A stretch of DNA of 32,000 nucleotides, taken from assembly GCF_000008465.1 (NCBI RefSeq), contig NC_006512.1, positions 1,890,001-1,922,000 on the forward strand. Direction: 5' to 3'. Each line of letters begins with the position of its first letter. The stretch's first letter is position 1. The DNA is from Idiomarina loihiensis L2TR. Lineage in GTDB: Bacteria; Pseudomonadota; Gammaproteobacteria; Enterobacterales; Alteromonadaceae. This document shows, one piece after another, positions 1 through 32,000 of this stretch. A program made the position numbers and the translations under genes. The notes below the pieces were generated by a model, which was given only the letters and a program-made list of their open reading frames with translations, had not been told where the DNA came from and made no database searches.

Positions 1-2
1 GT

Positions 3-1226
3 ATGAGTCAGTCATTACCCGCTTATTTTGGCGATTTCGGCGGCCAGTTCGTTCCTGAGATCTTACTACCCGCACTAGAGCAGTTGGAACAGGCCTTTAT
101 AGAGGCACAACAGGACGATGACTTTCAGGCTGAATTTCGCGGATTGTTGAAAAACTACTTAGGCAGACCGACACCACTGAGTTTGTGCCGTAACCTGCCG
201 CTGAACAGCCCAAATAAAACCAAAATTTATCTTAAACGTGAAGATTTACTTCATGGCGGCGCCCACAAAACCAACCAGGTGCTGGGACAAGCGTTACTGG
301 CTAAGCGCATGGGTAAAACGCGCATTATTGCAGAAACTGGTGCAGGGCAGCACGGCACCGCAACAGCCCTGGCCTGCGCACTGCTGGACCTGGAATGCAT
401 TATTTATATGGGCAAAAAAGATGTTGAGCGCCAGCAGCCCAATGTCTTCCGTATGGAATTAATGGGCGCAAAAGTGGTACCTGTGGATACCGGTAGCGGT
501 ACTCTAAAAGATGCGGTCAATGAAGCTCTGCGTGACTGGACAGCAAGTTATCCCAACACCCACTACTTATTAGGAACAGCTGCAGGCGCACACCCCTTCC
601 CGACTATAGTGCGTGAATTTCACCGCATGATTGGTGAAGAAGCTAAAGCCCAAATTATCGAGCAAGCTGGTCGCTTACCGGACGAAGTTATTGCCTGTGT
701 CGGCGGCGGATCCAACGCCATTGGCATGTTCGCCGACTTTATCGACGAGGAAGGTGTTGATTTAGTAGGTGTTGAGCCTGCAGGTAAAGGTGTTGAAACC
801 AAGCAGCACGGCGCTACGCTGGCTGCGGGTAAACCCGGGATTTTGCATGGTTGTCTATCGTTTTTAATGCAAAACGACGAAGGACAAATTGAGGAGTCCT
901 ATTCAGTATCAGCCGGTCTGGACTACCCCGGCGTGGGCCCTCAACATGCGCATTTAAAAGCTATTGGTCGGGCGCGATACGAATCAGTAACCGATGAAGA
1001 AGCACTGGAAGCCTTTAAGCTGCTCTCCCGCCATGAAGGCATTATTCCTGCGCTGGAACCTGCCCATGCGCTGGCTTACGCGCTAAAACGAGCCGCAGAA
1101 CCAGATGCTCCGGAAATATTACTACTTAACTTATCCGGCCGCGGTGATAAAGACATTGACCACGTACGTCGTATTTTTAGTGCTCAGGAAAATGCTGAAG
1201 TTAGCGCGAAAGGAGAACAAAAATGA
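3..1226 (+). CDS. trpB: Tryptophan synthase beta chain
   Basis: The 407-aa ORF has the canonical TrpB N-terminus ([14 protein letters not shown]), the PLP-lysine motif HGGAHKTNQ and the glycine loop GGGSNAIG. Its stop overlaps the next start (ATGA at 1223-1226). Confidence 0.95.
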
Positions 1227-2032
1227 GCCGGTATGAAAGCTGTTTCGCACAATTAAAAGCTAATAACCAGGGTGCTTTCGTTCCTTTTGTGACACTTGGA
1301 GACCCAACTCCGGGGCAAAGTGTGGACGTTATCAAGGCTCTTATTGATGGTGGTGCCGATGCGCTGGAATTGGGTCTGCCATTTTCAGACCCGGTTGCTG
1401 ATGGTCCCATGATCCAGCGGGCAAATTTACGAGCCTTAGAGTCGGGAACAACCTTTAAGCATATTTTAGAGATTTTAAAAGAAATTAGAGACTATTCACC
1501 GCAGATACCCATAGGCTTATTGGTTTACGCAAACTTAATCTACGCGAAAGGTGTTCGCAACTTTTACCAGCAAATGAAAGATGCAGGCGTAGATTCAGTG
1601 CTTATTGCTGATGTTCCGACCAAAGAAGCCAAACGCTTCGCCGACATAGCCAAAGAAATTGGAATTGAAGCGGTGTTTATTGCGCCACCAGATGCCAGTG
1701 ATGCGCTATTAATTGATATCGCGAAGCAATGTGCGGGTTATGTCTACCTACTGAGTCGTTCAGGGGTTACCGGTGCTGACACACAAATGCAGGCCCCCGC
1801 TTCGGAACTGATTAATAAACTGAAAGAAGCAGGTGCCCCGCCAACGTTGCTTGGGTTTGGTATATCCCAGCCGGAACATGTTCAGCGAGCGCTAGCAGCA
1901 GGCGCAGACGGTGCCATTAGTGGTTCGGCTGTGGTTGCGCTTATCGAGAAAAACCTCGACAATAACGCGCAGCAAGTAGCGGACTTAAAGGCTTTTGTAA
2001 AAAGCATGAAGGCCGCAACCCAATTGTCGTAG
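1223..2032 (+). CDS. trpA: Tryptophan synthase alpha chain
   Basis: The 269-aa ORF carries TrpA motifs ([20 protein letters not shown]) and is translationally coupled to trpB. Confidence 0.95.
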
Positions 2033-2052
2033 AGTTGCCTCCGGAGTAGTTA

Positions 2053-2595
2053 ATGGCCCTGTTGTTAGAATATTTACCCATAATCGCCTTTTTCGTGTTT
2101 TACAAACTAGCGGATATTTACGTCGCTACTGGCGTGCTTATGGTTGGTACTGTGTTGCAAATTCTGGCGTTAAAACTACTTAAGCAGCCGATAACCACTC
2201 GCCATTGGGTAATATTGGCTGTAGTAATGCTGTTTGGCGCAGTAACACTTTTATTGCGCGACGACTGGTTCATTAAAATGAAAGTGTCCGTCGTTTACGT
2301 GGCCATAGCGCTAATGCTTTTAGGCGGCTTGATATGGAAAAAACGCAGTCCAATTCAGGCTATGATGGGTAAAGATATTAAGCTGCCAGATACAGCATGG
2401 TCGCGCTTAACCTATGCCTGGATCATATTCTGCCTGGCACTGGCAGCAGTAAACCTTTACATTGCGGAATTCTGGAGCCAGGAGGCATGGGTTAATTTTA
2501 AAGTCTTTGGCATACTGGGTATTTCACTCGTATTCACAATTGGTACCGGATTCTATATGTACCATCACGCCATTGATGAGGAGACCCAGGACTAA
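2053..2595 (+). CDS. yciB: Inner-membrane septation protein YciB/IspZ family
   Basis: The 180-aa ORF has about 5 hydrophobic helices, and its size and N-terminus fit the YciB family. It lies next to a yciI-like gene, as in enterics. Confidence 0.8.
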   Translation: MALLLEYLPIIAFFVFYKLADIYVATGVLMVGTVLQILALKLLKQPITTRHWVILAVVMLFGAVTLLLRDDWFIKMKVSVVYVAIALMLLGGLIWKKRSPIQAMMGKDIKLPDTAWSRLTYAWIIFCLALAAVNLYIAEFWSQEAWVNFKVFGILGISLVFTIGTGFYMYHHAIDEETQD

Positions 2596-2897
2596 TGTGG
2601 TTTGTTATTTTCGCAGAAGATCATGAGAACTCTCTGGAAGGTCGTAAGCAGGCGCGTCCTGCTCATCTTGAACGCTTAAAAGCGTTGCAAAATGACGGCC
2701 GTCTGCTCGTCGCGGGCCCCTGTCCGGCCATCGCGGAACTAGACCCGGGCGTGCTTGGTTTTACCGGCTCTGTGGTCATCGCTGAATTTGAGACTCTGGA
2801 AGAAGCAGAGCAATGGGCTAACGACGACCCATACTGGCAAGCCGGTGTCTATAAAAAAGCAACGGTTAAGCCATTTAACGCCGTTTTACCGAACTAA
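2595..2897 (+). CDS. YciI-family protein
   Basis: The 100-aa ORF overlaps the yciB stop (TAATG). Its size and sequence (RPAHLERL...GP...AGVY) resemble the YciI-like fold family. Confidence 0.75.
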   Translation: MWFVIFAEDHENSLEGRKQARPAHLERLKALQNDGRLLVAGPCPAIAELDPGVLGFTGSVVIAEFETLEEAEQWANDDPYWQAGVYKKATVKPFNAVLPN

Positions 2898-2909
2898 TCA
2901 GGTTAATTA

Positions 2910-3764
2910 GTGACTATGCAGAGCGTCGAACTTACCGCCAATAATCGCTACCTGCATTGTGTCCGCTTTGAGCCTGAATCGAGCGCGAAGGCCACTGTTG
3001 TTATAGCTGCTGCGTTAGGTGTGAAACAACGTTTTTATCAACCCATAGCCCTCTGGTTAAGCAAACAGGGTTACCGCGTCATTACCTTTGACTATTACGG
3101 TATTGGCCAGTCCGTTGATAAGCCTTTGAAACAAATCAAGTCTGATATTATCGAATGGGCCGAGCTCGATATGACCGCCGTGATTGACTATGCTCAGTCC
3201 TGCCAAAGGGGTGAGCCCTTAATTTGGCTAGCACATAGCCTGGGCGGCCAAATTGTCGCCATGGCGCAGAATGCCAACAAGATAGATAAGATGGTGACCA
3301 TAGCCAGCGGCACCGGTTATTGGTTAAAAGCCAGCAAGCAGGTCCGTTGGACATCATGGTTACTCTGGTATTTTGCAGCTCCTATTAGCACACCTATTGC
3401 CGGTTACTTTCCCGGTAAACGCTTAAACATGGTTGGCGATATGCCCGCAGCAGCGATGAAACAATGGAGCCGCTGGTGCCGCAGTAAAGACTATTTGTTT
3501 GATAACATCAGTACTGATCAAAAAGTCCGTTACGATGAATTTTCTGCACCCATCAGCGCCTTTCATATTACTGACGACGAATTGTTGCAACGCTCCAACA
3601 TCGAAAACCTGCTGGCGCACTACCCTAACGCAGAGAAGGTATTAAAAGACTTGCAACCGGAAATAACCGAAAGCAAAGGTATCGGGCATTTCAACTTCTT
3701 TCGCAGTCAATTCAAAGAGTCTCTCTGGCGTAAAAGCTTGCTAGACGCACTGCAGGTCAATTAA
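2910..3764 (+). CDS. Alpha/beta-fold hydrolase
   Basis: The 284-aa ORF has the nucleophile elbow HSLGG (GxSxG). The track start at 2910 is GTG, and an ATG at 2916 is an alternative start. Confidence 0.7.
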   Translation: MTMQSVELTANNRYLHCVRFEPESSAKATVVIAAALGVKQRFYQPIALWLSKQGYRVITFDYYGIGQSVDKPLKQIKSDIIEWAELDMTAVIDYAQSCQRGEPLIWLAHSLGGQIVAMAQNANKIDKMVTIASGTGYWLKASKQVRWTSWLLWYFAAPISTPIAGYFPGKRLNMVGDMPAAAMKQWSRWCRSKDYLFDNISTDQKVRYDEFSAPISAFHITDDELLQRSNIENLLAHYPNAEKVLKDLQPEITESKGIGHFNFFRSQFKESLWRKSLLDALQVN

Positions 3765-3805
3765 AGTCGTTATAGAATCAGTCTAATTAATAAGGGCGCT
3801 TCGCA

Positions 3806-5068
3806 ATGCACTACCAAATCGAACTGGCGTTATCTTTACTGGCAGCTCTGGCGTTAGGCTTGATGATAGGCATTGAACGCGGCTGGAGCGGCAGGGACAG
3901 TGATGAGGGCACTCGTGTTGCCGGCGTACGAACCTTCAGCCTAATAGGTCTTAGCGGCGGTGTTTTTGCTATTTTAGCTCAACAATGGGGCGTATGGCTT
4001 ATCGTTACCGGTTTCATTGTTGTTGCCATACTCATTGCATCGTCTTATATAAGTTATAGCAAGCTCTCCGATGACGCAGGTATTACCACCGAATTCTCAA
4101 TGCTGCTGACTTTTGCACTGGCAATTTGGGCTGCCTCTGGTGATCCTCTACCTGCGCTCAGTTGCGGTGCGGTAGTTGTTGCTCTTCTCGGCCATAAAAA
4201 AAGTCTGCACAAATTGCTTAAATGCATTTCACCTAAGGCCTTTTACTCAGGTATCACACTACTATTGATATCTGTGGTGGTTCTGCCTTTGCTGCCAAAT
4301 GAAGGCTACGGCCCCTGGCAGGCGTTGAACCCCTACTGGCTTTGGTGGATGGTCGTTTTAATTTCGGGTCTGTCTTTTATTGGCTATCTGTTTACCCAAC
4401 TGCTGGGAGAGAGGCGCGGCACTTTGATTACCGCAATCGCCGGAGGCTTCGCATCATCCACAGCCGTTACCCTAACTATGGCTCGTTTTGCGAAAAAAAA
4501 CTCTCAGAGCGTAATTTACGCCAGCGGCATGCTGCTCGCCTGTAGCATTATGTTCCCGCGAGTTCTTATTGAGGTCTTTGTGGTTAACCGTGAACTTTTA
4601 CCATTATTGTGGCCGCCTATTCTTCTCATGTTCGCCGGGTTATTAACTGTCATAACACTCATGTACAGACAACATAAACGTAATCCTCCCTCCGAAACCG
4701 GAGAGATTACCATCAATAACCCACTGCAACTGACCACTGCTATCCAGTTTGGTATTTTATTAGCAGTTATTTTGTTATTGGCAGAGGCAATGAAAAACTG
4801 GTTTGGTGATGCCGGGATATACGGCCTTTCCATAATATCCGGTCTGATGGATGTTGACGCTATTACCTTGTCACTATCACGCTCAGCTCAGAGCGAACTC
4901 TCGCGCCAGGTAGCCGCTACGGGAATTATCTTAGCCTGTGTCAGTAATACTCTGCTTAAAGGCATTATGTTCGCTTCTGTCGCCGGTATTAAATTGCACT
5001 ATCGTTACGCTGTTTACATGATTTTAAGCGTTATTCCCGGCTTGCTTTACGCCTTTTGGCAGTTTTAA
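3806..5068 (+). CDS. MgtC/SapB-family plus DUF4010-type integral membrane protein
   Basis: The 420-aa ORF is highly hydrophobic throughout. It has an N-terminal GIERGW motif typical of MgtC-family proteins. Confidence 0.65.
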   Translation: MHYQIELALSLLAALALGLMIGIERGWSGRDSDEGTRVAGVRTFSLIGLSGGVFAILAQQWGVWLIVTGFIVVAILIASSYISYSKLSDDAGITTEFSMLLTFALAIWAASGDPLPALSCGAVVVALLGHKKSLHKLLKCISPKAFYSGITLLLISVVVLPLLPNEGYGPWQALNPYWLWWMVVLISGLSFIGYLFTQLLGERRGTLITAIAGGFASSTAVTLTMARFAKKNSQSVIYASGMLLACSIMFPRVLIEVFVVNRELLPLLWPPILLMFAGLLTVITLMYRQHKRNPPSETGEITINNPLQLTTAIQFGILLAVILLLAEAMKNWFGDAGIYGLSIISGLMDVDAITLSLSRSAQSELSRQVAATGIILACVSNTLLKGIMFASVAGIKLHYRYAVYMILSVIPGLLYAFWQF

Positions 5069-5093
5069 TTATCACAAACGCAGGACAACAATT

Positions 5094-6221
5094 ATGAAAT
5101 CAGCTCCTGACTGGATTGCACATCCGGATACACCTTATTTGCTCATCGATGAAGCTAAATTGAAGAGTAACATTAACTATCTTAAGCAACGGGTTGAGTC
5201 CCTTGGCAGTCATTTACGCCCGCACTTAAAAACCCTGCGTACTCTGGAGGCGGCTGGGTATCTACTCGATAGTAAGAGTGCTCCGGCCACAGTATCAACG
5301 TTAGCTGAGGCCGAGGCCTACGCGAAGGCAGGTTATACCGATTTACTTTATGCTGTTGGCATAGCGCCGGCAAAGCTAAAGCGTGTAGCCGCACTAAGAC
5401 AGCAAGGCATTAATCTGCATATTCTTTTAGATAATATAACGCAGGCACAAGCGGTTGTTGATTATGCTGCTGAGTTTGGGCAAGACTTTTCCGTTTTTAT
5501 TGAAATAGACAGTGACGATCACCGTGGTGGTATTAAGCCAAGCGATTCAAAATTGTTAACCATTGCAAAAACACTTGGCGAGCATTTCACCGGTTTAATG
5601 ACCCATGCCGGTGGCTCATACGCCTGCAATACGGAACAAGGCTTAAAAAACTTCGCCAAACAAGAATGCGATGCCGTTCGAATAGCACGAAACAACCTGG
5701 AAACCGCCGGTATTCACTGCGCTATAACCAGCGTTGGTTCAACGCCGACAGCTCATTTTGGCGAAGACTTTAGTGACATTAGTGAAGTCAGAGCCGGCGT
5801 TTACACCACCTTTGACTTAGTCATGAAAAACATCGGTGTATGCGACTTCTCGCACATAGCCATGTCCGTCGTCACCACAGTAATCGGCCACAACAAAGAG
5901 AAGAATTGGCTGCTGACTGACAGCGGCTGGATGGCATTGTCGCGTGATAGTGGAACAGCGGGTCAGAACCGTGATTTTGGCTATGGACAAGTATGTAAAA
6001 TAGACGGTTCTGTGCTTGATGGCCTTTGTGTTAATAGTACCTCGCAAGAGCACGGCGTTATAGAGTTAAGCGACGCTTACCAATTAGAAGACTTTCCCGT
6101 TGGTCATCAACTACGCATTATGCCCAACCATGCCTGTGCCACTGCCGCCATGCATCCCGTTTACCATGTGCTAATGAGTGACGGTTCGCATAACACCTGG
6201 CAACGCATTACTGGCTGGTAA
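5094..6221 (+). CDS. PLP-dependent D-serine dehydratase / D-threonine aldolase-like enzyme (alanine racemase N-terminal fold, DSD1 family)
   Basis: The 375-aa ORF has the RPHLKT PLP-lysine context and a C-terminal MPNHAC motif characteristic of this family. Confidence 0.7.
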   Translation: MKSAPDWIAHPDTPYLLIDEAKLKSNINYLKQRVESLGSHLRPHLKTLRTLEAAGYLLDSKSAPATVSTLAEAEAYAKAGYTDLLYAVGIAPAKLKRVAALRQQGINLHILLDNITQAQAVVDYAAEFGQDFSVFIEIDSDDHRGGIKPSDSKLLTIAKTLGEHFTGLMTHAGGSYACNTEQGLKNFAKQECDAVRIARNNLETAGIHCAITSVGSTPTAHFGEDFSDISEVRAGVYTTFDLVMKNIGVCDFSHIAMSVVTTVIGHNKEKNWLLTDSGWMALSRDSGTAGQNRDFGYGQVCKIDGSVLDGLCVNSTSQEHGVIELSDAYQLEDFPVGHQLRIMPNHACATAAMHPVYHVLMSDGSHNTWQRITGW

Positions 6222-6253
6222 TCAACTGCACCGCTTCTTAGTTGCCAGGTTAC

Positions 6254-6290
6254 AAGCAAAAGGGAAAGCTACAAGCTTTCCCCTTCGTTT
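6254..6290. terminator. Bidirectional hairpin between convergent genes
   Basis: A 9-bp stem, gggaaagct (6262-6270) / agctttccc (6274-6282), has a 3-nt loop. On the minus strand it is followed by TTTTGC, and on the plus strand by a T-containing tail. It overlaps the last codons and stop of the minus-strand MBL gene. Confidence 0.5.
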
Positions 6291-7348
6291 AAAATCACGA
6301 TTTCAGCTGATGTCCCAACTTTCTCTGCCATATTTAAAAAGCGAGTTAGTGCCGAGTGAGAGGATAGATCTCCCAGACCCCAGCTTGCATTGCCGTATCC
6401 CCAGGGGATAAATACTTTGCAATTAAGATCAGCGGCTGCCGCCAGGGCGTCTTCCGGCGTCATGTGAACATAGCGATACCATTCAGGCGACTCTTCACTG
6501 TAATAAGACGCTATCGGCAACAGACACACATCAATATCACCGTAACGCTTGTTTATTACTTTAAAGTGTTCTGAATAACCGGTATCTCCGGCGAAAAGCA
6601 ACGTCTTCCCCTTGTTTTCGATTAACCAGGCATTCCAGGAGTCTTTATTGTTATCTTCGTAAATAAAGGGCACCAAGGTGCGGCTACTAAAGTGGTGAGC
6701 AGGCACCGCAGTCACCAGAGAGTCACCTATTTTCTTCGAAGAAAACCAACCGAGTTCAGTTATATTTGCTCCAATGGATGGAAAGTGATCGGCCAGATTC
6801 AATGGCACTAAGTATCCGGGCTTGCGCCCTATGGTTTCAATATCGCTCTTATTAAAATGATCGTAATGAATATGGGAGTATAATACCGCATCGGTGGCAT
6901 CAATCAGCTCTGGATCTGGCTCCACATTCACCTTTCGCTGTTCACCTCCAACAAGTGAAAACAGCCAGTTAACTGGCCAGTCAAAGTCATTGAAGACTGG
7001 ATCCGTTAAAAACGTCTCTCCGCTTGAGGTTTTAATGACAAAAGCTGCGTGACCCAGCCATTTAACAGAGAAATCCGTTCCCCCGAGGAAAGCCTTCTTA
7101 TTTCCAGTGTACTGACACAACCCATCGCTACCACACTGAATATCGCTACGAGGCTTATAGCAATCTTGTTTACAGGTTAACGGATAGCTCTTCTCACCGG
7201 CGTCCAGGTTTTGAAAGCGCCCGGTTTCCTCATTAATCAGTTGAGTCTTTTTGTTCGTTGTCGTTACTAAGTTTGCGCTGCACCCAGTTAAAACTAAGGA
7301 GAGCAATGCATAAGCAGTAACCAGCATTAGCTCGTTAATTTTCACCAC
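6269..7348 (-). CDS. MBL-fold metallo-hydrolase, probable lipoprotein
   Basis: The 359-aa ORF has a lipobox (LVLTGC) near the N-terminus and an HxHxDH motif (HIHYDH). The start is ambiguous between GTG at 7348 and ATG at 7327. Confidence 0.65.
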   Translation of the reverse strand: MVKINELMLVTAYALLSLVLTGCSANLVTTTNKKTQLINEETGRFQNLDAGEKSYPLTCKQDCYKPRSDIQCGSDGLCQYTGNKKAFLGGTDFSVKWLGHAAFVIKTSSGETFLTDPVFNDFDWPVNWLFSLVGGEQRKVNVEPDPELIDATDAVLYSHIHYDHFNKSDIETIGRKPGYLVPLNLADHFPSIGANITELGWFSSKKIGDSLVTAVPAHHFSSRTLVPFIYEDNNKDSWNAWLIENKGKTLLFAGDTGYSEHFKVINKRYGDIDVCLLPIASYYSEESPEWYRYVHMTPEDALAAAADLNCKVFIPWGYGNASWGLGDLSSHSALTRFLNMAEKVGTSAEIVILNEGESL

Positions 7349-7817
7349 TGAGCTGTACTCCGGAAACGCTAGCCTGACTCAAATCAGCCATGTGATGGCT
7401 TAAGCGCCAGTAGTAAATAAAATCTATCAGGATAACAGCGGCAAAGTCATAAACCGTAAACGAATAGTCTGCATCACCGATAAAAATATCCCGAGAAATT
7501 GAAACAATAATGCCAAAGAGTATTATGAGTGGAAGTAACCGTATAAATACCACCCAGCTGAGTGAAACATATCTCTCAAGAAACTCCCTACCGTCACGCC
7601 CTCCATTAGACTTATAAATAAATGTCGTTCCGAGTACAACAAAGGCTAACTCAACCCAGAACAGAGCTTTATCCCACACCGACGTATTTTCACCCACAAT
7701 GGCTATTGGTAGGGTAAATAAAACCAACATCACTACCAAATAGTAAAAGGCTTGAGTTTGACTGAAGCGTCCCTGAAGAAAGTCCCTTTTCAGCGCATCA
7801 ATATTCCAAAAGTACAT
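7335..7817 (-). CDS. Hypothetical small membrane protein
   Basis: The 160-aa ORF has 4 hydrophobic segments and sits immediately upstream of the MBL gene, overlapping it if the 7348 start is used. I recognise no family. Confidence 0.45.
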   Translation of the reverse strand: MYFWNIDALKRDFLQGRFSQTQAFYYLVVMLVLFTLPIAIVGENTSVWDKALFWVELAFVVLGTTFIYKSNGGRDGREFLERYVSLSWVVFIRLLPLIILFGIIVSISRDIFIGDADYSFTVYDFAAVILIDFIYYWRLSHHMADLSQASVSGVQLSGEN

Positions 7818-7922
7818 ATTAGCTCCCTAAATTAAACGTATCTAAGGAGACTAATCTTAATGAGGCAGTAGGTCACGCCTCAAATTGTTAAACTTTGTAA
7901 CATATCAACCAAAATATTAAAT

Positions 7923-8330
7923 CTAATCAACCACTTCAGTCGCCACTTCAATAACCCCTGAGTCAAGATCAGCTATTTTATCAAAAGCGGAGCGTGACAA
8001 ATCAATCACTCTGCCATCAATAAACGGCCCACGATCATTAATTTTCACCACAACACTTTTGTTGTTAGCAATATTGGTGACTCGAACTTTGGTTCCAAAC
8101 GGCAAGGTTCGGTGAGCCGCGGTGCTGGAAAAGTGATTATAAGTCTCACCGCTTGCGGTAGTTCTGAATTGATACTTCATGGCGTAGTAAGAGGCTTTAC
8201 CAGATTCTCTAGTACCAACTACGTTTTGAGGGCTTTCAGCGGGAATAGAAGTACACCCGGTAAGCGCCAGCATAAAAATGCCAACGCCAAGGGTTAATTG
8301 TTTAAGTGGATACTGGTTTTTTGTTTTCAT
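7923..8330 (-). CDS. rlpA: RlpA-like (DPBB domain) lipoprotein
   Basis: The 135-aa ORF has a lipobox (LALTGC). The motifs ASYYA...TASGE...AAH..LPFGT.V.V.N..N.KSVVV.INDRGPF are canonical for the RlpA double-psi beta-barrel. It is a short form lacking the SPOR domain. Confidence 0.8.
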   Translation of the reverse strand: MKTKNQYPLKQLTLGVGIFMLALTGCTSIPAESPQNVVGTRESGKASYYAMKYQFRTTASGETYNHFSSTAAHRTLPFGTKVRVTNIANNKSVVVKINDRGPFIDGRVIDLSRSAFDKIADLDSGVIEVATEVVD

Positions 8331-8393
8331 CCCTCAATTTTACTGAGTTCCGAAAACACTGTCCGTTAAGAAAACAAAAAGACGTGTAAAGAA

Positions 8394-9284
8394 TTAAACA
8401 CTTGCCTTAAAAGCTTCTCGTACTGTCGGATACTCAAACTGAAAGCCATGATTACGCAGTTTATCCGGCACCACAGCTTGCCCTTCAAGTAGCATCGACG
8501 ACATTTCACCCAAGCCTAACTTAAGGACAAACGCCGGTACTCTCATAAAGTGCGGTTTATTCATAACCGATGCCAGGGTACGACTAAAGGCTTCGTTAGT
8601 CACTGGTCCGGGAGCCGTCATATTAACGGGCCCGGACAAATTATCGTGCTCCAACAGATACTCAATGGCTCGAATCATATCGTCCAGCTGGATCCAGGAC
8701 ATCATCTGATTGCCCTCACCCAACGGACCACCTAAACCAAACTTATAAGGCGGCAGCATTTTTGCTAATGCTCCCTCTCCTTTTGCCAAAACGACACCGG
8801 TACGCAGCAAAACTACACGAGTTGCATCTTTTGCTGCCAAAGCCCGTCGCTCCCACTCCTGACACAAAGTAACAGCAAAGTCCTTATGTTCAGCGACATG
8901 GTCTTCATTAACCGGCTCTGCATCACGCGGACCATAATAGCCAATGGCCGAGCCACTCAAAAAGGCTTTAGGTGGCTTTTCTGCTTTATTAATCATGGCG
9001 GCGAGCTTTTCTGTCACCTGCCAACGACTGTCTTTCAGGGCTTGCTTACGGGAATCAGACCAACGTTTATCCGCAATACCCTCGCCCTGTAAGTTTATAA
9101 TCGCATCAAACTGACCAATATCCACAATTTCATCGACCGAAGACAGCAAAGTTACATTGTCGCCCAGCTTTTTTCTCGCCCTTTCCTTGCTGCGAGTGGT
9201 GACCGTAAACTGATGCGTGTCCTGGTACTTATGAATAAACGCTGAGCCAATAAGCCCAGTACCACCTGTCATTAAAATGTTCAT
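8394..9284 (-). CDS. TIGR01777/YfcH-family NAD-dependent epimerase-like protein
   Basis: The 296-aa ORF has an N-terminal Rossmann motif (ILMTGGTGLIG) and a C-terminal DUF1731-like region. Confidence 0.8.
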   Translation of the reverse strand: MNILMTGGTGLIGSAFIHKYQDTHQFTVTTRSKERARKKLGDNVTLLSSVDEIVDIGQFDAIINLQGEGIADKRWSDSRKQALKDSRWQVTEKLAAMINKAEKPPKAFLSGSAIGYYGPRDAEPVNEDHVAEHKDFAVTLCQEWERRALAAKDATRVVLLRTGVVLAKGEGALAKMLPPYKFGLGGPLGEGNQMMSWIQLDDMIRAIEYLLEHDNLSGPVNMTAPGPVTNEAFSRTLASVMNKPHFMRVPAFVLKLGLGEMSSMLLEGQAVVPDKLRNHGFQFEYPTVREAFKASV

Positions 9285-9306
9285 CGGTCACCTCTTTTAT
9301 GTTCCA

Positions 9307-11811
9307 TCAGGCCAGCTTACGTATAAGCTGCGCCGTATTTCTCTGAATGAGCCGGTGGCAGGATAAACGACCTAAAACAGCCACCACAACAGCACCAAAT
9401 ACCGGTCCTAACAACCAAAGTTTCCAATGAATCACTGGCGTCATATTGAATACCTGGTTTTGCAATATAAATAGCGAGACTTCCATGGCTAAGGTTGCTA
9501 TTAGCCCGCTAATTGCCCCAAGCACCAGAAACTCATAAGTAATACTGCGACTCAATAATTTACCCGGCGCTCCCAGGGTTCGTAAAATCACCAGTTCCTT
9601 CTGCCGTTCTTCCATACTGGCCTGCACCTGCGCAACCAACACTAAAGCTCCGGCAATAATGACCAGCACTAATACAAAAACAATGGCTAAACTGACCTGT
9701 CCAATCACTTCCCGAATCTGATTGATCATAGCGTCCAGATCAATCAACGACGTCTGCGGAAAAGGTTTAAACAATTGGTACAATTCATCTTTTCGGTCTT
9801 CACCCAGTCTAAAACTGGTGATGTAAGTTGCCGGAAAATCTTCCAGTGTCGAGGTATTAAAGATCATGTAAAAGTTTGGCTGCAGGGTATTCCAGTCGGC
9901 TTTACGCAAACTGGTTACTGGCACAGTGAACTCTTCGCCACCTAAGTTAAAGCGTAGTTCATCACCCACTTTTATATCCAGTCGTTCGGAGACATTTAAT
10001 TCGACAGAGACCTGAGGTTCAGCGTTGTCGCCCCACCACTCTCCAGCAGTAAGTTCGTTGTTAGGTGGCAAGGTGTCTCGCCAGGTCAGTGAAAGCTCTC
10101 TTCCTATACCTTCGCGGCCTTCAGCATCATCGTCATCACGATCTTCCTTGGTGACTTCGTCTAGCAGCTTCTCGCCATTAATATGGGTTAAGCGCCCAGG
10201 TACAATGGGGTACAGATCCGTCGACGGAATGTTCTCTCGCTCAAACATGGTCTGCATGTCATCAACTTTGTCTTCGGCTATATTGATGGCGAAATAGTTT
10301 GGCGCATCCGCTGGTAACTGACTTTTCCAGTCTTCCAGTAAGTCGTTACGCAAAACAATAACGAGCAACAACAGCATAATGGCGGTTGAAAAACTCAGCA
10401 TTTGAACACTGTTGGCGGCTGCTCTTCTTTGTAAGCCCGCCATAGCCAGGCGCCAGCTACTGCCTGCTTGCATACCCGCCTTACGGCTGGCAGAAATAAA
10501 CAGCCGGCCTAATCCAAGCAGCAGCACAGCGGCGACTGCACCGCCTGCAAATAAGGCTGTCGATAACCACCACTGCTGGCTGTAAATAACCAGCAATGCG
10601 TAAATGGTTCCGCCACTTAGTACCCATTGTAGCCAGCGTACCGCGTTACCCGCCGTTAACTGACGGTGCAGCACGCGCAGCGGCGGAATAGAGACCAGTC
10701 GGAATAACGGATACAGTGTAAACATAACGGCACTGATAACACCGGTGGCTCCGGCTAAAACATAAGGCTGCCAGCCCGCCTGAGGTAAAGTCGCATCCAG
10801 TTTCTGTGCGACCCACTCAATAACCAGATACTGAAGAGCCCAGCCAAGCGCCATACCGATGGCCACACTCGCAGCGGTTAATAGCAACAGGTGCAGCATA
10901 AAAATACGACGGATTTGCTGACGACTGGCACCTAAGGTCTTGAATATGGCGACCACATCGTAATTTCGTTGGCAATAACGCTGTGCTGCAACCGCAACAG
11001 CTGTTGCAGCCAGAACCACACCAAGTAAGCTTGCGAGCATCATAAAGCGCTCGGCACGATTCAGCGACCGTGACAACGGACTGTCGCCATCTTCAATACT
11101 ACGCCAGCTGTGCGTATCGTCATTCAGGCGTGGTAACAGCCATTCTTCGTAAGCATCAATATCACTGTTATTACCAGCCATCAGCACATTAAAACGAACC
11201 CGGCTGCCGGGTTGAATCAGACCGGTTTCTTCCAGCTGCGAATGGCGAATCAATACGTTAGGACTGTCGGTAAAAACTGAAAAGCCAACGTCAGGCTCGT
11301 AAGTAACCACCTTAGTGACTTTAAAGCTACTATTGCCCACTTCAATATCATCGCCAATATCTAATTGCAGCGCCTGAAACAGCTGCGATGCCACCCAGGC
11401 TTCACCTTCTGCGGGGAGCCCCTTGGCAACGTAACCTTGTCCAAAAGGTTGATCCGCTATTTCCAGCTCACCGCGCAGAGGATAACCGTCACTCACCGCT
11501 TTAACATCCACCAGGGTCATGTTTCCGTCAGCAAAAGCCATGGAATTGAAAACCACTTTCCAGGCGGTTTTCAAGTTCATTTGCCCGGCTTGCTCAAGCC
11601 ACTCCTGCGGAATATCGCGTCTGGAACTTAGTACTCTGTCGGCAGCCAGAAACTCACTGCTACGTTCAGTTAATCCTGCTTGCAGACGATCACTGAAAAT
11701 AGACAACGAAAGCACTGCGGTCACCGACAAAATAATAGCCAGTGCCATAATGGTCAGTTCACCGCGCCTCAGCTCCTGCTTTAACAGACGAAATGAAATC
11801 TTATGCCACAT
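9307..11811 (-). CDS. ybbP: ABC transporter permease, FtsX-type (YbbP family)
   Basis: The large ORF has two FtsX-like 4-TM modules separated by soluble domains. I place the start at Met35 of the track ORF (ATGTGGCATAAG at 11800-11811). That start overlaps the ybbA stop by 11 nt, as is typical for ybbA-ybbP. Confidence 0.85.
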   Translation of the reverse strand: MWHKISFRLLKQELRRGELTIMALAIILSVTAVLSLSIFSDRLQAGLTERSSEFLAADRVLSSRRDIPQEWLEQAGQMNLKTAWKVVFNSMAFADGNMTLVDVKAVSDGYPLRGELEIADQPFGQGYVAKGLPAEGEAWVASQLFQALQLDIGDDIEVGNSSFKVTKVVTYEPDVGFSVFTDSPNVLIRHSQLEETGLIQPGSRVRFNVLMAGNNSDIDAYEEWLLPRLNDDTHSWRSIEDGDSPLSRSLNRAERFMMLASLLGVVLAATAVAVAAQRYCQRNYDVVAIFKTLGASRQQIRRIFMLHLLLLTAASVAIGMALGWALQYLVIEWVAQKLDATLPQAGWQPYVLAGATGVISAVMFTLYPLFRLVSIPPLRVLHRQLTAGNAVRWLQWVLSGGTIYALLVIYSQQWWLSTALFAGGAVAAVLLLGLGRLFISASRKAGMQAGSSWRLAMAGLQRRAAANSVQMLSFSTAIMLLLLVIVLRNDLLEDWKSQLPADAPNYFAINIAEDKVDDMQTMFERENIPSTDLYPIVPGRLTHINGEKLLDEVTKEDRDDDDAEGREGIGRELSLTWRDTLPPNNELTAGEWWGDNAEPQVSVELNVSERLDIKVGDELRFNLGGEEFTVPVTSLRKADWNTLQPNFYMIFNTSTLEDFPATYITSFRLGEDRKDELYQLFKPFPQTSLIDLDAMINQIREVIGQVSLAIVFVLVLVIIAGALVLVAQVQASMEERQKELVILRTLGAPGKLLSRSITYEFLVLGAISGLIATLAMEVSLFILQNQVFNMTPVIHWKLWLLGPVFGAVVVAVLGRLSCHRLIQRNTAQLIRKLA

Positions 11812-12481
11812 CCTGATCTGCCTCCGATAGCTGGCCTGCTTCCATTTGCAACACGCGCTGACAACGCGCAGCAAGTCGCTGATCATGAGTGACCACAACA
11901 AGTGTGGTGCCATAATCCTTATTCAAGTCAAATAGCAGCTCTTCAACCTTGCCGCCGGTTTTTGCATCAAGGTTACCGGTAGGTTCATCAGCAAACAGAA
12001 TTTTGGGTTGTCCAACAAAAGCCCGAGCAATAGCTACGCGTTGCTGCTCACCGCCAGACAGTTGGTTAGGATAATGGTGCCAGCGATCTTCCAGCCCAAC
12101 CTTCGCCAGTAATTCTCTGGCTTCTTTCTCTGCGCCTTTATGTCCGGCCAGTTCTGCCGGCAGCATAACGTTCTCTAAGGCACTTAAGCTAGGTACCAGC
12201 AGGAACGACTGAAAAATGAAGCCGACTTTGTCAGCACGAACTTTTGCGCGCTGCTCCTCATCCAATTCGCTTAATTTTTCGTTCTCTATAAGAACCTCTC
12301 CGGAGGATGCGAGGTCTAAACCCGCCAGTAGTGACAATAACGTCGACTTACCTGAGCCGGAAGCGCCGACAATGGCTACGGTGTCACCGGCATTGATACT
12401 GACGTTAATTGGCTGCAGAATCTGTAATGGACCCTCAGAGGTGTCTACGGTTTTTTCCAGTTGTTGAGCTTGAATGAGCAT
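11801..12481 (-). CDS. ybbA: ABC transporter ATP-binding protein (YbbA/LolD-like)
   Basis: The 226-aa ORF has Walker A (GASGSGKST), the ABC signature (LSGGEQQR) and Walker B (ILFADEPT). Confidence 0.9.
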
Positions 12482-12484
12482 AAA

Positions 12485-13102
12485 ATGAAAAACTTCCTTT
12501 TGAAAACGTGTTTATTTTTAGCGCTGTTGTTGGTTATACGCAGCGTTTCCGCAAATGTCTCACTTGTCGTTTTAGGTGACAGCTTAAGCGCCGGTTATGG
12601 GCTTTCTCAGGAACAAACCTGGGTTGCCGAGTTAGATCGACGCTGGGAGAGCTCTCATCCCGATATTAACATCATTAACGCCAGCATTAGTGGCGAGACC
12701 ACTCGTGGTGGTTTGCGCCGCTTAGAAGGCGTTTTAGAGCGTCATAAACCCGACGCATTATTTATTGAGCTGGGTGGTAATGACGGACTTCGTGGGTTCG
12801 ACCTAAACACAGTTCGTTCAAATTTGAAACAAATCATCGACCAGGCGCAGCAACAAGGCGTTAAAGTCGGTTTGAGTCAGGTTATGGTGCCACCAAACTA
12901 TGGCCAGCGTTTTGCTGAACAGTTCCAGAAAATGTTTGAGGAAGTTGCAGAAGAAAAAAATGTGACACTCATACCTTTCTTTATGGAAGAAATAGCAACA
13001 AATGCGGATTATGTGCAGGATGATGGCATTCACCCCACCGCGGAAGCCCAGCCAAAGATAGCTGATTTTCTGGAACCTTATTTACTGAAGTTGGCCCAGT
13101 AG
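12485..13102 (+). CDS. tesA: SGNH/GDSL arylesterase / acyl-CoA thioesterase I
   Basis: The ORF has a signal peptide followed by a GDSLSAGYG block, a GGNDG block and a DGIHP block. It is divergent from ybbA as in E. coli. I prefer the ATG at 12485 over the TTG at 12461. Confidence 0.85.
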   Translation: MKNFLLKTCLFLALLLVIRSVSANVSLVVLGDSLSAGYGLSQEQTWVAELDRRWESSHPDINIINASISGETTRGGLRRLEGVLERHKPDALFIELGGNDGLRGFDLNTVRSNLKQIIDQAQQQGVKVGLSQVMVPPNYGQRFAEQFQKMFEEVAEEKNVTLIPFFMEEIATNADYVQDDGIHPTAEAQPKIADFLEPYLLKLAQ

Positions 13103-13115
13103 CGAAAGCCAGAAA

Positions 13116-13139
13116 CAAAAAAACCGCCTGCGGGCGGTT
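13116..13139. terminator. Rho-independent terminator, bidirectional
   Basis: The stem is aaccgcc (13122-13128) / ggcggtt (13133-13139) with loop tgcg. The A7 tract upstream reads as a U-tract on the minus strand, so it should terminate the tRNA operon. It also lies just after the tesA stop. Confidence 0.7.
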
Positions 13140-13147
13140 GATTTAAG

Positions 13148-13223
13148 TGGCGTCCCCTAGGGGATTTGAACCCCTGTTACCGCCGTGAAAGGGCGGTGTC
13201 CTAGGCCACTAGACGAAGGGGAC
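13148..13223 (-). tRNA. tRNA-Glu (UUC), copy 1 (D-loop variant)
   Basis: The reverse complement reads GTCCCCTTCGTCTAGTGGCCTAGGACACCGCCCTTTCACGGCGG...GGGGACGCCA, close to E. coli tRNA-Glu. The anticodon loop is CTTTCAC and the CCA end is encoded. Confidence 0.93.
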
Positions 13224-13258
13224 CCATGGAACTTAATTTAATATATGCAGAAAAGTAA

Positions 13259-13334
13259 TGGCGTCCCCTAGGGGATTTGAACCCCTGTTACCGCCGTGAA
13301 AGGGCGGTGTCCTGGACCACTAGACGAAGGGGAC
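13259..13334 (-). tRNA. tRNA-Glu (UUC), copy 2
   Basis: It is the same 76-nt gene as copy 1 except in the D-loop (GGTCCAGG versus GGCCTAGG). Confidence 0.93.
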
Positions 13335-13366
13335 GCAGAAATTACTTTTTACATTTTGTATTTGAA

Positions 13367-13442
13367 TGGCGTCCCCTAGGGGATTTGAACCCCTGTTACC
13401 GCCGTGAAAGGGCGGTGTCCTGGACCACTAGACGAAGGGGAC
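13367..13442 (-). tRNA. tRNA-Glu (UUC), copy 3
   Basis: It is identical to copy 2. Confidence 0.93.
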
Positions 13443-13489
13443 GCAACAACCAAATACTTACTGCCAAATAATGCTTTACCAAAACAACT

Positions 13490-13565
<76 letters not shown>

Positions 13566-13603
13566 GCACCTGACAGTCGCAGACTGCCTTGACAGCGGGG
13601 CGC

Positions 13604-13633
13604 ATTCTATTGTGACCTGAGCTAATGTGTCAA
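13604..13633 (-). promoter_or_regulatory. Sigma70-type promoter of the tRNA Ala-Glu-Glu-Glu operon
   Basis: On the minus strand there is TTGACA (13628-13633), an 18-nt spacer and TAGAAT (13604-13609). A GC-rich discriminator (GCGCCCCGC) follows, typical of stringently controlled stable-RNA promoters. The promoter lies about 40 nt upstream of tRNA-Ala. Confidence 0.55.
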
Positions 13634-13706
13634 CTATTTTTTCTAAAAATACTTCTGTTTGAGCGTTTTTATGGCAGTTTGCTCAGTAATTCATCAAATC
13701 TTGACT

Positions 13707-14357
13707 TTAACCGCCTTTCGGCAACTTTTGGTGGTAAACGTGGTACACCTGCTCCATGCCTTCCCGGCTTGAAACCGATACATTCATATCATTAACCAAA
13801 CCATTATCTAAACGATAGACCCAACCGTGTATTGTCAGTGACTCACCTTTGTCCCAGGCTTCCTGCACCATATTGGTTTTGGCCAGGTTTTTAACCTGTT
13901 CAATCACGTTCAGTTCACACAAACGATCAATCTGCTCGGTCTCGCCCAGTTGCTCTAACTCTTCGGCATGCTCGCGGTACACATCACGAATTGGATACAA
14001 CCAGTGATCAACCAGCCCGTGAGGTTTACTCTCAAGTGCCGCTTTTACACCCCCACAACCGTAATGACCCACCACAAGGATATGCCGAACTTTCAACGCT
14101 TCAATGGCAAACTGAATAACCGACAAGCAGTTAAAATCAGTCTGGATGACTTGATTGGCGACATTTCTGTGTACAAACAATTCACCCGGAGCCATCCCCA
14201 CAATCTCGTTCGCCGGCACCCGACTATCGGAACAGCCTATCCATAGATATTGCGGGGATTGCTGCCCTACTAAGCGTTTGAAAAAATCAGGATCGTTCTT
14301 TACCTGTTGCTCCGCCCACTCTTTGTTGTTTGCAATCAAATGTTTTATATCTGCCAT
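13707..14357 (-). CDS. can: Beta-class carbonic anhydrase
   Basis: The 216-aa ORF has CSDSRV and HYGCGG zinc-ligand motifs. Overall it resembles E. coli Can/CynT. Confidence 0.9.
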   Translation of the reverse strand: MADIKHLIANNKEWAEQQVKNDPDFFKRLVGQQSPQYLWIGCSDSRVPANEIVGMAPGELFVHRNVANQVIQTDFNCLSVIQFAIEALKVRHILVVGHYGCGGVKAALESKPHGLVDHWLYPIRDVYREHAEELEQLGETEQIDRLCELNVIEQVKNLAKTNMVQEAWDKGESLTIHGWVYRLDNGLVNDMNVSVSSREGMEQVYHVYHQKLPKGG

Positions 14358-14378
14358 TACTCATCCCATCGTGGCGGT

Positions 14379-14413
14379 CGCCTGGCGTTATCAGGCCAGG
14401 CGTAATTTTTATT
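14379..14413 (+). terminator. Terminator-like hairpin whose U-tract is on the plus strand
   Basis: An 8-bp GC-rich stem, cgcctggc (14379-14386) / gccaggcg (14395-14402), is followed by TAATTTTTATT on the plus strand. Both neighbouring genes are on the minus strand. Confidence 0.45.
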
Positions 14414-14422
14414 AGCATCAAA

Positions 14423-15829
14423 TTACGCGTTTTCGCGGTTAGCAATAAATTCCAACGCCAGGTCTATACGTGCCAGAACGGTCTGCTGCGGAATTAATTC
14501 CAGAGTCACATCTAATGATGGAGAGTTGCCCCCACCCGTCGCGGCAACACGCAGTGGCATGCCCACTTTGCCCATACCAACATCCAAATCGGCAGCTGTC
14601 TGGTTAATTGCCGCCTGAATATTAGCAGCATTCCAGTCACTAATTGCTCCGAGCAGTTCTTTGGCTTTTACCAGCGGCTCTTTGGCTACCGGGCGTAAAT
14701 GTTTTTTCGCCGCTTTTTCGTCAAACTCATCGAATGACTCAAAGAAGTAACGGCTAATGGCAGCCATTTCTTTTAAGGTTTTTACCCGATCAGCCTGCAA
14801 CGACACAACTTGCTCTAGCGCTGGACCATTACTGGTGTCCACACCTATTTGGTCAAACTGCCATTGCAATTGCGGTGCAACTTGCTCCGCAGGCAAGGTT
14901 TTCATGTAGTGCTGGTTTAGCCAGTTAAGTTTTTCGGTATTAAACGCAGAGGCTGCTTTATTCACGTCATCCAGCTTGAAGTACTCCACCAGTTCATCGC
15001 GGCTGAATATTTCCTGATCACCATGAGACCAGCCTAAACGCGCTAAGTAATTTACAACCGCTTCCGGTACGTAGCCGTCGTCGCGGTATTGCATAACGCT
15101 GACTGCACCATGACGCTTCGACAGCTTCTTACCATCGTCACCTAAAATCATCGACACGTGAGCGTACTGAGGTACTGGTGCACCCAGAGCTTTCAGAATA
15201 TTAATTTGACGCGGGGTATTATTAATGTGGTCTTCACCACGCACCACGTGCGTAATATCCATGTCCCAGTCATCAACCACCACACAGAAGTTATAAGTCG
15301 GCGTACCGTCAGTACGGGCAATGATCAAATCATCCAGTTCAGTATTAGCGAACTCAATGCGCCCGCGAATGTGATCATCAAAAACCACACTGCCGTCTTG
15401 CGGGTTACGAAAACGAATGACGTACTTATCACCGCCAACATTCGGGTTGTCCCGACAATGGCCATCGTAGCGAGGCTTTTCACCGGCAGCCATTTGCTCT
15501 TCACGCATTTTTTCTAAGCGTTCGGTTGAGCAATAGCATTTATAGGCTTTGTCTTCTTCCAGTAATTTGTCGATTAACTCCTGATAGCGCTCAAAACGCT
15601 GAGTCTGGTAATAAGGCCCGCGATCCCAGCTTAAACCTAACCATTCCATGCCCTCTAAAATGGCATCAATAGCAGGCTGAGTTGAACGTTCACGGTCCGT
15701 ATCTTCTATACGCAGTACGAACTCGCCGCCCTGCGCTTTTGCGACTAACCATGAATACAATGCCGTACGGGCACCACCAACATGCAAATACCCAGTCGGG
15801 CTGGGGGCAAAACGCGTTACCACACTCAT
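14423..15829 (-). CDS. gltX: Glutamyl-tRNA synthetase
   Basis: The 468-aa ORF has the class I HIGH-type motif ([12 protein letters not shown]) and KMSKS-type motif (KLSKR). It lies next to the tRNA-Val genes as in E. coli. Confidence 0.95.
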
Positions 15830-15956
15830 GTTTGTTCCTTTCTTTAAAACCAGTCAATTTTATGGGCGCAAGTTTATCAAGACTGAGCGCCTGACGCATC
15901 TGCTATTCGAAATGATTAAAATGTCAGCAAACGAACACAAGTTGGCAATTTTTATT

Positions 15957-15984
15957 TGACAGTTTAGATCTGCGCCCTATAATG
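15957..15984 (+). promoter_or_regulatory. Sigma70 consensus promoter for the tRNA-Val pair
   Basis: TTGACA (15957-15962), a 16-nt spacer and TATAAT (15979-15984) are followed by a GC-rich discriminator (GCCACCTCGC). There is an A/T-rich UP-like region upstream. Confidence 0.65.
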
Positions 15985-16021
15985 CCACCTCGCAACGACG
16001 CAGAAGTGTCACAGTGAAAAT

Positions 16022-16097
16022 GGTTGCTTAGCTCAGTTGGGAGAGCATCGCCCTTACAAGGCGAGGGTCACTGGTTCAAGCCCAGTAGCAACCACCA
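16022..16097 (+). tRNA. tRNA-Val (UAC), copy 1
   Basis: The sequence is GGTTGCTTAGCTCAGTTGGGAGAGCATCGCCCTTACAAGGCGAGGGTCACTGGTTCAAGCCCAGTAGCAACCACCA. It has a cloverleaf, the anticodon loop CTTACAA and an encoded CCA end. Confidence 0.93.
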
Positions 16098-16132
16098 CTT
16101 CTCTTCTTCCGTCAATTGCAGACCTTCAGGAT

Positions 16133-16208
16133 GGTTGCTTAGCTCAGTTGGGAGAGCATCGCCCTTACAAGGCGAGGGTCACTGGTTCGAGCCCAGTAGC
16201 AACCACCA
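16133..16208 (+). tRNA. tRNA-Val (UAC), copy 2
   Basis: It is the same gene with one T-loop difference (TTCGAG versus TTCAAG), and is followed by a T6 tract. Confidence 0.93.
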
Positions 16209-16221
16209 CTTTTTTACTCTC

Positions 16222-17133
16222 TCAGTTCTCTATTTCTCCAGTATTAAATTTTCCTGATAAATTTCCTGATAAATTCCCTGACAAATAGTCTAGTAATACC
16301 CGTACTTTTGGAATCACCTGACGGTTTTCCGGATACAATGCCCATATACCATCATCGGGTTGCCGGTAGTCCGCTAATACTTCCTCTAGCTGCCCGTTAG
16401 CTAATGAGTCCGTTACATAATAGTCCGGCAGCATAGCCAGCCCCAGACCTTTCATAGCGGCGTCACGAAGCGCCAGACCATTGTTGCAATGCAGGTAGGA
16501 TTCCGGACGAACCGTTTCCAGTTTACCCTCAACCTGAAAGCGCCATTGCCTGACCGTTCCGGTAAAACAGCGGTGCGCATCCAGTGCGTTAATATCTTGC
16601 GGCCGACCAAACTCTTCAAAATAAGCAGGAGAGCCGACGACGAAATGTCGGCGCGAGCCTAGTTTTCTGGCCCGTAACCGCGGATTACCCAACTGCCCTA
16701 ATCTAATGGCAACATCGTAACTGCCCTCTATTAAATCGACCTGCTCGTTGGTTAATTGAAAATCCAGCCGGCATTCTGGGTAAATGTGTAAAAAATCATT
16801 CAACAGAGGTGCTATGAAACGCTCACCATAATAGACCGGTGCCGTAATGCGAATCAGCCCCTGCGGCTGCTGCGTTCGCTGCTGAATGGCCTGATCGGCG
16901 TCTCTTAAGCTGGCAACCAAGTGCTGACAATGAGGTAAATAAAGCTTCCCCTCTTCCGTTAAACTGACACTGCGGGTTGAGCGGTACAGCAGTTGCATCT
17001 GCAGCCGGTGCTCAAGCGCTGCTATATTACGGCTAACCTGCGCCACAGATAACCTGAGTTGCCGGGCTGCCGCAGTAAAGCTCTGTTGCTCAGCCACTGC
17101 CGCAAACTCACTGATCCCCTGCCATGGCTTCAT
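16222..17133 (-). CDS. LysR-family transcriptional regulator
   Basis: The 303-aa ORF has an N-terminal wHTH (FTAAARQLRLSVAQVSRNIAALE) and a LysR substrate-binding domain. It is divergent from the formaldehyde-detoxification genes. The last ~20 aa read through the 12-bp tandem repeat. Confidence 0.85.
   Translation of the reverse strand: MKPWQGISEFAAVAEQQSFTAAARQLRLSVAQVSRNIAALEHRLQMQLLYRSTRSVSLTEEGKLYLPHCQHLVASLRDADQAIQQRTQQPQGLIRITAPVYYGERFIAPLLNDFLHIYPECRLDFQLTNEQVDLIEGSYDVAIRLGQLGNPRLRARKLGSRRHFVVGSPAYFEEFGRPQDINALDAHRCFTGTVRQWRFQVEGKLETVRPESYLHCNNGLALRDAAMKGLGLAMLPDYYVTDSLANGQLEEVLADYRQPDDGIWALYPENRQVIPKVRVLLDYLSGNLSGNLSGKFNTGEIEN
16251..16286. repeat. Tandem 12-bp repeat, 3 units
   Basis: The units are ttcctgataaat, ttcctgataaat and tccctgacaaat. 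On the minus strand they encode SGNL-SGNL-SGKF at the C-terminal tail of the LysR ORF. Confidence 0.85.
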
Positions 17134-17146
17134 CTCACACCCATTA

Positions 17147-17160
17147 TTTCATTTATGAAA
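17147..17160. promoter_or_regulatory. Candidate LysR box (T-N11-A dyad)
   Basis: TTTCATTTATGAAA is an imperfect palindrome in the divergent intergenic region, 14 bp upstream of the LysR start. Confidence 0.3.
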
Positions 17161-17255
17161 AAGTAATTTGTAAAAACAGTAGATTACCTGCTAATGAGAA
17201 AAAGTTAAACTTACGCTACGCTTTTACCTAATAAAATGAAAATCCAAGACTATAA

Positions 17256-18382
<1,127 letters not shown>

Positions 18383-18383
<1 letters not shown>

Positions 18384-19231
18384 TGGAGTCTGTAATGAAA
18401 CAAGTTAGCGAAACCCGCTGTTTCGGCGGACGCCAGTTACGCTTTGAACATGACTCTGAAGTACTGAACTGCGCTATGCAGTTCAGTGTCTTTTTGCCCC
18501 TAAGAGCAGAAAAGTCCAAGGTGCCAGCGGTTTATTTTCTCTCCGGCTTAACCTGCACCGACGAAAATTTTTCCACTAAAGCCGGTGCGCAACGGGTAGC
18601 AACGGAGCTCGGTATTGCCTTAATTGTACCGGATACCAGCCCGCGTGGAGATAACGTAGCTGATGATCCAGACGGGGCTTACGACTTAGGCTTAGGCGCC
18701 GGCTTTTACGTCAACGCTACTCAGGAGCCATGGAAAAATCATTATCAGATGTATGACTACATCGTTAAGGAGCTTCCGAAGCTGGTCGAAGCGGAACTGC
18801 CAATTAACGATAAACGCGCTATTGCGGGTCATTCCATGGGTGGCCATGGTGCTTTGGTTATTGGCTTGCGTAACAGCGACCGTTACAGCAGTATCTCTGC
18901 CTTTTCGCCTATTACTAATCCAACACAGTGCCCCTGGGGTGAAAAAGCCTTTAGTGCTTATTTAGGCGATGATCGCGAACAGTGGAAGCAATACGACGCT
19001 GTTGAGATTATTAAATCGAAAGGTCAGACATTGCCAATTCGGGTAGATCAAGGCTTAGCTGATGGCTTTTTAGAAGAACAGCTAAAACCTGAAAACCTGA
19101 AAGAAGCCATTGCTGAAGTAGAGGGTGGTGGCACCGTTCACCTACACGACGGTTACGACCACAGCTACTATTTTATATCCTCGTTTATCGAAGCCCAGCT
19201 TCGCTTCCATGCGAAGTATTTAAACGCGTAA
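18383..19231 (+). CDS. fghA: S-formylglutathione hydrolase (esterase D family)
   Basis: The 282-aa ORF has the GHSMGGHGA nucleophile motif and a YFLSGLTCT block. Its start overlaps the frmA stop (TAATG). Confidence 0.9.
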
Positions 19232-19256
19232 CACGCCGCCGACGTAGCCTGATGAG

Positions 19257-19269
19257 ATGGTCCCCTCCC
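19257..19269. repeat. Left subterminal inverted repeat (sTIR)
   Basis: ATGGTCCCCTCCC lies 9 bp inside the left end. Its perfect reverse complement is at 20616-20628. The copy-2 equivalents are at 30812-30824 and 29453-29465. Confidence 0.85.
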
Positions 19270-19337
19270 TCCTAAGCGGCATCGCAATGTGCCAATATAG
19301 AGGTTCAAGCTTCTATAGAACAGAGTGGAGAGGACCA

Positions 19338-20369
19338 ATGGCTATTGTAAACAGAATTGCCCTGGATTTGGCAAAGGATTTTATTCAGGTTTTGGCGCTG
19401 GATGAAAATGAGCAGGAAGTTTTTAATAAAAAACTGCGCAGCAATAAAGTGTTAGCGAAGCTGGCGACGCTGAGCCGTACGGATGACTGTGAAGTAGCGG
19501 TTGAGTCCTGCGGCATGAGTCATTACTGGCGCCGCGAATGTGAAAAGCTGGGTTATAAAACGGTGGCGTTGCCACCGCGTTTCGTCAAAGCGTACCTGCA
19601 GGGTGAGAAGAACGATGCGAATGACGCCCGGGCGATAGCCGAGGCGGCATCACGACCCAACCGTCAGACGGTCAGGCTGAAAAGCATTGAGCAGCAGGAC
19701 TTAGCATTGATGGTCAATCAGCGGGAAGGCTTCGTGCAGACGAGAACGCAGTTCTCGAATAGGTTGCGGGGGCAACTGGCCGAATACGGCATTCTTTTAC
19801 CGAAGCGAGTCGGTACGATATTACAGAGAGTACCGGAGGTACTGGAAGACGACAGCAATGCGCTGACGCTTCAGTCACGGGACCTCATCAACCGGCTCTA
19901 TCAGATGCTGCGAGCGGTGGATGAAGAAGTTAAAGCGCTGGATAAGCACTTAGCGACACAGGCCGAAAGGAATGAAGACAGTCAGCGGCTGATGACCCTG
20001 CCGGGTATCGGACCGATAACAGCGACCTCGCTGCTGGCACTGATAGGTGATGTGAGTGAATTTAAACGCGGCCGCAACCTGTCGGAATACCTGGGACTGG
20101 TACCACGGCAAAACAGCAGTGGCGGTAAAGACCGTTTAGGCGGTATTACCAAAAAAGGGAACACCAAACTCAGGACACTGCTGGTGCATGGCGCCCGCTC
20201 GGCACTGCGGGTGGCACAACAGCGCCACGACAGGCTGAGCCTCTGGGCACAGGATGTCGCTAAACGCAGAGGCAACAACGTTGCAGCGGTGGCACTGGCT
20301 AACAAGCACGCCCGGATAATCTGGGCGATGTTAAAGAATAAAGAAGATTACCGGATGACTGCTGCTTAA
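19338..20369 (+). CDS. IS110-family DEDD transposase/recombinase
   Basis: The 343-aa product starts at the ATG at 19338, preceded by GGAGAGG. The N-terminal RuvC-like DEDD region (IALDLAKDF..., ESCGMSHYW, NDANDA) and the C-terminal Tnp domain (LPGIGPITATSL...VPRQNSSGGK...ITKKGNTKLRTLL) are typical of the family. The upstream extension to 19257 begins inside the sTIR and is probably not translated. Confidence 0.9.
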   Translation: MAIVNRIALDLAKDFIQVLALDENEQEVFNKKLRSNKVLAKLATLSRTDDCEVAVESCGMSHYWRRECEKLGYKTVALPPRFVKAYLQGEKNDANDARAIAEAASRPNRQTVRLKSIEQQDLALMVNQREGFVQTRTQFSNRLRGQLAEYGILLPKRVGTILQRVPEVLEDDSNALTLQSRDLINRLYQMLRAVDEEVKALDKHLATQAERNEDSQRLMTLPGIGPITATSLLALIGDVSEFKRGRNLSEYLGLVPRQNSSGGKDRLGGITKKGNTKLRTLLVHGARSALRVAQQRHDRLSLWAQDVAKRRGNNVAAVALANKHARIIWAMLKNKEDYRMTAA

Positions 20370-20635
20370 CAGCATTCAGTAAAAGAGCACAGCGAAGGTT
20401 CATTCCTTCCGGGAGTTGCAAACGTCAACAGGATGGTAAAATAGGGTAAACCGACGACAACTGAGACTGTTGAACGTCCGTACATAAAGTACGTTAGCCT
20501 GATAAGCCAGTTGTCGTGCGGAGTTCATCCAGGCCAGGTGCGCAAAGCGCGCACCATAAACAGGCCGTATATATGCGAGCGCCCCGACATTTACCACGAG
20601 TTGCCGTTGCAAAACGGGAGGGGACCATATATGAC
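20370..20635 (+). ncRNA. Candidate IS-encoded guide RNA (seekRNA / bridge RNA) in the 3' non-coding region
   Basis: This 266-nt stretch between the transposase stop and the IS end is non-coding and identical in both copies. It contains a 13-bp stem (20451-20463 / 20508-20521, with G20518 bulged) enclosing two internal loops and an apical hairpin. It also contains a second stem-loop module (20532-20566) and a GCAA-tetraloop hairpin (20604-20617). It carries short matches to the IS ends and to the copy-1 target. The exact RNA ends are unknown. Confidence 0.55.
20616..20628. repeat. Right subterminal inverted repeat (sTIR)
   Basis: GGGAGGGGACCAT lies 7 bp inside the right end and is the reverse complement of 19257-19269. 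Confidence 0.85.
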
Positions 20636-20642
20636 ATTTATG

Positions 20643-20677
20643 TCAGGTGAGATATCTCCCCTGATGTGAACATCAGG
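20643..20677. other. Overlapping inverted repeats between convergent fghA and the MCP gene
   Basis: There is an imperfect 22-bp palindrome, tcaggtgagatatctcccctga (20643-20664). It overlaps the hairpin cctgatg-tgaa-catcagg (20660-20677), which abuts the MCP stop. Neither has a clear U-tract, so a terminator function is uncertain. Confidence 0.4.
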
Positions 20678-22516
20678 CTACACGCGGAATTTGATAACCG
20701 CCTGGCGTAATTGCTCTGTTTGATTGCGAACCTGAGCAACGGCATCGGCATTTGACTGCGCATCATTCGCTGCTTCCACACCGGCATCCCGCACACGGGT
20801 TATATTTCTGGCGGTTTCATCCACAACCGCCGATTGTTCTTCAACTGCCGTCGCGATAGATGCCGAACGGTCGTTAATTTTTAAAAGCTCCATATGGATG
20901 CGATTAAATAACTCATCGGACTCCGATGAATGCTGAGCACTCTCCTCACCCAGTTCATTACACTCCTGCAATGTGGTGACAATAATCTGCGTCTGCTGGT
21001 TCAACTGGCTGGTAATAGACTCAATTTCACCAATAGATTTTTGCGTGCGTGAAGCCAGTGTCCGGACTTCATCAGCAACAACAGCGAAACCACGCCCCTG
21101 CTCACCAGCTCGGGCAGCCTCAATAGCCGCATTCAGTGCCAGTAAATTGGTTTGCTCTGCAATACCATTTATAACCGTCACTATTTGTGTAATTGAAGCA
21201 CTGCGTTCCGCTAAGGTATTTGCTTCGCTCACACTACTGTTTAAACGCTCTGCCAGATACCGAACCTTTTCAACGCCAGCTTGTACTGAAGTACTGCCAT
21301 GCTTAGCCTGATCGGACAAACTGTTCACCTGCTCGGCAGTGTCTTCTGCATCATTCGCAATAGTATGAGCAGTGCTGCCCATCTCATTGATAGCGGCTGC
21401 AACCTGATCAACTTCGTGCGATTGCATATCCAGATTCTCAGACGTATGAGTGACGGTATCCGACACCTGCTGGGTTAACCCGTTAACCGTCTCAACTGAC
21501 TCATTAATTTGCTTAATAACGTTACGGAAGTATCTCAGAAGTTCATTAAAGCTATCGACTAAATCACCTAATTCATCACTACGGAACTTTTCTGATACCA
21601 GAGTTAAGTCATTGCTACTCTGGACTTTTTTCATGTCTTCGCGTAACTGAGTTAGCGGCTGATTAATGGAGCGAACAACCCAGAACAGCATGGCTACAAC
21701 AATAAATGCAATTGCTGCAAAAACCACAATAGGAACCCATTTCATGGTTGCCTGACGTGACTGAAGCAACTCATTTAGATTCTCATCTAACTCAGCTAAC
21801 GAACTCTCCATATTACCGGCAATAATTCTGACTTCACCTTTAATGCCGGACTCTTCATCCAGGCCAATTTCTTTCGACAAGCTGGCATAACGGCCAAAGT
21901 CACGACGATAAGCGTCAACTTTGGAAGCCAGATTCGGCGATGCCGATAGCTCGGCTTTCAACTCATCCAGTAAATTGTTAACTCGGCCGAGGTATTTGTC
22001 GTCAAAACGCAGCATAAAGTCTTTTTCGCTACGGCGTATCTGCAACAGAGTTACCAACAATTCGGTTCGGTTGGCTGTATCAATAGCTTCTTCCAGCTCA
22101 TGCGTCGCCGCCCGCAGCGCGCCATAGGCCGCACTATTTTCATCCAGTCCTCGTTGCTTAAACGCAGCAACTAAACTATTAAAATTTTCTTCATATTTTG
22201 AAACCTGCTCAGCAAGACCATCAATAAGTCGCGTAGAGCCCTCATCAGCAACCAGTTGGTTAAGCTGTTCTAACCTTTCAATCGTTACACTAACTTCTTG
22301 CTGTAGTTTATCCGCGTAACTTTCATCCATTCGCAAAAGGAAATCTTTTTCGGCACGACGCACTTGTAACAAACCGTTATGTACAGATTCCCGCAATTCA
22401 CTGGCGCGATGCAGCTGACTAATTTGAGACTGAAAAAACATCATCAGCATTAGTAGTATGATAAAAGCAGCCGTTGTTACCGCACCGACAGAGAGAAGTT
22501 TATTGCGAATTGACAT
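20678..22516 (-). CDS. Methyl-accepting chemotaxis protein
   Basis: The 612-aa ORF has an N-terminal TM segment, a helical periplasmic region with an internally repeated motif, a second TM segment and a HAMP domain. The signalling domain is highly conserved ([35 protein letters not shown]). Confidence 0.9.
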
Positions 22517-22703
22517 AAGGTAAGCCCATGTTTAGAAACTGGCGAAATAATAGTCATTGAACAAATGTTCTGCAATGATCTATTTTGTTAACAACTTTAG
22601 CTAAGCGACACGCTATGTCAAAGTAAGAGGTATCACTTACTGGGTAAATACCCTTATTTCAGAACCAGTTATAATCGCACCAAGCTCAAAACAGGATGCA
22701 GTA

Positions 22704-23984
22704 ATGAAAGTTAATTCGGCAATACAAGCGTTATCAATTCTGAACGATGGAGATGTTATTTGGTGTCAGTCGATGGCGGCCACTCCCTACAAATTATTAG
22801 AGGGTCTGAAGGAAGTTGCCAAACAGCGTGTAAACTTAACGCTATTGCAATTGCATACGGAATACAGCGAAGCTTTAGGTGACCCGGAATTAAACGGGCA
22901 TCTCAGGCAACGAGCATTTTTTGTCGGAGCATCAACCCGCCAGGCCGTTAATCAGGGTCTGGCCGACTACGTTCCTATTTTCCTGTCTGAAATTCCAAAG
23001 CTGTTTCGTTCAGGCGAACAACCGCTGGACGCAGCTATTATTCAGGTATCGCCGCCAGATAAACACGGTAACTGCAGTTTAGGTATCTCGGTAGAAGCAA
23101 CGCGAGCCGCCCTGCAAGTTGCAAAGAAGGTTATAGCCTGGATAAATCCGAATATGCCACGCACCCATGGCGATGCACTGGTTCAACTTAAGCGCTTCGA
23201 TCGCTATTTTGAAGAAGCGGCACCGATTCCCGAGCATAAGCAACCGCAACAGAACCCTATTACTCAGAAAATTGGTGAGCAAGTTGCCGGGCTCATTAAC
23301 GACGGTGACTGTTTACAGATGGGCATTGGAGCGATACCCGATGCGACTCTGGCTTGTCTGCATCATCATAAAGACTTAGGTATTCATACCGAAATGTTTT
23401 CAGATGGTGTGCTGCCTTTAGTTGAGCGTGGCGTTATTAATAACAGTCGCAAGCGTAAACACCGAGGACGCATTGTCACCACCTTTGCGATGGGATCTCA
23501 GGCATTATATGACTTTGTAGATGACAACCCGGAAGTGTTTTTCCTTGATGTTGAATACACTAACGACACGTCCGTTATTCGCCAAAATAAACAGGTTATG
23601 TCTATTAACAGCGCACTGCAGGTTGATTTAAGCGGTCAGGTTTGCGCCGACTCAATCGGTACCCGTATTTATTCCGGCGTTGGTGGGCAAATGGATTTTG
23701 TTCGCGGCGCCAGCTTATCCGAAGGTGGTCGCTCAGTGATTGCGCTACCGTCAACGGCTTGTGGCGGAAGCGTTTCCCGCATCAGTTCTCTGCTGGAACC
23801 GGGAGCCGGAGTCGTAACAACTCGCGCGCACGTTCATTACATTGTGACCGAGCATGGTATCGCGAATTTACGAGCCAAAAGCATGAGTGAACGCGCACGG
23901 GAGCTTATCCACATAGCCGACCCTAAATTCCGTGAAGAACTGGCTAAAGCGGCCTACGACGACTGGGGTCTGAACATAAGCTAG
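22704..23984 (+). CDS. Acetyl-CoA hydrolase/transferase family protein (4-hydroxybutyrate CoA-transferase-like)
   Basis: The 426-aa ORF has GIGAIPDA and SGVGGQMDF motifs typical of this family. Confidence 0.8.
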   Translation: MKVNSAIQALSILNDGDVIWCQSMAATPYKLLEGLKEVAKQRVNLTLLQLHTEYSEALGDPELNGHLRQRAFFVGASTRQAVNQGLADYVPIFLSEIPKLFRSGEQPLDAAIIQVSPPDKHGNCSLGISVEATRAALQVAKKVIAWINPNMPRTHGDALVQLKRFDRYFEEAAPIPEHKQPQQNPITQKIGEQVAGLINDGDCLQMGIGAIPDATLACLHHHKDLGIHTEMFSDGVLPLVERGVINNSRKRKHRGRIVTTFAMGSQALYDFVDDNPEVFFLDVEYTNDTSVIRQNKQVMSINSALQVDLSGQVCADSIGTRIYSGVGGQMDFVRGASLSEGGRSVIALPSTACGGSVSRISSLLEPGAGVVTTRAHVHYIVTEHGIANLRAKSMSERARELIHIADPKFREELAKAAYDDWGLNIS

Positions 23985-24030
23985 ACTGTTTTCATCTAAT
24001 ATCGCCGTTAACTTAACGTCCAAACTGCGC

Positions 24031-24052
24031 TAGGCTATTTTTAAATAGCCTA
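24031..24052 (+). terminator. Terminator-like hairpin after the CoA-transferase gene
   Basis: The perfect inverted repeat taggctattt / aaatagccta is followed by TTG. The U-tract is weak. Confidence 0.35.
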
Positions 24053-24071
24053 TTGCGGAGCGGAGGTCTTA

Positions 24072-24761
24072 ATGAAAACAGTCGGCATTATTGGTGGCAT
24101 GAGCTGGGAATCAACCAGCACTTACTACCGACGCCTGAACCAGCTAGTCAATGAACGACTTGGTGGCCTGCATAGCGCAGAGCTCCTGCTTGCCAGCGTT
24201 GACTTTGCGCCTATTGAAAAAATGCAAAGTCAGGGCGACTGGGACGCAGCCGCGCAGGCTCTTATCGGTAAAGCCAGACAACTTGAGTCCGCGGGAGCCG
24301 AATGCATTGTTATAGCGACAAATACAATGCATAAAGTGGCACCTCAGATTGAAACCGCTGTAACCATACCCTTACTGCATATTGTTGACGCGGTAGCCGC
24401 TCATCTCAAACAAAATAGTGTCCATAACGTTGGGCTGCTTGGTACCCGTTTCACCATGCAGCAACCTTTCTATAAAGAGCGCCTGGAACAAAACAATGTA
24501 CAGGTTCTGGTCCCCGAGGAAGAGGACAGCATTACCGTCGACAGCATCATTTTTAAAGAACTTTGTCACGGCCAGTTCACTGAAAAAGCCAGGGAGCATT
24601 ATCTTCGCGTTATTGATTCGCTAGCCGAACGGGGTGCACAAGGTGTTATTCTGGGATGCACAGAAATAGGTTTACTGGTTCAGCAGGAGCATTCGGCTTT
24701 GCCATTATTCGATACCACGGAACTGCACTGCCGGGCTATTGCCGACTGGATGTTGAAATAA
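24072..24761 (+). CDS. Aspartate/glutamate racemase family protein (YgeA-like)
   Basis: The 229-aa ORF starts GIIGGMSWESTSTYY and has the two catalytic Cys/Thr contexts (IATNTMH, LGCTEIG). Confidence 0.8.
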   Translation: MKTVGIIGGMSWESTSTYYRRLNQLVNERLGGLHSAELLLASVDFAPIEKMQSQGDWDAAAQALIGKARQLESAGAECIVIATNTMHKVAPQIETAVTIPLLHIVDAVAAHLKQNSVHNVGLLGTRFTMQQPFYKERLEQNNVQVLVPEEEDSITVDSIIFKELCHGQFTEKAREHYLRVIDSLAERGAQGVILGCTEIGLLVQQEHSALPLFDTTELHCRAIADWMLK

Positions 24762-24774
24762 CAGCAGGTTAACC

Positions 24775-25458
24775 ATGACAGACCTAACCACAGACTTTTC
24801 TCAATTTTATGAGCGCGCTTGTCAACGCAAAGGCGGCGAAAACGCTATGCTTTCACGCATGCCAAAAGTTACACCTGCAAGCGAGCTGAAACAGCTGGAT
24901 GACCGGGTCATTTTATCAACCATTACCCGTTGTATTTTCCGCGCCGGTTTTGTCTGGCGCATTATTGAAGCGAAGTGGCCGGGTTTTGAAGAAGCCTTTA
25001 AAGGCTTTGTGCCTCTTTACTGGCAACAAGTGCCCCCAGAAGTCTTAGAGGCACTTTCCAAAGATGAACGTATTGTCCGCAACCAGCAAAAAATAAACAC
25101 CGTGCCCGCTAACGCACGAATGATTGTGGAAGTAGCCGAAGAATACGGCAGTTTTGGTCAGTTTCTGGCTCAATGGCCATCGAGCCAACAAGCGGAGTTG
25201 TTGCATTATCTTAAAAAGAACGGTTCGCGATTAGGCGGCGTTACCCCACAGTATGTTTTGCGCGAGCTTGGCTGGGACGGTTTTATTCTTTCCAATGATG
25301 TTATCACCGCGTTGACCAACTACAAGCTGATAGACGCTTCTCCCACCAGTCAAAAAGGGTTAAAACAAGCTCAAAGTGCGTTTAACCACTGGCATCAGCA
25401 GACCCAGTTACCTTACAGTCATTTGTCGCGAATTCTGTCTTACAGCGTAGGAGAATAG
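24775..25458 (+). CDS. DNA-3-methyladenine glycosylase I (Tag)-like family protein
   Basis: The 227-aa ORF has a central region collinear with E. coli Tag blocks: AGF.W..I..KW..FEEAF..F and RIVRNQQKI..V..NA. It lacks the terminal Cys/His zinc-snap residues. Confidence 0.55.
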   Translation: MTDLTTDFSQFYERACQRKGGENAMLSRMPKVTPASELKQLDDRVILSTITRCIFRAGFVWRIIEAKWPGFEEAFKGFVPLYWQQVPPEVLEALSKDERIVRNQQKINTVPANARMIVEVAEEYGSFGQFLAQWPSSQQAELLHYLKKNGSRLGGVTPQYVLRELGWDGFILSNDVITALTNYKLIDASPTSQKGLKQAQSAFNHWHQQTQLPYSHLSRILSYSVGE

Positions 25459-25496
25459 ACGCTCGTCAATCTCTTGTCAGGTTAAATATAAAGCAA

Positions 25497-25525
25497 TTGA
25501 AGCACTTAGCTATTAAAGGTATATT
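25497..25525 (+). promoter_or_regulatory. Candidate sigma70 promoter for the OMP gene
   Basis: TTGAAG (25497-25502), a 17-nt spacer and TATATT (25520-25525) lie about 30 nt upstream of the AAGGAGAG Shine-Dalgarno. Confidence 0.4.
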
Positions 25526-25554
25526 GCCCGCTTTTCTCAACCAAGGAGAGACTT

Positions 25555-26172
25555 ATGAGAAAAGCTGTTATCGCATTGGCAATGCTGACCTTACCTGGCG
25601 CAGTTCTAGCTGAGACCCCTAACTGGAATAAAGTTGATGCGTCCTATCTTGATACCGATGTTGGCGTTGACGGAGCTGGCGATCTTTCTTTCGACGGATT
25701 CAGAGTCGGCGGTTCGGCCGCTATTAATCCGGACCTCGTCGTTTTAGATAACCTTTTCGTATTTGCAGATTTCGACTCTGTCTCCAATGACGACTCAGGT
25801 TTCGATTTAGATATCGACTTTCTGTCAGCAGGTATCGGTTCATATAAGCACTTAACTAACACCACTGATTTATACTCGACAGTATCGTTTGAACGAGCAA
25901 AATTTTCAGGTTCTGGCCAGGGACTGTCGACATCGGCATCCGAGAATGCCTGGGGTGTTGGAGTCGGACTTCGCTCTATGATAGCTCCAAAAGTTGAGGT
26001 CGATGCTAAGGTGGACTATATCGCGTTTGACGAAGATACTTTTCGCTTTAGTGTATCTGCTTTCTATCACGCGACAGCAAACCTGTCGTTTGGTCTTGGC
26101 TATGAGACATACGGTGAAGTCCAGTACCTCGATGTTGATAGCCTAAGTGCTACCGTACGCTATTCATTTTAA
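25555..26172 (+). CDS. Outer-membrane beta-barrel protein (small porin/OmpA-like barrel family)
   Basis: The 205-aa ORF has a signal peptide (ALAMLTLPGAVLA-ET), an alternating amphipathic strand pattern and a C-terminal aromatic signature (VRYSF). Confidence 0.75.
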   Translation: MRKAVIALAMLTLPGAVLAETPNWNKVDASYLDTDVGVDGAGDLSFDGFRVGGSAAINPDLVVLDNLFVFADFDSVSNDDSGFDLDIDFLSAGIGSYKHLTNTTDLYSTVSFERAKFSGSGQGLSTSASENAWGVGVGLRSMIAPKVEVDAKVDYIAFDEDTFRFSVSAFYHATANLSFGLGYETYGEVQYLDVDSLSATVRYSF

Positions 26173-26193
26173 TAAACTTAACTATGCTTTCCC

Positions 26194-26217
26194 CCCTGCT
26201 GCTAACCCGCAGCAGGG
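26194..26217 (+). terminator. Hairpin downstream of the OMP gene
   Basis: A 9-bp stem, ccctgctgc / gcagcaggg, has loop taaccc and lies 22 nt after the stop. There is no strong U-tract. Confidence 0.4.
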
Positions 26218-26329
26218 CCAAATTAAACTCTGGATAAATTCCCTTCTATCGCCTATAAATAGTTGAGTGTACGCACACATTAACTCCCGTTGCCATAAGC
26301 CACTCTTTCTAAAAACTATGGGGATTTTG

Positions 26330-27043
26330 ATGAACTCAACTAAGAATACTCTGATAATAAGCATTTCTCTTATCATCAGCTTCGCGATCGTTAGCATTAT
26401 CGGTTCAAATGCAGTGCTTGAGCACAAGTCTATGGAGCGCAGTGTGACCGTAAAAGGGTTATCCGAACGAGAATATCTTGCCGACACAGTTATCTGGCCT
26501 ATTCAATTTACCGCGGCAAGCAACGATTTATCAGAAATTTATGAAACTATGGAAGCCTCCAATAAAAAGGTCATCGCCTTCTTACGGGAGAAAGGCATTG
26601 AGACGGACGAAATATCCTCATCTGCCCCTTCCATTACAGACAAATCTGCACAGCGTTACGGCTCTTCTCAACCCGCAGAATTTCGTTATACCGCCACACA
26701 AGCTATTACTGTCTATTCCAGTAACGTAGAGCAGGTTCGCAGTGTCATGGGAGACCTTGCCGAGCTGGGTAAAGAGGGGATTGTTCTCAGCAGCGACGAT
26801 TATCAGGCGCAACCTGAATACTTATTTACCCGGTTGAATGAGGTAAAGCCCGAAATGATAGAAGAGGCCACTAAGAAAGCCCGGGAAGTAGCAGAAAAAT
26901 TTGCGACAGACTCGAACTCTCAGTTGGGTAAAATCAAACAGGCACGTCAGGGGCAGTTTAGTATCAGTGCTCGCGACCGACACAATCCTCATCTGAAAAA
27001 TGTGCGGGTTGTATCCACCATAGAATATTACTTGTCCGATTGA
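26330..27043 (+). CDS. SIMPL (DUF541) domain protein
   Basis: The ORF has an N-terminal TM/signal anchor and a SIMPL-like body. It ends with a motif that resembles the family's conserved C-terminus (VRVVSTIEYYL). I prefer the ATG at 26330 over the GTG at 26267, with the ATG at 26318 as another alternative. Confidence 0.7.
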   Translation: MNSTKNTLIISISLIISFAIVSIIGSNAVLEHKSMERSVTVKGLSEREYLADTVIWPIQFTAASNDLSEIYETMEASNKKVIAFLREKGIETDEISSSAPSITDKSAQRYGSSQPAEFRYTATQAITVYSSNVEQVRSVMGDLAELGKEGIVLSSDDYQAQPEYLFTRLNEVKPEMIEEATKKAREVAEKFATDSNSQLGKIKQARQGQFSISARDRHNPHLKNVRVVSTIEYYLSD

Positions 27044-27094
27044 TTTATTCGTTTCACAATGCGGCTAACTCTTTGCCAAAAGGCTTATTAAATA

Positions 27095-27700
27095 ATGAAA
27101 AGAACGCTGCAGTATTTGTTTAAAGGGTTAGCCATTTTACTGCCCATTGTTGTGACCTTTGCGTTACTGCAATGGCTGCTAGTTACCATCGAAAATTGGC
27201 TTAAGCCTATATGGATAACCTTACTGGGTGAGTCTTCCTATTTTCCGGGGCTCGCCTTTATTAGCTTTTTAGCTATTGCTTTGCTTATTGGTTTTAGCTC
27301 CCGCTGGAATTTCATTGATTCTCTCTGGCAGCTTCCCGGAAAACTTATCAACCGGCTGCCACTGCTGCGCAGTCTTTACGGTACCATTAACGATGTCTTT
27401 GAAATGATGTCGGGCAAAAACTTCGCTGAAGAATCTGTTGTATTAGTCACACTTCCCGGCAGCAAACTGCGGCTTATTGGTATTGTCACCAAGAAAAGCG
27501 GAATTAAGGGTGACCGCCTGTCGGAATTGATGAAAGATGACCAGGTGGCGGTATTTTTGCCCATGAGTTATAACGTCGGCGGCTATATGGTCATTGTGCC
27601 GGCGGATTGTATCGAGTCACTGACTATGAAACCTGCCGATGCCCTGCAGCTGACAATAAGTGGGGGCCTGGGCAAAAATCACTCCGGCAAAACAGATTAA
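27095..27700 (+). CDS. DUF502 family membrane protein
   Basis: The 201-aa ORF has two N-terminal TM helices and a conserved core (G.V.....G...VFLP.S.N...GY...VP). Confidence 0.7.
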   Translation: MKRTLQYLFKGLAILLPIVVTFALLQWLLVTIENWLKPIWITLLGESSYFPGLAFISFLAIALLIGFSSRWNFIDSLWQLPGKLINRLPLLRSLYGTINDVFEMMSGKNFAEESVVLVTLPGSKLRLIGIVTKKSGIKGDRLSELMKDDQVAVFLPMSYNVGGYMVIVPADCIESLTMKPADALQLTISGGLGKNHSGKTD

Positions 27701-27744
27701 AAACTGCAGTTGAAATCAGCGCGCGTGCTGGTAAAGTTCGCGCT

Positions 27745-28122
27745 ATGAAACTATCTGAACCCTGCCCTTGCGGCCTCGATAAAACCTATCAACATTGTTG
27801 CTATCCATATCATAATGGAGAATCACTTGCGTCATCGCCTGAAGCCTTAATGCGTTCACGCTACAGTGCCTTTGTCGGACGCTTAGCAGGCTACTTAGAA
27901 GCAACATGGCATAGCAGCTACCGCCCCGCCTTTCTCGATTTAAGCGACTCACCAAACTGGCTTAAATTGCAGGTTATTTCTTCCAGCGTAGATCAGAATA
28001 AAGGGCAGGTGCATTTCCGCGCATTTTATCGCGACGGAGATGATATTGCTTTTATGGAAGAAAAATCTGATTTTATTTTCGAAGACGGCAAATGGTATTA
28101 CTTAACCGGCCAGACAACTTAA
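27745..28122 (+). CDS. ychJ: YchJ-family protein (UPF0225, SEC-C motif)
   Basis: The 125-aa product starts at the ATG at 27745 and begins MKLSEPCPCG...YQHCC (SEC-C metal-binding motif). The upstream extension in the track starts at a TTG and overlaps the DUF502 gene. Confidence 0.8.
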   Translation: MKLSEPCPCGLDKTYQHCCYPYHNGESLASSPEALMRSRYSAFVGRLAGYLEATWHSSYRPAFLDLSDSPNWLKLQVISSSVDQNKGQVHFRAFYRDGDDIAFMEEKSDFIFEDGKWYYLTGQTT

Positions 28123-29445
28123 GACAGCTGCTGACCGGTTTTATCTAAAAATACCAGACCGTGGGTTTTAACATGCTTCTCATAACGAGTTACTGTTAAC
28201 GGCTTAGAAAAGTAAAAACCCTGAAACTCTGAAAAGCCAATTTCGGTTAATCTTGTTAACTGAGACTTTTCTTCTACACCTTCAACGACACATTTAATTT
28301 TCAATTCAGAGCAAATATTAAAAATGCCCTTAACTAAGCTGTATTGTCGCCCGGATGTTTTTATGCCACGAAGCAGCGCTCTGTCCAGTTTTAACTTATC
28401 AATCGGGTAATAAGCCAAGCGGGTAACACTGGAATAGCCGACTCCAAAGTCATCAACCGATACCTTAAAGCCCCAGGACTTCAATTCATTCATAAGCTCT
28501 AATGAGTTGACCCTGTCCGACTCCAGACAGGTTTCTGTTAACTCCAGCTCTATCTGTGAAGGTTTAACCGAAAAATCGGCCAGATATTTGACCAGCTTCG
28601 AAATAAAATCGGGCTGAGAAAAGTCAAGCAGTGAAATGTTGATGGCTACGGGTAACAGCGGAAAATCATTTTTCTTCCACAGCGATATTTGAGCACAGAC
28701 TTTCTGAACAATTAAGTCGGTTAAACGACTTATCATTCGGTACTCTTCTGCAATTGGAATAAAAATAGCCGGAGAAATGGAACCCAGTACAGGGCTGTCC
28801 CAGCGGGCAAGTGCTTCAAGCCCGACACAAGTGCCATCGGCAGTCACTTTCGGTTGAAAACAAACATCCAACTCGTCGTTCTGTATGGCTTCATCCAAAA
28901 GAATTGAGATTTCATGGCGTTCCATAAACTCTTCCGAGTTTTCAGTATCATAAAGATGATAAAACTGGTTCACAGAAGCAAACTTCTTTGCTTCCAACGC
29001 ACGGGAAACAACAACGTCGGCGGTTTCACCATGCTTAGGAAACCTGGCCACACCGAACTGAAAAGACTGCTGACATTTAATACCCTGAAAGGTGTATTCT
29101 TTATCGAGAGAGTTTTTAATATCCAGTAAAACGTCTTTTAATTCGTTCTCTACCGTCTTTGGCAAAATAAACACCAGCTTATTTAACGCAATAGTCGCAG
29201 TTAAGCGCGGATGCTGCCGGTGCTTCTTCAACCGGCTGTATGAAGACGCTAAAAGTCTTCTGATAACACTTTCACCATACTTTAACCTGAGGTAGTCCTC
29301 GCTTTCACTTTGTGCAACAACCACAAAGAATTCACGATCTGACTTAGAAATTAATTTATTGCATTGCAACTCAAACCAGTCGCTGTTCGGCAAGTTTGTC
29401 TGAGTATCCAGGTAACGCAAACGGCGGTTTTCCTGCTCTAAGAAC
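28119..29445 (-). pseudogene. C-terminal fragment (degenerate GGDEF + EAL) of an IS-disrupted c-di-GMP signalling gene
   Basis: EAL-domain motifs are intact (QPKV, ELELTE, DDFGVGYSS, EGVE, QGFYFSKP). The preceding GGDEF-like domain has SESED in place of GGDEF. The first 41 codons of the track ORF come from the IS right end. Confidence 0.85.
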
Positions 29446-29711
29446 GTCATATATGGTCCCCTCCCGTTTTGCAACGGCAACTCGTGGTAAATGTCGGGGC
29501 GCTCGCATATATACGGCCTGTTTATGGTGCGCGCTTTGCGCACCTGGCCTGGATGAACTCCGCACGACAACTGGCTTATCAGGCTAACGTACTTTATGTA
29601 CGGACGTTCAACAGTCTCAGTTGTCGTCGGTTTACCCTATTTTACCATCCTGTTGACGTTTGCAACTCCCGGAAGGAATGAACCTTCGCTGTGCTCTTTT
29701 ACTGAATGCTG
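29446..29711 (-). ncRNA. Candidate seekRNA/bridge RNA, copy 2
   Basis: It is identical to the reverse complement of 20370-20635. Confidence 0.55.
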
Positions 29712-30743
29712 TTAAGCAGCAGTCATCCGGTAATCTTCTTTATTCTTTAACATCGCCCAGATTATCCGGGCGTGCTTGTTAGCCAGTGCCACCGCTGCAA
29801 CGTTGTTGCCTCTGCGTTTAGCGACATCCTGTGCCCAGAGGCTCAGCCTGTCGTGGCGCTGTTGTGCCACCCGCAGTGCCGAGCGGGCGCCATGCACCAG
29901 CAGTGTCCTGAGTTTGGTGTTCCCTTTTTTGGTAATACCGCCTAAACGGTCTTTACCGCCACTGCTGTTTTGCCGTGGTACCAGTCCCAGGTATTCCGAC
30001 AGGTTGCGGCCGCGTTTAAATTCACTCACATCACCTATCAGTGCCAGCAGCGAGGTCGCTGTTATCGGTCCGATACCCGGCAGGGTCATCAGCCGCTGAC
30101 TGTCTTCATTCCTTTCGGCCTGTGTCGCTAAGTGCTTATCCAGCGCTTTAACTTCTTCATCCACCGCTCGCAGCATCTGATAGAGCCGGTTGATGAGGTC
30201 CCGTGACTGAAGCGTCAGCGCATTGCTGTCGTCTTCCAGTACCTCCGGTACTCTCTGTAATATCGTACCGACTCGCTTCGGTAAAAGAATGCCGTATTCG
30301 GCCAGTTGCCCCCGCAACCTATTCGAGAACTGCGTTCTCGTCTGCACGAAGCCTTCCCGCTGATTGACCATCAATGCTAAGTCCTGCTGCTCAATGCTTT
30401 TCAGCCTGACCGTCTGACGGTTGGGTCGTGATGCCGCCTCGGCTATTGCCCGGGCGTCATTCGCATCGTTCTTCTCACCCTGCAGGTACGCTTTGACGAA
30501 ACGCGGTGGCAACGCCACCGTTTTATAACCCAGCTTTTCACATTCGCGGCGCCAGTAATGACTCATGCCGCAGGACTCAACCGCTACTTCACAGTCATCC
30601 GTACGGCTCAGCGTCGCCAGCTTCGCTAACACTTTATTGCTGCGCAGTTTTTTATTAAAAACTTCCTGCTCATTTTCATCCAGCGCCAAAACCTGAATAA
30701 AATCCTTTGCCAAATCCAGGGCAATTCTGTTTACAATAGCCAT
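29712..30743 (-). CDS. IS110-family DEDD transposase/recombinase, copy 2
   Basis: The protein is identical to the copy-1 transposase. Confidence 0.9.
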   Translation of the reverse strand: MAIVNRIALDLAKDFIQVLALDENEQEVFNKKLRSNKVLAKLATLSRTDDCEVAVESCGMSHYWRRECEKLGYKTVALPPRFVKAYLQGEKNDANDARAIAEAASRPNRQTVRLKSIEQQDLALMVNQREGFVQTRTQFSNRLRGQLAEYGILLPKRVGTILQRVPEVLEDDSNALTLQSRDLINRLYQMLRAVDEEVKALDKHLATQAERNEDSQRLMTLPGIGPITATSLLALIGDVSEFKRGRNLSEYLGLVPRQNSSGGKDRLGGITKKGNTKLRTLLVHGARSALRVAQQRHDRLSLWAQDVAKRRGNNVAAVALANKHARIIWAMLKNKEDYRMTAA

Positions 30744-30833
30744 TGGTCCTCTCCACTCTGTTCTATAGAAGCTTGAACCTCTATATTGGCACATTGCGAT
30801 GCCGCTTAGGAGGGAGGGGACCATCTCATCAGG

Positions 30834-31765
30834 TTACTCTCCAGCGTTTTCTCTTGTGTGCAATCGACAAATTCATAAACATAAGAGCTGGCTTCCGGAA
30901 CTTCTAATCTGACAACTTGTTGGTATGTATGCTCATGACGGATAATCTTGCCACCCGTGGGTAATTTGGCATGATTAATATCGGGAAACCAGTTAGAAAT
31001 AGACTGACAACCACTTCTCGTCGACTCATCTAAACCAAAAATATCACCGGCCTGTTTATTAAAATCTGTAATTAACCCGTCTTCATTAACAATAACTTTG
31101 GGTCTTCTCGACTCGGCAAAAAACACCCGGTAAAGCGAGTTCTTACCTTTTAAGTAATCGTTAGACTTTTGAGTTTCCTGATTCAGACGTTTTGCAGCGA
31201 CTATTGTACGAGCCACTGCGAGAGGAATACAGATGTTAAAAAACAGAAAAATAAGTCCCAAAATATATAGAGACGCATCAGGTAACTGTTCGTTAATTCC
31301 TGTCAATTCTGATAAGTCGATATCGTTAAGAATAATATAAAACGGCACAATATTAAGAATGCCGTAGAATAATGCAGCACGTCCACCTAAAAGCATCAAC
31401 GCTATAAGTGGTGAAGCATACATAAACATTGAGCTAACTTGTGCAAGGCTCAAGTCGACTAATAAAAGATTACAGGACAAACTCGCGGCAATAATCATGA
31501 CATGCAGAGAATGAGCACAAAAATGATAGTATCGAGTACTTAACCAAAATAGGGTCAGCATCACTCCCAAAAATGTGGAGGTAACGCCTATAGTGAAAAT
31601 TAAATGCAACTCTAATAAAGGGACAAGCGTATCAATAAAAACAGCTAATGAAAGGAAAGCTCCCGAGAAAAGAATAATTCTTAGTGCGCTGACTCGCCAA
31701 TTGGGAACACCATTTTCTGACGTTCCTTCGTCTTTAAGCAGAAAAAAGTTATTTAAGAAGTTCAT
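30834..31765 (-). pseudogene. N-terminal fragment (multi-TM sensor + PAS-like region) of the IS-disrupted GGDEF/EAL gene
   Basis: There are about 7 hydrophobic helices followed by a PAS-like segment (VIVNEDGLITDFNKQAGDIFGL...). The reading frame runs 8 codons plus a stop into the IS left end. Confidence 0.8.
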
Positions 31766-31837
31766 GCTGGCCCGAATCAGTTCTCAGACAGCCATTAAAG
31801 AACGTTAAACCTTAAAAATCAACTACCTTTACTCAAG

Positions 31838-32000
31838 TTACTCTATATTAATCAGGTGCTGTCGATAAAAACGCCAGTGTCTGGAGTTTATTAAATACCA
31901 GCCACAAACAAACCAACCAAAAACAATTGCGGCGCGACCAAATGAAAAAGCACCATGTTGTTCAATGAATAGCCAGAAAATAAGTACGGCATCAAAAATT
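31838..32000 (-). CDS. 3' end of a membrane-protein gene running off the window (hypothetical)
   Basis: My manual translation of the minus strand from the window edge gives an open, hydrophobic 53-codon frame (...IFDAVLIFWLFIEQHGAFSFGRAAIVFGWFVCGWYLINSRHWRFYRQHLINIE*). It is too short to appear in the ORF track. Confidence 0.3.
   Translation of the reverse strand, partial: IFDAVLIFWLFIEQHGAFSFGRAAIVFGWFVCGWYLINSRHWRFYRQHLINIE

What the first reader, a model, noticed from the sequence alone, without database searches (positions are those of the whole stretch)
19248..20635. IS1111-type IS110-family element whose architecture predicts an RNA-guided (bridge RNA / seekRNA) recombination system
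Seen in the sequence:
- The 1388-bp element has a DEDD/Tnp-domain recombinase.
- Only about 90 bp of non-coding DNA lies 5' of the gene, but 266 bp lies 3' of it.
- 13-bp subterminal inverted repeats (ATGGTCCCCTCCC / GGGAGGGGACCAT) sit 9 and 7 bp inside the ends.
- Neither copy has a target-site duplication.

Established knowledge: IS110/IS1111 recombinases use a structured RNA encoded in the long non-coding end. That end is upstream in the IS110 group and downstream in the IS1111 group. The RNA base-pairs with both the target DNA and the IS ends (the bridge RNA and seekRNA work published in 2024). The sTIRs plus a downstream non-coding region are the IS1111-group signature.

Inference: this element should carry such a programmable guide RNA. 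The window holds two independent insertion sites that could be used to decode it.
Basis: partly seen in the sequence, partly recalled or inferred. Interest (0 to 1): 0.85.

Follow-up and report, generated by a model that had tools for sequence, protein, structure and literature searches.

The report
IS1111-type insertion sequence with guide RNA
This is a small jumping gene of a known kind (IS1111 group) that carries, after its recombinase gene, a folded RNA whose short loops spell out the DNA site it inserts into; it is a clear new example, not a new mechanism.

Summary
The finding holds. The window has two inverted, near-identical copies of an IS1111-group insertion sequence from an Idiomarina-like host. 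True ends are 19250-20631 (+) and 29450-30831 (-), 1382 bp, not 1388. This gives the family's 7-bp and 3-bp extensions beyond 13-bp sub-terminal inverted repeats.

The gene encodes a 343-aa DEDD recombinase. The 262-bp 3' non-coding region encodes a structured RNA of about 197 nt (20416-20612). Across 81 distinct relatives, 93.6% of its pairs hold, against 26-37% for slid controls.

I decoded four guide segments:
- RTG: AACGUC, 20473-78.
- LTG: UAGCCUG, 20495-501.
- LDG: AUAUAUG, 20569-75.
- RDG (weaker): UUCAUC, 20524-29.

They match the target (GTAGCC-TG-ACGTT, the 5' arm of a REP-like hairpin) and the IS ends. They change together with the flanks in relatives. One identical recombinase is found with three different guide sets.

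The order (top-strand match before bottom-strand match) is as published for IS1111 seekRNAs. My model also finds the same RNA in IS4321, and its loops read out the known Tn21 inverted-repeat target.

Expression of the RNA was not testable. Verdict: new member of a known kind, of modest interest.

The parts
19250..20631 (+). Copy 1 of the insertion sequence proper (1382 bp, shared TG counted at the left end)
   Evidence: The limits come from comparing the two copies, 20 related insertion sites and reconstruction of the REP hairpin. They give the IS1111 7-bp/3-bp terminal extensions (PMC11187229).
29450..30831 (-). Copy 2 of the same element, inverted; it interrupts a GGDEF-EAL gene
   Evidence: Removing the 1382 bp restores a 754-aa ORF with EAL (1.9e-64) and GGDEF (5.5e-07) domains.
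19244..19249 (+). Left target flank (LT) GTAGCC of copy 1
   Evidence: Its last five bases TAGCC (19245-19249) are identical to the LT-matching part of the LTG loop. The equivalent flank in relatives changes together with their LTG.
19250..19256 (+). 7-bp left extension TG-ATGAG: the shared dinucleotide TG plus the left-end bases read by the candidate RDG
   Evidence: Geometry is conserved in 80 relatives. TG (or CG) is repeated at the right junction.
19257..19269 (+). Left sub-terminal inverted repeat ATGGTCCCCTCCC
   Evidence: Perfect 13-bp inverted repeat with 20616-20628; conserved across the family.
19338..20369 (+). Recombinase (transposase) gene, 343 aa
   Evidence: Pfam PF01548 and PF02371. 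D10, E56, D93, D96 and GLvPRQnSSGG (S260/S261-G262) are invariant in alignment A1.
20394..20409 (+). Small hairpin GAAGG-UUCAUU-CCUUC just after the stop codon
   Evidence: Present with loop-proximal compensatory changes in L015, L016 and L025. Its role is unknown.
20416..20612 (+). Whole structured guide RNA unit (bridge RNA / long seekRNA), closed by the outer stem 20416-20429 with 20600-20612
   Evidence: The outer stem is 79.9% paired against 29-43% for slid controls. All consensus pairs are standard in this copy.
20429..20588 (+). Core of the RNA as matched by covariance model R1
   Evidence: 106.5 bits, E 1e-31. The only other strong hit in the window is copy 2 at 29493-29652 (-).
20452..20520 (+). 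Target-binding arm: long stem (20452-61 with 20510-20), 2-bp stem (20467-68 with 20505-06) and hairpin 20479-20493
   Evidence: In the long stem, 8 of 10 pairs show changes on both sides and 95% of cells are paired.
20473..20478 (+). Right-target guide (RTG, 'T' match) AACGUC; pairs with top strand G-ACGTT. It extends to GAACGUC for copy 2.
   Evidence: Antiparallel covariation of the loop columns with RT+1 to RT+7. Idiomarina alleles AAACGUC, GAAUGUC, AUAGCGUC and AUAGCCUC fit their own flanks.
20495..20501 (+). Left-target guide (LTG, 'B' match) UAGCCUG, identical to LT plus TG; it is followed by AU, which matches the first bases of the IS
   Evidence: Column-by-column identity of 0.87-0.98 with LT-5 to the first shared base, z 7-11. 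There were 0 mismatches in 13 of 17 close relatives.
20432..20436 (+). GAUGG, 5' strand of helix H1; it resembles the IS left end
   Evidence: H1 is 98.8% paired across 81 sequences, with G-C, G-U and A-U alternation at its outer pair.
20524..20529 (+). UUCAUC: 3' strand of H1 and candidate right-donor guide (RDG), complementary to left-end G-ATGAG
   Evidence: Column 144 is complementary to left-end position +4 in 61/61 elements. Column 143, outside H1, is complementary to +5 in 43/61, against 30.7 expected. L027 has AUUACAUC with left end GATGTAAT.
20532..20566 (+). Donor-side hairpin (GGCC:GGCC stem enclosing GGUGCGC-AAAGC-GCGCACC)
   Evidence: Both stems covary (helices 5 and 6).
20569..20575 (+). 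Left-donor guide (LDG) AUAUAUG, identical to right end ATATA plus TG
   Evidence: The shared-base column matches the element's own shared base in 98% of cases, against 67% expected. Relatives carry UAUAUACG with CG, AUAGAUU in IS4321 and AUACAA in the Alteromonas IS.
20607..20612 (+). TTGCAA, the -35 half of a promoter that exists only when the ends are joined (TTGCAA-17 nt-TATGAT)
   Evidence: Joined-end reconstruction in 80 elements gives -35 TTGCAA, and -10 TACAAT, TATGAT or TATAAT. The integrated copy has no sigma-70-like promoter.
20616..20631 (+). Right sub-terminal inverted repeat GGGAGGGGACCAT plus the 3-bp extension ATA
20632..20647 (+). Target copy of TG plus right target flank (RT) ACATTTATGTCAGG, the rest of the interrupted REP-like hairpin
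   Evidence: It has one A·C mismatch to the RTG.
20660..20681 (-). Second, unoccupied REP-like hairpin carrying a near-perfect target GTAGCC-TG-ATGTT

Best explanation
The element is an active or recently active IS1111-group insertion sequence.

**Inferred from experiments on family members** (ISEc11, ISPa11, ISKpn4, ISPst6, IS621). The DEDD/serine recombinase binds an RNA transcribed from the 3' non-coding region.

**Shown here.** That region has a conserved fold with two guide-bearing parts.
- Target-binding arm: the 5' loop strand (AACGUC) is complementary to the top strand of the right target half (G-ACGTT). The 3' loop strand (UAGCCUG) is identical to the left target half plus the shared TG, so it can pair with the bottom strand.
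- Donor side, set in a multi-branch loop: AUAUAUG repeats the right IS end plus TG. UUCAUC is complementary to the left IS end G-ATGAG.

**Target.** The preferred target is GTAGCC-TG-ACGTT, the 5' arm of a REP-like hairpin of Idiomarina. The element inserts in one orientation, without duplication, by exchange at the shared TG.

**Inferred from sequence.** Excision joins the ends and creates a promoter, TTGCAA-17-TATGAT. This promoter would drive the recombinase gene and, by read-through, the RNA.
For: **Element and recombinase**
- Two copies differ by one synonymous SNP and the ORF is intact.
- Pfam DEDD_Tnp_IS110 and Transposase_20 both hit, and the catalytic D-E-D-D and GLxPxxxxSG residues are invariant.
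- It aligns full-length with the IS4321 family transposase (187 bits). The match to IS621 is only 40 bits.
- With corrected ends, the sTIRs have 7-bp and 3-bp extensions, as stated for the family in PMC11187229.

**RNA structure**
- On a plain MAFFT alignment, 91.2% of cells are paired and 22 of 31 pairs change on both sides. Slid controls give 27-36%, and 0 of 500 shuffles reach the observed values.
- On 81 distinct sequences, 93.6% are paired, with 354 cells changed on both sides.
- G·U pairs outnumber A·C pairs 123 to 34, which fits an RNA of the sense strand.
- The covariance model hits only the two copies in the window.

**Guides**
- Exact matches of at least 6 nt to the element's own target occur in 71% of LTG windows and 52% of RTG windows. 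Mismatched element-target pairs give 7% and 6%.
- Per-column diagonals confirm the register.
- The identical protein P0003 occurs with three LTG / shared-dinucleotide / LDG sets.

**Positive control and promoter**
- The same scheme applied to IS4321 reads out the Tn21 inverted repeat.
- The joined-end promoter is conserved in 80 elements.
- The order of the two target matches is as published for IS1111 seekRNAs (PMC11187229).
Against: - No transcript, 5' end or 3' end was observed, and no promoter-like site lies inside the integrated copy.
- The candidate RDG overlaps the 3' strand of helix H1. Its outer position follows the RNA partner rather than the left end: 20 of 52 elements with A in the donor have C there. 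The RDG reading is therefore only partly supported.
- Each window copy has one mismatch to the guides (copy 1 in RT, copy 2 in LT).
- Shuffle controls do not remove shared ancestry. Donor-side covariation rests on few independent changes.
- In this copy the unconstrained fold prefers GGUAAAAU:AUUUACC over H1 (-69.5 against -60.8 kcal/mol).
Confidence: 0.9

Rival explanations
1. The matching segments act as DNA, not RNA. The 3' end would carry single-stranded-DNA guide sequences that pair with the target during transposition, as in IS200/IS605-type elements. The conserved fold would then be a DNA structure.
For: Sequence comparison alone shows only that one strand is folded and that loop bases match the flanks. 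No transcript was observed, and no internal promoter was found.
Against: - The paired columns tolerate G·U far more than A·C (123 to 34), as expected for RNA of the sense strand.
- The recombinase belongs to the family for which RNA co-purification and trans-complementation by the RNA were shown (PMC11187229, PMC11208160).
- The fold is shared with IS4321.
Confidence: 0.04
2. The conserved 3' structure is a cis-regulatory or end-recognition element, for example a recombinase binding site or a control of tnp expression. The matches to the flanks would arise because the element has copied part of its REP target.
For: - The target is a repeated palindrome.
- An unrelated 8-nt match to it (AAACGTCA, 20420-27) occurs by chance in the outer stem.
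- The H1 5' strand resembles the left end.
Against: - A captured target copy would not split into one strand-identical and one complementary segment on either side of a hairpin.
- It would not keep that register across elements with unrelated, non-REP targets, such as IS4321 in the Tn21 inverted repeat and the 61 metagenome elements.
- The guide alleles change while the protein stays identical.
Confidence: 0.04
3. The element is a decayed relic. The structure and matches are inherited, but this copy no longer moves.
For: Each copy sits at a site with one mismatch to the guides. A near-perfect free target 30 bp away is unoccupied.
Against: - Two copies differ by a single synonymous base.
- The ORF, catalytic residues, sTIRs and all helices are intact.
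- Copy 2 disrupts a gene that is otherwise intact, so the insertion is recent.
Confidence: 0.02

Closest known systems
IS1111-group elements with experimentally shown seekRNAs (ISEc11, ISPa11, ISKpn4, ISPst6; Siddiquee et al. 2024, PMC11187229)
   Same: - 343-aa DEDD recombinase.
- 13-bp sTIRs with 7-bp and 3-bp extensions.
- Long 3' non-coding region and no duplication.
- The top-strand-complementary segment lies 5' of the bottom-strand one, and the two overlap in the target.
- A promoter forms at the joined ends.
- Like ISPa11, it targets a REP-type palindrome.
   Different: - Different host genus (Idiomarina) and a different target sequence.
- The element is not named in the papers or supplements I could search.
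- Its RNA has not been observed.
[quoted passage not shown]
   Same: - The recombinase aligns over 97% of its length at 35% identity.
- The covariance model built here hits the IS4321 3' NCR at 58 bits.
- The loops decode by the same rule to its known target.
   Different: - The guides are unrelated: UAUUUUC, AAAACGGAA and AUAGAUU.
- The shared bases are TT rather than TG.
- The right extension is AGA rather than ATA.
IS621 bridge RNA system (IS110 group; Durrant et al. 2024, PMC11208160; structures 8WT6-9)
   Same: The logic is the same: one RNA has a target-binding loop and donor-binding nucleotides, each reading both strands around a shared core dinucleotide.
   Different: - In IS621 the RNA is in the left (5') end and the guide order is reversed.
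- In IS621 the donor guides sit in a simple internal loop rather than a multi-branch loop.
- IS621 has no long sTIRs.
- Protein similarity is only 40 bits.
REP-targeting IS110-family elements of Pseudomonas (ISPpu9, ISPpu10, ISPa11)
   Same: Orientation-specific insertion into repeated extragenic palindromes. ISPpu9 carries a small RNA gene downstream of tnp (PMC12288879, abstract seen).
   Different: No extra RNA copies without a recombinase gene were found here; the model hits only the two IS copies. I did not compare sequences with these elements.

Membership tests
IS1111 group of the IS110 family | DEDD (RuvC-like) N-terminal domain plus PF02371 C-terminal domain, with a conserved GL-P----S(t)G motif | tested here: met
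   Pfam hits 8e-20 and 1.8e-26. D10, E56, D93, D96 and GLVPRQNSSGG are invariant in A1.
IS1111 group of the IS110 family | Transposase of 330-350 aa related over its full length to IS1111-group transposases | tested here: met
   343 aa. 35% identity over 97% of the length to the IS4321 family transposase, 187 bits. Only 40 bits to IS621, mostly in the C-terminal domain. No tree was built.
IS1111 group of the IS110 family | Sub-terminal inverted repeats of about 11-13 bp, perfect or nearly so | tested here: met
   13/13 bp, at 19257-19269 and 20616-20628.
IS1111 group of the IS110 family | Terminal extensions of 7 bp (left) and 3 bp (right) beyond the repeats | tested here: met
TGATGAG and ATA after the boundary correction.
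IS1111 group of the IS110 family | The longer non-coding region lies downstream of tnp | tested here: met
   262 bp at the 3' end against 88 bp at the 5' end.
IS1111 group of the IS110 family | Site- and orientation-specific insertion with no target-site duplication | tested here: met
   Twenty insertion sites of close relatives share (T)GTAGnn-YG plus a hairpin, in one orientation. An ORF is restored by removing 1382 bp.
IS1111 group of the IS110 family | A circular intermediate whose joined ends form a promoter | not testable with these tools
   Sequence only: the joined ends would read TTGCAA-17-TATGAT, a pattern conserved in 80 elements. The circle itself was not observed.
Bridge RNA / seekRNA | Conserved secondary structure in the long non-coding end, supported by compensatory changes | tested here: met
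   91-94% of cells paired, 22 of 31 pairs changed on both sides, and 0/500 shuffles reaching the observed values.
Bridge RNA / seekRNA | Two loop segments that match both strands of the target, overlap at the insertion point, and covary with the target | tested here: met
   The order T then B is as in IS1111 seekRNAs (PMC11187229).
Bridge RNA / seekRNA | Segments that match the donor (the IS ends) around the same core | tested here: inconclusive
   The LDG is well supported: its shared-base column matches in 98% against 67% expected, and it varies with the right extension in IS4321 and the Alteromonas IS. The RDG overlaps helix H1 and is only partly supported.
Bridge RNA / seekRNA | Match to published covariance models of the family | not testable with these tools
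   Rfam 15 has no such family, and nothing in the element reaches E<=1. A model built here links the RNA to IS4321 and IS1618.
Bridge RNA / seekRNA | The RNA is made, binds the recombinase and is required for transposition | not testable with these tools
   Needs RNA sequencing, co-purification and complementation assays.

The most novel reading that the evidence does not exclude
The RNA carries an internal look-alike of the IS left end: GAUGG at 20432-36, against left end GATGAG/AATGGG. This segment pairs with the very nucleotides that can read the left end (helix H1).

The donor guide may therefore be masked in the free RNA and released only on donor binding. That would be a built-in switch ordering target and donor capture in IS1111-type systems.

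In addition, Idiomarina holds a natural series in which one identical recombinase works with at least three guide / shared-dinucleotide sets.
Probability: 0.2. Interest if true: 0.5.

Novelty: new member of a known kind. Interest (0 to 1): 0.3.

Why it matters
The finding adds a fully decoded IS1111-group element to the few whose guides and target are known. Its ends, shared dinucleotide, target, four guide segments and RNA fold are all defined.

It also gives natural evidence for programmability. Guide alleles differ among copies whose recombinases are 95-100% identical, and in one case exactly identical. The shared dinucleotide changes in step in the target, the LTG and the LDG.

For genome annotation, it shows that comparing two copies can misplace IS1111 ends by a few bases when the targets are alike. 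It also explains one gene disruption (a GGDEF-EAL gene) and a pair of inverted repeats that could invert 8.8 kb of this chromosome.

It does not change the understanding of the mechanism.

Tried and rejected
1. **Rfam.** A search at gathering score and at E<=10 found no bridge-RNA family and no meaningful hit in the element.
2. **First guess for the RTG.** AAACGTCA (20420-27) is an 8-nt complement of TGACGTTT. I rejected it because it lies in the outer stem and does not change when the target changes (CUAACUUC in L015/L016). The true RTG is 50 nt further on.
3. **Plain minimum-energy fold of the whole 3' region**. It pairs the sTIR with the post-stop hairpin and misses H1, and comparison with relatives does not support it.
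4. **RNAalifold register for the top of the long stem, plus a 2-bp GG/CC hairpin**. I replaced it with a contiguous register with one bulged G, which also fits this copy.
5. **A strict 2-nt core in all relatives.** In the 42-50% relatives the second position is A in the donor and G in the target, so only the first base is always shared. In this element and its close relatives both bases are shared.
6. **Handshake-type extension of the LDG into the right target.** No signal.
7. **RNA upstream of tnp in L028.** It turned out to be the tail of a second IS 95 bp away.
8. **Search for a published name.** Supplements of both 2024 papers and a full-text search gave nothing.
9. **Weak model hit at 21416-21494** (11.8 bits, E 0.011). 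It lies inside the chemotaxis-receptor gene and I treat it as chance.
Full report
**What is there.** The window holds two inverted copies of one element, 8.8 kb apart. They are identical from 19248 to 20635 (+) and from 29446 to 30833 (-), except for one base (19634 G/A, third codon position, Ala in both). The only long ORF with support is 19338-20369, 343 aa, preceded by GGAGAGGA. It hits Pfam DEDD_Tnp_IS110 (8e-20) and Transposase_20 (1.8e-26). Perfect 13-bp inverted repeats lie at 19257-19269 and 20616-20628.

**Where the element ends.** Copies of the same element (95-97% protein identity) occur in Idiomarina abyssalis, I. zobellii and I. piscisalsi. Relatives at 88%, 83% and 52% came from metagenome contigs.
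- The right flanks are hairpins of the type TGACGT-TT-ACGTCAGG followed by TGAGAT. The left flanks end in (T)GTAGCC.
- Putting the two flanks of copy 1 together gives GTAG-CCTGACAT-TT-ATGTCAGG-TGAGAT, a perfect REP-like hairpin. A second, inverted hairpin of the same kind follows at 20660-20681.
- In the 83% relatives the bases just outside the conserved ends differ (GTAGCT-TG, GTAGGT-CG, GTAACT-TG), and they differ together with loop bases of the RNA.
- Hence CC (19248-49) and AC (20634-35) are target, and TG occurs once in the target and once in the element.

The element proper is 19250-20631 (1382 bp). Copy 2 is 29450-30831. This gives 7 bp (TGATGAG) and 3 bp (ATA) beyond the repeats, which are the lengths stated for the IS1111 family in PMC11187229. 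Removing copy 2 restores a 754-aa ORF with GGDEF and EAL domains, so no bases were duplicated. This test alone cannot tell 1382 from 1388 bp, because both keep the frame.

**Which family.**
- D10, E56, D93 and D96, and the motif GLVPRQNSSGG, are invariant in an alignment with relatives down to 46% identity.
- The protein aligns over 97% of its length with the IS4321 family transposase (35% identity, 187 bits). It also matches IS1618.
- The best solved structure, IS621 of the IS110 group, reaches only 40 bits, mostly in the C-terminal domain.
- With the long sTIRs, the 7/3 geometry, the downstream non-coding region, the lack of duplication and the single orientation at a specific site, all sequence-level criteria of the IS1111 group are met.

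I did not build a tree.

**The RNA fold.** Rfam 15 has no model for these RNAs and gave nothing. I therefore collected 80 further relatives (42-50% protein identity) from metagenomes. All have the same end geometry. I then aligned the 3' regions.

A hand-drawn structure of 31 pairs in six helices was tested on the plain MAFFT alignment.

| Measure | Plain alignment | 81 distinct sequences aligned to model R1 |
|---|---|---|
| Cells paired | 91.2% | 93.6% |
| Same, partners slid 1-3 columns | 27-36% | 26-37% |
| Pairs changed on both sides | 22 of 31 | 22 of 31 |
| Cells changed on both sides | 172 | 354 |
| Shuffles reaching the observed values | 0/500 | 0/500 |

- The second alignment is fitted to the model and leans towards it, but the unfitted one already gave the same answer.
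- An outer stem that closes the whole unit is 79.9% paired, against 29-43% for slid controls.
- G·U pairs outnumber A·C pairs 123 to 34, as expected if the sense strand is the folded one.
- In the window the model hits only 20429-20588 (+) and 29493-29652 (-), at 106.5 bits each.
- In this copy every consensus pair is a standard pair.

**The guides.** The arm 20452-20520 is a long stem that opens into a loop with a hairpin (20479-20493) in the middle.

*Left-target guide (LTG).* The 3' loop strand reads UAGCCUG (20495-20501). This is the left flank TAGCC plus TG, so it can pair with the bottom strand.
- Relatives carry UAGCUUG, UAGGUCG, UAACUUG and UAGCCCG. Each equals its own flank.
- In 61 elements the six columns match LT-5 to the first shared base in 87-98% of cases, against 27-65% expected (z 7-11).

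*Right-target guide (RTG).* The 5' loop strand reads AACGUC (20473-78), complementary to the top strand G-ACGTT.
- Idiomarina copies carry AAACGUC, GAAUGUC, AUAGCGUC and AUAGCCUC, which fit GACGTTT, GACATTC, GACGTTAT and GATGCTAT.
- The columns form an antiparallel diagonal with RT+1 to RT+7.

*Permutation test over 69 elements.*

| Guide window | Exact match of at least 6 nt to own target | Same for mismatched element-target pairs |
|---|---|---|
| LTG | 71% | 7% |
| RTG | 52% | 6% |

The order (top-strand match first) and the overlap of the two matches are as published for IS1111 seekRNAs. Copy 1 has one A·C mismatch in the right half. Copy 2 has one mismatch in the left half (GTAACC) and a perfect 7-nt right half.

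**The donor side.**
- *Left-donor guide (LDG).* After the second hairpin (20532-20566) comes AUAUAUG (20569-75), the right end ATATA plus TG. Relatives whose shared base is C have AUAUACG. The column agrees with the element's own shared base in 98% of cases, against 67% expected. IS4321, with right extension AGA, has AUAGAU. An Alteromonas plasmid IS, with ACA, has AUACAA.
- *Candidate right-donor guide (RDG).* UUCAUC (20524-29) is complementary to the left end G-ATGAG. One position is complementary to the left end in 61/61 elements. The next position, which is not in any helix, is complementary in 43/61, against 30.7 expected. The 52% relative has AUUACAUC with left end GATGTAAT.
- *Conflict with H1.* The same nucleotides form helix H1 with GAUGG (20432-36), and the outermost position follows the RNA partner, not the left end. 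I therefore call the RDG probable, not shown.

The donor nucleotides sit in a multi-branch loop, as Durrant et al. describe for many IS1111 orthologues.

**Positive control.** Model R1 finds the 3' non-coding region of IS4321 (58 bits), IS1618 (45.7) and an Alteromonas plasmid IS (95.7). Read by the same rule, the IS4321 loops give UAUUUUC and AAAACGGAA. Together these spell TATTTT-CCGTTTT, the known insertion point in the Tn21-family inverted repeat. That repeat is also seen at the junctions of this plasmid copy.

**Expression.** No sigma-70-like promoter lies in the integrated copy. Joining the ends would create TTGCAA-17 nt-TATGAT. The same arrangement is found in 80 relatives: -35 TTGCAA, and -10 TACAAT in 56, TATGAT in 14 and TATAAT in 5. 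This matches the junction promoter reported for ISEc11. That the RNA is made by read-through from this promoter is an inference.

**Verdict.** The element is a new, fully decodable member of a known kind. The mechanism is the published one, so the surprise is small.

Two points go a little beyond the expected:
- One identical recombinase (P0003) occurs with three guide sets.
- Helix H1 makes the RNA carry a look-alike of the IS left end.

Noticed in passing
window 20660-20681 (minus strand): An unoccupied second REP-like hairpin lies 30 bp from copy 1. It carries GTAGCC-TG-ATGTT: a perfect LTG match, and an RTG match with one G·T wobble. It is at least as good a target as the occupied site.
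   Followed up: partly
window 28119-31765 (minus strand): Copy 2 splits a 754-aa GGDEF-EAL signalling gene. The site is not a hairpin and has one mismatch to the LTG, so it is an off-target insertion that inactivates a gene.
   Followed up: yes
window 19250-30831: The two copies are inverted repeats of 1.4 kb flanking 8.8 kb. Homologous recombination between them could invert that segment.
   Followed up: no
window 13151-13565 (-) and 16022-16205 (+): Tandem tRNA gene arrays: four tRNA genes and two tRNA genes, in repeats of 108-111 bp spacing.
   Followed up: no
L015-L024 (contigs encoding protein P0003): Exactly the same 343-aa recombinase occurs with three sets of LTG, shared dinucleotide and LDG: UAGGUCG/CG/UAUAUACG, UAGCUUG/TG and UAACUUG/TG. 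Each sits in the matching REP variant.
   Followed up: yes
window 20432-20436 with 20525-20529: Helix H1 pairs GAUGG, which resembles the IS left end, with the nucleotides that can also read the left end. This is possibly a mask or switch for donor binding.
   Followed up: partly
L029-L107 (42-50% relatives): The second base at the exchange point is A in the donor but G in the target in 49 of 69 elements, so only one base is strictly shared there. The A completes the -10 hexamer TACAAT of the joined ends.
   Followed up: partly
L028 296-700: Two related IS lie 95 bp apart. The RNA hit upstream of the tnp gene belongs to the end of the first one.
   Followed up: yes
window 20420-20427: AAACGTCA is an exact complement of the target TGACGTTT, but it lies in the outer stem and does not covary with targets in relatives. 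It is probably chance.
   Followed up: yes
window 20394-20409: A small conserved hairpin GAAGG-loop-CCUUC lies right after the tnp stop codon, with compensatory changes near the loop in relatives. Its function is unknown.
   Followed up: no

What the first reader, a model, noticed from the sequence alone, without database searches (positions are those of the whole stretch)
20451..20580. Two stem/internal-loop modules in the 3' non-coding region carry short matches to both IS ends and to both strands of the copy-1 target
Structure:
- Module A is a stem (20451-20463 paired with 20508-20521, 13 bp, one bulge) enclosing internal loops 20464-20478 and 20494-20507.
- Module A has an apical hairpin, cgtac-ataaa-gtacg (20479-20493).
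- Module B is ggcc/ggcc (20532-20535 / 20563-20566) around a 7-bp stem (20537-20543 / 20549-20555), flanked by single-stranded arms.

Matches seen:
- cctgataag (20498-20506) matches the left IS terminus cctgatgag (19248-19256) at 8 of 9 positions.
- atatatg (20569-20575) is identical to the right terminus at 20627-20633.
- ttcatccagg (20524-20533) resembles the reverse complement of the left terminus (ctcatcagg) with a 1-nt insertion.
- acataaa (20482-20488) is the exact reverse complement of the copy-1 right flank tttatgt (20637-20643).
- tacgt (20490-20494) is the exact reverse complement of the copy-1 left flank acgta (19242-19246).
- Together, 20482-20494 (acataaaGtacgt) mirrors the bottom strand of the reconstructed empty site (acataaaTCtacgt) across the insertion point.
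- ccgacg (20451-20456) equals the top-strand left flank at 19239-19244.

This is the pattern expected of donor and target guide segments. Caveat: I searched flexibly by eye, so some 5-7-nt matches could be chance. Some also lie in segments I folded as stems.
Basis: seen in the sequence. Interest (0 to 1): 0.8.

Follow-up and report, generated by a model that had tools for sequence, protein, structure and literature searches.

The report
IS1111-type bridge (seek) RNA

Summary
The window holds two copies of a 1382-bp IS1111-type insertion sequence from Idiomarina: 19250-20631 on the + strand and 29450-30831 on the - strand.

The finding lies in its 262-nt non-coding region downstream of the transposase gene.

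An empty site in two metagenome contigs reads GTAGCC-TG-ACATTTATGTCAGG, so GTAGCC (19244-19249) is target DNA, not IS.

With the ends corrected, the region is a complete bridge RNA (seekRNA):
- Module A is the target-binding loop. UGAACGUC (20471-78) pairs with the top strand right of the crossover. UAGCCUG (20495-501) pairs with the bottom strand left of it.
- The arms flanking module B read the joined IS ends. These are GUUCAUC (20523-29) and UAUAUAUG (20568-75).
- An outer helix (20434-40 with 20590-96) closes a three-way junction.

About 70 relatives with other targets carry matching guide changes.

Verdict: real and functional by comparative evidence, and a new member of a known kind.

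The parts
19250..20631 (+). IS copy 1, 1382 bp. The Hall-lab convention is used, so the left copy of the TG core is counted as part of the IS.
   Evidence: The empty site in L135/L136 reads GTAGCC-TG-ACATTTATG. The two window copies are identical over this span.
19244..19249 (+). Left target half, GTAGCC. This is target DNA, not IS.
   Evidence: It is present in the empty site. It is invariant in 17 of 18 unique left flanks.
19250..19256 (+). 7-nt left extension TGATGAG: core TG followed by ATGAG, the start of the right-donor arm.
   Evidence: Its position relative to the subterminal inverted repeat fits IS1111 geometry (PMC11187229).
19257..19269 (+). Left subterminal inverted repeat, ATGGTCCCCTCCC.
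   Evidence: Read directly from the sequence. The same geometry is seen in about 60 relatives.
19338..20369 (+). Transposase, 343 aa: DEDD/RuvC-like domain plus Transposase_20 domain, with the GLxPxxxxSG motif.
   Evidence: Pfam PF01548 at 8e-20 and PF02371 at 1.8e-26. D10, E56, D93, D96, S261 and G262 are invariant in the alignment.
20434..20596 (+). Predicted full bridge RNA (the 'long seekRNA'), about 163 nt. The ends are inferred from the outer helix and were not measured.
   Evidence: Fold z = -4.0. The architecture is conserved in 65 to 71 relatives.
20434..20440 (+). Outer helix P0, 5' strand: UGGUAAA.
   Evidence: It pairs with 20590-96. Relatives show 38 different helix sequence pairs, with the partner at a similar offset (about 13-19 nt past DBL-B) in most of them.
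20451..20463 (+). Stem A, 5' strand (base of the target-binding module).
   Evidence: Compensatory changes occur at 6 pairs among the close relatives. The helix is kept with many pair types in 65 sequences.
20471..20478 (+). Target guide T (RTG-like), UGAACGUC. It pairs with the top strand G-ACGTTCA, meaning core position 2 plus the right flank.
   Evidence: It covaries with the right flank in natural variants. Label permutation gave 0 of 2000.
20479..20493 (+). Apical hairpin of the target-binding module. It is structural, not a guide.
   Evidence: The stem covaries. The loop does not track the targets.
20495..20503 (+). Target guide B (LTG-like), UAGCCUG. It has the same sense as the target TAGCC-TG and so pairs with the bottom strand. 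It is followed by AU, which equals the first two IS bases (handshake-like).
   Evidence: It covaries perfectly with the left flank: UAGGUCG, UAGCUUG, UAACUUG, UAGCCCG and others. Permutation gave 0 of 2000.
20508..20521 (+). Stem A, 3' strand.
20523..20529 (+). Donor guide T (RDG-like), GUUCAUC. It pairs with G-ATGAG at the IS left end in the circle junction.
   Evidence: IS-end position 6 is Watson-Crick paired with the guide in 20 of 20 distinct combinations, with covariation between A:U and G:C. L037 shows ATGTAAT paired with AUUACAU.
20532..20566 (+). Stem B, the hairpin that separates the two donor arms.
   Evidence: Fold. GGCC/GGCC pairs in 99.6% of cells, with CG-to-UA changes. The inner stem covaries among close relatives.
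20568..20575 (+). Donor guide B (LDG-like), UAUAUAUG. It has the same sense as the IS right end CATATA plus core TG.
   Evidence: The core base U/C tracks the right-junction T/C in 79 of 84 cases. It equals the TBL-B core base in 71 of 71 RNAs. L084 shows ATGTA paired with AUGUA.
20590..20596 (+). Outer helix P0, 3' strand: UUUACCA.
20607..20612 (+). TTGCAA, a candidate -35 box. A promoter would be completed only in the circle, where 17 nt further on TATG from the right end joins AT from the left end.
   Evidence: Read from the sequence. TTGCAA is invariant in the 17-sequence alignment. No sigma-70-like site was found in the integrated IS. Junction promoters are documented for ISEc11 (PMC11187229).
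20616..20628 (+). Right subterminal inverted repeat, GGGAGGGGACCAT, followed by the 3-nt extension ATA (20629-31).
20632..20641 (+). Right copy of the core TG plus the right target half ACATTTAT.
   Evidence: Empty site. Consensus of 12 unique right flanks.
29450..30831 (-). IS copy 2, with an identical non-coding region, inserted at GTAACC-TG-ACGTTCTT inside a GGDEF/EAL gene.
   Evidence: Removing it restores a 754-aa ORF with EAL and GGDEF domains.

Best explanation
Region 20434-20596 encodes the bridge RNA (seekRNA) of an IS1111-type insertion sequence.

**Fold.** The RNA forms a three-way junction closed by an outer helix.
 - Its 5' strand, UGAACGUC, pairs with the top strand of the target to the right of the crossover (G-ACGTTYA).
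 - Its 3' strand, UAGCCUG, pairs with the bottom strand to the left of the crossover (TAGCC-TG).
 - The two guides overlap at the core.
 - GUUCAUC pairs with G-ATGAG.
 - UAUAUAUG pairs with the strand opposite ATATA-TG.

**Mechanism.** The DEDD/Ser transposase, loaded with this RNA, synapses the circle junction with a site of the form GTAGCC-TG-ACRTTYA. That site is one arm of an Idiomarina REP-like palindrome. The enzyme recombines within the TG core and inserts the IS in one orientation without a target duplication.

**Shown here, by sequence comparison:**
- the IS ends, the empty site and the target consensus;
- the positions of the four complementary segments;
- their covariation with the DNA;
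- the helices.

**Inferred from IS621, ISEc11 and ISPa11:**
- that the RNA is made, probably processed from a transcript started at the circle-junction promoter;
- that it binds the transposase;
- that it is required for transposition.
For: **Element identity and ends**
- The transposase has PF01548 and PF02371.
- There is a 13-bp subterminal inverted repeat with a 7-nt left and a 3-nt right extension.
- The long non-coding region is downstream of the transposase gene.
- The empty site is GTAGCC-TG-ACATTTATG.
- Excising copy 2 in silico restores a 754-aa ORF.
- 18 unique left flanks and 12 unique right flanks give the consensus GTAGCC-TG-AC(G/A)TT(Y)A.

**Natural retargeting of the target guides**
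- Left guide and left flank change together: UAGGUCG with TAGGT-CG, UAGCUUG with TAGCT-TG, UAACUUG with TAACT-TG, UAGCCCG with TAGCC-CG.
- Right guide and right flank change together: AAGGCGC with G-CGCCTT, UGAAUGUC with GACATTCA, AUAGCGUC with GACGTTAT.

**Test across 66 unique insertions of about 70 relatives**
- At each of the four positions, the best anchored match falls in the same alignment columns (136, 183, 218, 267) in most elements.
- Mean run length against an element's own DNA versus other elements' DNA was 5.4 vs 2.8, 5.9 vs 2.3, 5.0 vs 4.5 and 5.9 vs 4.9.
- None of 2000 label permutations reached the observed value for any of the four.

**Core and donor covariation**
- The core base in the target and donor guides is identical in 71 of 71 RNAs.
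- It matches the left junction in 83 of 84 cases and the right junction in 79 of 84.
- Donor-guide position 6 is Watson-Crick in 20 of 20 distinct combinations, with both A:U and G:C represented.

**Helices**
- Helices covary.
- The outer helix shows 38 distinct sequence pairs.

**Literature**
- The order of the guides, top-strand guide 5' of bottom-strand guide, matches IS1111 seekRNAs (PMC11187229).
- Donor nucleotides sitting in a multiloop matches the description of IS1111 bridge RNAs in PMC11208160.
Against: - There is no expression, binding or transposition data for this element.
- The donor arms are short: 6 and 7-8 pairs, each including a G:U wobble.
- The IS ends are so conserved that donor covariation rests on a few lineages.
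- In ISEc11, the short 82-nt seekRNA, which maps to the target module only, sufficed for transposition (PMC11187229).
- RNAalifold prefers pairing the donor-T segment with the conserved 5' motif GGAUGG. In the free RNA that segment may therefore be base-paired.
- The label permutations do not correct for relatedness among the elements.
- No Rfam family matches the region.
Confidence: 0.85

Rival explanations
1. Only module A is a guide, acting as a short seekRNA that recognises the target and the target-derived flanks of the integrated copy. Module B and its arms would be a protein-binding scaffold. The transposase would recognise the IS ends through the subterminal inverted repeats, not through RNA pairing.
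For: - In ISEc11, the 82-nt seekRNA alone supported 42% transposition.
- In that system, reprogramming required changing the donor flanks rather than the donor ends (PMC11187229).
- The IS1111 group has long subterminal repeats that IS110-type elements lack.
- The donor arms here give only 6-8 pairs.
- The donor-T arm can instead pair with the 5' motif.
Against: - The donor arms covary with the ends wherever the ends vary.
  - Core base C/U matches the right junction in 79 of 84 cases.
  - L084 has ATGTA paired with AUGUA.
  - End position 6 is Watson-Crick in 20 of 20 combinations, with both A:U and G:C.
  - L037 has ATGTAAT paired with AUUACAU.
- The core bases of the target and donor strands agree in 71 of 71 RNAs. 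Nothing requires that if only one of them reads DNA.
- PMC11208160 reports donor-binding nucleotides in multiloops of IS1111 bridge RNAs.
Confidence: 0.12
2. The apical hairpin 20482-94 would read both strands of the target across the insertion point. cctgataag and ttcatccagg would read the left IS terminus cctgatgag.
For: The strings exist exactly as described.
Against: - The empty site shows that cctga is target DNA, and that the two hairpin matches lie 8 nt apart in the real site.
- Flank bases upstream of GTAGCC are unconserved.
- TTTATGT is present at only 2 of 10 insertions made by the identical RNA.
- Hairpin loops differ among relatives without tracking their targets.
Confidence: 0.02
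3. The region has no guide function. It would be a structured 3' UTR or terminator, or a captured fragment of the REP element, and the matches would be residual similarity or chance.
For: - TAGCCTGA is also part of the host REP sequence.
- There is no direct evidence of expression.
Against: - Relatives that target unrelated sequences carry correspondingly different loop sequences at the same positions.
- The helices covary.
- There is no terminator-like site in this region.
Confidence: 0.01

Closest known systems
seekRNAs of IS1111-family elements ISEc11, ISPa11, ISKpn4 and ISXne4 (Siddiquee et al. 2024, PMC11187229)
   Same: - DEDD transposase with an SG motif.
- Subterminal inverted repeats with a 7-nt left extension.
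- Long non-coding region downstream of the transposase gene.
- Stem with an internal loop in which the top-strand-complementary segment lies 5' of the bottom-strand-complementary segment, and the two overlap at the insertion point.
- No target duplication.
- A REP target, as for ISPa11.
- Natural retargeting between close relatives, as for ISEc11 and ISXne4.
- A promoter predicted to form only at the circle junction.
   Different: - Different host (Idiomarina) and different target sequence, GTAGCC-TG-ACRTTYA.
- The transposase sequence was not compared with those elements here.
- Nothing has been tested experimentally.
- Here the longer RNA also shows donor-complementary arms, which that paper did not assign.
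IS621 bridge RNA (IS110 group; Durrant et al. 2024, PMC11208160; Hiraizumi et al. 2024, PMC11208158)
   Same: - A bispecific RNA with a target-binding part and a donor-binding part.
- Each part reads the left arm on one strand and the right arm on the other, and both share a core.
- The core base is coordinated between the target and donor guides.
- Two bases after the core in the target loop match the donor rather than the target, which resembles a handshake guide.
   Different: - The RNA is encoded in the right end, not the left end.
- The order of the strand-specific guides is reversed.
- The donor guides lie in a three-way multiloop instead of an internal loop.
- The core is TG (YG/YR in relatives) rather than CT.
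- The handshake-like bases sit next to the bottom-strand guide rather than the top-strand guide.
- The subterminal repeats are long.
ISPpu9/ISPpu10-type REP-targeting IS110-family elements of Pseudomonas putida (PMC12288879; PMC11208160, Extended Data Fig. 10)
   Same: Orientation-specific insertion into repetitive extragenic palindromes. The element is associated with a small RNA.
   Different: Different subgroup, RNA and host. I read only the abstract and a figure legend, so this comparison is shallow.

Membership tests
IS1111 group of the IS110 family | DEDD (RuvC-like) transposase with the C-terminal Transposase_20 domain and the GL-P----S(T)G motif | tested here: met
   PF01548 at 8e-20 and PF02371 at 1.8e-26. 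The sequence GLVPRQNSSG is present. D10, E56, D93, D96, S261 and G262 are invariant among 12 homologues.
IS1111 group of the IS110 family | Subterminal inverted repeats of 7-17 bp, with a 7-nt extension at the left end and a short extension at the right end | tested here: met
   The 13-bp repeat ATGGTCCCCTCCC is at 19257-69 and 20616-28. The extensions are TGATGAG on the left and ATA on the right. About 60 relatives have the same geometry.
IS1111 group of the IS110 family | The longer non-coding region lies downstream of the transposase gene | tested here: met
   88 nt upstream (19250-19337) against 262 nt downstream (20370-20631).
IS1111 group of the IS110 family | Sequence- and orientation-specific insertion without target-site duplication | tested here: met
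   Empty site. An exact ORF is restored on removing copy 2. 18 left and 12 right unique flanks share one consensus in one orientation. Only the TG core is present at both junctions.
seekRNA / bridge RNA | An internal loop of a non-coding-region stem carries one segment complementary to the target's top strand and one complementary to its bottom strand. They overlap at the crossover, with the top-strand segment 5' in IS1111 elements. | tested here: met
   UGAACGUC (20471-78) and UAGCCUG (20495-501).
seekRNA / bridge RNA | Guides covary with targets among relatives (natural reprogramming) | tested here: met
   Permutation gave 0 of 2000 for both target guides.
seekRNA / bridge RNA | A donor-binding part complementary to both strands of the joined IS ends and sharing the core with the target part | tested here: met
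   GUUCAUC and UAUAUAUG flank stem B. Covariation is shown, and permutation gave 0 of 2000. The test is in silico only, the arms are short, and an alternative RNA-RNA pairing exists.
seekRNA / bridge RNA | The RNA is transcribed, co-purifies with the transposase and is required for circle formation and insertion | not testable with these tools
   No expression or biochemical data are available. This is inferred from ISEc11 and IS621.
seekRNA / bridge RNA | A circular intermediate whose junction creates a promoter | tested here: inconclusive
   By eye, TTGCAA (20607-12), a 17-nt spacer and TATG|AT would form at the junction. The integrated IS has no sigma-70-like site. The circle itself cannot be observed here.
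Rfam-curated RNA family | A match to a curated covariance model | tested here: not met
   There was no hit at the gathering threshold, and none at E <= 10 on 20360-20660. No Rfam 15 model reached even a weak match in this region.

The most novel reading that the evidence does not exclude
IS1111-type bridge RNAs may run the IS621 mechanism in mirror image and with a looser core. Three observations point this way.
- The two bases after the core in the bottom-strand target guide (AU, 20502-03) match the IS left end rather than the target. That would be a handshake guide for the bottom strand, implying bottom-strand-first exchange.
- In about 50 relatives the left junction reads CA while the right junction reads CG. 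This suggests an effective 1-nt or wobble-tolerant core.
- The conserved 5' motif GGAUGG mimics the donor arm and could mask the donor guide until DNA binds.
Probability: 0.2. Interest if true: 0.55.

Novelty: new member of a known kind. Interest (0 to 1): 0.35.

Why it matters
This adds a well-delimited IS1111-type recombinase and guide-RNA pair. All four guide segments, the core, the ends, an empty site and a roughly 15-bp target are assigned.

It also provides a graded natural series of retargeted variants: single-base guide changes within Idiomarina, and whole-guide swaps at 83% protein identity. Such a series is useful as a starting point for programmable-recombinase engineering, and for asking whether IS1111 elements really need the donor-binding part.

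For genome annotation, it explains why this IS sits in one arm of REP-like palindromes, and how it could also hit a coding gene (a GGDEF/EAL gene) that happens to match the guides.

It does not reveal a new kind of system.

Tried and rejected
Rejected on the basis of unoccupied REP copies, a true empty site and ORF restoration.
- **Apical hairpin and ccgacg as guides.** Rejected. They are specific to copy 1, and the hairpin loop differs among relatives without tracking their targets.
- **TGA as a 3-nt core.** Rejected. In relatives the shared bases shrink to TG/CG, and in distant relatives only the first base is shared between the two junctions.
- **Outer helix with an off-by-one register.** My first structure string mis-indexed it. 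I corrected it and confirmed it.
- **Window-derived structure string on the 65-sequence alignment.** It mis-registers stem A in distant relatives by one column. I used RNAalifold's own pairs for those sequences instead.
- **Plasmid collection search with the IS.** No match.
- **Rfam.** No family matched.
- **Supplements of the two key papers.** Neither mentions Idiomarina or ISIlo, so I could not establish whether this IS is already catalogued.
- **GGG/CCC pairing (20444-46 with 20583-85).** It is predicted for the window RNA, but I could not find a consistent equivalent in distant relatives, so it is left open.

Full report
**What is in the window**

- A 1395-nt inverted repeat marks two copies of one element: 19244-20638 and 29443-30837.
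- Each copy carries a 343-aa ORF (19338-20369 in copy 1) with the DEDD_Tnp_IS110 and Transposase_20 domains.
- Each has 13-bp subterminal inverted repeats, ATGGTCCCCTCCC at 19257-69 and its complement at 20616-28.
- The finding (20451-20580) lies in the 262-nt non-coding stretch between the stop codon and the right end.
- The same transposase occurs in Idiomarina genomes and metagenomes. That gave about 25 further insertions.

**Checking the observation**

- Folding 20430-20600 as RNA reproduces stem A, the apical hairpin and module B. It also adds an outer helix, 20434-40 with 20590-96. The MFE is -56.4 kcal/mol, z = -4.0, with 0 of 200 shuffles as stable.
- K-mer sharing between 20451-20580 and the two boundaries exceeds 1000 dinucleotide shuffles: k=5 gives 24 against 9.0, and k=7 gives 5 against 0.5, P = 0.001.
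- The excess comes from TAGCCTGAT (20495-503) and ATATATG (20569-75).
- A single chance 7-mer such as acataaa is expected about half the time.

**Where the IS really ends**

- Unoccupied copies of the host's REP-like palindrome read yGTAGCCTGA|CRTTYAYGTCAGG.
- Two metagenome contigs carry the same esterase gene as the window, followed directly by the chemotaxis-receptor gene. They give the true empty site of copy 1...ccgacGTAGCCTGACATTTATGTCAGGTGAG....
- GTAGCC (19244-49) is therefore target DNA.
- TG is present at both junctions (19250-51 and 20632-33).
- The element is 1382 bp (19250-20631). It has a 7-nt left extension (TGATGAG) and a 3-nt right extension (ATA) beyond the repeats. This is the geometry described for IS1111-family elements (PMC11187229).
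- Deleting copy 2 (29450-30831) together with one TG restores an uninterrupted 754-aa GGDEF/EAL ORF. This confirms the boundaries and the absence of a target duplication.
- 18 unique left flanks and 12 unique right flanks give GTAGCC-TG-AC(G/A)TT(Y)A. There is no conservation upstream of the G.

- With the corrected site, the 3' strand of the internal loop, UAGCCUG (20495-501), is identical to the top strand TAGCC-TG. It would therefore pair with the bottom strand.
- The 5' strand, UGAACGUC (20471-78), is the reverse complement of G-ACGTTCA. It pairs with all observed right-flank variants through G:U wobbles. The only exception is an A-C mismatch at ACATT sites.
- The two guides overlap at the core, with the top-strand guide 5' of the bottom-strand guide. 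This is as reported for IS1111 seekRNAs (PMC11187229).
- Copy 2's non-REP site shares with copy 1 just the bases these guides read: GTAaCC-TG-ACGTTC.
- Natural variants retarget in step.
  - Within Idiomarina: UAAACGUC, UGAAUGUC with GACATTCA, AUAGCGUC with GACGTTAT, and AUAGCCUC with GATGCTAT.
  - In an 83%-identical relative, both guides are replaced: AAGGCGC with G-CGCCTT, and UAGGUCG, UAGCUUG or UAACUUG with TAGGT-CG, TAGCT-TG or TAACT-TG.
  - A 52% relative has UAGCCCG with TAGCC-CG.

- The predicted circle junction is CCATATA-TG-ATGAGATGG.
- GUUCAUC (20523-29), between stems A and B, pairs with G-ATGAG using one wobble.
- UAUAUAUG (20568-75), just 3' of stem B, has the same sense as (C)ATATA-TG.
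- The ends are conserved, so variation is scarce. Where it exists, the RNA follows it.
  - In L025, L028 and L034 the core is CG, and both the target strand (UAGGU-CG) and the donor strand (UAUAUA-CG) read C.
  - L084 has ATGTA-TG with AUGUA-UG.
  - L106 and the window family have ATGAG with a U opposite the A.
  - L037 has ATGTAAT with AUUACAU.
  - Several relatives with ATGGT or ATGGA carry the matching A or U.
- Counted over distinct combinations:
  - End position 6 is Watson-Crick in 20 of 20.
  - The core base of the donor strand equals the right-junction base in 79 of 84.
  - The core base of the target strand equals the left-junction base in 83 of 84.
  - The two RNA core bases agree with each other in 71 of 71 RNAs.

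**Family-wide test**

- A metagenome scan gave 80 loci with 42-50% identical transposases. Subterminal repeats defined both ends in about 60 of them.
- In 66 unique insertions, the best anchored complementarity anywhere in the non-coding region falls, in most elements, at the same four alignment columns: 136, 183, 218 and 267.
- Mean run lengths against an element's own DNA versus other elements' DNA, and the number of label permutations (out of 2000) that reached the observed mean:

| Guide | Own DNA | Other elements' DNA | Permutations reaching observed |
|---|---|---|---|
| Target T | 5.4 | 2.8 | 0 |
| Target B | 5.9 | 2.3 | 0 |
| Donor T | 5.0 | 4.5 | 0 |
| Donor B | 5.9 | 4.9 | 0 |

- These permutations do not correct for shared ancestry.

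**Helices**

- Among 17 close sequences, stem A has 6 pairs with double changes, the apical hairpin has 2 and inner stem B has 3. The covariation score is 0.174 against 0.095 in shuffles, and slid controls give 0.071 or less.
- RNAalifold on 65 sequences keeps stem A, the hairpin, GGCC/GGCC and a 2-bp helix inside the loop (20467-68 with 20505-06; CG 41, UA 24).
- The outer helix pairs the conserved 5' motif with a segment at a similar offset (about 13-19 nt past the donor-B strand) in most sequences. It takes 38 different sequence pairs, for example UGAUGACG/CGUCAUCA, AUGGCG/CGCCAU and UGGUC/GACCA.
- The donor strands therefore lie in a three-way multiloop. PMC11208160 states this for many IS1111 orthologues.

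**Open points**

- RNAalifold also proposes pairing of GGAUGG (20431-36) with UUCAUCC (20524-30). This would compete with both the outer helix and the donor-T role. I treat it as an unresolved alternative or a possible masking structure.
- After the core, the target-B strand continues AU, which equals the first IS bases (AT) rather than the target. This holds clearly in the P0003 group, where the target continues CG. It resembles the 2-nt handshake guides of IS621 (PMC11208158), but it sits on the other strand. The following AG is base-paired, so it is not evidence of a longer match.
- In distant relatives the left junction reads CA and the right junction CG. I did not resolve what this means for the core.
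- ISEc11's short seekRNA alone sufficed for transposition. Whether the donor arms are required is therefore the main functional uncertainty.

**Expression**

- No sigma-70-like promoter is found in the integrated element.
- TTGCAA (20607-12), a 17-nt spacer and TATG|AT would form a promoter only in the circle, as shown for ISEc11 (PMC11187229). This is inference.

**Comparison and verdict**

- All sequence-testable defining features of an IS1111-group element and of its seekRNA/bridge RNA are met. Expression, protein binding and requirement for transposition could not be tested.
- No Rfam model matches, and the element is not named in the held supplements of the two key papers.
- This is a real, well-supported bridge RNA, and a new member of a kind described in 2024.
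Its assignment of which bases read what is largely wrong.

Noticed in passing
window 29450-30831 (- strand), flanks 28119-29449 and 30832-31765: IS copy 2 interrupts a gene. Removing it together with one TG restores a 754-aa ORF with GGDEF (5.5e-07) and EAL (1.9e-64) domains. The site, GTAACC-TG-ACGTTCTT, is not a REP, but it pairs with both target guides.
   Followed up: yes
window 20660-20681 (- strand): An unoccupied target-like site, GTAGCCTGATGTTCACATCAGG. It is the other arm of the REP palindrome hit by copy 1, and it is fully pairable with the guides using one wobble. The same site type is occupied in L012.
   Followed up: partly
L056-L134 (relatives with 42-50% protein identity): The dinucleotide at the left junction is usually CA, while at the right junction it is usually CG. 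The RNA bottom-strand guides read CG or CA. Only the first core base is consistently shared between the two junctions.
   Followed up: partly
window 20431-20436 and 20524-20530: The conserved 5' motif GGAUGG resembles the IS left end and can pair with the donor-T segment UUCAUCC. RNAalifold picks this helix, with A:U in 9 of the 10 sequences that have A at that position. It conflicts with the better-supported outer helix.
   Followed up: partly
L007, L010 (CP005964.1, the 2.84-Mb contig of assembly GCA_000401175.1) compared with L001/L005: The left flank of one IS copy and the right flank of another correspond to the two sides of a single insertion in a related genome. This suggests recombination between IS copies, such as an inversion.
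   Followed up: no
window 13148-13565 (-) and 16022-16208 (+): tRNA clusters: three tRNA-Glu(UUC) plus one tRNA-Ala(GGC), and two tRNA-Val(UAC).
   Followed up: no
L004 5149-6162, L006 1857-2870 and 6444-7032: A second IS110-family transposase of 337 aa lies next to copies of this IS. It sits beside sequences that resemble the same REP element.
   Followed up: no
L014 (Idiomarina piscisalsi) junctions: In this one insertion the left junction core is TG and the right junction core is CG. This fits insertion into a site whose core differs from the donor's.
   Followed up: no
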